A DNA stretch of 64,000 nucleotides from Candidatus Bathyarchaeota archaeon (lineage in GTDB: Archaea; Thermoproteota; Bathyarchaeia; Bathyarchaeales; Bathycorpusculaceae), in assembly GCA_963702095.1 (NCBI GenBank), contig OY969706.1, positions 480,001 through 544,000 on the forward strand. Reading direction: 5' to 3'. The notes under the pieces are model-generated. The model did not search any database and was not told the origin of the DNA. It worked only from the letters and a program-made list of their open reading frames with translations. Below, in pieces: positions 1 through 64,000 of the stretch. Made by a program: the position numbers and the translations under genes. Position 1 is the stretch's first letter; the number at the start of each line of letters is the position of its first letter.

Positions 1-33
1 ATTCATAATCTGATTTCATTCTCCACATACGTT

Positions 34-243
34 GTGGCTCCTGCATGCATAGCAATCACACTGATGTTTCTGCCTGCCCTAATAGAACTCAAAAAACCCC
101 ACGATGCAGGCCCCAGAATAATAAACTACAATTTCATCCAAGCAAAACTACTATGCCTAAGCATGCTAACCGATATCGAAGAAAAAATTGAAAAACAGTT
201 CAATTTCAGAGCCGCCATCTTTCCAGTTTGCATCTCGATATAG
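34..243 (+). CDS. Small hypothetical membrane protein (possibly 5'-incomplete)
   Basis: 69-aa ORF with hydrophobic N-terminus (…LPALIELKKP.DAGPR); no family recognised. Confidence 0.4.
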   Translation: MAPACIAITLMFLPALIELKKPHDAGPRIINYNFIQAKLLCLSMLTDIEEKIEKQFNFRAAIFPVCISI

Positions 244-254
244 AAACCTAAAAT

Positions 255-1289
255 TTACTTGAACAGTAACTTAGAGTTTTTCCATTGATCCCTTGCCAGA
301 GACACAAGGTTCCGAGGGCTTCCATAGAGAGAATATGCGACGTAGCAGAGGTAATTGCATTGGGTGCAGTCATGGTAGGTTTCACGTAGCTCTTTGAACT
401 TTTTGCTCTTCCACTGCTCAGGCAAATCAAAAACCGAGCCGGCAAAGTTATGGTTGTGGCAACCGGAGATGCGGCCTAAATGGTCAACGACAAGGAAGTA
501 TTTGAGCGCCTGACATTTCCATACACGTTTGTCGTCTTGGTAAAGTGCCCTAAGTGCTTCCATGAGTTTTTTTGTTATAAGGATGTTCTTATTTGTTTTC
601 ATCTCTTTTATGATGTCATTGCAAAGCTTAATCATGGCTTCTTTGTCGGTTATGATGAATTCGTCGTTTGCCTTGCCTATCCTAAAGAGCTGTTTACTGT
701 CCACGGAAGTATCAAAAGAGTAGAGGCAATACCAAACCGGGATGCCTTTGCCCGTAAAATACTTCGTTATATCCAGAATTTCATAGAGGTTCTTCTGAGA
801 AATAGTTGGGGTAACGCTGACTTTGATGCCTTCCTTTTGCAGGGTTTCCACCGCATTCATGGCGTTCTCCCATGCACCGGGGACATCTTTTATGGCGTCG
901 TTTTTTGCGGGGTCTAAACTGTCGATGGATACAGCAACAAAGTCGACTTTATGGAGTGCATCAATCTTCTTAGCCACCATACTGCCGTTATCGTAAACGG
1001 TTGTGACAAAACGGTCAGAGGCATAATCTAGGATTTCAGCGATGTCTGGTCGGAGAAGTGGGTCTCCGCCGGAGATGACAAGCTCCACGATTCCCATTTT
1101 CTTGAGTACGTCTAAGCCTTTCTTGACTTCTTCGGTTGAAAGCTCCCTTTGGTCCTGTTCTTTCCAGACGTTGCAGCCTACACATCGATAGTTACATTTT
1201 CGGGTTATCAACCACTGAGCATGATGCGGTTTGCCAGGAGTCACAAAACGCGTTGCCACTGAAACTGCCTTCTTCCAACCTGTAGTCAA
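255..1289 (-). CDS. Radical SAM protein with C-terminal SPASM/twitch-like domain
   Basis: CNYRCVGC (CxxxCxxC), SGGDPLLR, VSIDS, C-terminal C…GRISGC…CTQCNYLC. Confidence 0.9.
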   Translation of the reverse strand: MTTGWKKAVSVATRFVTPGKPHHAQWLITRKCNYRCVGCNVWKEQDQRELSTEEVKKGLDVLKKMGIVELVISGGDPLLRPDIAEILDYASDRFVTTVYDNGSMVAKKIDALHKVDFVAVSIDSLDPAKNDAIKDVPGAWENAMNAVETLQKEGIKVSVTPTISQKNLYEILDITKYFTGKGIPVWYCLYSFDTSVDSKQLFRIGKANDEFIITDKEAMIKLCNDIIKEMKTNKNILITKKLMEALRALYQDDKRVWKCQALKYFLVVDHLGRISGCHNHNFAGSVFDLPEQWKSKKFKELRETYHDCTQCNYLCYVAYSLYGSPRNLVSLARDQWKNSKLLFK

Positions 1290-1502
1290 ACTGTCTTCAT
1301 CACTTAATCGCTGATTAATGCTTAGAAGTATTCAGTCTTGGACTATAAAAACCATTATCAGTATTGGGGGTTGGCTGAGGGAAAATTCTGCCGAGCAGAC
1401 TCTGTTAAAAGCATATGGTAAGCAGCAAATCTTTTTACTTAGCTAACTTTTTTAAGCTCGCATATAAGAGTCAACAGCACCACATTATACGCAGGCAGCA
1501 GC

Positions 1503-2155
1503 ATGGCATACGAACAGGACTACTTCACCACAAGGAAGTATCAACTTAAGCAGCAAGTCGTTGAACGGCACGTACTCGAAGTTCTCCGATGGGCAACCAA
1601 AAAGCTCGGTGAAAACCTTCTAGACGGCGCTGGCAAACGGGCCTGAACGTCGGCTGCGCGTACGGTTACACTTCAAAGGTACTGGCGGGACTGGGTTATG
1701 AAACCGTCGGCATCGACATCTCAGCGCACGCAATAAAACAAGCCAAAACCCGTTTATCTACTGAACTTTTAGTATGTGATGCCCAAAGTGCCCTGCCCTT
1801 TGATGCTTCAAGCTTTGATTTAGTGGCATGTTTTGACGTTTTAGAGCATCTGCCCTATCCCGAGCAAGCGCTATCGAGAATGTTTGACGTTTGCCGGGGC
1901 ACACTGGTTTGCACAACACCTAACGGGAAAGTTGAGAAACCCGTGCGCAAACTTATGCGTGACTACGATGAAACGCATGTGAGTACTAAAACCCAAAAAG
2001 ATTGGGAAAAGTCAGTTTCAACTGGTTTGGCTTCCGGCAGATTTAGGGTGGAGGCGTTTCAAGATTTTGTTTTTAGGTTTTGGGGCAAGTTGTTTTTTAA
2101 GTCGGTTAGTGTTCCCACTTATGGGTTAACTGTACGGGTGGTAATTAGGAAGTAA
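1503..2155 (+). CDS. Class I SAM-dependent methyltransferase (frameshift near 1643)
   Basis: ATG 1503 frame ends KRA-stop; the shifted frame reads NVGCAYGY…GIDIS…FDLVACFDVLEH and is continuous with the 1823-2155 ORF. Confidence 0.8.
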
Positions 2156-2162
2156 TGCGGAT

Positions 2163-2891
2163 TTGACGGGTGACACAGTTGATGTTGTGCTGTTAACTAA
2201 GAACAGCGAACGCAAACTCAAAGACTGCGTGGACTCCATCTACCGAAACGTTCCAGTAGCTAACTTAATCGTTGTTGACGGCTACTCCACGGACCGTACC
2301 TTAGAAATCATGGCTGGTTTCAACGAATCACACCGCAACGTAAAAGTCATTATGGACCGAGGAACCCGTGCCACTGCACGCCAAAGAGGCATTGAAGCAG
2401 TAAAAACCGAATGGTTCCTTTTTGTAGACAGCGACGTGGTGCTTTGCCGTGACTGGTACAGAAAAGCCCAAGAACACATCCGACCCGACGTTGGCGCAGT
2501 CTGGGGCATAGAAGTTTGGTCGACCATCGAAAAACCCAAAACCCTACGGCTGTTTTTGACGACCACCCGCAAGATCTTTGAGGTTCGAGGCGGTACCCAC
2601 GACACCCTCATCCGCACCAGCCTCATGAAAGACATCCATATACCCTCTGGTTTGCACGTGTTTGAGGATGCCTACATAAAAGACTGGATAACTAACCAAG
2701 GGTTCAACGTTGTTCCCTGTTATGACCCCTTCTGCCTCCATTATCGTCCTGAATCGGTATGGACTATTCGGGGAAGTTTAGGTTTAATCGCTGAAGCCTT
2801 CGAATATGGTAACGCCCGATTAATCAGCAGGCTGCTTTTGGCTTATGGATTCTATGCAGCTTACTCTATTTACCAAGTAATTTCTCGATAA
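2163..2891 (+). CDS. Glycosyltransferase family 2
   Basis: VVDGYSTDRT, FVDSD (DxD), FED motifs. Confidence 0.9.
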   Translation: MTGDTVDVVLLTKNSERKLKDCVDSIYRNVPVANLIVVDGYSTDRTLEIMAGFNESHRNVKVIMDRGTRATARQRGIEAVKTEWFLFVDSDVVLCRDWYRKAQEHIRPDVGAVWGIEVWSTIEKPKTLRLFLTTTRKIFEVRGGTHDTLIRTSLMKDIHIPSGLHVFEDAYIKDWITNQGFNVVPCYDPFCLHYRPESVWTIRGSLGLIAEAFEYGNARLISRLLLAYGFYAAYSIYQVISR

Positions 2892-2963
2892 TACGCTAAA
2901 ACTGGCTGTAATTGGGTTTATGTTTTTAAGCTATCTCTAGACAATAAACTGCTAAGGATACCT

Positions 2964-3731
2964 TTGAAGGCGCCAGTGCAAGTCGACGTTGTCATGCTGA
3001 CAAAGAACAGCCAACACCTACTGGGCAAATGCCTAAACGCTGTCTACCGAAACGTACCCATAAAAAACCTCATCGTCATCGACGGCTACTCCACCGACCG
3101 CACACTCAAAATTTTGGAGCAGTTCAACCGCAAATACGGCAACATCCAGCTTTACCCGATGGAGGGCACCAGAGCCAAAGCCCGCACTGAAGGCATCCGA
3201 AGGGTCACTACAGAATGGTTCATGTTTGTCGACAGCGACGCATTACTTTGTAAAGATTGGTTCAAAAAAGTGGCTGTGGACTTAGCGGATGGGGTTGGCG
3301 CAGTGTGGGGTTTAAACATTGACTTGCTCCCCAACGTGCATAATAAGAGGATTCTTAGGATGCAGCTGTTGGTTGCGAAACGGTGTTTTAAGCTTCGGGG
3401 CGGTATGCATGATACTTTGATTCTGCGCAAAGCAGTGGAGGGCATTCAAATCCCAGAAGAACTGCACCTTTACGAGGACGCGTACCTTGTGCGCTGGATA
3501 GAGAACCACGGTTATAAGGTGGCGGTTGGACGTGATGTCTACTGCTTGCACGATAAGGCGCCTGATAATTGGAGCATCAAAAATGGGATGTCGCAGGCAA
3601 TCACTGAATTGCGCTGTTGCTTGGTCTACTCGCACCTCTATCAGTACGTGGTTTTTTACCCTGTTTTCTTAATGTATTGGGGTTTGCAGCTGCCGCTTAA
3701 TGGGTTTCGACAGGGCTTGCATAAAAAATAG
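2964..3731 (+). CDS. Glycosyltransferase family 2 (tandem paralog)
   Basis: IDGYSTDRT, FVDSD; shares RGGxHDTLI and EDAY with the upstream GT2. Confidence 0.9.
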   Translation: MKAPVQVDVVMLTKNSQHLLGKCLNAVYRNVPIKNLIVIDGYSTDRTLKILEQFNRKYGNIQLYPMEGTRAKARTEGIRRVTTEWFMFVDSDALLCKDWFKKVAVDLADGVGAVWGLNIDLLPNVHNKRILRMQLLVAKRCFKLRGGMHDTLILRKAVEGIQIPEELHLYEDAYLVRWIENHGYKVAVGRDVYCLHDKAPDNWSIKNGMSQAITELRCCLVYSHLYQYVVFYPVFLMYWGLQLPLNGFRQGLHKK

Positions 3732-3755
3732 GTTGCTTCGGGTTAATCAGAATAG

Positions 3756-3784
3756 TTATCTACATGTATACTTATCTATATGTA
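3756..3784 (+). promoter_or_regulatory. Putative VapBC autoregulatory operator
   Basis: Direct repeat TTATCTA(C/T)ATGTA at 3756-3768 and 3772-3784 containing palindromic TACATGTA, ~22 nt upstream of the antitoxin. Confidence 0.55.
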
Positions 3785-3806
3785 ACAGTTTGTCGGAGTA
3801 AGAACA

Positions 3807-4016
3807 ATGACTGAAACAACAACCATTAGGGTCTCCAAAAAAACTGCTGAAGCGCTCGAAAGTTTACGGGAAAACCTTAAAGCAGAAAGCCTTGACGAAG
3901 CAATCCAATCGCTAATCAAAAAACAGCGTAAAGCGGCTTTAGAACAAATGTTCGGTTCAGGTCGAGGAAAACTAACATCTTTCACAGAGGAAGACCGCGG
4001 TGAAGATCGTAATTGA
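3807..4016 (+). CDS. vapB: VapB-type ribbon-helix-helix antitoxin
   Basis: TTIRVSKKT…SLDEAI RHH pattern; overlaps the PIN toxin gene. Confidence 0.8.
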   Translation: MTETTTIRVSKKTAEALESLRENLKAESLDEAIQSLIKKQRKAALEQMFGSGRGKLTSFTEEDRGEDRN

Positions 4017-4404
4017 CTCATACGCTTGGATCGAGCTTTTTACGGGAAGCGCGGATGGGTATAAAGTAAAAGAAATCTTAGCGCGTGCTGATGAACTCTA
4101 TACCCCCGATATTGTTTTGGCAGAAGTTGCACGAAAATTTAGTCGTGACGGATTTGGCGATGCCTTCATCAACACGAGTCTTGAGCAGATAATTACTACT
4201 GCAACCATTACCTACATTGACCCAAAATTAGCCTTAGACTCAGCAAATTGCTACCAAGAGCTTAAGAAAAACGCTAAAAAAAACGAACTCAACACGCCCA
4301 GCCTATTCGATGCCATCCTATTATCTACCAGCAGATTACTTGACGCGAAACTCTTGAGTGGCGATGCTCATTTCCAATTAATGCCTGAAACAATCTGGGT
4401 ATAA
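4000..4404 (+). CDS. vapC: VapC PIN-domain toxin
   Basis: VIDSYAWIE, VLAEV, SLFDA, SGDAHF acidic PIN residues. Confidence 0.9.
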   Translation: MKIVIDSYAWIELFTGSADGYKVKEILARADELYTPDIVLAEVARKFSRDGFGDAFINTSLEQIITTATITYIDPKLALDSANCYQELKKNAKKNELNTPSLFDAILLSTSRLLDAKLLSGDAHFQLMPETIWV

Positions 4405-4409
4405 TCAAT

Positions 4410-5417
4410 TTAGCGTGATAACGCTACCCAAAGGTGGTCCGAACTTGGTCTTGGCAGCATATCACCCGACCCATCACTCTTAATTAGGATACGTTTGTCG
4501 GGGTTAGGCGTGAATTCGCCGATGACGTCAGCGTAAATGTGCTCGCGGCACAGGCTATCCACGATTTTGTCTGCTTGCGCTGACTCTGCGGCAATGAGCA
4601 GGGCACCCGAACTGATAAGTTGCAACGGGTCAATTTCATAGTAGCGGCAGATTTTGGCGGTTTCCGGTTCGACGGTGATTTTTTCTTCCTGCACATTTGC
4701 GCCTAACCCTGCTGCATCAGCCATCTCATGAACTCCGTTTAAGATGCCGCCCTCAGTTGGGTCATGCATCGCGTGGACTCCGCCCGCACGGTAAGCGGTT
4801 AAGGCGTCTTTGACGACGCTGATTTGACTGTAGAAGCCTTTGGCGCAGTCGAGCAGGCTTTGGCTGAAGATCCCTCTGAGTTGTTCCTCGCGGTCGGTTG
4901 CCAGGATCGCTGTGCCCTCGATGCCCGCGGACTTTGTTAAGATGATTTTGTCGCCTGCTTTTGCGTCGGCGGCGGTGACGTATTTGCCTTTGTCGGTTAA
5001 ACCCATGGTGCAGCCGACGACGATGGGGTTTGTTATGCCCGGTGTGACTTCACAGTGGCCGCCCACGATGGCGATGCCTAACTCGGAGGCGGCGTGGTGC
5101 ATTTGTGTGCTTATGGTTTCTATGATTTTGCTGTCAGCGTTTGGGGGCAGCATGATGCAGCTGAAAAAGAAGGCTGGTTCCACGCCGAATGTGGCTATGT
5201 CGTTGGCGTTTATGTTTATGGCTTCCCATCCGATGCGTTCCACGGCGCCTGTGATGGGGTCCATCGAGACTATGGCGTCTCTGCTGCCCATATCCAAGAC
5301 CGCGCCATCAACGCCTGCTTTGGGTCCCAATAGAACTTCGTTTCTGGGGGCGCCTAAGTTTTTGAATACGACGTTTTTTAGGATGTCTATGGGGATTTTT
5401 CCAGGCGGCAACTTCAT
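4410..5417 (-). CDS. AIR synthase-related (HypE/PurM-like) family protein
   Basis: MKLPPGK start, DPITGA, NDIAT, GGHCE, MHDPTEGG. Confidence 0.85.
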   Translation of the reverse strand: MKLPPGKIPIDILKNVVFKNLGAPRNEVLLGPKAGVDGAVLDMGSRDAIVSMDPITGAVERIGWEAININANDIATFGVEPAFFFSCIMLPPNADSKIIETISTQMHHAASELGIAIVGGHCEVTPGITNPIVVGCTMGLTDKGKYVTAADAKAGDKIILTKSAGIEGTAILATDREEQLRGIFSQSLLDCAKGFYSQISVVKDALTAYRAGGVHAMHDPTEGGILNGVHEMADAAGLGANVQEEKITVEPETAKICRYYEIDPLQLISSGALLIAAESAQADKIVDSLCREHIYADVIGEFTPNPDKRILIKSDGSGDMLPRPSSDHLWVALSR

Positions 5418-5430
5418 ACTGTATCCTCTG

Positions 5431-6030
5431 TTAAAGGTAGCTTTTAAGCTGTGGGAAAACACGAAGCACAGCATGCATAACTGGAACCGCAATCACTAAG
5501 CCAACAACCATCTGAACCACGTTGAAGGGAACCTCTGCAAGTGCGCCTGCAAACGGTACCCCCAAAACCACCTGTTCGTAGATGAAGTAGCCTACAACCA
5601 TTTCTAATCCACCGATGACAATAGCAATGGTTGCGCTTAAGGTGAGGTTTTTTGTTTTTTTGTTTAGTTTTCTGGCTATGTATCCGACGAGGAAACCTTC
5701 AACTGCTTTAATGACAAGGGTTCCGGGTGCAAAAACTGGAGCCGCAAACATGTCAGCTATGGATGCTCCTGCCCCTGCAACTGCGCCGACGAATGGTCCG
5801 AAAAGTAGTGCGGCAACGTAGATGAGGGAGTCGCCGAGGTTGAAGTAGCCGCTGGTTGCGGGTATTGGGATCCAGAAGAGGGCGGTGGCGACGGCTACGA
5901 GTGCAGCGAATATGGCGGCTACTGCTATTTTTAGTGCTGTGGATTGGTCATGTTTGGCGGTGTGGGGTTGGGCTGTTTCTTCCATTGGTATCACGTTTTG
6001 GGGTTGGGAGTATGCAATTTGAATATTCAA
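5431..6030 (-). CDS. ECF transporter S component
   Basis: IPIPATSGYFNLGD, LLFGP, TLVIKAVEG; ~6 TM segments. Confidence 0.85.
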   Translation of the reverse strand: MNIQIAYSQPQNVIPMEETAQPHTAKHDQSTALKIAVAAIFAALVAVATALFWIPIPATSGYFNLGDSLIYVAALLFGPFVGAVAGAGASIADMFAAPVFAPGTLVIKAVEGFLVGYIARKLNKKTKNLTLSATIAIVIGGLEMVVGYFIYEQVVLGVPFAGALAEVPFNVVQMVVGLVIAVPVMHAVLRVFPQLKSYL

Positions 6031-6181
6031 ATAACATCTTTGCTTCCTCGCTTAAAAGAGTTCAAGAGAACCTAAACTTGGTTAGCTACCATGGGATAGA
6101 CACAGCCGACCTGTTTGGTTATTGGTTGCTGGGGAAAATTCTAAATCCAAGTATCCGTCAATAGTTTGCAGTTGATGAGTT

Positions 6182-6583
6182 ATGACTGAAAGAGTAGACA
6201 CGATTAAACTTCACAAAGACGCAATGGCACTTATGGAAAACGGCAAATACGTTGAAGCCCGCGACTTATTTGGCAAAGTCGCTGACCTCTACTATAAAGG
6301 GCAAAACTATTTTGGCGCCGCCGAGATGAACTACAAAGCCGGCGAATGCTCCACCCAACTAAAAGAAAACGAGAAAGCCGTTGAGTTCTTCACTAAATCC
6401 GCCGACATCTCCTTCGCGAAGGGTTTTGAACGCTACGGTTTAAGCGCCCTGGAGAATGCACGGGAAGCACACAAGGCGTTGGGTCACACTAAAGAAGTGG
6501 AGGAACTCACCAAGAAAATTGATGAGATAAACAAGAAGAACGCTGAGCCTGAGGGCGAATCATCGTTCTCAGTATTCTCCTAA
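6182..6583 (+). CDS. Helical TPR/SNAP-like hypothetical protein
   Basis: Repeating A..Y..A helical pattern, 133 aa. Confidence 0.6.
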   Translation: MTERVDTIKLHKDAMALMENGKYVEARDLFGKVADLYYKGQNYFGAAEMNYKAGECSTQLKENEKAVEFFTKSADISFAKGFERYGLSALENAREAHKALGHTKEVEELTKKIDEINKKNAEPEGESSFSVFS

Positions 6584-6877
6584 ACTTAATCCCAAATGGT
6601 AAGCGAGGTCCAAGTGACCTCTTTCTTTGGTTTTTCAACATTTAATGGCTGCTCTTTCCACCAATAGGACCCTCCTCTATAGGTTTCTGCATAGATATGC
6701 TAGTAGGAACCAAATATGATTCCTAAAGTCCTGAATTCCTTTGCAAACAACAGAAAGCCGCAATACACGATAGAGGTAATCAATGACTCCGCTTTCTTAG
6801 TCTGCCCATATGGAACAATCCGTTCAGAAACAACCATTTGAGTAAACTATTAATCGCTTCTATTGGCATTAAACAGT

Positions 6878-7687
6878 ATGGATAAAATCGGCAAAACTTT
6901 TGCCTTAATCTTTACGCTAATTATTTTTCTACCATGTCTGACTTTGCTGACTATCAACCCTGCAAATGCCCAATCGACAGCTTATCCTACGCCCTACCCA
7001 GAAATACCTAAACCTGCTGTACCTCAATTTACCGTTAAGCTAATAGATTCTTCTTACGATATTGCTGCCTCTAACTCCACAGACCCCTACACTGGACAAA
7101 CAATAACTCAACCAAGCCAGCACATCGAAGCAAGAACAATAGAAATAAAAATAAAAAATGAAGCCTTCACACCTTTTGAAGTCAAATTAGGCACTTCTAA
7201 TTGGACGGCATATTATCAGTATAACATTCGTTGGAAGGGTCACTTTGAGAAAGATTGGCATGACCTCTTTTCAGCTTCTAATGGTTATTTAGGTAGGGAT
7301 TCAGAGAGTCCTGAAACAGTATTTGCTCCCCAAGGAGAATACTCATCAACAGAGGGATTACAGATGCATATTCAGGGCATGTATACAACCTTCCCGCCCA
7401 ATTCAACACTTGAGTTCCAAGTTCAAGCGATGATAGGGTTTGTTCATAGAGAAGTTAGCGCAATTCCTTCGGGTGGATGGATGTTTACTGGTGAAACAAG
7501 TGATTGGAGTCCCACTCAAACATTAACTATTACCGATAGCTCAAACTCTACTTCAACTCCTACACAGCAACCTTCCGCATCTCCAACTGCTCCAGAGTTA
7601 TCTTTGTTGGCTATTGTGCCTTTGCTTGTTGCAACGCTGTTTATTGCGGTAAAACTTCGGCACAGAAAAAACTCCCTTCTCCGATAG
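6878..7687 (+). CDS. Secreted/membrane-anchored protein with PEF-CTERM-like tail
   Basis: Signal peptide, S/T/P linker, PELS + TM + basic tail; paralog of 7761-8645. Confidence 0.7.
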   Translation: MDKIGKTFALIFTLIIFLPCLTLLTINPANAQSTAYPTPYPEIPKPAVPQFTVKLIDSSYDIAASNSTDPYTGQTITQPSQHIEARTIEIKIKNEAFTPFEVKLGTSNWTAYYQYNIRWKGHFEKDWHDLFSASNGYLGRDSESPETVFAPQGEYSSTEGLQMHIQGMYTTFPPNSTLEFQVQAMIGFVHREVSAIPSGGWMFTGETSDWSPTQTLTITDSSNSTSTPTQQPSASPTAPELSLLAIVPLLVATLFIAVKLRHRKNSLLR

Positions 7688-7760
7688 GGATTTCCCAGTA
7701 ACAAAACGGTTACCAAAAGCCAACCCCCTCAACAATCAACCAACCGATTAGACAAAGACG

Positions 7761-8645
7761 CTACTTCACGCTTCTTCTGCGCAGGTAAACAACCACCAGC
7801 CCCAGCAAAACCGCAACAACCCCCAACAACGCTATTATGACTATTTCCCCAAAGTCCAAGGCAAAAAACGCTGGGCTGCCAGAGATAGGCTGGACGGGTG
7901 TACTTGTTGGGTTATGTGAGGTTTGTGGTGCAGTTCCCACATCGCCAATGGATGGGCCCGATATGGTTGGTGGTGGAGTCGGTGGTAGCGTTGGTTCCGT
8001 GGAGGATGAGGTGGAGGTTGATCCGTCGTTTAGGCTTATGGTCTGTGTGTTGCTCCAGCCGCTTGTTTGGCCAACAAAGTATGTATGGTAATCATCGGCT
8101 CTTTGTGCTATGCTGGTGCATATTGTGTCAGAGTACCCGATGAATGCTTCAACCTGAAAATCTATCTTTCCGTCTTCGGGGATGTTTGGGACTCTTCCAG
8201 AGTGGTCACCGACCCATTCCTCGTTAATCCAGTAAGAGAACACCGTGTACTGTGTATTTGGCGTTTCAAGGTATGTGTCACTGTAGCCATCGTCAGGGGT
8301 AACTATCCAGTTGCTGTCGAGGTGCCCTTTACATCTAATGTGGAAGTACAGTGCGACTGTGTGGTTGTTTGCGTCTTTGTATGGGGTGAAGGGTTGGTTG
8401 GCGATTGTTATTTCTACGGTTCCGTTTCTGTCATGGTGGGCGGGCACATAGTGGGGTCCGATGTAGCCATCGTCGACTGTAGCCGCAGGCATGACATAGG
8501 AGTGGTCTATGAATGTTAAGCTAAAGGTTGGCACAGACGGTGTAGGTGTTGTTTGTGCGTTTGAGGTTTCAAAGCAGAGCATGCTTGAGGCTGCCAGGAT
8601 TAGTATGAGTGTTATGGTGATTGTTCTGCTCATGCCTGCCACCAT
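7761..8645 (-). CDS. Secreted/membrane-anchored protein, paralog of 6878-7687
   Basis: Shared blocks IDxSY, IEI.I.N..FTP, IRxKGH, FQVxAxIG, GxTSxWSxTQT; C-terminal TM + RRR. Confidence 0.7.
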   Translation of the reverse strand: MVAGMSRTITITLILILAASSMLCFETSNAQTTPTPSVPTFSLTFIDHSYVMPAATVDDGYIGPHYVPAHHDRNGTVEITIANQPFTPYKDANNHTVALYFHIRCKGHLDSNWIVTPDDGYSDTYLETPNTQYTVFSYWINEEWVGDHSGRVPNIPEDGKIDFQVEAFIGYSDTICTSIAQRADDYHTYFVGQTSGWSNTQTISLNDGSTSTSSSTEPTLPPTPPPTISGPSIGDVGTAPQTSHNPTSTPVQPISGSPAFFALDFGEIVIIALLGVVAVLLGLVVVYLRRRSVK

Positions 8646-8796
8646 TAACCTCTTGGTGTAGGAATGGAATTAAAGGGTTCTTGTACAGATTCCTTGACAA
8701 AGCATAGTCTACATTCCTTGACTAAGCCCCTCTCTCAATTAGTTAAATAAGCATCCGACGCCCCTATTCTAGTAGGCACATTTTTCGGTAACAACC

Positions 8797-10500
8797 ATGC
8801 CCACATCATTTCAGTCCCTCAGTGAACTACTCGAAAAGGTGGAAGCCACCAAAAAACGGCTCCAAATTATAGAGCAAACCGCAAACTACCTCCAAACGCT
8901 GAGCGCGCAGGAGATGGAGCCAGCCGTCAACATGATGGTTGGACGCGCCTTCCCAAAGTACAGCCAAAAAACCCTCGACGTAAGCTGGATAACACTTCAA
9001 AATACACTGGAAAACATCGGTGCATTCGACTGGAAACTGTTCCGCGAAGCCATGGCAAAAACAGGTGACATAGGCACCGCAACGCAACTTGTGCTTGAGC
9101 AAACCAAACCCAAACGGCAAACCCGACTAACCCCAGCCGAAAACCAACTAACCATAACCGAAGTCCGACGCGCCTTCGAAGACATCGCCCAAACACAAGG
9201 CAGCCGCAGCCGAACCAAAAAAGAACGCCAAATCACCGCGCTCCTCAGCCAAGCCACACCGCTCGAAGCCAAGTACCTTGTCAAGGTGTTTACGGGTGAG
9301 ATGCGCACTGGGCTGCATGAGGGGTTGATGGAGCAGGCTGTGGCGCGGGCGTTTGATGTTTCGCTGCCACGGGTGCAGCATGCCGAGATGGTTTGTGGTG
9401 ACATAGGCGAAGTCGCGGAAAAACTCAAAACACAGGGCATCGAGAGCCTCGAGAAGGCAGGGTTCAGCGTGTTTCGTCCCGTCAAGTTAATGTTGGCGCA
9501 GACAGCGCAGTCCGTCCGGGAAGCCCTCGCCGAGCAGGGTGGATCGGCAGCTTTCGAGTACAAGTACGATGGCGCCCGCATCCAAATCCACAAGCAAGCC
9601 GGCGTCGTGTGCATCTTCAGCCGCCGCTTAACCGACGTCACAGAGAGCCTCCCCGACATAGTTGAGGTCGTGAAACAAAACATCCAAGCCGACAGCGCCA
9701 TCGTGGAGGGCGAAGTCATCGCATTAGACAGCGCAGGCTACCCCCTTGCATTCCAGCACCTGATGCGCCGCTTCAAACGCACCCGCGAAGTCGTGGGCAT
9801 GCGCGAAAAAATCCCCCTCACCCTCTACCTCTTCGACATTCTATTCCTAAACGGCGAAAGCCTCATCAGCCACACCTACCTCCGCCGACGCCAAATCCTC
9901 GCCGAAAACGCAGGAAAAATCGCCTTAACCAACCAAATCGTCACCGACCAACCTGAATCCGCCGAAGCCTTTCTTGGGGAGGCGGTTGCGGCTGGGAATG
10001 AGGGTTTGATGGCGAAGAAGCTGGACAGTCCCTACACTCCGGGGCGTAGGGGGAAGCGGTGGCTGAAAATCAAAACCGTGCTCGAACCCCTCGACCTGGT
10101 CATAACCGCCGCTGAATATGGGTATGGACGCCGCAGAGGCTGGCTAAGCGACTACTACTTGGGCGCACGTGACCCCGCGTCAGGCGAGTTTTTGGATGTG
10201 GGCAAAACTTTCAAAGGCTTAACAGACGCCGAACTCACCGACCTCACAATGCGCCTCAAAGACCTCGCTGTGAGCGGAGTCGCAGGTCACCGTGTCAAAG
10301 TGTTGCCCAAAATTGTGGTGGAAGTCGCCTACAATGAAATCCAGCAAAGCCCCAAGTACCCCCGCCAAATGGCGCTGCGTTTTGCCCGAATCACCCGTAT
10401 CCGCGACGACAAAGCGCCTGAGGAAGCCAGCACGATTGGGCAAGTCAGAGAAATCTATGAGCGGCAATTCAAAAACAAAGGCAAAACGCCAGAGTTCTAA
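8797..10500 (+). CDS. lig: ATP-dependent DNA ligase
   Basis: EYKYDGAR adenylation motif, EGEV, FDIL, EGLMAK, WLKIK, LRFARI.RIRDDK. Confidence 0.95.
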   Translation: MPTSFQSLSELLEKVEATKKRLQIIEQTANYLQTLSAQEMEPAVNMMVGRAFPKYSQKTLDVSWITLQNTLENIGAFDWKLFREAMAKTGDIGTATQLVLEQTKPKRQTRLTPAENQLTITEVRRAFEDIAQTQGSRSRTKKERQITALLSQATPLEAKYLVKVFTGEMRTGLHEGLMEQAVARAFDVSLPRVQHAEMVCGDIGEVAEKLKTQGIESLEKAGFSVFRPVKLMLAQTAQSVREALAEQGGSAAFEYKYDGARIQIHKQAGVVCIFSRRLTDVTESLPDIVEVVKQNIQADSAIVEGEVIALDSAGYPLAFQHLMRRFKRTREVVGMREKIPLTLYLFDILFLNGESLISHTYLRRRQILAENAGKIALTNQIVTDQPESAEAFLGEAVAAGNEGLMAKKLDSPYTPGRRGKRWLKIKTVLEPLDLVITAAEYGYGRRRGWLSDYYLGARDPASGEFLDVGKTFKGLTDAELTDLTMRLKDLAVSGVAGHRVKVLPKIVVEVAYNEIQQSPKYPRQMALRFARITRIRDDKAPEEASTIGQVREIYERQFKNKGKTPEF

Positions 10501-10521
10501 AAAAGAGGGGAAAGGTGGGGG

Positions 10522-11208
10522 TTAGGCGTGTTTTTCGCTTATTTTGCCGTCGTTTAACAGCAGCATCCGCTCGGTGTGCGCGGCAACTTGCTCGTCATGC
10601 GTCACCATTATGATGGTTGTGCCTTGTTTACGGTTAAGCTCCCAGAGCAGCTTCACGATTTCTTCTTTGTTGCTCTTGTCAAGGTTGCCTGTGGGTTCGT
10701 CAGCTAAGATGATGGCGGGGTCGTTGGCTACGGCGCGTGCGATGGCGACACGTTGCTGCTCGCCCTGGCTGAGCCGCTGGGGCCGGTGCTGTTCCCGCCC
10801 CGATAACCCCACGGTGGCGAGCAACTCCAGCGCCCTCTGCCTGCGCTGTCCCTTGAATTTGCCTGCCAACTCCATGGCTAACTCGACGTTTTCTTTAGCG
10901 TTGAGGTAGGGGAGGAGGTTGAAGTTTTGGAATATGAAGCCGATTTTGTCTCTGCGTACCTTGTAGAGCCGCGATTCAGGTTGCCGTGCGATGTCTAAGC
11001 CGTCGATGAGGATTTTGCCTTTGGTGGGTTTGTCGATGCAGCCGATGATGTTTAGCAGGGTGGTTTTGCCGCTGCCCGATGGTCCCATGATGGCGGTGAA
11101 TTCGCCACGTTGCACTTCGAGGTTTAAGTCGGTTAAGGGTTGCACTTCCCGTTTGCCAAGCCGGTAGGTTTTGGTTAGATGCTCGATTTGCAGGACTGGT
11201 TTATTCAT
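10522..11208 (-). CDS. ABC transporter ATP-binding protein (MacB/LolD type)
   Basis: GPSGSGKTT, LSQGEQQR, ILADEPTGNLD, VTHD. Confidence 0.93.
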   Translation of the reverse strand: MNKPVLQIEHLTKTYRLGKREVQPLTDLNLEVQRGEFTAIMGPSGSGKTTLLNIIGCIDKPTKGKILIDGLDIARQPESRLYKVRRDKIGFIFQNFNLLPYLNAKENVELAMELAGKFKGQRRQRALELLATVGLSGREQHRPQRLSQGEQQRVAIARAVANDPAIILADEPTGNLDKSNKEEIVKLLWELNRKQGTTIIMVTHDEQVAAHTERMLLLNDGKISEKHA

Positions 11209-12505
11209 AGCGCATTGCCTCCGCTGGTCTGATTCTGGCTGCTCTCCAAGCCGGATACAGCGTTCCAAGCGCCCCTAGCAACACTGCAACGCCTAAGCCA
11301 AGCAACACCATCTCAGGCGTCATAGCGACGGCGATGGGCTCCGATATCAAGTGTCCATCCGCTGACATGACAAGGTCGGCTCCGAACAGGTTCAGCCGCG
11401 GCAGCAACAACGACGCCAACGAAGTCGCCACCACCGAGCCGACAGCGATGCCAACTGCACCGGCGATGAGGCTAAGTAGGGTGCCTTCAACCAAAAACTG
11501 CCCCAGAATAGTGCTGCTGCTTGCGCCCATAGCTTTGAGGGTGCCGATTTCTTTGGTCCGCTCCCGCACCGTGTAGAGCATTATGAAGAGCACAATCACG
11601 CAGTCAGCAACCACCACTACACCCATCTCCACCAAAGCAGTGCTCTGCACCTGGTTAAAAGTGGTCTGCGCCTGAGTTATCTGCTGGTCAACGAGCTGCT
11701 GGGTTTGCTGCGCTGCATCGATTAGGGATTTGGCGGTTATTACTTCGAGGTCGGGGTAGGCTTTTTTGATGTCGCTCTCAACGGTGCCTACATTTTCGAC
11801 GCTGTTTACGAAGACTTTGAATTCATAGGCTTTTCCAGTCGAGTTGGTGATGGTTTGGGCTTCACCTATGCTCATGTAGGCGGCGGTCATGTTGTAGGCG
11901 TCTAATCCCTGAATGCCCACAACTTGGAAGTTTTCTCCCAAAATCTCAACACGGTCGCCTACGCCAACGCCGAAAAGCTCTGCCGCCCGCTCCTGCAAGA
12001 CAACAACGCCAACATCGTCTGCTTGTAGGTTTCTTCCCTGGGTTATGTTCGCGGGCAGAATTGAGGGGTAATCTGTTAGGGTTGGTCCGTCGGTGGGTAA
12101 TCCGATTACGCTGTAGGAGTTTTGTTTTTCTGCGTCTGTTTGTAATTGCTGAAACGTGGGGATGACTGCGGCGACGTTTGCTATGCTGGTTAGGTTGGAG
12201 TAGTCGGTTATGTTCATGAGGGGTTTTTCGAAGGTGGTTTCGTTGTGGTTGGGTCCTGCGTCGGTTCGGAATTTGTAGGGTTGGCTGCATTCGATTTGGG
12301 TGGCGGCCATGTTTATCATGGCTGTTTGTTGTTGCATGCCGGCGGAGATGTTGTTGATGGTTTTTTGGGTGGCTTGTTGGTTGGCGGTGATGCTTGGGGG
12401 TATGGAGGTTAGGATTGTGAGTGCGAGGCTGAGTGCGATTATGACTAGGAGGGCTCTGGTTTTTCTTCGGGTTATGTTTTTTGTGGCTCTTGTTAGGGTT
12501 CCCAT
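11201..12505 (-). CDS. ABC transporter permease (FtsX/MacB family)
   Basis: VRERTKEIGTLKAMGAS, YPAWRAARIRPAEAMR, large extracellular loop. Confidence 0.92.
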   Translation of the reverse strand: MGTLTRATKNITRRKTRALLVIIALSLALTILTSIPPSITANQQATQKTINNISAGMQQQTAMINMAATQIECSQPYKFRTDAGPNHNETTFEKPLMNITDYSNLTSIANVAAVIPTFQQLQTDAEKQNSYSVIGLPTDGPTLTDYPSILPANITQGRNLQADDVGVVVLQERAAELFGVGVGDRVEILGENFQVVGIQGLDAYNMTAAYMSIGEAQTITNSTGKAYEFKVFVNSVENVGTVESDIKKAYPDLEVITAKSLIDAAQQTQQLVDQQITQAQTTFNQVQSTALVEMGVVVVADCVIVLFIMLYTVRERTKEIGTLKAMGASSSTILGQFLVEGTLLSLIAGAVGIAVGSVVATSLASLLLPRLNLFGADLVMSADGHLISEPIAVAMTPEMVLLGLGVAVLLGALGTLYPAWRAARIRPAEAMRYE

Positions 12506-12520
12506 GGTTTGGTCTCCTGC

Positions 12521-12613
12521 CTACCATTAATGGTGGTAGCGCTTATAATGCTTACTATCGCCAATGGTAGGCTAAATCAGAAAACAATAAAAACCTACCA
12601 CCCCATATGGTAA
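12521..12613. promoter_or_regulatory. Three palindromic operators (C/T)TAC(C/T)A-N7-TGGTA(G/A) in the divergent promoter
   Basis: CTACCA-ttaatgg-TGGTAG 12521-12539; TTACTA-tcgccaa-TGGTAG 12552-12570; CTACCA-ccccata-TGGTAA 12595-12613. The first two flank TTATAAT. Confidence 0.7.
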
Positions 12614-13082
12614 GCGAGGAAAACCAAACGCCCACCGACAAACACCCCCTCAACCAATACAACCTCGAAGGCAAACAACTCGAAGCCTTCCTACGCCCCC
12701 TAGAAGCCAACATCATCCAAACCATCTGGAACAACAAAAAACGCCCCATAACCGTCCGAGAAGTCCACACCGAACTCAAAAAACAAAAAACCATCGCCTA
12801 TACCACCATCATGAACACCATGGACCGCCTCTACGAAAAGGCCTCCTCGACCGCCGCATAGAAAAAGGCAAAGGCGGCACCTACCTCTACTACGTCTACT
12901 GGCCCAAACTCGAAGAACAAAACTTCAAAGAAGCCGCCGTCCGCCAAGTGCTGGGCAGCCTCATGGACAACTTTGACGAACTCGTCACCAACGCGCTGGT
13001 CGAAAAAGCCGCACTAGACGATAAGCAGCTTGAGGCGCTCAAGGAGAAAATCGATAAAACCCTAAAAGAAAAGAAAAAGTGA
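12607..13082 (+). CDS. BlaI/MecI/CopY family repressor (frameshift near 12838)
   Basis: LE..IIQTIW…TVREV…AYTTIMNTMDRLYEK, then shifted frame GLLDRRIEKGKGG.YLYYVYWP…LMDNF ending TGA 13082. Confidence 0.85.
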
Positions 13083-13089
13083 CCCTGCA

Positions 13090-14466
13090 ATGGTTGATTT
13101 TAACGATTTTTTGGTGCAGATCGCTCAACCCTACTTTCTCTATTCCACCGTGTTTCTCTGCTTAGCGTTTGTGTCCATCGCGATCACCTTAAAATTTAAC
13201 ACCTCCATGTCGAGGAGAAACCAAAGCCTCCTCTGGCTGCTGCCCCTTTGCGTTCCAGTCGTAGTATTGCTCTGTTTTCCTCCCCAAACCCAAATAATCG
13301 CCAAACCATTCGCTCCCGCAAGCCTCAACGCGTCCTGTCCACTGGATGGGTGCAGCGTGCTTCTGTGGGGAACCAACGTTTTCTCCTTTACAGGCTTACT
13401 CTGCATAAGCGGCTTAGTTTTGGCGGCAGGCTACTGTTTAGTCATGATGGTTTTCGGAGGCAAAATCGCTCTCAAACATTTCCATGTGGTTCCCCTGACT
13501 GAAGATGAGTACGCGGCTTTGCAGGAGAAAATAAAAGCAACCGCCCATCGGCTCGGAATCTCTGCGCCAAAAGTCGGTTTAACCGAAGATTTAGTGCCAA
13601 ACGCCTTCACATTGGGCTATGGACGCAGCACAACAGTGGTTTTTTCCTTAGGGTTACTTGAAATGTTGGCGCCTGAAGAGTTGGACGCGGTGGTTTCCCA
13701 TGAGTTAGCCCATATCAAAGCCAAAGATTACCTCTTCAAAAGCTTAGCGTACGCACTGAACTTTGTCGTCTTCTTTAATCCCCTCTCCTATGTTGCAGCG
13801 TCAAGGGCTCAAAGGGAGCGGGAATTGCTTGCAGATCAGAAAGGCGCCGCTTTACTGGGCAAACCCGCCCTGATGGCTCATGTGCTGACAAAGGTTGAAG
13901 CAGTAGTGCAGCAGTTTCCCACACCAAGCTTAACCGACCGGTTTTCCGCAAGCCTGTTTTTGGTGTCTCCTCTTGCGCATCGTCCCTCACTTTTGGCTTC
14001 GCACCCCAAAATATCGCAGAGAATACAAAACATCCAATCAGTCAACTATAAGCCACTTGTAAAACACAAAATAGCTGCAGCCCTCTTCCTCTTAGGCATA
14101 ATTTCGGCTTTAATTTTAGTCTCTGGCTATTCCAGCCTGCAAATCCAGCAGAATTACTCCCAAAATCAAAATGTATCTCCAAACCAGTATCGGGTTTTGA
14201 TGTATAACTCAACAGCGTATGCCATGCAACCCCGAGTGGTGGCTTTCTACTTCCCCAATATAGAAAGCTACAACGAGTTCAAAGCGGGACTCCCCAACGG
14301 CATGAAAACCTTGGTAAATGGCACCGTGGAACTTCCAGACGGCACAAAAATGATTTACTCAAACGTGGGTTTACTCGATTCAACACCTAGCTGGCACTCT
14401 ATATCTGACCCCCTAAATGAGCAGGGAACATATGACCAGCAATCGCTTAACGATGGGCAATCATGA
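13090..14466 (+). CDS. Membrane zinc metalloprotease M56/M48 (BlaR1/HtpX-like)
   Basis: PNAFT, HELAH, RELLAD, SHP; several TMs and a C-terminal extracellular domain. Confidence 0.85.
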   Translation: MVDFNDFLVQIAQPYFLYSTVFLCLAFVSIAITLKFNTSMSRRNQSLLWLLPLCVPVVVLLCFPPQTQIIAKPFAPASLNASCPLDGCSVLLWGTNVFSFTGLLCISGLVLAAGYCLVMMVFGGKIALKHFHVVPLTEDEYAALQEKIKATAHRLGISAPKVGLTEDLVPNAFTLGYGRSTTVVFSLGLLEMLAPEELDAVVSHELAHIKAKDYLFKSLAYALNFVVFFNPLSYVAASRAQRERELLADQKGAALLGKPALMAHVLTKVEAVVQQFPTPSLTDRFSASLFLVSPLAHRPSLLASHPKISQRIQNIQSVNYKPLVKHKIAAALFLLGIISALILVSGYSSLQIQQNYSQNQNVSPNQYRVLMYNSTAYAMQPRVVAFYFPNIESYNEFKAGLPNGMKTLVNGTVELPDGTKMIYSNVGLLDSTPSWHSISDPLNEQGTYDQQSLNDGQS

Positions 14467-14517
14467 TAAAAGGCAAATATAAGCACCAACAACATTTCCT
14501 TTTGGAGACTAACTCTG

Positions 14518-15549
14518 TTGGATGAGGCAAGCAAGAAAACGTTTGCAGAAGCATTCTACAGCCGCCAAACCGTACTCAAAGAACTTGGAGAGGCTGGGCA
14601 AGAAAAGCTCGCCAAAGCCCGTGTTGCGGTTGTCGGCGTCGGCGGCGTAGGCTCGGTGTCCTCGCTCTACCTTGCATTGGCAGGCGTGGGTTACATCCGC
14701 GTCATCGACCAGGATGTCCTTGAACCACACAATCTGCACCGTCAAATCCTCTACACGCCGGGTGACCTCCACTACCCCAAAGCTGAAGCCGCGGCCAAAA
14801 CACTCCAAAAGCACAATCCACTGATAGAGGTGGAGGCGGTTTCGGAGAACGTAAACGCGGGGAACGTAGAGAGGCTCCTAAGTGGCGTTGACGTGGTAGT
14901 GGATGGTTTAGACAACATGCCAACCCGACAGCTTGTCAACCGCGCCTGCGTAAAGCTGGGGGTCCCCTACGTTTTCGGCGCCGCAGTCGGCTTAGAAGGC
15001 AACCTCTCTGTGTTTTATCCGCCCCAAACCGGGTGCCTCGAATGCTTGATTCCTAGCGGCTCAGGCGGAGGTGATACCTGCGACACCCGGGGCATCATCG
15101 GAGCAACTGCAGGAGTAATCGGCAGCCTCCAAGCCACAGAAACAATCAAACTCATCGCGGGCATCGGCAAACCCCTCAAGGGCAAGTTGCTGGTCTGCGA
15201 CTTCACAGACATGGACTTCACCACACTCGACATCGCAGAAAACCCCCGCTGCCCAGTCTGCCACGGCAAACCGCCCTCAGAGGCGCATGAGGCGCGGCTG
15301 GTGTGGCTCTGCGGCAGTGACACCGCCAACATAAACCCCCAAAAACCCTTCACACTTACCCTCGACGAAGTCTACCCCAAACTGAAACAGCACTTTGATG
15401 TCCGACTCAAATCCCAGTTAGCCCTCATGTTCACCTACAAAAACTATGAAGTCAGCCTCTTCGGCGGCGGTCGCATGCTCATTAAAGGCGTAACAGACGA
15501 AAAAACCGCGCTCGCAACATACCGTGAGATACTCCAAAAAATAGTTTAA
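14518..15549 (+). CDS. ThiF/MoeB/HesA family adenylyltransferase (E1-like)
   Basis: YSRQ, GVGGVG, NLHRQILY, DGLDN, CxxC pairs. Confidence 0.92.
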   Translation: MDEASKKTFAEAFYSRQTVLKELGEAGQEKLAKARVAVVGVGGVGSVSSLYLALAGVGYIRVIDQDVLEPHNLHRQILYTPGDLHYPKAEAAAKTLQKHNPLIEVEAVSENVNAGNVERLLSGVDVVVDGLDNMPTRQLVNRACVKLGVPYVFGAAVGLEGNLSVFYPPQTGCLECLIPSGSGGGDTCDTRGIIGATAGVIGSLQATETIKLIAGIGKPLKGKLLVCDFTDMDFTTLDIAENPRCPVCHGKPPSEAHEARLVWLCGSDTANINPQKPFTLTLDEVYPKLKQHFDVRLKSQLALMFTYKNYEVSLFGGGRMLIKGVTDEKTALATYREILQKIV

Positions 15550-15552
15550 ATG

Positions 15553-17067
15553 CTACTCTAAGTAGGGCAACTCAACCGTGAATTTGGTGCCCACTCCTTT
15601 TTGGCTCTCGAAACTTATTGTGCCGCCCTGCGTTTCCACTAAACGCTTAACCACTGCTAACCCGAAGCCTTGCCCCTTTGATTTGGTGGTGAAGAGCGGC
15701 GTGAAAACCTTGTGTTTTACCTCGTCTGGAATGCCTACTCCCGTGTCCTCTACGGATATGGCGATTTTGCCGTCTGTTTTGTTGGTGCGGACTGTTAATT
15801 TGCCGCCTTCAGGCATGGCTTGCACGGCGTTGGTTGCCAGATTCAGCAGCACCCGTTTGAGAAGCAACGGGTCAAGCCTTACGCTGGTCAAGCTACTGCC
15901 AAAATATGCTTTGGCTTCAACGTGGTCGGGGATATTTAATGTTGACAGCGCATTAGTTACTACCTCTTTTAAGTTGACGTTAACAACGTCGGGTTTGAGT
16001 GGTCTGGCGTAGTCTTGCAGGTCAGAAACTATTTTGTTGACATAGCTGATTTGCTCCAAGATAGACTCTAACTCTGCCTGAGCGTCTTTTTTTTCATCGC
16101 TGGAAGGTAAACCGTCTAAGTCATCTTTAATCAAATACATTGAGGAAACGATGGATTGCAGGGGGTTGCGGATATCATGCCCCACCATCCCCGCGGTCTG
16201 CCCAATCGTCATCAAACGTTTTGCTTCTTCTTCCTCCGTTTTGTCCTCGACAATTATGATGATTCCCAACGCGGAGGGGTATGTGGATATTTCAAATATC
16301 GACGCTTTCCCCGTCTGGCGGCTAACCGTATTCATCATGAAACGGGCAGGCTTCCTCTGTTGCAAAGCCTCAAAATACGGTGTAACCTCCACCGACATCA
16401 TCTCTGGCAGTACGTCATAGATTTTTTTGCACAACGCATCCTTAGCGGCTACACGAGTAACCGTTTCGGCAGCTTTGTTCCAGTGGATAACATTCAGCTC
16501 CCAATCGGTGGCGATGAAGGCTTCCCCAAAACTTTCGTAGAGTTCCCGGTAACTCTGTTCGCTTTCAAGGACTTTTCTGGTACGCTCCTCCACCAATTTC
16601 TCTAGGTTTTTGGCGTAATCCTCAAGTTTACGTTGCAGAACAATGCGGTCTGTGATGTCAACGCCATAAACTGTTATTCCCTCCGCCGAAGGAAACACCT
16701 TAAACAAGCGGAAACCCGTTTTGGCGTAAATGGTTTCCCATTCAAATTGGCGGATTTCACGTTTCTCCATTGCTGCCCGATAGTTCTCTTCCACCGCGGT
16801 TCCGACGAAATTGGGGAATGTTTTCCAAAAATTTTTACCCAGTATATCCTCAGTTTTCATTCTGAAATCATGCGCTGTCTTCTTGCTTATGTAGAGGATG
16901 TTCCAGTCTCTATCGAAAGCGCTAATGTAATCGTCTATGCTGTCTAGAATGTCCGCGGCAATCTGCAGTTTTCCCCTTTTAGTTAATGGCAAAGGTTGAT
17001 TGGACGCAAATGGTTTTGGGGTTTTGTCTGCTTTTGGCTTGCTTATTTTACCAGAAGCATTCACCAA
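15553..17067 (-). CDS. Cytoplasmic PAS-PAS sensor histidine kinase
   Basis: Two PAS domains; H-box GHDIRNPLQ; N, G1, F and G2 boxes (NAVQAM, DTGVGI, PLFTTK, GFGL). Confidence 0.93.
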   Translation of the reverse strand: MVNASGKISKPKADKTPKPFASNQPLPLTKRGKLQIAADILDSIDDYISAFDRDWNILYISKKTAHDFRMKTEDILGKNFWKTFPNFVGTAVEENYRAAMEKREIRQFEWETIYAKTGFRLFKVFPSAEGITVYGVDITDRIVLQRKLEDYAKNLEKLVEERTRKVLESEQSYRELYESFGEAFIATDWELNVIHWNKAAETVTRVAAKDALCKKIYDVLPEMMSVEVTPYFEALQQRKPARFMMNTVSRQTGKASIFEISTYPSALGIIIIVEDKTEEEEAKRLMTIGQTAGMVGHDIRNPLQSIVSSMYLIKDDLDGLPSSDEKKDAQAELESILEQISYVNKIVSDLQDYARPLKPDVVNVNLKEVVTNALSTLNIPDHVEAKAYFGSSLTSVRLDPLLLKRVLLNLATNAVQAMPEGGKLTVRTNKTDGKIAISVEDTGVGIPDEVKHKVFTPLFTTKSKGQGFGLAVVKRLVETQGGTISFESQKGVGTKFTVELPYLE

Positions 17068-17098
17068 TGTTCTATACCTGAGTAAAGTATAAGCTTCA

Positions 17099-17574
17099 TT
17101 AGAAAAAAACTTTCTTGGACATTTGTAAAAAGAATGCTTGTTTATTGGGGCAGCGTTTGCGCCAAGGCTTTTGCGTCCCCCTGTTTACCCATTGCCGCTC
17201 GAAAAGGTTGCGCCTCTTCGCCCTTATCTTCGAGTTCCGGGGCAAGCGTATTGGCAAGCTCCACTTGGGCGGTCTTGAACACTTCGTAAGCTCCCATGAA
17301 AGGTGCATCGCCTGAAGACGAAACGCAGGCAAACACGCCGTACCCACGTTTTACCATGTCGGGGAGGAATTTTTGGGCTAACAACACTGGACCACGTAGG
17401 TTAACGTGGTAGCTTCGGTCCCAATCCCCAATCGATGTGTCTTTGACGGCGCCCTACACCAAGCCAAACCAATGCCCGAGCGGCTTCCAGTCCGATTCCT
17501 CTTCCGGCGCCGGTGACGACGGCGACTTTACCCTTCAAAGCTCCTTGATTAAAGCTTCCTTTACCGATTAACAT
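17099..17574 (-). pseudogene. Internally deleted SDR oxidoreductase remnant
   Basis: ATG 17574 …VVTGAGRGIG…ALVWLGV jumps directly to GAVKDTSIGDWDRSYHVNLRG; YEVFK (YxxxK); sequence breaks again after ELEDKG. Confidence 0.75.
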
Positions 17575-17607
17575 GTTAACAGCTCACCTTAGATTGCTTG
17601 TTCCAGC

Positions 17608-18951
17608 CTAAAAAAGCTTAAACCCAGCGCATAACTCCAGCCAAAGCACCAGCGAAGCCACCGCCACCTCCACAATCGACACAACGGCGCCCACTTTGAG
17701 GTACTGCCACAGGCTGATGCTGACGCCTCTGCGCCGCATGGTTTCCATCCACATCAAAATCGCCAGCGACCCCAACGGGAAAAAGTGCGGTCCCACATTG
17801 TTGCCGATGACATTGCTAAACACTAAGCTGGTTAGTTGGGTGCCTGTGGCGCCGATGTTTTGGATGCTAAGTAAGCCGAGGATGGTCATGGGCCAATTGT
17901 TCATGAAACTCGCGCCGACTGTTACCACCATGCTAGGGCCGAAAACTCCAAGCACCGAGGGCAACCTGCTGGTGGCATCAAGCGCCGAAGCCAAAAGACC
18001 GGTGATGCCTGCCGACGCCAAGCCCTGCACAACGATGAAGATGCACAGCATAAACAGTACAATATCCCAGTTAATGTCGTGTGCCAATCCCTTGAGCCCC
18101 TTTTTCTCCCCGTTCACGGAGCCAACACGTTTGAGCGTAAACCAGTACACTGCGCCCAAGAAGACTGCGCCGCTGCAGATAACAAGAGAAACCGGCACAC
18201 GCCAAAGCGAAGTCAACACGTAGCCAACATCAACCGCCACCAAGGTGCCAAAACAAACCCGCAGCAGCCCCGTAGAGATCAAGGGTTTTCCGTGGGCGAT
18301 GGCGTCGGCTGCTTCAGGGTTGTACGCGGTGGGGATTCCTTTTCTGAAAAACAGGTACACGATGAGGATGCTGCTGGTTATGGTGGCGACGGCGATGGGT
18401 CCCATGAAGACGAGGTGGTCGATGAAACTGTAGCCGAAGAAGTCGGCGCTTAGGATGTTGATGGGGTTGCTGGTTATGAGGGGCATGGCGGCGGTGTCGG
18501 CGATTAAGCCTGCGCTGAAGAGGTAGGCGATTTTGCCTTTTGTGTCGATGTTTAGGCAGGATACGATTTCTAGGACGATGGGGATTAGGATGAGTATGGC
18601 GCTGTCGTTGGCGAAGAGGATACTGACCGCCGCTGTTAGCAGGGTGACGTAGAAATACAGCTTCAACCCGCTGCCCCCCGCCAACTTCACCACTCGTAGG
18701 GCCGCCCACTTGAAGAAACCCATCGCATCCAAAACCACGGAGAGCGCCACAATGCCGATGAACGCCAACGCTGCATCCCAGATGTTTAGGAAAGACTCAG
18801 CTGCCTGACTCAAACTAACCGTGCCCAAAACCAGCGAAGCCACCGCGCCAATCGCCGCCGCGTACCCCAGCCGCATGCCCCATGGACGCTTAATCATCAG
18901 AAACAGCGTTGACCCGAAGATTGATAGTGCCGCTATAGCGACGTAGTCCAA
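17608..18951 (-). CDS. arsB: ArsB/NhaD-family arsenite/anion transporter
   Basis: ANDSAIL, DTAAMPLITSNPIN, NNWPM, PLGSLAILMW; ~12 TM. Confidence 0.8.
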   Translation of the reverse strand: MDYVAIAALSIFGSTLFLMIKRPWGMRLGYAAAIGAVASLVLGTVSLSQAAESFLNIWDAALAFIGIVALSVVLDAMGFFKWAALRVVKLAGGSGLKLYFYVTLLTAAVSILFANDSAILILIPIVLEIVSCLNIDTKGKIAYLFSAGLIADTAAMPLITSNPINILSADFFGYSFIDHLVFMGPIAVATITSSILIVYLFFRKGIPTAYNPEAADAIAHGKPLISTGLLRVCFGTLVAVDVGYVLTSLWRVPVSLVICSGAVFLGAVYWFTLKRVGSVNGEKKGLKGLAHDINWDIVLFMLCIFIVVQGLASAGITGLLASALDATSRLPSVLGVFGPSMVVTVGASFMNNWPMTILGLLSIQNIGATGTQLTSLVFSNVIGNNVGPHFFPLGSLAILMWMETMRRRGVSISLWQYLKVGAVVSIVEVAVASLVLWLELCAGFKLF

Positions 18952-19053
18952 AGGGAGCCTCGCATGAAGAGACAGGCGATGGCTTCAGCTATAAAAGATT
19001 AGCTAACCAAACAAGACGAATTCAAGAAGACACAAAGAAAGAAGAAAGATTGA

Positions 19054-20115
19054 TTATTTTTTGGGTTGCTTTGGACGCAAACTGCGGACGGTTTCACCTG
19101 CACGCCACATTTCGCTTTGACCCATCTCTTTGAGTTCGTCAGCGAGTTTCTGGCGGTAATCCGCTGCTTTGCTCTTCTCCAAGACAATGCGTGTTTCTTC
19201 GCCTGCTGCAACCAACTCGTAGAGGCTGTCAAACACTGGTTGGGTTGCGCTGCGGAACCGTTCTTTCCAGCGTAATGCGCCGATGCGGGCGGTTTCGCTG
19301 CAGTTGCAGTACATCCAGTCCATGCCGTTCTCGTCTACTAGGCGGATGAGGCTCTGGGTGAGTTCTTCGACGGTTTCGTTGAAGGCTTCGCTTGGGCTAT
19401 GACCGTTAGCGCGAAGTGTGTTATACTGAGCTTCAAGGATGCCGGCTAACGCGCCCATTAGTGTGCCGCGTTCGCCTGTTAAGTCGCTGTAAACTTCTTT
19501 TTCAAAGGTTGTTGGGAAAAGGTATCCTGCGCCGATGGCGATGCCGAGGGCTTTTGCTCGATCCATGGCTTTGCCTGTGGCGTCTTGGTGGACGGCGAAG
19601 CTGCAGTTGATGCCTGATCCGTCGACAAAGTTGCGTCGGACACTTGTGCCGCTGCCTTTGGGTGCAACTAGAATAACGTCGATGTCTTTGGGCGGGATAA
19701 CGCCTGTTTGTTCTTTGTAGACGATGCTAAATCCGTGGCTGAAGTAGAGGGCGTCGCCAGCTTTGAGGGTGACTTTGATTTTTGGCCATAATGCTTTCTG
19801 TGCAGCGTCGGTTAAGAGGAACATTTTGATGGTTCCTTTTTTGGCTGCTTCTTCAAGTGGGAAGAGGTTTTCGCCAGGTTTCCATCCGTCAGCGATTGCT
19901 TTGTCCCATTCTTTTTTGAATATGCCTTCTTTTTCTTGTCCAATGATTACTTTTACGCCGTTGTCTCTCATGTTTAGTGATTGGGCTGCTCCTTGTATGC
20001 CGTAGCCTAAGGAGACGACGACTTCTTCTTTTAGAATTTTTTGGGCTTGCGCCACACTGAACTCTTTGCGGGTGATGACGTCTTCTTTGACGCCACCGAA
20101 ATCCATTTTGACCAT
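19054..20115 (-). CDS. ilvC: Ketol-acid reductoisomerase
   Basis: GYGIQG, FSHGF, VAPKG, EVYSDLTGERGTL, EAFNETVEE. Confidence 0.95.
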   Translation of the reverse strand: MVKMDFGGVKEDVITRKEFSVAQAQKILKEEVVVSLGYGIQGAAQSLNMRDNGVKVIIGQEKEGIFKKEWDKAIADGWKPGENLFPLEEAAKKGTIKMFLLTDAAQKALWPKIKVTLKAGDALYFSHGFSIVYKEQTGVIPPKDIDVILVAPKGSGTSVRRNFVDGSGINCSFAVHQDATGKAMDRAKALGIAIGAGYLFPTTFEKEVYSDLTGERGTLMGALAGILEAQYNTLRANGHSPSEAFNETVEELTQSLIRLVDENGMDWMYCNCSETARIGALRWKERFRSATQPVFDSLYELVAAGEETRIVLEKSKAADYRQKLADELKEMGQSEMWRAGETVRSLRPKQPKK

Positions 20116-20213
20116 TTTAGTTTCCTCAAGCCAGACAGTTTAGAGAACGAGGTAATTAAGAATTTTGTAGCAAACTCCCAAGATAATACCGAGTAAGCCG
20201 AGAAATAATTGTT

Positions 20214-20450
20214 CTATAGTAGCTTCAACCGTTTTTCTATAACTACAAACAACACGTAGGTAGCTAGCCCTACTATTATTAGGGTGACGCCTAAAATCGT
20301 AGATACCGCAAATATGGCGTATATTCCTGCTACTATGAAGATTAGTCCCAAAATGCCCATAATGCCCAGAATAGCCATGTTCCTGCTACTGAGGGGTTCT
20401 TTTTCCTCGTGTTTTTGACGCTTAGGTTTCTGCACTGATTTTTTAGGCAT
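20214..20450 (-). CDS. Small two-TM membrane protein
   Basis: Basic N-terminus then two hydrophobic helices. Confidence 0.6.
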   Translation of the reverse strand: MPKKSVQKPKRQKHEEKEPLSSRNMAILGIMGILGLIFIVAGIYAIFAVSTILGVTLIIVGLATYVLFVVIEKRLKLL

Positions 20451-20549
20451 TTTCTTGACCCGTTGAGAATCACTGGAACAGTCGTTAACTAATAACTTTT
20501 GGGTAGCTAAAGTACAAAAGGCTAAAAACAAAAGGGTCTACTGTACTTT

Positions 20550-21038
20550 ATGGGTTCTGCATTTACCCCCGACCAAATTGCGCCCTGCGGCATGAACTGC
20601 GGCATCTGCAAAGCCTACCTTGCGTATTCACGCGGCGTCCCCACAAAGAAGGGGCAAGTATCCCATTGTTCTGGCTGCCGTGTCAGAGGCAAAAACTGTG
20701 CGTTTGTCAAACGGGGCTGCCCAAGAAAGGTTGGCAAAGAACTCGATTCCTGCACTGAATGCCCCGACATGCCCTGCCCACGCTTAGCCAAACTAGACGC
20801 CCATTACCATGCACGTTACAGCATGAGTATGATAGAAAACCTCAATTTGATCAAAGAGAAGGGCATGGATGAGTTTCTCAAAAGCCAAACCGAAAAGTAC
20901 CGTTGCCCAAGCTGCAGCGATGTCGTGTCGGTACATGATGGAAAATGTTACGCTTGCGGTTATCAGGTTGAAAAGCCCATGCAGAAAGTCGGTAAAACCC
21001 AATGGGATAATGCGCGGTGGGTGCCCGATCGAAAATAG
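20550..21038 (+). CDS. DUF3795-like Cys-rich (Fe-S/Zn) protein
   Basis: APCGMNCGIC, CSGC, CTECPDMPC, CPSC…CYAC. Confidence 0.8.
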   Translation: MGSAFTPDQIAPCGMNCGICKAYLAYSRGVPTKKGQVSHCSGCRVRGKNCAFVKRGCPRKVGKELDSCTECPDMPCPRLAKLDAHYHARYSMSMIENLNLIKEKGMDEFLKSQTEKYRCPSCSDVVSVHDGKCYACGYQVEKPMQKVGKTQWDNARWVPDRK

Positions 21039-21096
21039 ATCTGTTGCTTAGCCACCGTTCCGCTCTCTACTTTAGAGATTCAATCGGTCGTTTACA

Positions 21097-22275
21097 TCAT
21101 TTTTTAAATGCGGCCAGCGCAGCCTCAGTTTTGGGTCCGCCCAAGTCTTTGGCGACTTCTTTGAGTTTCTCAGGGATGTTGATGTGTTGTGGGCAGCGTT
21201 CGATGCATTGTTTGCAGTCCTTGCACAGTGAAGCGTCGGCTCGTACGCCTGTTAATCCGCCCATGAGGAAGGCAGCGTACATTCCTCGGGTTTGCTGTTC
21301 GTCACCGCTTAGGTAGAATTCGTTGTAGGCTTGGAAGTTGCGGGGGATGTTGACGCCGTTTAGGCAGGGCATGCAGTACTGGCAGCCTGTGCAGTTGACT
21401 TTTAAGAGTCTGTGGTAGGTGTCAGCTGCCTTTTTGACTGTAGCTAACTCGTCGGACCCTAAGGAGTTGGGCAGGGCGGTTTCGGCGGTTTTGAGATTCT
21501 CCACTACCTGGCTTTCCTCGTTCATACCTGAAAGTAGCAAGGTGACTTCAGGGTGGTTCCACACCCAACGCAGGGCCCACTCAGCTGGACTCCGCTCAAC
21601 CTGGGCTGCTTCAAAGATTTTCTTGGCATCCACCGGCAATTTGTCTGCTAAGCCGCCGCCCCGCAACGGCTCCATAACCACAACAGCAAGCTTCTGAGAA
21701 GCCGCATACTTGAGTCCCTCGGTTCCAGCCTGCAACTTCTCGTCAACATAGTTATACTGGATTTGGCACATGACCCAGTCGTTGGCGGCGATGACTTCTT
21801 TGAAAACCGGCAGTGAACCGTGGAAGGAGAAGCACATGTTTACGATTTTGCCGTCTGCTTTAGCTTTTTGCAGGAACTCGATTGCGCCGAAACTTTGCAG
21901 TTTATTCCAAAACTCCCCTTCCAACCCGTGGAGAAGGTAGTAGTCGATGTGGTCGGTTTGGAGTTTCTGCAGGGAGGTGTTGAGCATTTTTTCCATGTCT
22001 TCGGGTTGACGGAGCATGAATGGGGTGAGTTTGGTGGCGACTTTTACTTTTTCGCGGTAGCCGTCTTGGAGGGCTTTGCCGAGGATTTTTTCGCTTTCGC
22101 CCATGTGGTAGGGTGGGGCGGAGTCAACGTAGTTTACGCCGTTGTCTATGGCAAGGCGAATCTGCTCTATGGCTCTTTTTTCATCCACGGCTTGTCCCTT
22201 TATGGGCAGCCGCATACATCCAAAGCCTAGCACCGATAATTTGTCACCGTTCTTTGGAACAATCCTGTACTGCAT
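21097..22275 (-). CDS. Aldo/keto reductase with C-terminal 4Fe-4S domain
   Basis: LGFGCMRLP, DYYLLH, MEPLRGG, CTGCQYCMPC, CKDCKQCIERCP. Confidence 0.92.
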   Translation of the reverse strand: MQYRIVPKNGDKLSVLGFGCMRLPIKGQAVDEKRAIEQIRLAIDNGVNYVDSAPPYHMGESEKILGKALQDGYREKVKVATKLTPFMLRQPEDMEKMLNTSLQKLQTDHIDYYLLHGLEGEFWNKLQSFGAIEFLQKAKADGKIVNMCFSFHGSLPVFKEVIAANDWVMCQIQYNYVDEKLQAGTEGLKYAASQKLAVVVMEPLRGGGLADKLPVDAKKIFEAAQVERSPAEWALRWVWNHPEVTLLLSGMNEESQVVENLKTAETALPNSLGSDELATVKKAADTYHRLLKVNCTGCQYCMPCLNGVNIPRNFQAYNEFYLSGDEQQTRGMYAAFLMGGLTGVRADASLCKDCKQCIERCPQHINIPEKLKEVAKDLGGPKTEAALAAFKK

Positions 22276-22345
22276 AACTAAACACTCCAAAACGCAAAGA
22301 TTAGGGGAGATTGTTTTTGCTCTTAAAGATATGCCAAATCTTCGG

Positions 22346-23242
22346 TTAAAGGTTTAGGCGCTCTCTTTTCTCATAGATGCCTTTCCACGGATTCACATTG
22401 CGTTTGGCAACTGTGGAGAGGGTGTAATCTTGGGGTTTGATGCCTGCTTTGACTTCGCTCCACTCCAGCGGCGCCGAAACCGTTGCCTCCTTGGTGGGTC
22501 GGAGGCTGTAGGGGATAACCATGGTGCGCATGGGCGAGTTTTGGAGGTAGTCGGCAAAGACTTTGCCCGGTTTCTTGGTGTCCCTAAACTCGGAAACCAC
22601 CAAATCGTTTTCTTTAGCCAATTCCACGCCGATTTTATGCACAAAACTGCGGACCCGCTCAAAGGAGTACTCTGGCTCAATGGGCGCCACTACATGTAAG
22701 CCTTTTTTGCCAGAGGTTTTAACAAACGGCGTCAACCCCAACTCGCGCAGTTTGTCTTTTAGCAGCAGGGCAACTTCAGCAGCGTCGCTTAATGTCGCTG
22801 GCGGCTCAGGGTCAACGTCAAAAAACAGCATGTCAGGCTTGTCTAAGTCGGCGGTGGTGGAGAAGGGCATGTGGATTTCGAGCGCAGCCAAGTTTGCCAG
22901 CCAAATCAGGGTGTCAAGGTCATTGCAGACGATGTAGTGCACGTCCCGCTTGGAAGTGGGGGAATAGATGGTTTGTAGTTTCACCCAGTTAGGGGTGCCT
23001 TCAGGCGCGTTTTTTTCAAAGAAGCTCATTTTGCCGCCCTCTACGCCGTCAGGGTAACGGGTTAAAACAAGTGGGCGATTGGCTATTACGGGGAGGATTT
23101 TAGGCGCCATTTTGATGTAGTATTCTATGACCATGCCTTTGGTTAGGTTGGCGTCTGGGTAGAAGCATTTGTCGAGGTTTTTGAGTTTAACCTTGGTTAA
23201 CTTTTTTAGCTCATTGAAATCTTCCATAAGTAAATACACCAA
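22346..23242 (-). CDS. Stand-alone LigD polymerase/primase domain (NHEJ AEP)
   Basis: RYPDG, FFEKN, FDVDP, KTSGKKGLH, DYLQN, PYSLR, VSAPLEW. Confidence 0.9.
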   Translation of the reverse strand: MVYLLMEDFNELKKLTKVKLKNLDKCFYPDANLTKGMVIEYYIKMAPKILPVIANRPLVLTRYPDGVEGGKMSFFEKNAPEGTPNWVKLQTIYSPTSKRDVHYIVCNDLDTLIWLANLAALEIHMPFSTTADLDKPDMLFFDVDPEPPATLSDAAEVALLLKDKLRELGLTPFVKTSGKKGLHVVAPIEPEYSFERVRSFVHKIGVELAKENDLVVSEFRDTKKPGKVFADYLQNSPMRTMVIPYSLRPTKEATVSAPLEWSEVKAGIKPQDYTLSTVAKRNVNPWKGIYEKRERLNL

Positions 23243-23479
23243 AACCTTGATTGAAGCCTGAAAAGCATATGTTTTTTCTAGGCTTTTTGGCTTTTGGACG
23301 CGATGTGGGCAACTCTGGACAACTGCTACATTTATTCCGTGAAAAACATGTTTTTTTACAGTTAAAAATATATAGGAAACGTGCTCTATTTAGAGTTGCA
23401 GAATTAGTTCAAGAAAGGATTCTCGTACTTGTCATCTTTTCATGATAATTCGCTAATAAAAAGGGGGAGATAATGTAAG

Positions 23480-24112
23480 ATGAAATCGAAAAAGCCAACC
23501 TTAGAGGACCAGTTAGCCTTTATCTCAGCGCAGCATGACGTTTACCCAACAGAACTCTTCTCGGCATTAACCCGTTCAAAAGACGAAGGCAAAATCGCGG
23601 TAGGCGACTTAGACGTGGAATACCGTGGCAGCGTAGGCGACCAAGCTATCTTCTTAATCAAAAAAGAAGGCAAAGTGGTTGCACAGTTCCGCGTACCCGA
23701 AGAAACCTTAGCCCGCACCGACGTTTCCTTTGACAGCTCCATGGACTCTGGCAGAGTACGCCGTGAAATTGCAAGGCAGAACCCAGCGCCTTCCCACCTT
23801 AAAATCGAGGATTTACGGGTAGGCATGAAAAAAATCAATATAGTTGCAGAAGTCAAAGAAGTATCTGAGCCATCAAAAGTTCACACACAATTCCGAGACA
23901 ACGCCGTGGTTTCAAACGCTGTAGTTGAGGATGAAACAGGCAAGATTTTATTGTGCCTTTGGGATCAGCAGGTCAACACTGTACATGTGGGCGACTGCGT
24001 TGAAGTTAAGAATGCACATGTGGCACTGTTTAAGGGTGAAAAACAACTGCGTCTTGGCAAAAACGGCTCTGTAACCATCGCCGCTAAGGCTCTTGAAAAC
24101 GAAATCGCCTAA
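23480..24112 (+). CDS. OB-fold ssDNA-binding protein (RPA/SSB-like) with N-terminal extension
   Basis: KIEDLRVG…DETGKI.L.LWD…GD.V.VKNA…QLRLG. Confidence 0.8.
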   Translation: MKSKKPTLEDQLAFISAQHDVYPTELFSALTRSKDEGKIAVGDLDVEYRGSVGDQAIFLIKKEGKVVAQFRVPEETLARTDVSFDSSMDSGRVRREIARQNPAPSHLKIEDLRVGMKKINIVAEVKEVSEPSKVHTQFRDNAVVSNAVVEDETGKILLCLWDQQVNTVHVGDCVEVKNAHVALFKGEKQLRLGKNGSVTIAAKALENEIA

Positions 24113-24158
24113 ATCTCTTTTTTTATCCGAGTTTATCTTTACACTTTTTCAGGTAATA

Positions 24159-24569
24159 TTAGAAAATACTCGCTTCGGTTGCTTCTGGAACGTGAGTGAA
24201 TTTGGCAGCTTTCTTTTTATGCAATAGCAAAGCCGCCGTCACCACTATAACCGCAGCTACCCCCGCAACAGCAACTGTCTCAACTATTAACGTGTAATCT
24301 GTTTGAGACCCCGTCACTTGCCCATTATCTTCGTTATATCCGTTGGGGGCACCTGAGACATCTGGTCTCGTAAAGTTGTCGCCGCCTGGACCGCCAAAAG
24401 TGCCGTTAAAACCGTTTGGACCCATACCGCCGTTTGGAAAGCCCATGGAACCGTTGAAGTCACCCGGAGGCCGCCTCAACCAAACTGCAACGTAAACTAA
24501 ACGCAGATGCAAAAAAGCAATCTTTAGCATTTCGCGCTGGAAGATGATGTATAAGGGCGACGTTCTCAT
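24159..24569 (-). CDS. Hypothetical Gly/Pro/Asn-rich membrane-anchored protein
   Basis: GFNG/GMGP low-complexity region, C-terminal TM + HKKK; start uncertain. Confidence 0.5.
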   Translation of the reverse strand: MRTSPLYIIFQREMLKIAFLHLRLVYVAVWLRRPPGDFNGSMGFPNGGMGPNGFNGTFGGPGGDNFTRPDVSGAPNGYNEDNGQVTGSQTDYTLIVETVAVAGVAAVIVVTAALLLHKKKAAKFTHVPEATEASIF

Positions 24570-24813
24570 CTTCTTAATACTGGAAAAATAAAAACGGGGG
24601 CTGCTTGGGGAACCATTTAATACCTCCGTATCCCTACAGCATTGCAGAGTGCCCAAGTATCAGCCGCAGAAAGCTAACTATGCACGTGTTGCGCTTATTA
24701 TTAAGCGGGTTATTGGCTGGTGTGTGCACTACTGTTTGTTTTTGGTGCCAGAGACATATTTATATTAGGCTTCATTGTTTTACTGCAAGGAAAACCAATA
24801 GGATAGAGAATCT

Positions 24814-25278
24814 TTGACGACTCCACATGACGTTCCAGCATCGGAATTCATCGACCGTTTAGCAAAGTACCTTAGGGAAAACGTTGACGAAGTCCAGCCA
24901 TTACCATGGTCAACGTTTGCTAAAACAGGCACTCACGTTGGGAAGCAACCCCAGAACCCAAACTGGTGGTACACACGCAGCGCGTCGATTCTGCGTAAAG
25001 TTTACATTCACGGTCCCATCGGCTTAGAAAACCTCCGCAGCGACTACGGCGGCAGAAAAAACCGTGGCAGCAAACCGAACCGGGTTACAAAAGCAGGTGG
25101 TAGCGGAATTCGCAAGATACTTCAGCAGCTTGAAACCGCAGGTTTTGTTCAGACGTTGAAGCCGCAGGGCAGGGTTATGACTCCTAAAGGACGCAAGATG
25201 ATGCAGGAAGTTGCTGGAGACCTCTCTAAAGAGCTCGTTAAAACTGTCCCTGAACTTAGGAAGTATCAAGGCGAATAG
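24814..25278 (+). CDS. rps19e: 30S ribosomal protein S19e
   Basis: WWYTRSASILRKVY, YGGRKNRG, ILQQLE. Confidence 0.97.
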   Translation: MTTPHDVPASEFIDRLAKYLRENVDEVQPLPWSTFAKTGTHVGKQPQNPNWWYTRSASILRKVYIHGPIGLENLRSDYGGRKNRGSKPNRVTKAGGSGIRKILQQLETAGFVQTLKPQGRVMTPKGRKMMQEVAGDLSKELVKTVPELRKYQGE

Positions 25279-25284
25279 GAACCT

Positions 25285-25614
25285 ATGTCAGATGATGAGC
25301 TTGAGCAAATTCGTAAGCGAAAACTTCATTTGATGCAGAATCGCGTAGGCGACGAGCAGAGGCAGGTTCAAGCAGAACAACAAATGGAGCAGCAGAAACA
25401 GGCGTTCCTCTCAAAGATATTGACGCCTGAAGCTCGGCAACGCCTAAACAACCTTAAAATGGTCAAAAAAGACTTCGCCGAGAACATAGAGTTGCAGCTC
25501 ATTGAGATGGCGCAAACCGGTAAACTGCCGATTCCGCTCAGTGATGCGCAGCTTAAATCAATCCTAATTCAGCTTCAATCAAGGAAGCGAGAGACAACAA
25601 TCAGAAGGATATAG
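25285..25614 (+). CDS. PDCD5-like DNA-binding protein
   Basis: DDELEQIRKRKL, ILTPEARQRL; conserved position after rps19e. Confidence 0.92.
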   Translation: MSDDELEQIRKRKLHLMQNRVGDEQRQVQAEQQMEQQKQAFLSKILTPEARQRLNNLKMVKKDFAENIELQLIEMAQTGKLPIPLSDAQLKSILIQLQSRKRETTIRRI

Positions 25615-25617
25615 AGT

Positions 25618-25776
25618 ATGGCAAGAGTAAAACCAACCGCGAAAAAACTCCGATTAGCAAAAGCAGGCAACATGTCACAGTCCGTTCCAACATGGGTTAT
25701 CGCACGCACCGACGGCAAAGTCAGAGTCAACCCTAAATCTAGGCGTAACTGGCGAACCAGCAAAATAAAGCCTTAA
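25618..25776 (+). CDS. rpl39e: 50S ribosomal protein L39e (absent from ORF track)
   Basis: Hand translation MARVKPTAKKLRLAKA…VPTWVIART…RRNWRTSKIKP, 52 aa. Confidence 0.95.
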   Translation: MARVKPTAKKLRLAKAGNMSQSVPTWVIARTDGKVRVNPKSRRNWRTSKIKP

Positions 25777-25790
25777 GGAGAAACCGAACA

Positions 25791-26261
25791 ATGGCAAAAG
25801 AAACCAAACAACAACAAGTACTCCAAGAACAACAAGAAGAAATAGAGCAGCTACCAGAAGAAGAAACAGTAGAGGAAATACCAGAGCAGATCCCCGCCCA
25901 AAAAGAAGTCACCCCAACCGAAACAAAAGAAGAAGCAAAACCCAAACGCAAAAAGAAAGAGGAAGAGATCGCCGAAGAAAGATTCTACACCATACCCCTC
26001 CAAAAAGCCCTGATTCGTCCGCCTAAGAAACGAGCGCCACGCGCTATGTCACTGCTTAAGATCTTCGTCAAGAAACATATGAAACTTGAAATGAAGGTTG
26101 ACGAGGAAGAGGAAGCCGAAGAACTGCCGCAGCTAATCGTCACCCAAGAGGTTAACGAGAAAATCTGGGGTAGAGGAATCGAGAAGCCTCCACGCAGAAT
26201 CAAGGTGCGTGTAACCAAAGACAAAGACGGCAACGTCACGGTTTATCTGGCTGAAAACTAA
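25791..26261 (+). CDS. rpl31e: 50S ribosomal protein L31e with acidic N-terminal extension
   Basis: ERFYTIPL, KRAPRAM, NEKIWGRGIEKPPRRIKVRV. Confidence 0.93.
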   Translation: MAKETKQQQVLQEQQEEIEQLPEEETVEEIPEQIPAQKEVTPTETKEEAKPKRKKKEEEIAEERFYTIPLQKALIRPPKKRAPRAMSLLKIFVKKHMKLEMKVDEEEEAEELPQLIVTQEVNEKIWGRGIEKPPRRIKVRVTKDKDGNVTVYLAEN

Positions 26262-26515
26262 TAATTTAATTATTATTTTTTAATTTTTGTTTTATTTTTC
26301 ATTAGTTGTTGTTGGCGAGAAGTGCCTATACACGGCAACTACCAGCAGGCTTGGCTGTGTTTTGTGTTTGTTTTTCTGTGTTTGGTTTGGGTTGTGGCGG
26401 GTTGTGGAGTAAACTGCAAGCAGAGTGCTGGCAAGGCGTGGAAGCTTGCGGGTTATGGGTTAGTTTTGATTGGCTTTTTTTCTCTGTACAAGGGGGGGGG
26501 TAACCTGTTTTGTCT

Positions 26516-26709
26516 CTTTATGTGGGTGTGGCGGTTTGTGGGGTGCCACAAGACGGCAACTGAGGGCGGTTGCTTTTTTTGGAGGCTTTGCGTTTCGGCG
26601 TCTGTTTCGGTGTGGCAGAGGCGATTTCTTACACATGCACTGCATGGGTCTATGTTGAAACCGCCGCGGTGTGGATGTGGCGGCATGTATCGTTTAGTAT
26701 TTTTTTCCA
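26516..26709 (+). repeat. Dispersed intergenic repeat family A, copy 1
   Basis: Aligns with 33926-34114; shared blocks TGGGTGTGGC, GGCGGTTGCTTTTT, TCTGTTTCGGTGTGGCA. Confidence 0.85.
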
Positions 26710-26936
26710 CACTGTAACATTGAATAGCCGTAACAGGGAATGGGCTCTGGGCTGCGGCTGGGCTTGAGGTAGAGTTGGCTTTGTCAACCCACAGTTAACG
26801 TTTTACGTCTCCCAGACTAGGTTAACAAGCTGGCAATCCCTCTAAAGAGAACTCTTATAAGCAGACTTTCTAAACATACATATGCTACAATACGTAGCTC
26901 AAAACCGCTTATTATCTTAGGAGACTGTAAAACACC

Positions 26937-27368
26937 ATGATTAGAAACGCTGAAGTAACTCAACCCTTGTTTTCTGAAACATGGGTTTTCAAGCTCTACG
27001 TTTGCGGCCAAAGCCAAAGAGCAGTAACAGCGTATTCTAACCTCAAAAAGGTCTGCGACGAACGCTTAAACGGGCAATACCGCATCGAGGTCGTGGATTT
27101 AGTTAAAAACCCAGAATTCGCTCACAGCAACGACATAACCGCGTGCCCAACAGTCATAAAAGAGCATCCTACTCCAAAACGTGTCGTAATAGGCGACCTG
27201 TCTAAAACAGAGGTTGTTCTAGCTAAACTTGATTTCCCAGTTGTCCCCCTTCGGCCCCACCTCATCAAAGGCGCAAAAAGCGTTTCCTTCACTGATACAT
27301 TCTCGCGCATAAGAGAGTTTGCAACTGTCCACTTTGAGACTGTTTTTGCTTCCCCCGGGTCTAAGTAG
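26937..27368 (+). CDS. kaiB: KaiB-family protein (divergent, C-terminal extension)
   Basis: FKLYVCG…IEVVDLVKNP…PTVIK…IGDLS. Confidence 0.85.
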   Translation: MIRNAEVTQPLFSETWVFKLYVCGQSQRAVTAYSNLKKVCDERLNGQYRIEVVDLVKNPEFAHSNDITACPTVIKEHPTPKRVVIGDLSKTEVVLAKLDFPVVPLRPHLIKGAKSVSFTDTFSRIREFATVHFETVFASPGSK

Positions 27369-27460
27369 GTAAACGGGGCTTTTTTGGTAGCGCTGAATAG
27401 TTTTACGTTTTGGCTAAATTTTATCTACTCAAAGCGTCCACTAGAGCAGTGGCTTTTGCC

Positions 27461-27738
27461 TTGACGGAAACAGCTTGGGAATTTGAACTCTACGTCGTTG
27501 GCAGCCAAACTCCAAAGTCACAGGTAGCTTATGATGCTCTGCAGCGACTTTGCCGTAAATACCTCATAAAAAACTATTCGATTCACCTTGTTGACATTCA
27601 AAAAAACCACAAATTGCTGTGGATAAGCAAATAATGGCTGTTCCAACGACAATCCGCAGGTTGCCCCTGCCAGAGAAGATACTTATTGGCGATCTTTCCA
27701 ACGTCCAAGTAGTGGCAAAAACGCTTAGTCTAACTTAG
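27461..27738 (+). CDS. kaiB: KaiB-family protein (frameshift near 27607)
   Basis: FELYVVGSQTPKS…LVDIQK, then shifted frame PQIAVDKQIMAVPTTIRRLPLPEKILIGDLS ending TAG 27738. Confidence 0.8.
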
Positions 27739-27822
27739 AGATAGCGAGTTGTCGGTTGCTTTGAAAAGCTTTATTTAACAATCTTTCTCCTATCTAGTAT
27801 TTTGCGAGGAGCTTGACGCTGT

Positions 27823-29547
27823 TTGGCAACCGAACAGAACTTAAAACCTGAACCGGAGCTACCCAAGACCCCCACGGGAATCCGCGGATTAGACGATATC
27901 ACTTTTGGTGGACTGCCTAAAGGACGGCCAACATTGATTGCCGGCGGGGCGGGCAGCGGTAAAACCTTGATGTCAATGGAGTTTCTTGTTCGGGGTGCTA
28001 CCCTGTTCAATGAGCCAGGGGTTTTCATGGCGTTTGAAGAGACGGCTACTGAGCTAGCGCAAAACGTTATTTCACTGGGTTTTGATGTTCAAGACTTAAT
28101 TGAAAAGAAAAAGCTAATTGTAGATTTCGTTCGTGTTGAACGCAGCGAAATTGAGGAGACAGGGGAATATGACCTTGAAGGACTGTTTATTCGCCTTAAC
28201 CATGCGATTGATTCTATAGGCGCAAAAAGGGTTGTTTTAGACACTATTGAGTCGCTGTTTGCAGGCTTAAAGAACCAAGCGATTCTGCGTTCAGAATTAC
28301 GCAGGCTCTTCAGGTGGCTAAAAGATAAGGGTGTAACTGCGATAATTACAGCTGAACGCGGCACCAACGAGTTGACTCGTTATGGCTTAGAAGAGTACGT
28401 TTCAGACTGTGTGATTATGCTCGATAACAGGGTGCACGGGCAAATCTCTACTCGACGCCTCCGTATAGTTAAGTATCGTGGTTCAATGCATGGGTCAAAC
28501 GAGTATCCCTTCATAATTGATGAAAGGGGCATATCCATAATGCCTATCACTTCAATGATGCTTGACTACAAGGTCCCAACGGATAGAGTAACTAGCGGCG
28601 TCCCCAGACTGGACACGATGCTTGGCGGCAAAGGCTTCTTCCGCGGCAGCAGTATCCTAATTTCGGGAACGGCGGGAACAGGCAAAAGCACCCTCTCTAG
28701 TCATTTTGCTAATGCAACCTGCCAACGGGGCGAACGCTGCCTCTACTTTGCCTTCGAAGAATCCCCCAACCAAATTGTAAGAAACATGAAGTCAGTTGGA
28801 ATAGACCTTCAACCCTGCATAAATAAAGGGTTACTAAAGATTAATGCTGTAAGAGCAACACTCTATGGCTTAGAAACCCACCTCGTTACTATGCAGCGGC
28901 TCATAGACGACTTTAAACCAAGCGTCGTTATCGTTGACCCCATAAGCAACCTGATTAGCATTGGTGATGCAACCGATGTCAGATCGATGTTAACACGCTT
29001 AATCGACCATCTTAAGAGCAAACAAATCACTGCTATGTTCACTAACCTTACACATGTAACCGGTTTAGAAAGCACTGAAGCCGAAGTATCATCAATTATG
29101 GATACGTGGATATTGGTTAGAGATATCGAGCTTGGCGGAGAACGCAACCGCGGTATGTACATCCTCAAATCCAGAGGAATGGCACATTCAAACCAGATAC
29201 GAGAATTCCTCTTAACTACCCAAGGCGTAGATTTAATCGATGTCTATGCAGGCCCCGCTGGAGTACTAACTGGCTCAGCAAGAATTGCCCAAGAAGCAAT
29301 AGAAAACGCAGAGCAAGAAGCAAGAAAAGAAGAGACCGAGAGATTGGCCCGCGATCTTGAACGCCGACGCAAAGTCATGGAATCCCAGGTGGCAGCCATA
29401 ACGGCAGAATACGAGGCTAAAGCTGCTGAAATAAAACAATTAATGAGCCAAGCTAAAGAACGCGAAGCAATCATCGCTGAGAACCGGGAAAAAATGGCAG
29501 AGTCCCGAAAAGCTGACGAAAAGAACTTAAGAGATAAAAAATCATAG
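27823..29547 (+). CDS. kaiC: Double-domain KaiC ATPase/kinase with coiled-coil C-tail
   Basis: Two Walker A motifs (GGAGSGKT, GTAGTGKS), two FEE, EVSSIMDTW phosphosite region, KSRGMAHSNQIREF. Confidence 0.96.
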   Translation: MATEQNLKPEPELPKTPTGIRGLDDITFGGLPKGRPTLIAGGAGSGKTLMSMEFLVRGATLFNEPGVFMAFEETATELAQNVISLGFDVQDLIEKKKLIVDFVRVERSEIEETGEYDLEGLFIRLNHAIDSIGAKRVVLDTIESLFAGLKNQAILRSELRRLFRWLKDKGVTAIITAERGTNELTRYGLEEYVSDCVIMLDNRVHGQISTRRLRIVKYRGSMHGSNEYPFIIDERGISIMPITSMMLDYKVPTDRVTSGVPRLDTMLGGKGFFRGSSILISGTAGTGKSTLSSHFANATCQRGERCLYFAFEESPNQIVRNMKSVGIDLQPCINKGLLKINAVRATLYGLETHLVTMQRLIDDFKPSVVIVDPISNLISIGDATDVRSMLTRLIDHLKSKQITAMFTNLTHVTGLESTEAEVSSIMDTWILVRDIELGGERNRGMYILKSRGMAHSNQIREFLLTTQGVDLIDVYAGPAGVLTGSARIAQEAIENAEQEARKEETERLARDLERRRKVMESQVAAITAEYEAKAAEIKQLMSQAKEREAIIAENREKMAESRKADEKNLRDKKS

Positions 29548-29561
29548 GTAGATGATTTCTT

Positions 29562-29873
29562 ATGAGCAGTGAAACCCAACCAGAGTTTTGGAATCTACGC
29601 CTCTACGTTGCGGGGCAAACGCCTAAATCCCAAGCAGCTTTCGCTAATCTCAAGAAACTCTGCGAAGAACACCTCAAAGGCAGATGCAGAATAGAGGTAA
29701 TTGATTTAGTTAAAAATCCAAAGCTGGCAGCAGGCGACCAGATTCTTGCGATTCCTACATTGGTCCGTAAGCTTCCAGAGCCGATAAGGAAAATAATCGG
29801 TGACCTCTCAGACACTGAACGGGTTCTGGTTGGGCTTGATATTCTTCCTCATCCACTGGAGAATACCGAATAG
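29562..29873 (+). CDS. kaiB: KaiB
   Basis: [12 protein letters not shown]…[23 protein letters not shown]. Confidence 0.95.
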
Positions 29874-29885
29874 GAGTTTAACAGC

Positions 29886-30251
29886 TTGAGCAAGAAAGAA
29901 ATCGGCGACGTAACCGAAGAGTTCGAGAAAGCACTGAAGGGCGAGAGTCAGGAAAAGTATGTTTTACGATTATATGTAACTGGCATGACTCCAAAATCAA
30001 TCCAAGCTATAGAAAACATCCGGAAAATCTGCGATGAACACCTAAAAGGGCGGTGTCAATTAGAAGTCATTGACATTTACCAGCAACCAAACTATGCTAA
30101 AACCGAACAATTAATTGCTGCACCCACACTCATCAAGAAGCTTCCTTTGCCGTTGCGGAAATTTATCGGTGACATGTCAAACAAGGAAAAAATCTTGATT
30201 GGTTTAGATATCATTCCCCGCAAAAAAGCAAACAAGAAAAATGTGAAATGA
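29886..30251 (+). CDS. kaiB: KaiB-like protein
   Basis: YVLRLYVTGMTPKS…DIYQQP…IAAPTLIKKLPLPLRKFIGDMS. Confidence 0.92.
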   Translation: MSKKEIGDVTEEFEKALKGESQEKYVLRLYVTGMTPKSIQAIENIRKICDEHLKGRCQLEVIDIYQQPNYAKTEQLIAAPTLIKKLPLPLRKFIGDMSNKEKILIGLDIIPRKKANKKNVK

Positions 30252-31516
30252 ATGGTCTCTATGACTAGCGAAAAAGATAACGCTGCCCTGCTCGCTGAAA
30301 ACCGTGCCCTGCATGAACAACTAGCCGAAGCGCAGGATACCTTAAGAGCTATACATCATGGAGAAGTAGATGCCCTAGTTGTTTCCACGCCTGAGGGCCC
30401 TAAAGTTTACAGTTTGACCAGTGCAGAAACGCCTTACCGTTTGCCTAGTTGAAGAGATGCAGGAGGGCGCAGTAATGCTAGGCGACGACAATAGCATATT
30501 GTACTGTAACAAAGGCTTTGCTGAAATGGTAAAGATTCCGCTCGATAAACTGTTTGGCGCAAACATCGAAAACGTGGTTGCCCAAGAACACATTGAAGCT
30601 TTCCGACAGCTTTTAGCTGCTGGCATGTCAAGAAATGATAATGCGCAAAGGGAAATAACTTTTCAAGCAGGCAAAGATAAAATCGTTCCCGCATTGACAT
30701 CTGTACGGACATTAAAAGCTAACGATATAACCACGACTTTTGTTGTTACCACTGACTTGTCAAAGCACATGCAAGACGACCTCAAAAGGTACACACAAGA
30801 TTTAGAGTCAACAGTCGCTGAACGTACAAAACAACTCAAAGAGTCCGAACGTTTAGCAGTCATCGGCCAAACCGCAGGCATGGTCGGCCACGACATCCGC
30901 AACCCACTCCAATCCATAGTGAGCGAACTCTACCTTGCAAGACAAGAACTCGAAGCAATGCCAAACAATGAAGTCAAAGTAGGACTGAAAGAATCCATCG
31001 ACAGCATAGAAGCCCAAACCTTCTACATAAACAAAATAGTTGCCGACCTACAAGACTTCACAAAGCCGCTTGCGCCAAACCCGCAACCAACAGATATAGC
31101 AACTATTATTCATGACTCGCTCTCAAGCGTGGTTCCACCGGAAAACATTGCAGTAGACGTCCAAGCAGAAAAAACCGCTCCCAAAGTCGACGTTGACGCC
31201 ATATATCTAAAACGAGTCATAATTAACCTCATTTCAAATGCGGTCCAAGCTATGCCTAACGGCGGAAAACTAACCATAGAAACCGATTACACAAACAGTC
31301 AAGCTTCAATAACGGTTCATGACACAGGCATGGGCATTCCTGAACATGTGAAACCCCAAATTTTCCAGCCCCTATTCACCACTAAAGCAAAAGGTCAGGG
31401 CTTAGGCTTAGCCGTCGTGAAACGCTTAACAGAAGCCTTAGATGGCACAGTAACCTTTGAGAGCCAAGTTGGAAACGGCACGGCCTTTCATAGTTAAACT
31501 GCCCCTAAAACGTTAA
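30252..31516 (+). CDS. Kai-associated PAS histidine kinase (frameshifts near 30440 and 31488)
   Basis: LAEAQDTLRAIHHGEVDALVV…PYR joins LVEEMQEGAV PAS; GHDIRNPLQ; repaired C-terminus GTAFIVKLPLKR. Confidence 0.85.
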
Positions 31517-31615
31517 AAAAACAGCTAAACCATTTTTCTGTATTTAATAAACCGCAATCTAAAATAGGCACAGTGCATGACAACTTTCGCTAATCGCATC
31601 AGGAGAACAAACTTC

Positions 31616-32302
31616 TTGACTGTTTACTTATCCAGCATCGTTGGAAGCCCAAGCATAGGCGTATACTCGCTGGCAACTGAAAACGTAGTGATTATTCCAG
31701 TTATGGTGCCGCAGGACAAAGCCCAGGAATACGCTACTTGGCTCCAAGCTGAACTTATTCATACCTCGATCAGCGGCTCAGTTCTCATCGGGGCATTGGC
31801 TTGCGCAAACTCGAACGGGATGCTGGTTTCAAACTCCATCAGAGACGAAGAACTCAACCGTATCAAAGCAGCTTACAAAGGCAACATCACAGTTATGGAA
31901 ACCAAAAAAACCGCCTACGGCAACCTCGTATTAGCCAACGACAAAGGCGCCGTAATTGACCCCCGCTTCAAACCAAACGATATCAAAAAGATCTCCGAAA
32001 CCTTAGGCGTCGAAGCGGTGCCCACAGAAATTGCTTCTTTGCCCTATGTGGGTTCTTTGGCGGTGGCAACCAACAAAGGCGTTTTAGCTCATCCCATGCT
32101 CAAAGAAGAAGAAAGAAAAATCCTTGAAACCGTCCTTAAAGTTCCTGTTGACGTAGGCACCATCAACTGCGGAGTTCCCTATGTCGGAACAGGCTTAATC
32201 GCTAACAGCCACGCTGCTGTAGCTGGTTCTATGACGACTGGACCCGAGATGTTTATAATTGGGAATGCACTGGATGTTGTGCAGGAAGAGAAAATACCAT
32301 GA
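31616..32302 (+). CDS. eif6: Translation initiation factor aIF-6
   Basis: SPSIGVY, ANSNG, GNLVLAND, GTINCG; TTG start after AGGAGA. Confidence 0.95.
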   Translation: MTVYLSSIVGSPSIGVYSLATENVVIIPVMVPQDKAQEYATWLQAELIHTSISGSVLIGALACANSNGMLVSNSIRDEELNRIKAAYKGNITVMETKKTAYGNLVLANDKGAVIDPRFKPNDIKKISETLGVEAVPTEIASLPYVGSLAVATNKGVLAHPMLKEEERKILETVLKVPVDVGTINCGVPYVGTGLIANSHAAVAGSMTTGPEMFIIGNALDVVQEEKIP

Positions 32303-32529
32303 AAGCTTTCAAAGTAACCGGTCAAATCAACAAGCCAGAACTCAAGACTCCGTTTGCAAGAGAACTATTAGCTGACAAAAGCAGCCATGCAGTTGAGCGG
32401 GTTTACGCTGAAATCGGCAGCAGACATCGAGTGAAACGGGTACACATAAAAATCTCAGAAGTCAAAGAAATAACAGCTGACGAAATTGAGAACCCGGTTT
32501 TAAAGAAAATAGTAACTGGAGAACAATAA
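32299..32529 (+). CDS. rplX: 50S ribosomal protein L18Ae/LX
   Basis: AVERVYAEIGSRHRVKR; conserved synteny. Confidence 0.92.
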   Translation: MKAFKVTGQINKPELKTPFARELLADKSSHAVERVYAEIGSRHRVKRVHIKISEVKEITADEIENPVLKKIVTGEQ

Positions 32530-32530
32530 G

Positions 32531-32971
32531 TTGACTCAAAGAGCCCAAGCTGAAGAAGAACTCCGTAAACTCAGCGTAGAAATGCGTTACCTCGAACAAA
32601 CAGCGGAAGCGTTGCAGCAACGCATCCAAATGGTCAACGCAGCCATAACCGACATAACCTACGCCAACGCGACACTGGACGGCATAGAAAAAGAGAAAGA
32701 AAACACTGAAATGCTGGTTCCAATCGGCGGTAGCTCTTACGTAAAAGTCAAACTTGCAGACCCCGACAAAATCATCGTTGGATTAGGCGCAGGCGTATCC
32801 GTCGAGAAAACCCTAGTCGAAGCCAAAGTCACCCTCAAAGAACGCCTTGACGAACTAGAAAAAACCCTCAACGTAGCCCAGCAACAGTTCACTCAGATTG
32901 CTGAACGCATAAACTCCGGCAGAGGCAGACTTGAATCGATGCTTGCCAATACACGAGAAGCCAGATCCTAG
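32531..32971 (+). CDS. pfdA: Prefoldin alpha subunit
   Basis: LVPIGGSSYV…VGLGAGVSVEK hairpin between coiled coils. Confidence 0.95.
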   Translation: MTQRAQAEEELRKLSVEMRYLEQTAEALQQRIQMVNAAITDITYANATLDGIEKEKENTEMLVPIGGSSYVKVKLADPDKIIVGLGAGVSVEKTLVEAKVTLKERLDELEKTLNVAQQQFTQIAERINSGRGRLESMLANTREARS

Positions 32972-32980
32972 TGGCGTCAC

Positions 32981-33886
32981 ATGTTTGAAAAGCTTAAGTC
33001 GGGTTTCAAGGGCTTAGTTACCAAAGTCACCACGACCGAGCTTAAAGAAGAAAACTTAACCCCTATTTTAGCGGATTTCAAAATGAACTTGGCAGAGAAC
33101 GACGTGGCTTTTCCAGTTGCCGACAAAATCGGCGACGACCTAATCAAGCGTCTCTCAGGCGTCCAAGTTAAACGGATAGAAGACCGCAAAAAATTGGTAG
33201 ATGAAAACCTCCGCCAAGTCCTCTTAGACGTAATGTTAACCAACATCCGCATTGACCTTCTAAAGGAAGCTGAGGAGAAACGCAAAAAGAAAGAGCCCCT
33301 CACGCTTATGTTTGTAGGCATCAACGGCACAGGCAAAACCACCACCATCGCCAAAGTCACCAAGTTCTTCCAAGACAAAGGCTACTCCGTGATTTTAGCG
33401 GGCGCAGACACGTACCGTGCAGGCTCCATTGAGCAGCTTGAAGAACATGGCAAACGCCTCGGGGTCCGCGTGATTAAAAGCACCTACGGCGGCGACCCAG
33501 CGGCGGTGGCTTATGACGCGGTGAGCCACGCGAAAGCCCATGGAATCAACGTGGTATTAATTGACACTGCTGGTCGCATGCAGACTAACATGAACCTTAT
33601 GAACGAGCTTGTTAAGGTCAAACGTGTTGTCCAGCCGGACCTAACGATTTTCACTGTGGACTCGTTGATTGGCAACGATGCGGTTATGCAGGCCGAAGAA
33701 TTCAACAAAGCCGTTGGAATCGACGCCACAATCCTAACCAAAGTGGACGCCGACGTGAAAGGAGGCTCAGCCCTAAGCGTTACCTACGTAACTCAGAAAC
33801 CGATCCTCTTTATCGGTGTGGGACAAACCTACAAGGACCTTGAACTGTTTAACCCCGAAAAATTCGTTACTATGGTCCTTCGCTAA
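32981..33886 (+). CDS. ftsY: SRP receptor FtsY
   Basis: GINGTGKTTT, DTYRAGS, DTAGR, TKVD, GVGQ. Confidence 0.97.
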   Translation: MFEKLKSGFKGLVTKVTTTELKEENLTPILADFKMNLAENDVAFPVADKIGDDLIKRLSGVQVKRIEDRKKLVDENLRQVLLDVMLTNIRIDLLKEAEEKRKKKEPLTLMFVGINGTGKTTTIAKVTKFFQDKGYSVILAGADTYRAGSIEQLEEHGKRLGVRVIKSTYGGDPAAVAYDAVSHAKAHGINVVLIDTAGRMQTNMNLMNELVKVKRVVQPDLTIFTVDSLIGNDAVMQAEEFNKAVGIDATILTKVDADVKGGSALSVTYVTQKPILFIGVGQTYKDLELFNPEKFVTMVLR

Positions 33887-33925
33887 GTCAGATGGCTCTT
33901 GTTCGGGTTTGTCTGGCGATTCTTT

Positions 33926-34114
33926 CTTTATATGGGTGTGGCATTTTATGGGGCACCACAGGATGGGTTGAGCTGGCGGTTGCTTTTTGCGGCTGCAGCA
34001 TTTCTCAGCATCTGTTTCGGTGTGGCAACGGTGTTTTTCTCCACACGGTACATGGCTCCATGCAGAAGTCGCCGCCATGTGAGTGTGGAAGCAAGCATCA
34101 TTTGCTTTTTTCCA
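33926..34114 (+). repeat. Dispersed intergenic repeat family A, copy 2
   Basis: Aligns with 26516-26709, ungapped over the first ~100 nt. Confidence 0.85.
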
Positions 34115-34290
34115 TTTAAATAGCAATGACAGCAAAATGCAAGCGGGCACTATCATGGTCCGATGGGGGAGAGCCGCCCGTCACCAGCAACAAACCAGCC
34201 GCCCCTATAAGGAATTCTCACAAACAAAAAACACAATAAAAAAAGCAATTGCAAACAGCAAAACTAACCTGGTGCTCTTTGAGTGATGAG

Positions 34291-34395
34291 ATGCTGGTTG
34301 AGTGGGCATTGCATGCAGTCAATGGACGTGGGGAGAATGGTTTAGTTGTATTTCCACTCTTTTTTTAAGATGGTTCCAGAGCCAGCAACCAAATC
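34291..34395 (+). repeat. Dispersed intergenic repeat family B, copy 1
   Basis: Aligns with 39421-39535: TGAGTGGG…ATGGTTTAGTTG…TTCCA.TCTTTT…GGTTCCAGAGCC..CAGCAA. Confidence 0.8.
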
Positions 34396-34427
34396 ATTGC
34401 ACTGATCCATAATTAGATTTAGTTAAC

Positions 34428-35693
34428 TTAGGAAATCAGTCTTTTTATTGGTTGCCTGAGTGCTAGGGATACGATTGCTAAAGTGACTGCCACTATTGCG
34501 GCTACTTCGAAAGCTGGAATCGAGCTTCCTGTAACTGTGATTATGCCTCCCGCCACCAATGGCCCGAGCAGAAAGCCGACTCCGCTTATGGCATTTATTA
34601 TTCCTGAAGCAGTCCCTGTAACATTTAATGGAAAATAGTCAGAAACCATCGCAAACGTCACAGCAGGCGTTCCAATCGCAAAGCCCATCGCGGCAACTAG
34701 GATATAGACCGCTGTTATTTCATTCCCAAATATTATGAAGGCTGACAAAAACACAGCGTACAATACGCTGCCGATTGCCACAATATACTTTCTCGCAACA
34801 TAATCGGATAAATAGCCCCATACATATCCGCCAACCATCATAAACAAAGCAAAAACGCTAAACGCTCCTCCAGCTTCCACAGGGCTCAACCCGACTTCTG
34901 AAATGAGGTAAGCTACAACAAAAAAATTGAACACCTTTAAAATAAAAATATTCATAACAAAAATAGCCCCCAAATGCCAAGTGTTACCATTTTTAAGTAC
35001 AGCTATTTTGCTTACCTTACCATCCAGAATTGGCGAATTATTATGTGTCTCATTCGATGAAGCGCCGTAGGGTAATACGTTTTTTTCTCTGGGTTCATCT
35101 CTTACCAGACTGTAAACTATCACCGAAAAGAACAGGTTGATAGCACCTAAGATGTACCATACGCTTCGCCAACCGTAGACAAGCAGTATTAATGGGATCA
35201 CAATCCCTAAAATGGCAGTATAAAGAGTACGCGGGCTATTTATGTAGCTTTGTGCAATCCCTCTTTTGCTCTTGTCAAACCATGCCCTTGTGAGTATTGC
35301 AGACAGCGTTGTTGGTGCCCCGGCTGCAAATCCGATTATAGAATAAAAAAACATGCCAATTACTGTTGAGTTTATTGTTCCCATTCCTATTATGCCGACC
35401 GAGAGCATCAAGGAAGATACTGTCAGTGATTTGCGAAGTCCTATTTTATCGGCTAAAACTCCCCATGACAGAGCGCCAATTATGAAAAAGACGCCGTATG
35501 GAGCGAATATGGTTCCTGCTTCGCCGTTTGTTATCCCCAATGTTTCTCCTAATGCAACAAGTACCAGAGGCAATGTTGCAGTAGCGGTCGCCAAAATAAG
35601 AAAGGCCTGTATTCCGCCAGTTGCGCAAATCCATCCATAGTGAATCTTTAGCTGTTCGCCAAAGCTTCGAATCGGCTTACTCATTAAGGTCAA
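34428..35693 (-). CDS. MFS transporter
   Basis: GVLADKIGLRK and GYLSDYVARK motif A; 12 TM. Confidence 0.92.
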   Translation of the reverse strand: MTLMSKPIRSFGEQLKIHYGWICATGGIQAFLILATATATLPLVLVALGETLGITNGEAGTIFAPYGVFFIIGALSWGVLADKIGLRKSLTVSSLMLSVGIIGMGTINSTVIGMFFYSIIGFAAGAPTTLSAILTRAWFDKSKRGIAQSYINSPRTLYTAILGIVIPLILLVYGWRSVWYILGAINLFFSVIVYSLVRDEPREKNVLPYGASSNETHNNSPILDGKVSKIAVLKNGNTWHLGAIFVMNIFILKVFNFFVVAYLISEVGLSPVEAGGAFSVFALFMMVGGYVWGYLSDYVARKYIVAIGSVLYAVFLSAFIIFGNEITAVYILVAAMGFAIGTPAVTFAMVSDYFPLNVTGTASGIINAISGVGFLLGPLVAGGIITVTGSSIPAFEVAAIVAVTLAIVSLALRQPIKRLIS

Positions 35694-35717
35694 TCTGTGG
35701 TTTTTACAGCTAACGGT

Positions 35718-36539
35718 CTATTGTGTTTTCCAAAGATTTTTGTCTTCGAAGGCTTCTACCCACATATGTTCGAAGTAATCTTGGAGAAGTGCAACGAGGC
35801 AGGGGCTGTCTGAAAACAACCTAGGGGTCTCCATAGGTTTTCGAACAGGTGTTAAGACGCTTACGGATACTTGTTTCTTATCGTCAATTCTGAGCGTGGC
35901 TAATGGTTCGTTTTCTATAAATCTAACTTGAACCGCCTTCACGTTTGTTTTGTATACTTCTGGTAGGCTTTTTTCTTTTTCTGGATGATTTGTAATTACC
36001 CGGAACATAACGTTTCTTTCCAGTAATGTAGCTATTAGATCAGAATCAATTATTCCACGGTATGATATGTGATCGAATGAGTCCATAATGTCAATACTTT
36101 TTTGAGTGCTCACAACGGCATCTTTCAATCGACGCAGATACGCCTCATTTGTCGAAATTAGCTTAAATTCAAATTCTTTTGCATTAGATTCTTTCTTCTG
36201 TTTTTCATTAAAACCTTCGATTAGTTCAACCGTTTTCTTCTTAACATCATTGTATTCGGTTTGTCTTTCGTCAAGTAAAGTTGCTACACATGCCTGCAAT
36301 GGTAAAGCCCTAAATTTAGCTGGCGTATCAATAATTTTTTCCACTAAGCTCTTATTTTCAAGTTCGGTCAATATTCGGTAAATGTCCTGTCTAGCGACTT
36401 TAGAGTTTTTCCAGATTGTTTTGGCTCTAGCTTTTCCCAAGTTTAACAATGTAAGATAGACTTTTGCCTGTGTAATGTTCAGCCCTAAAGCCACTAAGGT
36501 TTCAATTCCCTGCTCATCAGGTATCATAGCCCCCAACAA
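35718..36539 (-). CDS. TrmB-family transcriptional regulator
   Basis: LGLNITQAKVYLTLL…VARQDIYRIL..LE.KSLVEK HTH plus C-terminal sensor domain. Confidence 0.88.
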   Translation of the reverse strand: MLGAMIPDEQGIETLVALGLNITQAKVYLTLLNLGKARAKTIWKNSKVARQDIYRILTELENKSLVEKIIDTPAKFRALPLQACVATLLDERQTEYNDVKKKTVELIEGFNEKQKKESNAKEFEFKLISTNEAYLRRLKDAVVSTQKSIDIMDSFDHISYRGIIDSDLIATLLERNVMFRVITNHPEKEKSLPEVYKTNVKAVQVRFIENEPLATLRIDDKKQVSVSVLTPVRKPMETPRLFSDSPCLVALLQDYFEHMWVEAFEDKNLWKTQ

Positions 36540-36676
36540 CTCCTTGCTCTTTTCTAAGCTATTGATTCAATTTCAATTTAGGTTTTTGCTTTTGTCGGCG
36601 AATCGACTTACGCCTATCACTTAAAAGGGCTTAGGCATGAATTAAGCTTCACAAAAAAATGGAGAAAGAAAAATAA

Positions 36677-39361
36677 ATGAAATCAAAAAAATATAAAATA
36701 TTAGCCATTGCTATCATTGCATTATTTGCTTGCAGCGCTTTCGCAATCTCACCTCTAAAAGCAAGTGAATTCCCAAACGTTCCTACATACTCATATTTGC
36801 TTGCAGTTCCAGACTATGTTGGCTTAGGCCAATCGGTGTTCCTCACTGCTTGGGTTGACAAAGTTCCACCAAATGCAGCGATGACTAGCGGCGATCGATG
36901 GGTAAACATAACAATATATCTTACATACCCTGATGGAAGCAAACATACAATCGGACCTCTTACTTCTGACAGCGCTGGCGGTGCCTCTACCACATTTATG
37001 CCCACTACGACTGGAAACTACTCTGCGTACATGGTCTTCCCTGGACAAACAATCACAGGAAACTCAGGAAATCCATCATGGCCTATAAATCCAAACGACA
37101 AAACAATCGGAGACTACTATGGTCCATCCACAAGTCCAACAATCCACTTCACCGTGGGAGATACCCCTGCAACAATGATTGCTGAGAACCCTCTTCCAAC
37201 AAATTATTGGGAGACTCCAGTAGAAGCATTTAATCACTGGTGGTACGCACTTAACGGAAACTGGTTCGGTTTCGCAGACGTAAACTTCGCAAATACCGGA
37301 TGCTACTCTGTAGAAGGCAACTTTAACCCCTATTCACAAGCTCCGACAACCTCGCATATCGTTTGGACTCGCCCCGAAATGCCCGGTGCAGCCGGAGGTC
37401 AAATGGGCGGTGAATTCGGAGGAACCTCGGAAACCAACTACTTTAGTGGCGTTGAATACCAACCCAAGTTCGCACCAATTATCCTAAACGGAGTACTATA
37501 CTACCAATACATGCCAGGCGGAGTACGCAATACTGTTGGAAGTGCAGGTCAAGGCTGGGTCGCAGTGGACCTACAAACAGGGGAAACATTGTGGACTAAA
37601 AATTACCTAAACTACTTTGGCGACGGTCAAAATGACCTTCTTCGATGCGGTCAAATAATGGTCTACAACAATAACCCGAACTACTATGGAGGCAACTCGT
37701 ATCTTTGGGCAACAAGAACGAACACCACAGCTAACTACTATGATTTGTTTGATGCAGCAACTGGAAACTATATGACAAGCGTCTCTGGAGCACCTGCCAA
37801 AGGAAACGGCCTCACTATTGTTGAAGGCGAATACGGCGAACTGCTGTGCTACTACATCAACGCAACATCGTTTTCCAACAATGGCACTCAACTGCAGTCA
37901 CTAACACTTTGGAACTCAACCAAATGCTTGAACCCTACAGGCAACCAAATGATCCCGGATCCAATACAAAACCAACCAGTGCCATGGTCTCAAGGAATAA
38001 TGTGGTCAGTGACTTTACCCAACAGTTATGAAGGAATACCATTCGGAAACGTCATGGCAAACGGTGTAGCACAACCCTCAGGCTTCCTACTTGGAACTGA
38101 AGGACCATACACCTACACATTTGACCTGGAAAACCACATAGTGGTAATGTCAGCTGCACAAGGCGAATACACCAGATGGGAATGGCAGACAGGATGGACA
38201 ATCGACGCAGCCTACAGCTTAACCGATGGAAAACAGCTATGGATAACCAACAGAACACAAACACCATACACAACCCTGATGTGGTGCTCTGGTGCATCTA
38301 ACGGAACCTACGCAGTGTATAACAAAGAGACGCTTAATTGGATGGGCTACAGCACGCAAACAGGAAAAGTAGTATGGGGACCAACAGAGCCATACAACAA
38401 TGACCTAGCATACTATAACGATCAGAGCTCCTTCTGTGCATACGGCAACCTCTACGCATGGACATTCGGCGGAGAAGTCTACTGCTACAACATGGCAACT
38501 GGCGAAAAAATATGGAACTGGAGCACTGGTGACACAGGATTAAACAACCCCTATGGCGTCAACACACTCTGGATGCAAGGCACATACGACGCAACCATCG
38601 CTGACCATATCCTATTCGTTCACGCAGGTCACAACTATGGTCCACCACTGTACAACGGCGCGGAAGTCTATGCTCTAAACACAACTGATGGCAGCCTAAT
38701 CTGGAGTATGAGGAACACTGCTACTGGCGGAAGCATGCCAATATCTTGCGGTTACTTGTTGACCATCAATGCCTACGACAACCAACTCTACGCCTACGCC
38801 AAAGGACCAACCAAAACAACCATCAACGCACCTCAAATCGGCGTGACAACAGCTACAGCCGTAACTATAACAGGCACAATTAATGACATCTCGCCAGGCG
38901 CATCTCAGACAGTAGTTGCAAATAATTATCCCAATGGCCTACCATGCGTTTCCGACGACAGCATGTCTGATTTCATGGAAGCAGTCTACGAACAATGCGC
39001 AATGCCCAGCAACACCACAGGAGTTCCAATCACCATAAGCGTCGTTGACTCTAACGGCAACTACCGCGAAATCGGCCAAACAACAAGCAGTGCTAGCGGA
39101 ATATTCGGTTTCACTTGGACACCCGACATCTCAGGCGACTACACGCTCTACGCAAGCTTTGCAGGTTCTGGCGCTTACTACCCCTCGTCAGCTCAAACAT
39201 ACTTCCATGCAAGTGAGGCATCCACACCAGCACCGACGGCACAGGTACAAACCGGCTTAGCCACAACATCTGACTTGCTAAGTTACATTGCAGCAGCAAC
39301 AGTAGCTATCATAATTGCAATAGCAGTTGCAGTTGTGCTACTTATGAAGAAGAAGGCATAA
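36677..39361 (+). CDS. Large secreted PQQ-type beta-propeller surface protein
   Basis: Signal peptide; repeated AxDxxTGxxxW motifs; C-terminal Ig-like domain, TM and KKK. Confidence 0.85.
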   Translation: MKSKKYKILAIAIIALFACSAFAISPLKASEFPNVPTYSYLLAVPDYVGLGQSVFLTAWVDKVPPNAAMTSGDRWVNITIYLTYPDGSKHTIGPLTSDSAGGASTTFMPTTTGNYSAYMVFPGQTITGNSGNPSWPINPNDKTIGDYYGPSTSPTIHFTVGDTPATMIAENPLPTNYWETPVEAFNHWWYALNGNWFGFADVNFANTGCYSVEGNFNPYSQAPTTSHIVWTRPEMPGAAGGQMGGEFGGTSETNYFSGVEYQPKFAPIILNGVLYYQYMPGGVRNTVGSAGQGWVAVDLQTGETLWTKNYLNYFGDGQNDLLRCGQIMVYNNNPNYYGGNSYLWATRTNTTANYYDLFDAATGNYMTSVSGAPAKGNGLTIVEGEYGELLCYYINATSFSNNGTQLQSLTLWNSTKCLNPTGNQMIPDPIQNQPVPWSQGIMWSVTLPNSYEGIPFGNVMANGVAQPSGFLLGTEGPYTYTFDLENHIVVMSAAQGEYTRWEWQTGWTIDAAYSLTDGKQLWITNRTQTPYTTLMWCSGASNGTYAVYNKETLNWMGYSTQTGKVVWGPTEPYNNDLAYYNDQSSFCAYGNLYAWTFGGEVYCYNMATGEKIWNWSTGDTGLNNPYGVNTLWMQGTYDATIADHILFVHAGHNYGPPLYNGAEVYALNTTDGSLIWSMRNTATGGSMPISCGYLLTINAYDNQLYAYAKGPTKTTINAPQIGVTTATAVTITGTINDISPGASQTVVANNYPNGLPCVSDDSMSDFMEAVYEQCAMPSNTTGVPITISVVDSNGNYREIGQTTSSASGIFGFTWTPDISGDYTLYASFAGSGAYYPSSAQTYFHASEASTPAPTAQVQTGLATTSDLLSYIAAATVAIIIAIAVAVVLLMKKKA

Positions 39362-39420
39362 GGACAATTGAGAAACAAAATTTCCCATTTCCCTTTTTTT
39401 GGGAACTAAAATGCGTAAGT

Positions 39421-39535
39421 ATGTGGGCTGAGTGGGTTCTGGATATAGTTAATGCAGTTGCAGTTGAAGGATGGTTTAGTTGCATTTTCCATTCTTTTCT
39501 CCTTAGTTGGGTTCCAGAGCCCCAGCAAACCCATC
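39421..39535 (+). repeat. Dispersed intergenic repeat family B, copy 2
   Basis: Aligns with 34291-34395. Confidence 0.8.
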
Positions 39536-39579
39536 GCCAATTTAGCATCAAAGCCCGCAGCATTTAATGAAACGCGCCC

Positions 39580-39957
39580 TTAAGCTTCTTCGGCTTCGGT
39601 GAGTTCGAAGCGGATTTTAGCTGGGTAAACCCAGTAGGCTTTAACGAAGTCTTCAAAACCCTGGTCGATGTCGGCTGCTTCAAAGAAAGGCAAAAAATCC
39701 TTTTCGACGCCGTCCAGTTTTTTGGATGTGTGCACTTTTACGGTAAAAAGGTATTCGCCGTTGGGCACAAGTTGCTCCATATCGATTGATTCAGCGGCTT
39801 GGACTGCAAACATCAAGTTCGACAATACATCCAGAACCGCCAGTTTGCGGGCACCCTCACTTTTAGTTTTAACCACAACCAACCGTCTCTCGATTAATCG
39901 GTAGGTCCATTCAACCTCTCGGTTTAACGCCGCTGACAAAACAATCTCCTCAAACAA
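39580..39957 (-). CDS. Hypothetical protein
   Basis: 125-aa ORF with normal coding composition; co-oriented with the cupin gene. Confidence 0.55.
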   Translation of the reverse strand: MFEEIVLSAALNREVEWTYRLIERRLVVVKTKSEGARKLAVLDVLSNLMFAVQAAESIDMEQLVPNGEYLFTVKVHTSKKLDGVEKDFLPFFEAADIDQGFEDFVKAYWVYPAKIRFELTEAEEA

Positions 39958-39977
39958 CAGAAGCCTAACGTTCTATT

Positions 39978-40286
39978 TTACTTTTTAAATTCAACCACCA
40001 ACATATCCGCTGTTGTGTCGCCGATGTTTTGGGCTTCATGTGACTGAGCGGACAAAAAGAAGGCGTCTCCAGTTTTTAAATCCATAACTTGTGTTTTGCC
40101 ATTGGAATCAGTCATTTTAATTTTGCCGCCGCTAAGCATATAGGCAATATGGTCGGGGTGATTGTGCATTGGAGTTTTGTCGCCTGGCTTAAAGGTTGCT
40201 TTCATGACGCGTGCACGGTCGTTTTCAAACACCAGTTTATACTCGTTGCCCGCATTTTTTAGCGGATCGCTTACTTGGCTCATCAA
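39978..40286 (-). CDS. Cupin domain protein
   Basis: FENDRARV, PGDKTPMHNHP, HEAQNIG. Confidence 0.88.
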   Translation of the reverse strand: MMSQVSDPLKNAGNEYKLVFENDRARVMKATFKPGDKTPMHNHPDHIAYMLSGGKIKMTDSNGKTQVMDLKTGDAFFLSAQSHEAQNIGDTTADMLVVEFKK

Positions 40287-40395
40287 AACAGTTTCACCAC
40301 CAAATTTGCTTTGCCAAGAAAGATAAGTCTAGGTGACTGCACATCCTCAGTCACAACTCCCATTTAACGAGGAGCTAATCAGTTTAAAAAAGCGT

Positions 40396-40611
40396 TTACT
40401 TTTGAGGCTGCTTCTTCCATTTAGAGGGGTCACGCAGGTTCTGGACTGGCGAGTCTTCGGTGGCACCCTGTGCTGCCTGAGTTTTCTGTTTATAGTTTTG
40501 CTCGGCGAGTTTGGCTTTTCCCTCTTTGCTGCTGAGTTCCACGCTGTTGCCCAGTTTATAGATGGTTCTGCCGATGCGGCGTTCGCCAACTGTCCTTGTA
40601 CATCTTCCCAT
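40396..40611 (-). CDS. Small basic hypothetical protein
   Basis: 71 aa from ATG 40611 (MGRCTRTVGERRIG…); divergent from the SRPBCC gene. Confidence 0.45.
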   Translation of the reverse strand: MGRCTRTVGERRIGRTIYKLGNSVELSSKEGKAKLAEQNYKQKTQAAQGATEDSPVQNLRDPSKWKKQPQK

Positions 40612-40675
40612 AAACAGGGATTCTACATCAAAGGTTAAAAACCCTTCCCGTCTAACACTACAAGAGAGTGGTAGT

Positions 40676-41086
40676 GTGAAGCAAGAAGTCAAAACCATAA
40701 AACAAACAGTAATTATACCCAAAGCTTCTCCTCAGCAAGTTTACGAAGCCTACACTGACCCCGAAAAACACTCTGAATTCACCGGCAGCGGAGCCACAGG
40801 CAAACCAGTCGTAGGCGGCGAATTCACAGCTTGGGATGGATACACTTTTGGGAAATACCTTGAGCTTGAAGAGGGCAAGCGGGTGGTGCAGGAGTGGACG
40901 ACAACCGATTGGGTTGAGGGGTATGGTCCTTCACGGTTCGAGTTGACTTTTAAGGCTGTGCCGAAGGGAACAGAGATCAGTATGGTACATTCGAACGTGC
41001 CTAAAGAGAAAGCCGACGAGATCGCTGAGGGCTGGGAAGACTTCTATTGGGCTCCACTAAAAGACTACTTTAGCGGGCAGCGTTGA
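40676..41086 (+). CDS. SRPBCC/AHSA1-like protein
   Basis: ASPQQVYEAYTD, GGEFTAWDG, GWEDFYW. Confidence 0.88.
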   Translation: MKQEVKTIKQTVIIPKASPQQVYEAYTDPEKHSEFTGSGATGKPVVGGEFTAWDGYTFGKYLELEEGKRVVQEWTTTDWVEGYGPSRFELTFKAVPKGTEISMVHSNVPKEKADEIAEGWEDFYWAPLKDYFSGQR

Positions 41087-41840
41087 TGGCTTAGCAGCCT
41101 TTTTTGCGTTGTTCCATAGGTTGTCAAAGTAGACTTTTGCTAATTCGATGACATGGGGACTGTTTGTCCATAAACTCGGCAGTGGCTTATCTTTTAACAC
41201 AGCTATTGTAAGTTGGTGAGCATCGAAAACATGCATTCCCAATGTTACGACTGACTCTGGCATGTACCTGAGTTCAAAATTTCTGTCTCGCATTTTTAGA
41301 GTACTATTTTCTCTTTCTCCGCTTCGTGTACGATAGCTCTAACTTTTATGCCTCTGCTGCTTGCTCTTGGAACGTAATCGAATTTTTTAAGAAACTGGTG
41401 ATAATTGAGTTTTAGCGGAATTACCATTTCTAAGGTGTCCTTTGTTGAGTCGGCGAATTTTTCATGATTTTTTAGTAAATGCAGTTTTTCGGTTGTAAGC
41501 GAAAATTGAATGTTTTCTTCTGAACCAATGGTTCGGCAAGTTCCCTCGTAGAAATTCTTAAAAAAAAGATTTAACCTCGCTTTGAGTTTCGGCATTCTCC
41601 CTTTTTTGTTTATCCAGCAAAAGCTCAAGTCCATCTTTAATCGGCGTGGCTTTGTAGGTTGCTTTTTTTGCTATGATTTTTTCTGCAAGACCTATCTTTT
41701 GCAGCTGAATCATTATTCGATAGATATCCTGTCTAGCTACAATTGAAGCCGTTGCTATACTTTTTACGTCTGCCTCTCCCAATTTCGCGAGGGTAAGGTA
41801 AGTTTCGCCTGCATGGCGCTTAATCCGAGCTTAAACAAAC
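41057..41840 (-). pseudogene. TrmB-family regulator, fragmented
   Basis: KLGLSAMQAK…VARQDIYRI HTH and sensor domain spread over several frames; N-terminus truncated. Confidence 0.75.
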
Positions 41841-41883
41841 TTTAAATTATATTTCAAGCTTGCTCCTCAACAGGTAAACCCCC

Positions 41884-43104
41884 TTGAGCAGCATCCGCCA
41901 AACACTATCCGCTGCAACCCACAAAATTGCTTCTCTCCGCCTACGCTACAAGCTACTGCTCATAGCCCTCGTCGCATTCAGCATCTATTTCCTCTCTAAA
42001 GGTCCTCCGCCGGGTCAGAACCACTTTGTCTACTTAGCCGACGCGTTTCTCCATGGCAGACTCGGCGTTACAGGCGGCGGAACCAGCTTAGCAGAGATTG
42101 TTCCCTTCAACGGCAACTACTACGTCGTTTACCCGCCGATGCCCGCCATTTTGCTTATGCCCCTAGTCGCATTATTCGGCACAACCGTCGATCAAGCCCT
42201 ATTTTCGGTTGTCATAGCCAGCCTCTGCGTGTCGGCAACATGGCTTATGCTCAAAAAAACAGGTGCCAACAGCAACAAGGCGCTGTGGTTGACGGCGCTG
42301 TTTGGCTTCGGCACCTGCTTCTGGTTCATCGCCGCCGTAGGCTCCGCATGGTACATTGAGCATGTGGTTGCAGTTTTGTTCCTTACTTCCGCGATTGTTC
42401 TGTCACTGTTTAAGAAGAACAATTTCGCAGTTGGGCTGCTGCTTGGTTGCGCTGCACTTGCACGGTTACCGGTAGTTTTGGCTTTTCCATTCTTTTTATT
42501 GATGATTTACGACCAACAGGATGCTTGGAAACCCCGCTTCAGGCAGGCGCTGCTTTTCTTTGCTGGACTCGCCATCCCTGTCGGCTTAAACGCCCTCTAC
42601 GACTATGTACGCTACCACGTCTTCACCAACATAGGCTACTACCTGATTCCAGGCATCCAAACCGACCCCTACTTCCAACAGGGCATCTTCAACATAAGCT
42701 ACATTCCACGCCACATCTACGCCATATTCTTCCAAGGACCCATCCAACTCCCCAATTTTCCATGGTTTGAGCCGTCATGGATGGGGCTCGCTTTGCTCTT
42801 CACCACACCCGCTTTCCTCTACATTTTCATAGGCCCCTTCAAGGGCGGCTGGCACAGTTTAAGCAAAAAAGCTGCCCTGGCAGTCTTATGCATCTTGCCC
42901 CCAATCATCACTCATGGCACTGTGGGCTTCACCCAGTTCGGTTACCGCTTCAGCCTCGACTTTACGCCGTTTTTGATGTTGCTTGTGGCGGCGGGGATGC
43001 GGGAGAATTTGGGGTGGACAGAGAAGGCGCTGATTGTTCTTAGTGTGTTGGTTAACTTGTGGGGTGTAGTTTCGATTATTGGGTTTAACTTTGTCAGTTT
43101 TTAA
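41884..43104 (+). CDS. Multi-pass membrane protein, GT-C (polyprenyl-sugar) glycosyltransferase-like
   Basis: YPPMPAILL, GYRFSLDFTP; ~10 TM. Confidence 0.6.
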   Translation: MSSIRQTLSAATHKIASLRLRYKLLLIALVAFSIYFLSKGPPPGQNHFVYLADAFLHGRLGVTGGGTSLAEIVPFNGNYYVVYPPMPAILLMPLVALFGTTVDQALFSVVIASLCVSATWLMLKKTGANSNKALWLTALFGFGTCFWFIAAVGSAWYIEHVVAVLFLTSAIVLSLFKKNNFAVGLLLGCAALARLPVVLAFPFFLLMIYDQQDAWKPRFRQALLFFAGLAIPVGLNALYDYVRYHVFTNIGYYLIPGIQTDPYFQQGIFNISYIPRHIYAIFFQGPIQLPNFPWFEPSWMGLALLFTTPAFLYIFIGPFKGGWHSLSKKAALAVLCILPPIITHGTVGFTQFGYRFSLDFTPFLMLLVAAGMRENLGWTEKALIVLSVLVNLWGVVSIIGFNFVSF

Positions 43105-43253
43105 CTAAACACTAAGTCGCTTGGCTCGGCTATTAATCGACGAATGATTAATTAGGGGTTAATTTGGGTAGAAATCTGTGCATTTATGGGCTGAATTTTG
43201 AAAAATTGTTTAATAAACGATTGACCACCTGACATTTGATAAGGAGGTGTAAC

Positions 43254-43799
43254 ATGAACCGAAAAACAATCGCAGTAAGCCTCATGGCGCTGACAACTCT
43301 GGCAGCAATCATGGGCGCATTCGCAATGACCTCAACATTTGCAGCAGCAAACACAACCACCGACACAACCAGTACACCAGCAGCGTCAGTGACGACACAG
43401 GATTCAAGCGGCAATCAAGCGATGTTCAGCGGAAACATGATGATGGACAACCAAGGATTCGGCAGTATGCAAGGCGGACGCGGACACGGATGCATGAACG
43501 GCATGGGCGCAATGAGCAACCTTGAAGTCAGCTCAGAATACAACGCAACAGTCAACAGTATACTCACCAGCGATACAGACGTACAGACCCTGCTCAACCA
43601 AGGCTACAGTGTAACAGCAATTCAACCCATAGTTCACAACATCGTCGAAGGAGACGGAACCATCGCAACCAAAGCAACCACCGCAACAGTGCTACTCGAG
43701 AACGGAACCTCAGGCTACTCAATCGTTAACGTCGACATCGCCAACGCAAAAGTCACACAGATAACTACCACAACCGTAATCGACAAAAGCAGCAGCTAA
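43254..43799 (+). CDS. Secreted hypothetical protein
   Basis: Signal peptide, Gly/Met-rich linker, Thr-rich small beta domain. Confidence 0.7.
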   Translation: MNRKTIAVSLMALTTLAAIMGAFAMTSTFAAANTTTDTTSTPAASVTTQDSSGNQAMFSGNMMMDNQGFGSMQGGRGHGCMNGMGAMSNLEVSSEYNATVNSILTSDTDVQTLLNQGYSVTAIQPIVHNIVEGDGTIATKATTATVLLENGTSGYSIVNVDIANAKVTQITTTTVIDKSSS

Positions 43800-44040
43800 A
43801 CCACTATGCAATCCAACACAGCAGACACAAAGAAACCGCATCCATATTCCACCTTTCTATATCCCATTGAAGCAGCGCTGAAAGGGCACTGGAGAAAAAA
43901 CTTGTTTTCTGCCTCTTAACCTTCTCCTTTCTCTTATTGCGTTTCCAGCGTCCCAGCAATCTCGCTTTATAGATGAAATGTTTTTTGGTTTTTTTAGTTT
44001 AAGATGAGGGTAGAGTCGTCTTTGCTCATCTTCTTCCTGT

Positions 44041-44100
44041 GGGTTTTGCTGGCGGTTGCTTTTTGGGTTCTACAGTGGGTATGGGGTGCTGGCTGGTTGT
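44041..44100 (+). repeat. Partial copy of repeat family A
   Basis: GCTGGCGGTTGCTTTTTG (44048-44065) is identical to 33972-33989. Confidence 0.55.
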
Positions 44101-44174
44101 GGACAAATCCTCAAGCAGACCGACCCTTTTAATCTATTTAAAAGCAAAAGTCAAAACAAAATTTTGATCTGCTC

Positions 44175-44831
44175 TTAACTGGGAGCGTAATTTGAAGTTA
44201 CATCAACAGCCGAACCGTCTTCAAAAGCGTAGACCCTAACTGTTGAGCCTAAGCCGCTGCCCCAACCCCAGTTCGAGTTCTGATACCGCGACGGATCATC
44301 CCACACTTTGTCCGAGGGGTCCACGTGTACCCATTTGCCGTTGTAGTAGTCTTCCGCCCAAACATGGATGTAGTTCCAAGTCGACTGTGTGGTGTCCACT
44401 GCGGCGACCAGTCGGCTCTGGTAACCCAATGAGAGGCAAGCAGAAACATACACGATGCTCCACTGTACACAGATGCCTTGTTTGCTGTTTAGGATTTGGC
44501 TGGGAGTCTCATACCATGTGGTGTCCTGTTTGAAGGTTAATTGGCTTGATTCCCACGTGAAAAGGTCGGTTTGATTGTAGTTGGGGTTTAGCAGCGCAGC
44601 CATCTGTGACTTGGTTTCGGTAGAGTTCAAGTTGTGCATGATGTCCATGTAGTGGACAGCTAAGTCTTTGAGCCCCGAGGGCACATTATCGGGTACAATG
44701 TTAACTTGACCTTTAGGAACCGCCAAGTATGCAACCGATGAAACCACAACAACAAGCAACACCGCCATCACAGGCATCAACCATCGGCGACGCTGCTTCT
44801 TTTTTGCAGGCGCTTTTCTCTTTGAACCCAT
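44175..44831 (-). CDS. Membrane-anchored transglutaminase-like protein
   Basis: N-terminal TM; GICVQWS…HVWAE…VDP Cys-His-Asp triad. Confidence 0.85.
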   Translation of the reverse strand: MGSKRKAPAKKKQRRRWLMPVMAVLLVVVVSSVAYLAVPKGQVNIVPDNVPSGLKDLAVHYMDIMHNLNSTETKSQMAALLNPNYNQTDLFTWESSQLTFKQDTTWYETPSQILNSKQGICVQWSIVYVSACLSLGYQSRLVAAVDTTQSTWNYIHVWAEDYYNGKWVHVDPSDKVWDDPSRYQNSNWGWGSGLGSTVRVYAFEDGSAVDVTSNYAPS

Positions 44832-44940
44832 AGGGATTAAATTGCCCGCCTCAACATAAAAGCCTACGCGTTTGTAGCAGTTCTTAACCGACAACATACT
44901 TTTATCTCCATGTCCGCGCATAGCCCATAGGTGATTTTTA

Positions 44941-47331
44941 ACGTCAGCCAAAAACCCGACGAAAAAACCTAATCATAATAATCAAGTCCCAGACATACAA
45001 CGCTCCGTTCTGCCAATACCTGATCAACCCTACAAAGGACTCATCGTCTACGACGCAAAAGATCCTGACGCCAAATTCGCGCCAATCCAACCGATCCACC
45101 CGCCAAAAAACGCTCCAAACATTCTCCTTGTTCTCCTCGACGACGTAGGCTTCGGCGCTTCCAGCGCTTTTGGCGGCCCAATCCATACCCCCGTAGCTGA
45201 AGCCCTAGCCACTGACGGATTACGCTACACCCGCTTCCACACCACCGCATTATGCTCCCCCACCCGCGCCGCTTTGCTCACAGGCAGAAACCACCACACC
45301 GTGGGCATGGGTGGAATAACAGAAATCGCCACTTCAGCCCCAGGCAACACTTCGATGCGCCCCAACTATTGTGCGCCATTGGCAAAAGTTCTAAAATACA
45401 ACGGCTACTCCACCGCGCACTTCGGCAAATGCCACGAAGTCCCCGTCTGGGAAACGGGACCCGTGGGACCGTTTGAGCATTGGCCCACCTTTTCAGGCTT
45501 CGAAAAATTCTACGGTTTCGTCGCCGGCGAAACAAACCAGTGGTACCCCGAAGTCTACGATGGCAGAGCCCGAGTGGCCATACCAAACGACCCCAACTAC
45601 CATTTCCTCGTAGACATGACTGACCAAGCTATCAACTGGATTCGCACACAGAAAGCCATAGCGCCCGAGAAACCATTCTTCGCCTACTTTGCCCCCGGAG
45701 CAACCCATGCTCCCCATCATGTGCCTAAAGAGTGGGCGGACAAGTACAAGGGCAAATTCGACGACGGCTGGGATAAACTGCGGGAACGCACCTTCGAGCG
45801 GCAGAAGCAAATAGGCGTCGTATCTAAAGATGCAAAATTAACCAAGCGGCATAAGGAAATTCCCAGTTGGGATGAAATGCCTGAAGCTCTCAAGCCGGTG
45901 TTGAGGAGGGAAATGGAGGTTTACGCTGGTTTTCTGGAGTTCACCGATTACCATGTTGGGCGACTTCTTGACTCTCTAAAGGACCTCGGAATTTTAGATG
46001 ACACATTGGTGTTCTACATTATCGGCGACAACGGCGCATCCGCAGAAGGCACCCTCAACGGCACCTTCAACGAAATGACCAACTTCAACGGCGCCGCCGC
46101 CTTGGAGACCCCCCAGTATTTGATGGCGCATCTCGACGAGTTCGGCGGACGCAACTCCTACAACCACTATGCTGTGGGCTGGGCACATGCCATGTGCTGC
46201 CCCTACCAATGGACTAAGCAAGTGGCTTCGCATTTCGGCGGCACAAGAAACGGCATGATAATTCATTGGCCCCAAGGAATACGCGCCAAAGGTGAACTCC
46301 GCAATCAATTCCACCATGTAATCGACATCGCCCCAACCATACTGGAAATCGCAGGGGTACCCGAACCACTGTTTGTGGAAGGCGTGCAGCAACGGCCGAT
46401 GGAGGGCATAAGCATGGCCTATGACTTCGACGACCCCGCAGCCCCTGATCTGCATGACGTACAGTACTTTGAGATGTTTGGCAACCGCGGTATCTACTAC
46501 AAAGGCTGGACAGCAGTCACCAAACACCGCACACCTTGGCTGCTGGTTGGGCAAAAAACCGTTGCCTTCGACGATGACAACTGGGAACTCTATGACACCA
46601 CCAAAGACTGGACCCAAGCCGACGACCTCTCCAAAAAATACCCTGAGAAGCTTCATGTTCTGCAGCGGCAATGGCTCATCGAAGCGACACGTTACAATGT
46701 GCTGCCGATGGATGACCGAGCCATAGAACGGTTTAACGCAGAAACGGCGGGGCGACCAAGAATAGTTCAGGGGAACACGCAGTTTCTGTATCCGGGAATG
46801 GTGTTGACTGAAGCCTCTGTTTTGAGCATCAAAAACAAGTCCCATTCAATCACTGCTGAAATCGAGGTGCCCTCTGCAGGCGCTGAAGGCGTCATAGTAG
46901 GACAGGGAGCAAACTTTGGCGGTTGGGCATTGTACATGCATGGCGGACGACTCAAATACATCTACAATTTCCTTGGACTCTCCATCTACACGGTTGAAGC
47001 TCCAAGCGTGCTATCAGGCGGCAAACACGAGGTAAGTATGGAGTTCAAGTATGACGGCGGCGGACTTGGCAAAGGCGGCGCGGTTACACTGTTGATTGAT
47101 GGCGTAAAGGTTGCAGAGGGACATGTGGAGCATACGGTGCCCGTGATTTTCTCGGCTGATTCAACCTGTATGGTCGGCGACAAAATCGGTGCACCCCTCT
47201 CCAGCGACTTCGAGGAATCTGGCAACAAGTTTAACGGAAAAATCAGTTGGGTACGCTTGGAAACAGGCGCAGAGCAAGCTGAGAAGATTAAACCTGAAGA
47301 ATGGGTCAGAGTCCACATGTCAATCCAGTGA
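44941..47331 (+). CDS. Arylsulfatase (formylglycine-dependent)
   Basis: Frame is open from 44935; PNILLVLLDDVG and LCSPTRAALLTGRN (CxPxR) lie upstream of the track start 45274; GKCH, HAPH, DNG. Confidence 0.9.
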   Translation, partial: TSAKNPTKKPNHNNQVPDIQRSVLPIPDQPYKGLIVYDAKDPDAKFAPIQPIHPPKNAPNILLVLLDDVGFGASSAFGGPIHTPVAEALATDGLRYTRFHTTALCSPTRAALLTGRNHHTVGMGGITEIATSAPGNTSMRPNYCAPLAKVLKYNGYSTAHFGKCHEVPVWETGPVGPFEHWPTFSGFEKFYGFVAGETNQWYPEVYDGRARVAIPNDPNYHFLVDMTDQAINWIRTQKAIAPEKPFFAYFAPGATHAPHHVPKEWADKYKGKFDDGWDKLRERTFERQKQIGVVSKDAKLTKRHKEIPSWDEMPEALKPVLRREMEVYAGFLEFTDYHVGRLLDSLKDLGILDDTLVFYIIGDNGASAEGTLNGTFNEMTNFNGAAALETPQYLMAHLDEFGGRNSYNHYAVGWAHAMCCPYQWTKQVASHFGGTRNGMIIHWPQGIRAKGELRNQFHHVIDIAPTILEIAGVPEPLFVEGVQQRPMEGISMAYDFDDPAAPDLHDVQYFEMFGNRGIYYKGWTAVTKHRTPWLLVGQKTVAFDDDNWELYDTTKDWTQADDLSKKYPEKLHVLQRQWLIEATRYNVLPMDDRAIERFNAETAGRPRIVQGNTQFLYPGMVLTEASVLSIKNKSHSITAEIEVPSAGAEGVIVGQGANFGGWALYMHGGRLKYIYNFLGLSIYTVEAPSVLSGGKHEVSMEFKYDGGGLGKGGAVTLLIDGVKVAEGHVEHTVPVIFSADSTCMVGDKIGAPLSSDFEESGNKFNGKISWVRLETGAEQAEKIKPEEWVRVHMSIQ

Positions 47332-47514
47332 TTTCTGCCATACCCCTTTTTTATTTTTTAATGCCTCTTTTGGCGTTGAGCAATTGCCGGTCAAGGCATT
47401 TAAAACAAGTTTTCGGTCTAACGACCTAGGGTTTAATACTGATTTCAAAAACCCTTCGATGATAACCATACAAATGAAAAAAGGTTGAAAATGGGAAATT
47501 ATTACTATCACAAT

Positions 47515-47763
47515 CTACATTCCCAGAAGCTTCTTTTTAGATTCAGCGAATTCTTGATCTGTAAGTGCGCCTGAAGCATGAAGATCAGCCAGTTTCTTTA
47601 ACTCACCGGAGACATCGTTGGTTGGCGCTGCTGCCGCTGGTGGAGCCTGCTGTGCTTGTTGCGCTTGTGCTGCTTGCTGTTGTTGTGCCTGTTCTTTCTG
47701 CGCTGCTTTCTTTTGCCCCATCTTTGCTCCTGCTGCCAGTGCTACTATTCTTCCTCTTGCCGT
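47515..47763 (-). CDS. SHOCT-domain small protein
   Basis: ELKKLADLHASGALTDQEFAESKKKLL; frame extends upstream to ACG 47763. Confidence 0.8.
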   Translation of the reverse strand, partial: TARGRIVALAAGAKMGQKKAAQKEQAQQQQAAQAQQAQQAPPAAAAPTNDVSGELKKLADLHASGALTDQEFAESKKKLLGM

Positions 47764-48309
47764 TTAGATCCCCCCTTTTGTGGTTGATAGCGATCGTTTC
47801 CAGAACCCCTTGAAATAATCCATTGCACCAAGGGTCCCGAATTTTTAGAGTTCAAAACAAATTTCAAAACATCGCCATAAACTATGCTAAAAACAAGTTA
47901 ATACCTCTATGTGGATGCTTCACTACACCTTCAAAGAGTTACTAATGGCATTTTTTTCAAAAGACAAATAATGCATGCTTGGGCTCCTTAGAGTAACCAG
48001 TATTAGCCGCCGAGGAAATAAGTCAAGATTGCAATGGCTAAACCCAAAACAGCATATAACACTCTTTCCCTAACCTTAAACTTCAGGCTTCTACGGTTTC
48101 CGACCAGACTCCAATGATAAACATCAGAATAAGCGCTATAATAACCGCCAAATTCACTAACAGAGAACGTCAAAACATTCCTTAGAAAATGCGAGCGGAA
48201 GAAGAATATGCTTTGTTTTGGTCTTCGCCCTTTGATCTTTCAGGAATTAGGAACGCTACATACAATCTGACCTCACGCTACACTTAAATCGTTGCTTAAA
48301 CTAGGGTTA

Positions 48310-48609
48310 ATGGGTGATTTTGTGCCAATCTACATTCTTGTATCCACCTTGACTTCTGAAGGCAGAAAAACCATCAAAGAAAGGCCTGAAAGAATTAAAG
48401 AGGTCAACAGGGAAATCGAGGCTTTCGGCGCTAAAGTTCTTGAGCAATTTGCTGTTTTGGGGCGATACGACTTTGTCAGTATCGTAGAAGCACCCAGCAA
48501 TGATGCAATCACGCGTGTCTCCATTGAACTTGGTTCTCGCGGAACTGTACACATAATGAGCATGCCCGCACAGCCCATCGACGATTTTTTGGCGATACTA
48601 AAGAAATAA
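48310..48609 (+). CDS. GYD domain protein
   Basis: LTSEGRKTIK.RP, LGRYDFV.IVEAP. Confidence 0.85.
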   Translation: MGDFVPIYILVSTLTSEGRKTIKERPERIKEVNREIEAFGAKVLEQFAVLGRYDFVSIVEAPSNDAITRVSIELGSRGTVHIMSMPAQPIDDFLAILKK

Positions 48610-48842
48610 CCGAAGAACACATTGAGCTCTCCTTTTCTTTTTTCTATTGTAAACTCTAAAAATGGCTTAAGACCAATCATGCGAGTTCAAGACAATCGGC
48701 TCACCCGTGCATGGCTTCTTTGGTTTAGAAAGAAGAAAAAATTGGTAATTTACATCTTGGAAGTACTTGGGGATAGTTTTATCTGAATAATCTTGCTTTT
48801 GATAATTGTATTCGAATGTAATTTTTGTGATTTGGTTAACCT

Positions 48843-49565
48843 ATGAGTTTTCTATTTGTTGAGACTGTTTTATCCGGCGTATTTGTTGCCTCCGCCTTCC
48901 TCATCGGCGCATGGATAGCAGTTTCAGTTGATTACTCCACACGGGAAAAAGCTCTTTTCGCAGCCTTCGGCGCGGGCATATTTCTTGCCGCAACTATGCT
49001 TCTAATTCAAGAAACCCTCAAATTAGGCAATTTCTTGGATTTGCTTTTAGGGTTCATTTTAGGAGCATTAACCTTTGGCATCGCTCAACACTATTTCAAA
49101 CATGACGAGAACGTAAGTTCGAAACAGCCCAAAGGCAGACTCTCGATTGTAGGAACCATTTTAGACAGTGTCCCTGAAACGATATTCATCGGCGTTATAA
49201 TTGCGCTTCAGGAACCAGGATTATTCGCTGTTGAAGCTGTGCTTTTTATGGGTAACTTGGCAACCACTTTGGAGGGGGCAAAAATAATGCAGAAACAAGG
49301 CTTAAAAAAGAGAATTATTATGAGAGATTGGCTGGTTGACTTTGTCATCGTGGCGGTTGCAGCGCCGATTGGTTATTACCTCGCAAAAAATGTTATCCAA
49401 GAGTTTATAGCGGTGGTTTTGGGGTTTGCAGCTGGAACATTGATTGTTTTTGTTGCGGGGGAACTTATAGCCAGAGCCTACCGTGAATCCACAGGTCACG
49501 CTGAGGACTTTGCCATATCTGTGGGTTTCCTTGTGGGTATTCTGTTACTTTTTGTCCTTGCATAA
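48843..49565 (+). CDS. ZIP-family metal transporter-like protein
   Basis: AFGAGIFL, LDSVPE, GFAAG; ~8 TM. Confidence 0.75.
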   Translation: MSFLFVETVLSGVFVASAFLIGAWIAVSVDYSTREKALFAAFGAGIFLAATMLLIQETLKLGNFLDLLLGFILGALTFGIAQHYFKHDENVSSKQPKGRLSIVGTILDSVPETIFIGVIIALQEPGLFAVEAVLFMGNLATTLEGAKIMQKQGLKKRIIMRDWLVDFVIVAVAAPIGYYLAKNVIQEFIAVVLGFAAGTLIVFVAGELIARAYRESTGHAEDFAISVGFLVGILLLFVLA

Positions 49566-49644
49566 AAGCCAATTTTTCCTTGTAATCCTGTATTTGCAGG
49601 TCTAAAAGCTGAGGATTCGAAATGGAGCGGAAATGGGAATGGAG

Positions 49645-50242
49645 TTACCGTTCCCAGACGCTACTTAAAACAGAAATTCTCCTTTTTAAAATGCGGATTG
49701 GGTTAATTTTGAACCCCAGACCCCTTAACGCACGTGCCCCAGCTACTGCAAACACAACAACAAACATTAGAACCAAAAAATTAAAACTGAAGACAAAAAA
49801 AATCAACCCTCCAAAAATTGGAATTAAATATATTGGGAAGATTGCCGGCATACTCCTGTTGATTTTCTTTGGAAAGGTTCTCATCATTCTTTTTCTTGAA
49901 CCTTGCAGAGATTTGACCATGTCCACTGGGACAGGTGCCGCCAAAATTCTGGCAATATGGACAAACAAACGTAGCCATCCAAAATACGACTACGATTCCA
50001 TATATGATGTAGGCTGCTGTAGAGAGCCAAGCGGTAAATGAAAAATTAAGCGTAACTAAAAAGATGGATGCTCCTAGTAGTATCATTATTGCATAGGGCA
50101 GATTTTCAACAAACATGGCGGAACGGCGAGTTTCCCTTTTGTGGCCGTCTATGCTGGCTTTGCTCTCTATTCTTGCGTCTGAGGTGGCAATTTTAACCAA
50201 TGAAAAGTTATCTATTTCTGGAAAATCAGTTTCAAGACTCAT
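49645..50242 (-). CDS. Cys-containing membrane protein (frameshift near 49880)
   Basis: Two TMs + CPYC…CPSG in one frame continue into FPKK…IYLIPIFGG TMs in another. Confidence 0.55.
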
Positions 50243-50623
50243 TAACTCAAGCCACCCATCCTTTTTTCAACCTTTTTAGCTTGCACGCTTTATTAAACAT
50301 TCTAGCACGCGTTTGCATTCTTAAAGCCATACTGCAAAACCTGGTTGATTCATTGCTGAGGTTCGGAAAATGGAGTTGAGGATGAGAATTGAACCATATA
50401 GAGCACAACTCTGCAGGCTGTCTATGATACATAAGAGCCTTGCTTGGCAAGGTTTTTACTATCAATTTTTCTGCTGCTTTTGAAAGCTTATTGTCGTCAG
50501 TTACCGGTATTTTCCCTTTTTCAGATGCGCTTACCGTTGAGTCGTTATTGTCAAAGACAATATAAATCTATAGTGATAAATGTCACAAGTTAAAGATAAG
50601 CAATAACTCAAGCGAGTGGGATA

Positions 50624-51505
50624 ATGGAAACACTGTATAAGTCGATAACACGAAACGATATTAGCCGTTACAAAACAATATGCGAAACATTGATTACGAA
50701 AACACAAGTTGCAAACGATTACACTACACTAAGAATCCTATTTATCGATAATAATTCCCTGCTTGAGGTTTTCCAACAAGAAATCACCCAAGCAATCGGT
50801 GGACACTTCCACGGCAATTTGCCAACTCAGGCTCATGCCTACGCCTCAAAACAAGGTCGAAGCGCTATAGCAATTAACACGGATGATTTGAGGAACAAAA
50901 CAACAGATAATTGCGAGTTTATTATTTTAGAAAAACTTTGTCATTTGTTAGATTATGCCGCAGACGATTTTACTCAAAGCGAACAATTACTTAATTTCCT
51001 TAATGCATACAGCAGAAACGCTGATTCTCATTTTGCATCTGAAGTTACCGAGAACCTTGACCGACATTACAATCATTATTACGTAAACAAACTCGTGCTA
51101 TCCTTTGATGTAGAAAAATGGATTCAATTCAAAGGTGGCTATTACGAAAAAAGCTCAAGAGCCCAATTAAGTCGCTTATTTTCTGAAATCAGGGCAACAA
51201 GACCACCCAAACATTGCCTCGTAGTCATTACGACAGAAATCCTAAAGATGCTCTGTTTTGCACGTGCTGTAGAGAGTTTTTTACTGTACGCAGAACTGCC
51301 AGAGATACAACAACTACAGCAACTAACTGGATGCAAAAACAATACATTCGAAACAATAAGATTTGCAGAGCTGAATGCGAAAGCGATTGATAATACCTAC
51401 CCAAACACAATTGATTACTTTAGACCAAATGATTTTGTCTCTAAGGATAACTTTTTTATCAGAATCAGGCAATTTTTTAATTATCTCCACTTGTTGGGGC
51501 ATTAG
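50624..51505 (+). CDS. Hypothetical protein, possibly a degenerate zincin
   Basis: 293-aa AT-rich ORF; FIILEKLCH resembles an HExxH helix. Confidence 0.55.
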   Translation: METLYKSITRNDISRYKTICETLITKTQVANDYTTLRILFIDNNSLLEVFQQEITQAIGGHFHGNLPTQAHAYASKQGRSAIAINTDDLRNKTTDNCEFIILEKLCHLLDYAADDFTQSEQLLNFLNAYSRNADSHFASEVTENLDRHYNHYYVNKLVLSFDVEKWIQFKGGYYEKSSRAQLSRLFSEIRATRPPKHCLVVITTEILKMLCFARAVESFLLYAELPEIQQLQQLTGCKNNTFETIRFAELNAKAIDNTYPNTIDYFRPNDFVSKDNFFIRIRQFFNYLHLLGH

Positions 51506-51553
51506 AGATTACAAGTTTTGTATTTTATTTGTTTGGAACCAATAATAGAAGTA

Positions 51554-51581
51554 TGGAGCTGGGGATGGGAATTGAACCCAT
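51554..51581 (-). other. tRNA 3'-end fragment (probable att site)
   Basis: Minus strand ATGGG-TTCAATT-CCCAT-CCCCAGC-T-CCA is a T-arm, acceptor strand, discriminator and CCA; no 5' half is present. Confidence 0.8.
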
Positions 51582-51634
51582 TCCCGAGTGGAGATATCAC
51601 CCGCATACCCCTCTTTTTTCCAAATTTAGTTAGT

Positions 51635-52495
51635 TCAAATTTTTGATGGACTTAGTCTCAACAAGAACATTGTTTTTATAAACTCATAGATTTTTGGATC
51701 GTCTATACAAATACCTTCATTTGTTCCTTCATCAGCGTTCTTATTCCAGCCCAACAGTACCTGATTAATACCAGTCATCGCTGAAACGCCTTTGTAGGGG
51801 TCTACACCAATCAGTTCGTAATAGAAATGATGAGAATATTTTTTTTTCACAGCATCAACTATTTCTATTTGGTCCAGAATTGGACTTACAAGAGCGTAAA
51901 GCTTGCCGCCTCTGGAAAAATAGTCTCTCAAAGTTGCTCCAAATTGTTCTACAGGATCTAACTCTTTTGAAGCCATTCCTACGTCATCGAGTATGGATTT
52001 ATAGAAAACTCCTCTTCTACTAATAACAAAGACTTCATCAGGTTTTTTCTTAATCATTTCAATTGCTTTTCTGTAGAAAGTGTCTCTTCCAAATAAATAT
52101 TCGAAATGAGGGTCTGGCGAAGTCGGACCAGTTCCATACTGCTCTATGTATTTGTTAAGAGAATCCAGAGAAATGTGGTTAAGCTGTTGGTTGAATCTCA
52201 ATTGTGCCTTTTCTAACATCGTTTTTATGGTGTCGGGTGGCAAGATTTTGTATTTTGCTGGTCTCTGGTCTTTTGGTGTTGTGAGAATTATTAAGTTCTT
52301 AGTGTGAAGTGATTTGAGAGCAACATGCACTTTTCCTAACTGTATCCTCTTTCCCCCAGAAAAAGCAATTGTCTTAGCATCTGCAGGCTCCTTTGCTCGA
52401 AGTAAAGCTCTGAGTGTTTGCTTTTCCTCTGTTGATAAACTTTCACCCATTTCTGTGAGTATATCGAAAATATCTTTCTCTGCACTTGAGTCCAT
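51635..52495 (-). CDS. TrmB-like wHTH regulator with C-terminal sensor domain
   Basis: LS.EE…LL….ADAKTIA…KVH.ALKSL..KNLI…RPAKYK.LPP. Confidence 0.7.
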   Translation of the reverse strand: MDSSAEKDIFDILTEMGESLSTEEKQTLRALLRAKEPADAKTIAFSGGKRIQLGKVHVALKSLHTKNLIILTTPKDQRPAKYKILPPDTIKTMLEKAQLRFNQQLNHISLDSLNKYIEQYGTGPTSPDPHFEYLFGRDTFYRKAIEMIKKKPDEVFVISRRGVFYKSILDDVGMASKELDPVEQFGATLRDYFSRGGKLYALVSPILDQIEIVDAVKKKYSHHFYYELIGVDPYKGVSAMTGINQVLLGWNKNADEGTNEGICIDDPKIYEFIKTMFLLRLSPSKI

Positions 52496-52541
52496 AACAC
52501 CACCAAACTATTTGTTATTGGTTCTAATATTTAAAATATTC

Positions 52542-52562
52542 GACTATTCATAATAAATAGTC
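52542..52562. promoter_or_regulatory. Palindromic operator GACTATT-N7-AATAGTC
   Basis: Perfect 7-bp inverted repeat next to an AT-rich TATA-like box between two divergent genes. Confidence 0.55.
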
Positions 52563-52612
52563 TTTTGTAGTTAGCCACCCTGATTATTCGTAGATATCGA
52601 GGTCGAGAGATA

Positions 52613-52756
52613 ATGTTGGAGCCTATAATAATAGGGTGCCAAACAAAATCTGAATTCATAATCTGCGGGAACTGCATCTACTTCAGGGAGTGTAAACTTC
52701 GTACCAGATTAGGAGTGGGCAAAGAAGATCCGACGAGCAAGATTTGGAAGCGATAA
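52613..52756 (+). CDS. Unannotated 47-aa Cys-rich peptide
   Basis: MLEPIIIGCQTKSEFIICGNCIYFRECKLRTRLGVGKEDPTSKIWKR; GAGGT SD-like sequence upstream. Confidence 0.5.
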   Translation: MLEPIIIGCQTKSEFIICGNCIYFRECKLRTRLGVGKEDPTSKIWKR

Positions 52757-52898
52757 CTAACAAAACGCTATACCGTCCCCGATACGAATTAGGACTAATT
52801 GAAAAACGCTTTGCAGTGTACAAATATGGATTGCTTCGGAACCCTCAGTTCAGTGAAGATGTCACCCTCATTACCCATTTTTTTCGTTAATAATTGGG

Positions 52899-53435
52899 CT
52901 ACAGGTTAAGGCTACAAGCTAGATCCAGAAGGTCCTTCAGTTCTTTTTGACCTATATTGTATTTGTCAAGTAGTGCTGCGAGTTTCAAGATGTCAAGAAC
53001 TTCGACTGGGATTGGAATTGTCCTATTCCATGCCTGTATAGCCCTCCAAGCTTCAGGTTTTATTTCACCATTAGTCACTAACAGAAGGCGCCTTGGATTA
53101 TCTTTTGATGTGCCATTTGGAAAATCGTGTTCTAGAGTACAAAAGGCTGCAAACATCTGACCCGATATTGTATTCATCCAATCAGGTAATGAAATGTCTC
53201 CAACTTTTACTTGTATAAGCAGAATCTGTTTTTTGCCTAATGGGTCATTTGTTTCATCGACGGTAGCGATTGTATCTTTTCCATGCTCGCTGGGACCATG
53301 AAGTGGTTGCACATTGAATTTAGAAATTTTTGTCGCAAGAAAAACTCTAACTAGTTTTCTTAATTTATCCTCATCCAGCTGCTGTAATGCAGGTACGATC
53401 AATAGTAAATCGGAGGACAAGATAACGAGCTCCAA
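52899..53435 (-). CDS. Mrr-like restriction endonuclease-fold protein
   Basis: HGPSEHGKDTIA…LIQVKVGD (D…QxK), LLVTNG. Confidence 0.7.
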   Translation of the reverse strand: MELVILSSDLLLIVPALQQLDEDKLRKLVRVFLATKISKFNVQPLHGPSEHGKDTIATVDETNDPLGKKQILLIQVKVGDISLPDWMNTISGQMFAAFCTLEHDFPNGTSKDNPRRLLLVTNGEIKPEAWRAIQAWNRTIPIPVEVLDILKLAALLDKYNIGQKELKDLLDLACSLNL

Positions 53436-54068
53436 TCAAGCAGTTGGCTTTTTGGATTGATCGGTAGCTTCAATTTTTTGTTTTTGTTCCTGATATTTTC
53501 TCATAATCACTTCAAGTTCTTTCTTCTCATCCTCAGGTGATTTGACAAGAAGCCCGCCAGTGTTCGCAAGAAACTTGCCGAGCGTTCTCTCAATCGACTC
53601 AAGTTTTTCAGACATCTGTTTGATACGACGATCAAGAGGTTCATCCACCAACATTTGTGCCGTGATCCAGCTATTCAGTACCGAGCGTGTGTCAATAGAA
53701 TCTTTGGAAGTAAACTCAACATTGAAGAGATTCTTGCATTTAGAAACCATGTTTATTGAAGTAATCTTTTCAGCGATTGTTTTCATATCGCTTTCTGGAA
53801 GGAAAAATCTCTTCTTTTCGCCGGCATTTAATATGGGGAAAAATACCTTCTTTCTATAGTCTGTAACCGGTTCTACCCAGAACTCAACCTGCAAGTCAAT
53901 TGCGGGGGTATTGCTAACATTTTGTATTCCAAATACTACAGAAACGGGACCGAGTGTATCTAGCAGAGGTTTGATTACGGGTGAATATCTCAATTGATTG
54001 CTTACTCGTACTTCATTGGTTAAAGCTTCAAGTGACTTTGATTTGTCTTGATCCATCAAACTCCCCAT
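53436..54068 (-). CDS. Hypothetical protein (Ig-like domain + coiled coil)
   Basis: IQNVSNTPAIDL…ILNAGEK beta-sandwich pattern; abuts the nuclease gene. Confidence 0.55.
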   Translation of the reverse strand: MGSLMDQDKSKSLEALTNEVRVSNQLRYSPVIKPLLDTLGPVSVVFGIQNVSNTPAIDLQVEFWVEPVTDYRKKVFFPILNAGEKKRFFLPESDMKTIAEKITSINMVSKCKNLFNVEFTSKDSIDTRSVLNSWITAQMLVDEPLDRRIKQMSEKLESIERTLGKFLANTGGLLVKSPEDEKKELEVIMRKYQEQKQKIEATDQSKKPTA

Positions 54069-54240
54069 TTACTTATCAGTGTTTACCAATTTAATAGTAG
54101 CGATAAGGAGTGCTCATTCAGACTCAACGATCAGAAATCGCTCTTTAATATAGTGGAGCATTTTGCCCATGGGAGAGTTTTTTGCCAAAGACAAATTAGC
54201 CAAGACCAAGTAGTCCTATCTTCAGGGGGATGACGCTAAA

Positions 54241-55275
54241 ATGTTTAGGGATGCACCCGAATCATATCAGGGTAACGTTTTTCTTGAAGCTGCTTCCAGG
54301 CCAGCCAGCTTTGTTTCTGAATTATTCTACAATGGTACGTTTCAAAATATGGATTCTCTTTTTTACAATGGTTGGACGGATAAAGTTGTTGAAAGGTTGA
54401 AAATATCCAAGGGATTATTTCTTGCTTGTTACTTAGCTGATTTGAATGCTGCAATTCAAAATATGAAGAAGTTCAAGTGTTTCGATGGCATATTGGAAAA
54501 ACTATCTGAAGTAGATGATAATTTTATTCCTACGGTTTTTGAAATTGAGGCCGCAGAATTGATAATTAACATGTTCAAGGAACGTGCAACTGATCTAGAA
54601 TTTGCAGGGTGTTTTGCAACTAACGGTGACAAAAAGATCGATTTGAGGTTAAAAGTGGAAAATCACTGGATCTATTTCGAGATGACCAAAATTATGGATT
54701 ATGTTGGAAAGCTAGATACACTTCGTCTTTACAATTTGGCTTGTTCTTTTCTACTGGGTGCTAAAACACTTTCCGGAAAAACGCTTGAATTGCAACTTAT
54801 TTTCGAGAATTCCCCAAATCAAGGTTCAATTGACAGTGTTCTGAATGAAATTTCAAGTATGTTATCCAAAAATATATTTGAATTTACGGTTATCCATGAA
54901 AAATTCAAGTTTTCAGCAAAAGAAACAATTGTACCGAATGTTAGGCTTAAGATAAAATCAGATACTATAGCAAATAAATTAAAAGACAAGTACTTTGAAG
55001 AGCTAGAGCATTTTGATAATCAAACCATTAATTTGACTGTAATTGACACAACTTATTTGCCGGATACTCCGGGTGAATTGATTGATCTCACGCGAAAGAT
55101 CTTTAAGACCGAAGGAGACCTGAGTCCAATCTCAGCTGTAATTCTAGCCTGTAAGAAACATGTGATAGACAATAGAAATGCTTTTCCAATAACAGGAGCT
55201 TGGGAATTACCCGTTATTTTCAACGATAGATGTGATAAATATAAGATTGTTAAAGGGTTATTCCGTTTCAGTTAA
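54241..55275 (+). CDS. Hypothetical protein with possible PD-(D/E)xK-like motif
   Basis: FEIE…KIDLRL…IYFEMTK. Confidence 0.55.
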   Translation: MFRDAPESYQGNVFLEAASRPASFVSELFYNGTFQNMDSLFYNGWTDKVVERLKISKGLFLACYLADLNAAIQNMKKFKCFDGILEKLSEVDDNFIPTVFEIEAAELIINMFKERATDLEFAGCFATNGDKKIDLRLKVENHWIYFEMTKIMDYVGKLDTLRLYNLACSFLLGAKTLSGKTLELQLIFENSPNQGSIDSVLNEISSMLSKNIFEFTVIHEKFKFSAKETIVPNVRLKIKSDTIANKLKDKYFEELEHFDNQTINLTVIDTTYLPDTPGELIDLTRKIFKTEGDLSPISAVILACKKHVIDNRNAFPITGAWELPVIFNDRCDKYKIVKGLFRFS

Positions 55276-55309
55276 TTAACCCCTTTTTTGATTTTACTTG
55301 AATGGCCAA

Positions 55310-56254
55310 TTAACAATTATCTTTGAACCTAGACTCAACACCTGGATACCCAAAGCCTTCAACTGGCCAAGGTTCAGCCGGAAGTTTTGAGAAGATGATT
55401 TCCAATTTCGTGTAAATCGAGTTAGCCCAGGTTGTTTCTGGGGTATCCTTGAGATCTGGAATTTTTTGTTTTAAGTGTTCGCAAGCAAGTCCCAGTTCGT
55501 AGTTGGCAGTCTCGACTTTCTTCTTTCCGTCCATTAAATAGGAGATCGCTACACCCACTTTTTCGATTGGATAAAGTATAACGTCGGCTAAAACTCTTCC
55601 AGGCTTTCCTAATTCATAAGTTTGGGTTAATTCTAAAAGAATATGTTGAAGTTCGAGCAATAGATCGATGTGATCTTCAGGATAAACCACTTCAACTGGA
55701 TACCGTATTGCCTCTTGATAGTATTTTTCGGTTGCGACTTGATAAATTCTCATGGCGCCACCTAGATATTCGTCATCTAAAATCTTTTGAATTGATTCTG
55801 CTTTACTGAATTCCAAAGCTTTGCTTAGATAAGTTTTAGTTTGGATCCAATCCGGCTTTCTCATGGCATTTACAGAACTTCCAATACTATTAAGCCACTC
55901 CAAAATATCATGGCTCTTATACTTCTGTTCTTTTGAAATTTCTAATCGATAGAAAATGTCAAAAAGGCTTATTTCGGTATCTTGCATCTCAATAGCTAGA
56001 TCTCGCCAATCTCGAGAGGGTGGATCAAAATTGATAAGTGGTTCTAAGGCAAATCCCAATTCTCTATGGGTTCCGTTAGAAGAGCTCGTTAATTCTTTGT
56101 GAAGCTTAACAATATCGCCCTGGCTAATCTCTTGGTTGGAATAAAGGCGTTCCAGTTGATCCATTATTTTCGGTAATGAATTGTCATATCTGTAATTGTC
56201 AATGCACTCAATTAAAACAGATCCAATCACAAACTTTGCAATCTTCGGGTCCAA
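55310..56254 (-). CDS. Hypothetical alpha-helical protein
   Basis: 314-aa ORF; no family recognised. Confidence 0.6.
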   Translation of the reverse strand: MDPKIAKFVIGSVLIECIDNYRYDNSLPKIMDQLERLYSNQEISQGDIVKLHKELTSSSNGTHRELGFALEPLINFDPPSRDWRDLAIEMQDTEISLFDIFYRLEISKEQKYKSHDILEWLNSIGSSVNAMRKPDWIQTKTYLSKALEFSKAESIQKILDDEYLGGAMRIYQVATEKYYQEAIRYPVEVVYPEDHIDLLLELQHILLELTQTYELGKPGRVLADVILYPIEKVGVAISYLMDGKKKVETANYELGLACEHLKQKIPDLKDTPETTWANSIYTKLEIIFSKLPAEPWPVEGFGYPGVESRFKDNC

Positions 56255-56337
56255 TCTAATTCCTTCTTTTATTAATGAGGGCTATAATTAGTCTTAAGGT
56301 TTGCCAAGGAAATTACGAATGCTTTCAGTGTGCACCT

Positions 56338-57069
56338 TTATACATGGAGACGAGAGTAGAAATGTTCAGCTTTTTGATTAATAACTGAAATAATAAGCCA
56401 AGTTCCGTAGTGGACGTGTGTTCCTACTAAGAAATATGGGTTGAAATCGTTAACAAACTCACAAAAACTGTTTTCGATCTTTTGCATGGCCTTGGGAGAA
56501 TTATTGTTCAAGAGTAGCTTTCTATAATAATTCCCAATTTCCATATCTTCGCACATAATTGAGTGTCCTTTGCAGTTTGGACGACACAAGAAATCTATCT
56601 TCATCCAGAAAGGAAGCAAACTAATTGAATTTATGCTCTTTCCTCTGAGACGAGTGTAATGTCCAGTTTTTCTTTTGCACTGGCGGTCTGCCCGGCAACT
56701 GGTTATTTCTGTGGGCTTGATTATTGAGAGCGACATTTTATTTCTTTGATTAAGGTAATCAAGTGAGGGACTTGTGTTGTTTCTAATTTTTTCAGCAACT
56801 GTAGCTTGGCTAGCGAAATCCAAAGGCTCAATTGTGTTATATTTTACTTTGCGGCTCTCGGGTCTACCGTCTCTGTTCGCTTTTTCATCAATTTCGTAGC
56901 TTATGTATTGGAACTTCTTAAATGGTCTACAAACGTAGTGACTCATTGGAACGGAGTACATGCGTCTAAATTTGCCCTCGGAAGTTATGCCAGCCACGCA
57001 AATGGCTACTTCATACGTTCTGCTTGTGTGGGGTTCTGCAATTCCCAATACTAACATTTTTTCCTTCAT
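56338..57069 (-). CDS. DUF488-associated OB-like hypothetical protein
   Basis: PHTSRTYEVAICVAGI…RRMYSVP…FKKFQ…DGRPES, FxC…C.GH…CEDxE, GTH…WLIISV. Confidence 0.65.
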   Translation of the reverse strand: MKEKMLVLGIAEPHTSRTYEVAICVAGITSEGKFRRMYSVPMSHYVCRPFKKFQYISYEIDEKANRDGRPESRKVKYNTIEPLDFASQATVAEKIRNNTSPSLDYLNQRNKMSLSIIKPTEITSCRADRQCKRKTGHYTRLRGKSINSISLLPFWMKIDFLCRPNCKGHSIMCEDMEIGNYYRKLLLNNNSPKAMQKIENSFCEFVNDFNPYFLVGTHVHYGTWLIISVINQKAEHFYSRLHV

Positions 57070-57111
57070 AAATTCACTTCAGATAATAATCCTCGTTCTG
57101 ATAAAATAGAG

Positions 57112-57540
57112 TCAGAGATGAATAATTTCAAAACCTTCATTTATCATCTCAGCAACCAATCGCCTGTGACACTTGTCTGCTTTATCCTCACTGCACAGTA
57201 GACATGACACTTTTGTGTCTAATTTTAGGTCGTTTAGAATTTTCTTTGCATTTCTTGAATCCATAAGCGATTTGAAATTAACTTCATATTCAACCCAGTT
57301 TTTATCTTTACGATACTTGGAAAGAAGAGCTTCATCTGGAGCAAGTTGTTTAACACTAACGTATTCAATTCCAAATTGGCTTAGGATGAATTCCAGATCC
57401 GGACTTTTGGCAAAGCCTGAGAGTTGAGAAGAGTTATTCAATCTAATGTCCACAATTCTCTGGACCCCTGCCTCTTTCAGACGTGTGATGAATTCTTCTA
57501 AAGTCTTTTTGGTGAATCCAATTGTACATATCCTGTTCAT
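57112..57540 (-). CDS. DUF488 family protein
   Basis: TIGF, DIRLNNSSQLSGFAK, LLCSE…CHRRLVAE. Confidence 0.9.
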   Translation of the reverse strand: MNRICTIGFTKKTLEEFITRLKEAGVQRIVDIRLNNSSQLSGFAKSPDLEFILSQFGIEYVSVKQLAPDEALLSKYRKDKNWVEYEVNFKSLMDSRNAKKILNDLKLDTKVSCLLCSEDKADKCHRRLVAEMINEGFEIIHL

Positions 57541-57554
57541 CGAATAATCCTCTT

Positions 57555-58058
57555 CTAGAATCCTGTTAGTTTACTTTGATTCTTATTATTACTAGCTGTC
57601 TCTCGCTTTTTTGATCTTTTTGGTGAGAGAGTAAGGGTATGTGTATCTGCGTTTCCATCTTTATCTATGACTGTCACATCAATACCTCTCTTAATTAGTT
57701 CTACGATAATAAAGCGTCGATGACACTTTGAAATATCGAACTCCGAGCACATTAAGGCAGAAGACTTCTTTCCAATCTGTCGCAGTAGAAGGTCGATATT
57801 TTCTTTGAAGGCGGCTGAAGCGTGGAATTTTTCAAAGCCTCCAGTAGGGCGCCCTCCAAGTTTATCTCCAAAGTACAGATAGTCAATGTTTTCTCTTTGT
57901 ACAGAGGAAGATAGACTTTCGCGGTTAAAATGCGGAACATATTCGCTGTAGGGTTGAGACCTCAAATCAACCAAACACTCGATGTTCCATTTCTTGAGCC
58001 TCTCAATGAAGCCACTTAAGCTTTCATTTCCTGGGCATATCGAGAATATCATGGACAT
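57555..58058 (-). CDS. DUF488 family protein (second subtype)
   Basis: DLRSQPYS..VPHFNRESL, LGGRP, LMCSE…CHRRFI. Confidence 0.88.
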   Translation of the reverse strand: MSMIFSICPGNESLSGFIERLKKWNIECLVDLRSQPYSEYVPHFNRESLSSSVQRENIDYLYFGDKLGGRPTGGFEKFHASAAFKENIDLLLRQIGKKSSALMCSEFDISKCHRRFIIVELIKRGIDVTVIDKDGNADTHTLTLSPKRSKKRETASNNKNQSKLTGF

Positions 58059-59510
58059 ACACCTTCTGCGTAATAATCCGGAACTGTCAAAACGCTTACG
58101 ACCATTGGCCAGTACCTCGGCTGAATTGAGCTTCCAGGTGGAGCATATTTTCCATCCTTAATCTTATTATTGGAATCAAGGGAATCTCCAGTTAAACCTA
58201 TCACGAAATACGTTTCCTTGTTTCTAAGTTCAACGATGTCCTGTGAATTCATTATTGTTTGATTACAGTTTTCAAGTTTGTCAATGATGAATTTGCAAAA
58301 TCTAATATCAGTGCACGTTATGGAAAAGACTCTTTGTTTATCGCTCTGCCTAACTATCCATATTCTGGGGTGTTTTTTTCCGATTACTATGTTGGATTGA
58401 ATTTCAAAATAAGGCACGGGACCCACTAAAACTAGCGACTTTTCTAGGCTGGTGGATAGTTCATCAAATAGTTCTTCCCGAGAACTGACTTTGTTAAGAA
58501 TTCTGTTATCGACCACTTCTGAGAGCAGACTTTTCCGTGTTTCTTCTTCTAGATTCATTACGAATTTAATGCCTTCTACTGCGCTAAATAGCAAATTCTC
58601 TTTTTGATGCTTGATTGGAAAGTGATTGCTAAATCCCATCTCGACAACATCAAAAAGTGATAGCCTCTTGCCATTGTCCATAATTATGTCTTCTTCCCCA
58701 AAACCCCCTGGTTTAATCGGACGAACCCATAATTTATCCTCATCTACCCCTGCAAGACAAATTCTTCCGTTTTTTTCCGATTCTACTAAGAATAGTAACT
58801 AATCGATTTTCTTGAGTTGAACTATATAAGGCATTTTGGGATTTGTCTAAACCCAGTTTTTTAAGTCTCGAACGGATAGCTCCTGTTCTTCTTTGGTGCT
58901 TTTTTGCTATCTCAGAAACAGAAAAACCTTCCTTGAAATATTTGGATAATTCACAATCTTCGTCCGGAGTCCAGCTTTCATATGCTCTCGGATCCTTTTT
59001 TCTAATTTCGCCAAGGTCGTATGACTTATCTTGAATTGCTTTCTGTGAAATCAATTGTTTTGGTTCGTCAGTAATAGAATTAAAATATGCTTTACCTGTT
59101 CTCTTAGAAATGTTAACAACAAACTTCTTCCTGGCTGAGAGATTTTGAAGTTTGCTTGTGTCTTTCCTTGTTGTCACAATATCTAGATCTTGGGCTTTTG
59201 TTCGAATTTCAAAAGCAAACTCGATCCCTTTATCTGATTTCCATATAACGTTAATTAAGCTTGTTCGCCCTTCTCGGACCAAATCCGGAACAGGATACTC
59301 AGTAATTGAGTGAAAACCTAGCTCATTGCCTATTCTCCATAACTTATACTCTGCAAGCTTGTGAACCCTCTTTCCAGCTTCAATTTCTACCCCCCCGAAT
59401 AGTTTTGCTAAATCTGCACCATCCCAGGTCTGCCATAATTGAGAACCGCAGTTAGGGCAAAATTTGTATTCTATTCGCGTTTCGTTTTTGCAGTTTGAAC
59501 AAACTGGCAT
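58049..59510 (-). CDS. Zn-ribbon/nuclease-like/Myb-like/dual-OB fusion protein (frameshift in A7 run at 58770-58776)
   Basis: CSNC…CPNCG; EYPV…FAFEI; WTPDED..L…EIAKKHQR…IRSRL; removing one A gives ILSRIGKNGRICLAGVDEDKLWVRPI, continuous with 58049-58681 (HQKEN, CTD..F, VIGL). Confidence 0.7.
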
Positions 59511-59589
59511 CCGTAATCTATCAGTTGTTTGTTGTGAAGTAGTTTTAAGGATTGTGAACTAGTGATATTAATGCAGCTATTCGTGACGC

Positions 59590-59817
59590 ATGGAGAGCGA
59601 TAAGGTGGGCGCAACTTGGTTAAAAACAAATCCAGAGAAATGTGTTCACAATTGTTCCATACTTAGAATACATGAATCTTATATGTGTAGTGATTACATT
59701 AAAGATTGGAAAAACTCTAGGTGCCATCTGGAGTTACCTAGAAGAACCAATAAGCCACCCAATAGCACGGAAAAGGATAGAAAGAAACAGCTGAGAGTGT
59801 TAGCCAAAGCAGACTAA
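59590..59817 (+). CDS. Small hypothetical protein with four Cys
   Basis: 75-aa ORF at the head of the helicase operon. Confidence 0.4.
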   Translation: MESDKVGATWLKTNPEKCVHNCSILRIHESYMCSDYIKDWKNSRCHLELPRRTNKPPNSTEKDRKKQLRVLAKAD

Positions 59818-59864
59818 AGATGCCTGGGTGAAACCCAACTTTAGAAGACAACGGTGAAAATAAA

Positions 59865-61922
59865 TTGGACTATGATGAATGGAATAATGCGATAGGGCGC
59901 TATTTCTTCAATGCCCAAAACTGCGGTAAAGAAGTATTACTTTTCGTTAATGATGAGCGTCTCAACGAGATAGGGCTTGAAGATGATGCTACCGTTGCAG
60001 ACTTTATAAGTGCAGTTAAAAAGAAAGCGGCAATAGTTTCCGGGGGCAACCTTTGCAAACGAGCTCTTCAATTGTATGACGACTGGAGAGAAGCAAAATA
60101 CGAGTACCCCCCATACTTGGCCTATCTCGCTTTCTTCGTCCTCGCTACGACTGCTGAAGGAGATTTTGACCCCAACGCGTACTATCCGCGGTACTGGGCT
60201 TTACTGAATGAACCTGGTCAGGGAGCTCCCCATGGTTTCTACGATACAGCAGATCTTTGGGAAGATTTAGAGAAGTGGACTGTTGAGGACAAAAAAGAGC
60301 AACTGGGTCGTTTCAAGGCCAGAATACGAGGAAAATGGCGCCATGTAGGGCGCCCTTTATCACAAACGCTGCTTTCAGAAGATGAGCGCAAAGCCTTGCC
60401 AGAAATATTTCGTGACTGTGGCTTTGATCCAACAAACATTCCCTCTGAAGCAACCATTAAAAACGGGCTCCTTCAACACGGAGATTACCACCTAAGGAAA
60501 CGAACCATCAAACTGCTAAAGAGCCAAGCCGGCGAAAACGAAGAATTTGTAAATTCGCTTCTAGACCTTGTAATTACAGAACTGGAGCAATGGGGTAAAT
60601 ACGAAGTAACATCTCCAATCGAAGAAAAAAGTGTCCCAAGCGAAAAGCAGCACGCAGAAAAAACAGCCCCGGTACCATCTCTTTTCCTTCGGACCTGCCT
60701 AGAAATAGATACGCCAAAACAACATGTCCGCCTGAGCCTTAGACTGAAGACTAATCGTCAGTACCCCGAAGATGAGTTGAAATTCGAAATCGCTGGAAAA
60801 GTATTATTTTGCACAGAAACCTATCCCGTAGGCTGGTCCACCCAGCTCACAGAGGTTTCCGCCAATGCTCCACTCGACCCCGCCACATTGGACTGGAGCA
60901 AAAACTGGACGTTCGAAGCCGAAAACGGCTGGACCGCATCCTACAAAAGTCAAGAATTCCGCCTATTCCGCCCCGGAGAAGAAGAGGCCTGCCGGGATTC
61001 ATTGAGTCTCAGAAGCTCGCGCGCAACATTGAATTCTTCCTGCTCTGCAGCAATACCTGTGCCAAGGCAATCCGAGAATGGGGTAAGGACGCCTGTGAAG
61101 AATTCTCTGACCTAAAATACTCTGGCATACCCATCAATTGGTCTCTTTTCAGAGGCATGAATGCAAACAAATCCCTTCCAGGCGTAGATGTCCTCGAGTT
61201 GCCCACACTTACTAGAATCCAACTGAGATGGCGGGATTCTCATTGGGCACGGCAACCAATACCTTGCTTTTGCACCTCCAAGAATAAGAATCGACGGCGG
61301 CATGGGTAATGAAGAACTGTTTCTAAACGAAAAAAAGCTCCAAAAGCTTGAAGGCAGCAGCTGGGACCTCCCCCAAAATGCCCCGATTGGCATCCCTCTT
61401 AGCCTGCAAATCCAGCGCAACGGCGAATTTCTAAGCAAAACCGTCGTGGAGCTAGTTGAACCAACCATAAAAATTCTCCCCTCAAATGAGATGCTAAAAC
61501 GCGACCGCGAAGGAAACTCAACTGCAGAAGAAACGCAACATTATGTTACAGGAGCATCAGTTTTTGGAGAAAATGGAAAAACTGTTTCGCCTCGAATCCA
61601 AATAACTTCTCTGCCGGGAACGCTAATCCTTGTCGGTCGGGAAGCAGGACAAATAGCGAGATGGCCAAAAGAGCCTTTCCCCACGGCTTGGACCCCAGTG
61701 TGGGCAATTCGACGCATTGCTCGCAAGAAATGGCAGGCTCAATTCTGCGGGCAAGAAATCTCGCAAGGGACAAGCCCCATGGAATCCGACACTTACTCTA
61801 TCAAACGGAGAAAAGAATGGAGGGAAGCCCTCTGGATAATGAGGCAAAGAGCGCTTCCCCCTCAACTCCCCGAACTTAGCCAACTTTGGACAAGGTACAC
61901 GGAGGTTGCTCAAGATATCTGA
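59865..61922 (+). CDS. Druantia-like accessory protein (frameshifts near 60988 and 61225)
   Basis: YDEWNNAIGRYFF…PPYLAYL…VGRPLSQTLL; three frames join (GEEE|LPGFIES…IQL|DGGILIG…PPRIRIDGGMGNEEL) to ~685 aa. Confidence 0.6.
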
Positions 61923-62895
61923 TAAATTGCTAAACGCACTCAGCTCAAAAGGTGAGATGCGCACAGAGGAATTCTACAACATTTTCAGCATCGTTTATGC
62001 CCAAAACCCAAGTGCATACGCAGCAGACCTAAAAAACGAAAGATACAAAACAATAAGGATGCTCGACTCGTTGGGGCATTGTGAATTCGACTTCACGCGC
62101 AGAAAAGTCTACGTTTGCCCTCCAACACTTGTCGGCATGCCATCAATCGGGTTGCCCCGAGTCCTTCTTACCGGAGCGAGATCCAGCACACTAATACAGG
62201 AACTGAAGGCTGCAGTCAAAAGCACCGGGGGAGCTGCATACATAATAATGCAACAGCAAACCGAACCTTTGCTTCCGACAGCATTTATCATTGAATCAAG
62301 CAACCAAGGCGCAATAGCAGAGATTGCCAAAAAAACGGGCATAGCTTACAGTCCCAACATAGCTTCCTGGGAAATAATCAACTTCGCCGCCGGACTCGAC
62401 CAGATAGCGCTACACTTTCTAGAAAGAAAACCCCCAAATTGGCAAAGCCAAACGTTCTGTCCAACGCTCCTCAAGTTCATGAGGCAACCAGCAAGTCAAG
62501 ACCTGGACAAGCTCGTGGGATACAAAAACCCAATTACCCAGCAGTACGACCACTGGCTCTGGAGAGGAACGCTTGCCGCCGAAATAGACCGCGACTTGGG
62601 TCGCTACCTAATGCTCGTAAAACATGGCATAAGCGTCCTAGTCCACGACCGGGTCCACAATTACCTTCTTGTTCCGGAGCAAATACCACTACCCCGCCTT
62701 TTTGCCAGAGCATTGGCGCTCTGTTCAGGTAAGGCGCCAATTAGCCAATATCTAAAGGAAAAAACAAGCTTCAAACGGATAAACGAAATTCCAATGCAAA
62801 TCTACTCAAAAGTCCCAACAGAAGTTGTCGACATATTAGCCAAAAAGCTTTCGCAAACGCCCTTCGTTGGCGAAATTAGTTCAAAACAATGGTGA
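61906..62895 (+). CDS. Druantia-like accessory protein
   Basis: LDSLGHCEF, LTGARS, PLPRLFARALALCSG; overlaps both neighbouring genes. Confidence 0.6.
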   Translation: MLKISDKLLNALSSKGEMRTEEFYNIFSIVYAQNPSAYAADLKNERYKTIRMLDSLGHCEFDFTRRKVYVCPPTLVGMPSIGLPRVLLTGARSSTLIQELKAAVKSTGGAAYIIMQQQTEPLLPTAFIIESSNQGAIAEIAKKTGIAYSPNIASWEIINFAAGLDQIALHFLERKPPNWQSQTFCPTLLKFMRQPASQDLDKLVGYKNPITQQYDHWLWRGTLAAEIDRDLGRYLMLVKHGISVLVHDRVHNYLLVPEQIPLPRLFARALALCSGKAPISQYLKEKTSFKRINEIPMQIYSKVPTEVVDILAKKLSQTPFVGEISSKQW

Positions 62896-64000
62896 AATAC
62901 ATGATTGACCCAATAGGCTCCTTTGACGAAGTAAAAAAGAATGTAATCCTTTATATCCAAACCGCTTTTGGAACAAGCTTCAAAGCAATCGAGGACGAGC
63001 GAGAGAAGCTCCTTTTGGACGAAAACGTCCTTTCCAGAGACCCATACATTGAGCCTTTGCCCAAGTATCAATCGTCTGGTAAGAAAATATTAGACCTTGT
63101 CAAAAACGATTTGCCCAGCTTAGGTGACCAAGAACTAGACCTCTTCAAATCTTTAGTCTCGTGCGGCCTGTTTGGGGGGTCCAGACAAATGTACCACCAT
63201 CAATTAGAAATGCTGCAAAAAGCGGTATCGGGAAAGAACTGCATAATTACCGCTGGAACTGGTTCCGGAAAAACTGAAGCGTTCCTTCTTCCCTTATTTG
63301 CCTACCTAGCAAATGAGTCAAATTCGTTGGCCAGCTCCCTCAGCGCCTGATGTGCACACTAAAGATTGGTGGTCGAACGTTGCATATCAAGACTCATGTC
63401 TAAAACAAAAGAAATCCTATCGCGTCACGCAAAGAAACGGCGAAAAGAGAGAAGCCGCTGTTCGTGCGATAATACTATACCCAATGAACGCGCTCGTGGA
63501 AGACCAACTTATCCGCCTCAGAAAGTCACTAGATTCTGATTCCGCCCGGCAATGGTTCGACAATAAAGCGCATCGAAACAGGATATACTTTGGCAGATAC
63601 TATGGGAATACTCCAATACCAGGGCATGAAAAATCGACTTCATCGTCAGGAATTCCAACCTATGACTTCAAGAAGCTGGATAGACTTGCAACGAAGCTAA
63701 AAGACCTTGAAAAGGACGCAAACGAGGCCGCAAAGGAAAGCAAAAAAGTCGAAAATAGCGATCCAGAGTTAGCAGATGTGATTAGGTATTCTTTCCCCCG
63801 TCTTGATGGTAGCGAAATGCGTTGCAGGTGGGACATGCAGGACTACCCGCCAGACATCCTAATCACTAACTTTTCAATGCTGAGTGTAATGCTCATGCGT
63901 AACGAAGATTCACCAATCTTCGAAAAAACGAAAACATGGCTCAGACAAGACAAAAAGCACATTTTCCACCTTATAGTCGACGAATTGCACATGTATCGTG
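62889..64000 (+). CDS. Large DEAD/DEAH-box helicase, DruE-like (partial; frameshift near 63328)
   Basis: PYIE, HQ, TAGTGSGKTEAFLLP, then shifted frame AVRAIILYPMNALVEDQL.RLR, FGRY, RWDMQDYPPDILITNFSMLSVMLMR, VDELHMYR. Confidence 0.88.

Follow-up and report, generated by a model that had tools for sequence, protein, structure and literature searches.

A cassette of four minus-strand genes, at 56338-59510 of an archaeal DNA stretch of 64,000 nucleotides (the window, meaning the whole stretch), appears from its profile matches to consist of a complete PDC-M45 with, directly downstream, a PDC-M19B-type OB protein lacking its usual M19A-type DUF488. Genes 1, 2 and 3 match the PADLOC models PDC-M45 A, B and C, and gene 4 matches PDC-M19B. 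We consider, with somewhat more confidence than doubt, that the locus is a horizontally acquired composite of a family of DuOB/DUF488 candidate conflict cassettes, directed against viruses or mobile elements. The features used below are the following, P0027 being an intact homologue of gene 1.

58049..59510, minus strand: gene 1, Zn-ribbon / nuclease-fold-like / HTH / DuOB fusion of PDC-M45A type, read-through length 486 aa, divided in this assembly between ORFs 58740-59510 and 58049-58681
59436..59504, minus strand: Zn ribbon of gene 1, residues 3-25, CxxC...CxxC; four Cys in the translation, motif conserved in homologues
59073..59420, minus strand: alpha/beta domain of gene 1, residues ~31-146, from the P0027 model and homologue alignment
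58806..59015, minus strand: helix-turn-helix region of gene 1, residues ~166-235, motif AYESW...AIRSRLKKLGL; three helices in the P0027 model
58049..58799, minus strand: DuOB domain of gene 1 (residues ~238-486), which spans the frame break
58790..58796, minus strand: frame break (minus-strand ACTATTC), with one base in excess of the intact homologues
58770..58776, minus strand: A7 run proposed for repair in the initial annotation, ~20 nt downstream of the likely break
57555..58058, minus strand: gene 2, DUF488 of PDC-M45B type, 167 aa (PF04343 59.3 bits; PDC-M45B 2.5e-28)
57112..57540, minus strand: gene 3, DUF488-N3a of PDC-M45C type, 142 aa (PF04343 83.3 bits; PF22751 49.1 bits; PDC-M45C 2.2e-46)
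56338..57069, minus strand: gene 4, tandem-OB protein of PDC-M19B type whose second OB holds a Cys/His cluster (PDC-M19B 1.7e-27)

Organisation of the locus

The four genes are co-oriented and tightly packed, as described in the initial annotation: coordinates of the minus-strand ORFs (58740-59510, 58049-58681, 57555-58058, 57112-57540 and 56338-57069) give a 10-nt overlap between genes 1 and 2, and gaps of 14 nt between genes 2 and 3 and of 42 nt between genes 3 and 4. The island position, back-to-back with a Druantia-like operon, was recovered as well. Genes of Druantia type adjoin the cassette in divergent orientation (PADLOC matches to DruF at 5.4e-115, DruL4 at 7.1e-84 and DruE at 1e-88), and GC content is 0.36-0.39 at 50-60 kb of the window, where the cassette lies, compared to mostly 0.42-0.55 over the first 48 kb. 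This low-GC region otherwise holds unassignable genes. Both the low-GC stretch and the presence of DruF, DruL and DruE alongside support the earlier proposal of a nucleic-acid-directed candidate conflict cassette. The adjacent Druantia operon is a defence operon, but a separate system having no component in common with the cassette, and it is frame-broken, with DruF spread over three frames and DruE over two.

Gene 1, a DuOB protein with an N-terminal head

The ORF 58049-58681 alone matches PDC-M45A at 3.8e-4, and the read-through gene 1 at 2.7e-10 (PADLOC). Intact fused homologues exist, among them P0027 (486 aa, 82% identity, 99% coverage), which matches the same model at 7.7e-11. The Pfam DuOB family (PF22557, cut-off 27 bits) scores 35.7 bits on the broken gene and 61.2-66.2 bits on the read-through, where it spans residues 238-405 or 241-405, i.e. 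profile positions 3-172 or 6-172 of 210. These intact homologues, together with a DuOB frame that stays open for 38 codons 5′ of its ATG and has no start codon there, bear out the proposal that the first gene is a broken fusion. The Foldseek list for the P0027 model, which gives no residue ranges, is made up mostly of tandem-OB binders of single-stranded DNA (CST, RPA70, TEBP-alpha, POT1).

In the head of the protein, the Zn ribbon is hit by the Pfam families Zn_Ribbon_1, DZR and Zn_ribbon_3 at E 2.6e-4 to 4.6e-4, all below cut-off. The middle domain probably adopts a PD-(D/E)xK nuclease fold, as the order of secondary structures in the P0027 model (a-a-b-b-b-a-b-b) fits this fold. No Pfam match was found for this domain, and the remaining nuclease leads are weak: a SPARDA complex chain at Foldseek rank 49, with no residue ranges, together with Hjc and NucS_C clusters of the Atlas (0.78-0.79). 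Homologues of 620-643 aa contain two copies of the module. An Asp kept in most homologues (IDVVWK) is replaced by Asn in P0027 and in gene 1 (LINVIWK), and the loss of this putative nuclease residue in gene 1 speaks against the conflict reading. The HTH had been described as Myb/SANT-like, an assignment that was not confirmed, as only weak matches were obtained, to GcrA (E 0.0016-0.0031, below cut-off) and to phrog_323, a 'transcriptional regulator' (1.5e-8). Its motif is common to the RecQ-type helicases P0054-P0062.

The frame break

Gene 1 had been repaired in the initial annotation by removing one A from the A7 run at 58770-58776. Deleting one A there does open the frame, but the position is wrong, since the homologue alignment puts the break ~20 nt upstream. 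Homologues read ...ENRL(V/I)TFLVKSEK.G.ICLAG across this region, while in gene 1 frame 1 gives ENRLVT and frame 2 gives FLVESEKNGRICLAG. Because ENRLVT is provided by frame 1 and the following residues by frame 2, the extra base is placed in ACTATTC (58790-58796), where there is no homopolymer. In the stretch from there to the A7 run, FLVESE of the DuOB frame shares 5 of its 6 residues with FLVKSE of the homologue consensus, against 1 of 6 for frame 1 (ILSRIG).

In this assembly gene 1 is interrupted by the extra base, and either the system does not work here or the base itself is an assembly error. That the break is real, gene 1 dead, and the cassette a decaying relic in an island which, Druantia included, is being lost, is a serious possibility, though it falls short of an even chance. 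Breaks cluster within ~6 kb (one in gene 1, two in DruF and one in DruE), none of them in a long homopolymer, and ORFs of 567, 574, 685 and 894 aa outside the cassette, elsewhere in the window, are intact. A 151-nt contig from the independent-looking run X1 matches 58789-58921 gap-free, and therefore contains the same extra base there. However, X1 may be the sample behind the genome assembly, and its contig has a depth of 2 and diverges from the window for 18 nt just beyond the break site. Genes 2 to 4 are, moreover, full length compared to their homologues. Assembly indels are likely, because elsewhere in the genome the gene for a class-I aminoacyl-tRNA synthetase falls into no fewer than 4 frames and completeness of the genome, a single 2.94-Mb contig, is 90%; given this fragmented synthetase gene, the break in gene 1 may be an assembly error as well. 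The frame-broken state of gene 1, like that of the adjacent DruF and DruE, nevertheless counts against the conflict reading.

Genes 2 and 3, two DUF488 enzymes

Both central genes exceed the Pfam cut-off for DUF488 (PF04343, 22.2 bits), and gene 3 exceeds that for DUF488-N3a (PF22751, 27 bits) in addition. Their proteins share 26% identity. A 60-sequence DUF488 alignment has eight invariant residues, and the two proteins keep every one of them; these are D31, R33, S38, C116, E118, C124, H125 and R126 in gene 3 (57112-57540, the fourth ORF), with C104, E106, C112, H113 and R114 as counterparts in gene 2 (57555-58058, the third ORF). Two DUF488 subtypes with a conserved C-x-E...C-H-R motif had been reported, and this description agrees with ours. 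Gene 3 scores 155 bits with PDC-M45C against 64 bits with PDC-M19A, and has no N-terminal extension. The DuOB and DUF488-N3a families matched by genes 1 and 3 are, we assume, those of Burroughs and Aravind (2023); gene 2 differs in that it falls outside the Pfam N3a and N3i subclade models (no match at E <= 0.01), yet it keeps all catalytic-type residues. DUF488 presumably belongs to the rhodanese-phosphatase superfamily, following the computational classification of the same authors. A PDB profile search with DUF488 returned insignificant rows only, PRL phosphatases among them at E 0.65-0.99, and no demonstrated activity for this large family is reported in the literature searched.

Gene 4, a second tandem-OB protein

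The outer proteins of the cassette had been proposed to be OB-like. Both turn out to be tandem-OB proteins, gene 1 by its DuOB score when read through, and gene 4 by its predicted structure. Residues 3-233 of gene 4 align with positions 6-240 of the 252 of PDC-M19B, and no Pfam family, DuOB included, matches it at E <= 1. Its AlphaFold model (pLDDT 91.5) has the tandem OBs of RPA, telomere-end-binding protein and HIN-200 as best PDB matches, with Foldseek probabilities of 0.82-1.0 in the top 30 (0.54-0.99 in the top 10 for the P0027 model), and residues 1-87 give a VIA-align Z of 8.6 to an RPA OB. Comparison of gene 4 with DuOB by hhalign yielded 5% with a small alignment, and 81.7% (E 1.1e-5, 180 columns) with a 74-sequence alignment. 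An Atlas DuOB cluster, at 0.87 for gene 4, is taken as a lead only. Profile comparison and predicted fold together suggest that gene 4 is probably a divergent DuOB.

The predicted folds of gene 4 and P0027 thus resemble those of RPA, CST/CTC1, Oxytricha telomere-end-binding protein alpha, POT1 and HIN-200. Identities to these proteins are however 5-13%, TM-scores are low because domain orientations differ, and none of them is partnered with DUF488 enzymes; a common fold is not proof of a common function.

Catalogued cassettes and conserved gene units

The locus had been presented as a candidate uncharacterised defence system. It does have names, PDC-M45 and PDC-M19B in PADLOC, DuOB (PF22557) and DUF488-N3a (PF22751) in Pfam. 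The possibility that it matches an already characterised system is correct as far as computational cataloguing goes, but the entry, in the part of the source available, is that of a candidate. In that part of the text PDC-M45 is one of 145 'guilt-by-embedding' candidates, described as untested (Payne et al., bioRxiv 10.1101/2024.01.29.577857), and the definition of a PDC system is that its genes are embedded within BREX, DISARM or type I R-M loci (bioRxiv 10.1101/2024.01.29.577857).

The symmetric four-gene arrangement did not prove to be a conserved unit. What is conserved is a three-gene unit (DuOB, DUF488, DUF488) on the one hand, and a two-gene unit (M19A-type DUF488, gene-4-like OB) on the other. 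Three-gene cassettes with the order DuOB, M45B-type DUF488, M45C-type DUF488 were found in two unrelated small archaeal genomes, with intergenic gaps of 2 nt at locus L147, and one 2-nt gap and one ORF overlap at L148. PADLOC typing of the three genes concerns L147 only, where the fourth ORF has no PDC-M19B-type match. All three PDC-M45 components are present in our locus, with the order and the tight spacing seen in these two, but here the DuOB gene has a ~235-aa N-terminal head (Zn ribbon, nuclease-fold-like, HTH) and is frame-broken, and a PDC-M19B-type fourth gene is added. For 11 fusion/DuOB homologues, a gene-3 homologue is recorded on an equally long contig, which is indirect evidence of linkage.

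Of 121 genome and metagenome loci with relatives of gene 4, 101 have this relative directly behind a same-strand DUF488 gene; the set of 121 includes duplicates (e.g. L022 = L056; L098-L101), so that counts overstate independence. The two genes overlap or are <=10 nt apart in 95 of these 101 pairs (median -4 nt), and all 7 DUF488 partners tested were of M19A type. Gene 4 matches the B component of PDC-M19 (A, N-terminally extended DUF488; B, tandem-OB) over its full length, and it also has a DUF488 gene directly upstream on the same strand. This gene is not of M19A type, however, but gene 3, an M45C type with no extension, and the gap of 42 nt replaces the usual overlap. Because gene-4 relatives pair with their own M19A-type DUF488, and PDC-M45 has three genes in the two other genomes, the four-gene form is a lineage-restricted composite.

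Distribution and neighbourhoods

The distribution of DuOB is sporadic. Within its own phylum it was found in the window's genome only, and in 0 of 400 other genomes sampled (0/10 of the same genus, 0/25 of the same family); in a second phylum, 4 of 401 genomes were positive, 3 of them above cut-off, a count which includes the unpublished genome G765. Around gene-4-family loci, the survey of neighbours took in 124 ORFs, from 15 loci, out of a total of 180 ORFs in 22 qualifying loci. Matches to PADLOC models at 1e-10 were obtained for 23 of the 124 ORFs, in 10 of 15 loci (an uncontrolled count), the other 5 loci being without any such neighbour. These matches included CRISPR-Cas I-B (L093), type IIG R-M (L005, L064), and AbiU with pAgo-associated genes (L064). 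Several of the PADLOC neighbour matches are generic helicases or methyltransferases.

Gene-4-like proteins are also encoded on 17 IMG/VR viral contigs, 16 of which have a DUF488 gene directly upstream; in PHROG, gene 4 hits phrog_25907 (4e-23) and gene 3 hits both phrog_14939 and phrog_2450. This presence of the pair on predicted viral contigs and in PHROG families counts against the conflict reading, as it fits a function for the mobile element itself as well as it fits prophage-borne defence. The module might then serve mobile elements or viruses, by protecting or processing their own DNA ends or by countering host defence, chromosomal copies being the cargo of integrated elements. The nearest Atlas clusters (0.96), 67-74% viral among members with a record, provide a further lead only, telomere-end-binding proteins are among the fold matches, and a possible 16-nt direct repeat brackets 52162-59644. 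We find this explanation credible but unlikely: IMG/VR contigs include prophages, which frequently carry defence cargo, the fusion protein has no match in 50,697 GenBank phage records, and no integrase or replication gene was found in the island. Furthermore, PADLOC candidates were discovered inside host defence loci, according to the available part of the preprint (bioRxiv 10.1101/2024.01.29.577857).

Discussion

If the locus is a candidate conflict cassette, as we favour, the two tandem-OB proteins would bind single-stranded DNA or DNA ends, like RPA, CST and telomere-end-binding proteins, and the HTH/nuclease-like head of gene 1 would add duplex or sequence recognition. OB proteins and head would bring the two Cys/His/Arg DUF488 enzymes to the terminal phosphate or sugar of foreign nucleic acid, and processing of its ends may then block its replication or packaging. 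DNA-end chemistry is our best guess, drawn from fold resemblance and from Burroughs and Aravind (2023), who reportedly predicted DNA-end processing in virus-host conflict, the same role as adopted here.

The same work is said to have proposed that members of this clade act on RNA termini and on sugar groups in derivatives of NAD+, and OB folds bind RNA and small ligands as well; aminoacyl-tRNA-synthetase anticodon-binding OBs and ribosomal proteins do appear in the fold lists. DUF488 enzymes acting on RNA ends or on nucleotide-derived small molecules, with the OB proteins as RNA or ligand sensors of an abortive-infection or signalling system, seem to us distinctly unlikely all the same, as the best fold matches are binders of single-stranded DNA and DNA ends, gene 1 combines a nuclease-fold-like domain with an HTH also present in RecQ-type DNA helicases, and Pfam and PADLOC revealed no nucleotide cyclase or other signal-generating gene in the operon. 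As a long shot, the two tandem-OB proteins, as paralogues, and the two DUF488 enzymes, with their catalytic residues intact, might form one hetero-complex that senses invading linear DNA at its two different ends or at a single-strand/duplex junction, and caps or uncaps the terminal phosphate. Such a complex would represent an undescribed 'DNA-end modification' immunity, of which PDC-M45 and PDC-M19 would be reduced forms, with the OB partner setting target specificity. A host housekeeping module for DNA repair or lesion handling, for which one could invoke tandem-OB proteins such as RPA, which are core replication and repair factors, and the wide spread of DUF488 (7 of 14 control genomes), is very improbable in view of the rarity of DuOB in both phyla, the low-GC setting among otherwise unassignable genes, and a separate, stand-alone DUF488 gene elsewhere in the same genome.

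Taken as a candidate conflict cassette, the locus appears, on its matches, to merge two catalogued antiviral-candidate cassettes rather than to constitute a new kind of system. It physically links PDC-M45 and PDC-M19 and suggests homology between the OB proteins of the two, so that a single experimental system could account for both. The head of gene 1, with its Zn ribbon, nuclease-fold-like domain and RecQ-like HTH, points to DNA as the substrate. Gene 3 is the best-conserved component (68-85% identity among the 119 matches listed, its own protein excluded), compared to 50-75% for homologues of gene 4 and 41-57% for most fusion homologues with full coverage, as one would expect if a fixed catalytic core were accompanied by fast-evolving recognition subunits.

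Composition of the cassette

The minus-strand cassette at 56338..59510 comprises five open reading frames, the first two being pieces of a single gene (gene 1):

58740-59510, minus strand: ORF 1, upstream piece of gene 1
58049-58681, minus strand: ORF 2, DuOB piece of gene 1 (Pfam PF22557, profile positions 47-173 only)
57555-58058, minus strand: ORF 3, gene 2, DUF488 (Pfam PF04343, 59.3 bits, cut-off 22.2)
57112-57540, minus strand: ORF 4, gene 3, DUF488 (Pfam PF04343, 83.3 bits, cut-off 22.2) and DUF488-N3a (PF22751, 49.1 bits)
56338-57069, minus strand: ORF 5, gene 4, without Pfam family

Spacing is tight: one 10-nt overlap comes first, then 14 nt and 42 nt of intergenic DNA. All four genes proved to be already named among the phage-defence candidates of PADLOC, genes 1 to 3 as PDC-M45A, B and C, and gene 4 as PDC-M19B. 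The Pfam DuOB and DUF488-N3a/N3i families derive, we presume, from Burroughs and Aravind (2023).

The proteins of genes 2 and 3 are 26% identical. A 60-sequence DUF488 alignment that contains the two of them has eight invariant columns (D31, R33, S38, C116, E118, C124, H125 and R126, in gene-3 numbering). Each of the two proteins retains all eight residues, so the C-x-E...C-H-R motif that the initial annotation had reported in both stands. A sequence search of the PDB gave no match for gene 3, for the DUF488 profile or for the profile of gene 4 relatives (PDC-M19B type, hereafter the g5 family), and gene 3 as a single query had no match among viral contigs. A third DUF488 gene of the same genome, G000 (G000:C1:2491661-2492029, locus L122, 115 bits), is solitary: the 3.4 kb retrieved around it contain neither a DuOB nor a g5-like gene.

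The frame break in gene 1

Gene 1 had been proposed to be a broken fusion gene, and intact fused homologues were indeed found. The read-through query retrieved P0027, an intact protein of 486 aa (82% identity, 99% coverage), and a series of further fused homologues of 416-643 aa. With the break read through, DuOB scored 61-66 bits instead of 35.7, and the match widened to cover profile positions 3-172. Ahead of its first ATG, the DuOB frame stays open over 38 codons that include no start codon.

The position of the break differs from the one first suggested, an A7 run at 58770-58776. A repair at this run does open the frame, yet homology sets the break at 58790-58796. In the alignment, the homologues read ...ENRL(V/I)TFLVKSEK.G.ICLAG at the junction; in the window, ENRLVT is encoded in the frame of the upstream ORF and FLVESEKNGRICLAG in the DuOB frame. 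Because these two segments come from different frames, we place the surplus base at ACTATTC, 58790-58796, which lies outside any homopolymer and precedes the A7 run by about 20 nt. Programmed +1 slippage at the A7 run is unlikely, because over the stretch that separates the break from the run it is the other frame that agrees with the homologues.

The break itself may be genuine or may be an assembly error. In favour of a genuine break, a 151-nt contig from a marsh metagenome run (X1) matches 58789-58921 with 1 mismatch in 133 nt and no gap; however, its depth is 2, X1 may itself have supplied the assembly, and at 58788, beside the break site, the contig departs from the window and continues with 18 unlike letters. 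This departure could be strain variation at exactly that position. Against a genuine break is the state of G000 itself, a single contig of 2.94 Mb with a completeness of 90%, in which a gene for a class-I aminoacyl-tRNA synthetase is in pieces:

G000:C1:1013348-1016500 (locus L150): class-I aminoacyl-tRNA-synthetase gene (PF00133), in pieces of 187, 604, 102 and 248+ codons

This gene spans at least four reading frames, which points to indel errors; the assembly of G000 evidently contains some. No indel at the break site was listed in the contigs of X1 or of the second run, X2, though this is not proof of sameness. None of the sequencing runs contained half or more of the window's sampled words; two, at 0.06, yielded fragmentary contigs.

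Domain organisation of gene 1

The layout below was drawn from the translation, the homologue alignment and an AlphaFold model of P0027 (pLDDT 80.1, pTM 0.52).

Domains of gene 1
Residues 3-25: Zn ribbon, CxxC...CxxC (sub-threshold matches to Pfam zinc-ribbon families, E about 3e-4)
Residues ~31-146: alpha/beta domain (P0027 model and alignment)
Between the alpha/beta domain and the HTH: disordered linker (P0027 model)
Residues ~166-235: three-helix HTH, motif AYESW...AIRSRLKKLGL (P0027 model)
Residues ~238-486: DuOB domain (Pfam DuOB, model)

In the P0027 model, the alpha/beta domain has its secondary structures in the order of a PD-(D/E)xK nuclease core. Everything else in favour of this fold is a lead: Foldseek ranked a SPARDA-complex chain 49th (probability 0.99 over 122 columns, no ranges given), and Atlas clusters with Hjc or NucS_C stood at 0.78-0.79. 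Most homologues carry the motif IDVVWK...AFEIR, in which D is replaced by N in the window and in P0027. The nuclease-fold-like module is present twice in the homologues of 620-643 aa (P0028-P0033), the second copy being more degenerate, with the conserved Asp and Glu positions replaced (ISVVWK...AFQVRRK). The HTH motif is found more widely: at the C-terminus of three other matches to the fusion query (P0050, P0052 and P0053, one of which has Pfam DuOB), in RecQ-type helicases (P0054-P0062) and in phrog_323. It was also the only part of the fusion matched by tblastn against plasmids, in 2 Burkholderia records, and the same search against phages gave no match.

Gene 4 and the g5 family

A word-indexed search found 25 close relatives of gene 4, and the full profile search of the g5 family reached 2,736 cluster representatives, 1,685 of them at 1e-10. 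The structural model of gene 4 is confident (pLDDT 91.5, pTM 0.89). Its best Foldseek matches in the PDB were archaeal RPA, the Oxytricha telomere-end-binding protein alpha, CST and the HIN-200 tandem OBs. Probabilities across the 30 leading matches were 0.82-1.0, and VIA-align gave a Z of 8.6 for residues 1-87 against an RPA OB. The P0027 model matches the same set of tandem-OB proteins, which bears out the earlier proposal that the two flanking proteins are OB folds.

Pairwise BLASTP between gene 4 and the fusion gave nothing significant. Profile-profile comparison of g5 with the fusion gave a probability of 5% when the alignment was shallow, and 81.7% (E 1.1e-5, 180 columns across the entire DuOB domain) with 74 diverse sequences. 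Gene 4 is thus likely a divergent DuOB protein. At two loci, L063 (72-839, 899-1711) and L074 (406-1152, 1211-2014), two g5-like genes stand in tandem and no DUF488 gene was detected; this is another way of duplicating the OB component.

Gene order in other genomes

We collected 121 loci with g5 relatives, 41 from genomes (38 of these named as archaea) and 80 from metagenomes; some of them are duplicates.

DUF488 partner at 121 g5 loci
101 loci: DUF488 directly upstream on the same strand (in 95 the genes overlap or are at most 10 nt apart; median -4 nt)
7 loci: DUF488 convergent with the g5 gene
7 loci: too little upstream DNA to judge
5 loci: no DUF488 gene
1 locus: DUF488 gene elsewhere in the locus

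The partner was of the M19A type in all seven cases tested; it frequently has an N-terminal extension without Pfam match. The DUF488 and g5 pair was also present on 16 of 17 IMG/VR contigs. No relative of the DuOB fusion was found in the 121 loci, nor any Pfam DuOB in five genomes with PDC-M19-type loci.

Of 401 genomes sampled in the phylum of G000, DuOB turned up in G000 alone; a second phylum yielded 4 carriers among 401 genomes (3 above the cut-off, the unpublished G765 being counted). In two small archaeal DuOB genomes (L147 and L148) the order is DuOB, DUF488, DUF488, then an unrelated fourth ORF; PADLOC types those of L147 as M45A, M45B and M45C, with gaps of 2 nt.

Gene 3 is the best-conserved component, at 68-85% identity in the 119 matches listed, the window's own protein excluded. 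Eleven fusion or DuOB homologues have a gene-3 counterpart recorded on an equally long contig; co-location was judged solely by equal contig sizes, and this evidence of linkage is indirect. By the same measure, P0027 and the gene-4 homologue P0010 are both on contigs sized 43,987, and one gene-4 and one gene-3 homologue both on contigs sized 10,726. X2 contains a relative about 85-90% identical, whose contigs span all four genes, one of 1291 nt crossing the boundary of genes 4 and 3. Cassettes that include gene 4 were thus seen in close relatives alone.

Surroundings

In the 50-60 kb part of the window the GC content drops to 0.36-0.39. The low-GC stretch 48843-56254 has eight ORFs of 153-344 aa without Pfam, NCBIfam or PADLOC family, with one exception, a weak match to the restriction endonuclease family Mrr_cat (52899-53435, E 0.0035, below cut-off). 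ORF 55310-56254 lies outside the cassette, because the similarity to the X2 relative stops at the gene 4 stop codon. An exact 16-nt direct repeat (52162-52177 and 59629-59644, 7,467 nt apart; chance expectation about 0.04 by rough arithmetic) encloses the cassette and four unassignable ORFs, and may represent the ends of an insertion.

The adjoining Druantia-like operon seen in the initial annotation was recognised by PADLOC:

59865-64000, plus strand: Druantia-type operon DruF, DruL4, DruE

DruF is broken into three reading frames, which cover profile positions 1-368, 362-447 and 448-677, and the portion of DruE inside the window occupies two; no long homopolymer coincides with any of these breaks. 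The ATP-dependent ligase and KaiC genes found in the window are consistent with an archaeon.

Around g5 genes elsewhere, PADLOC matches at 1e-10 were obtained for 23 of 124 neighbouring ORFs, in 10 of 15 loci and with no control set; the other 5 loci had no such match. Clear defence genes lie beside the g5 genes of L064, L093, L005 and L068.

Relation to catalogued systems

The PADLOC preprint describes 145 untested single- and multi-gene candidates, which were identified inside BREX, DISARM or type I R-M loci (bioRxiv 10.1101/2024.01.29.577857). Other work reports DUF488 on plasmids of Methanoperedens, and a CTP-binding ParB-DUF488-HTH fusion. Literature searches found nothing for PDC-M45 or PDC-M19 and, for DUF488, no work on a DuOB/DUF488 cassette.

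The observation of a four-gene OB/DUF488 operon was largely right. Burroughs and Aravind reportedly predicted DNA-end processing in conflict systems in 2023, and any mechanism for the DuOB/DUF488 cassette is one that we infer. The reading as a candidate defence system is reasonable, and the cassette amounts to a composite variant of candidate cassettes that are already catalogued, though uncharacterised.
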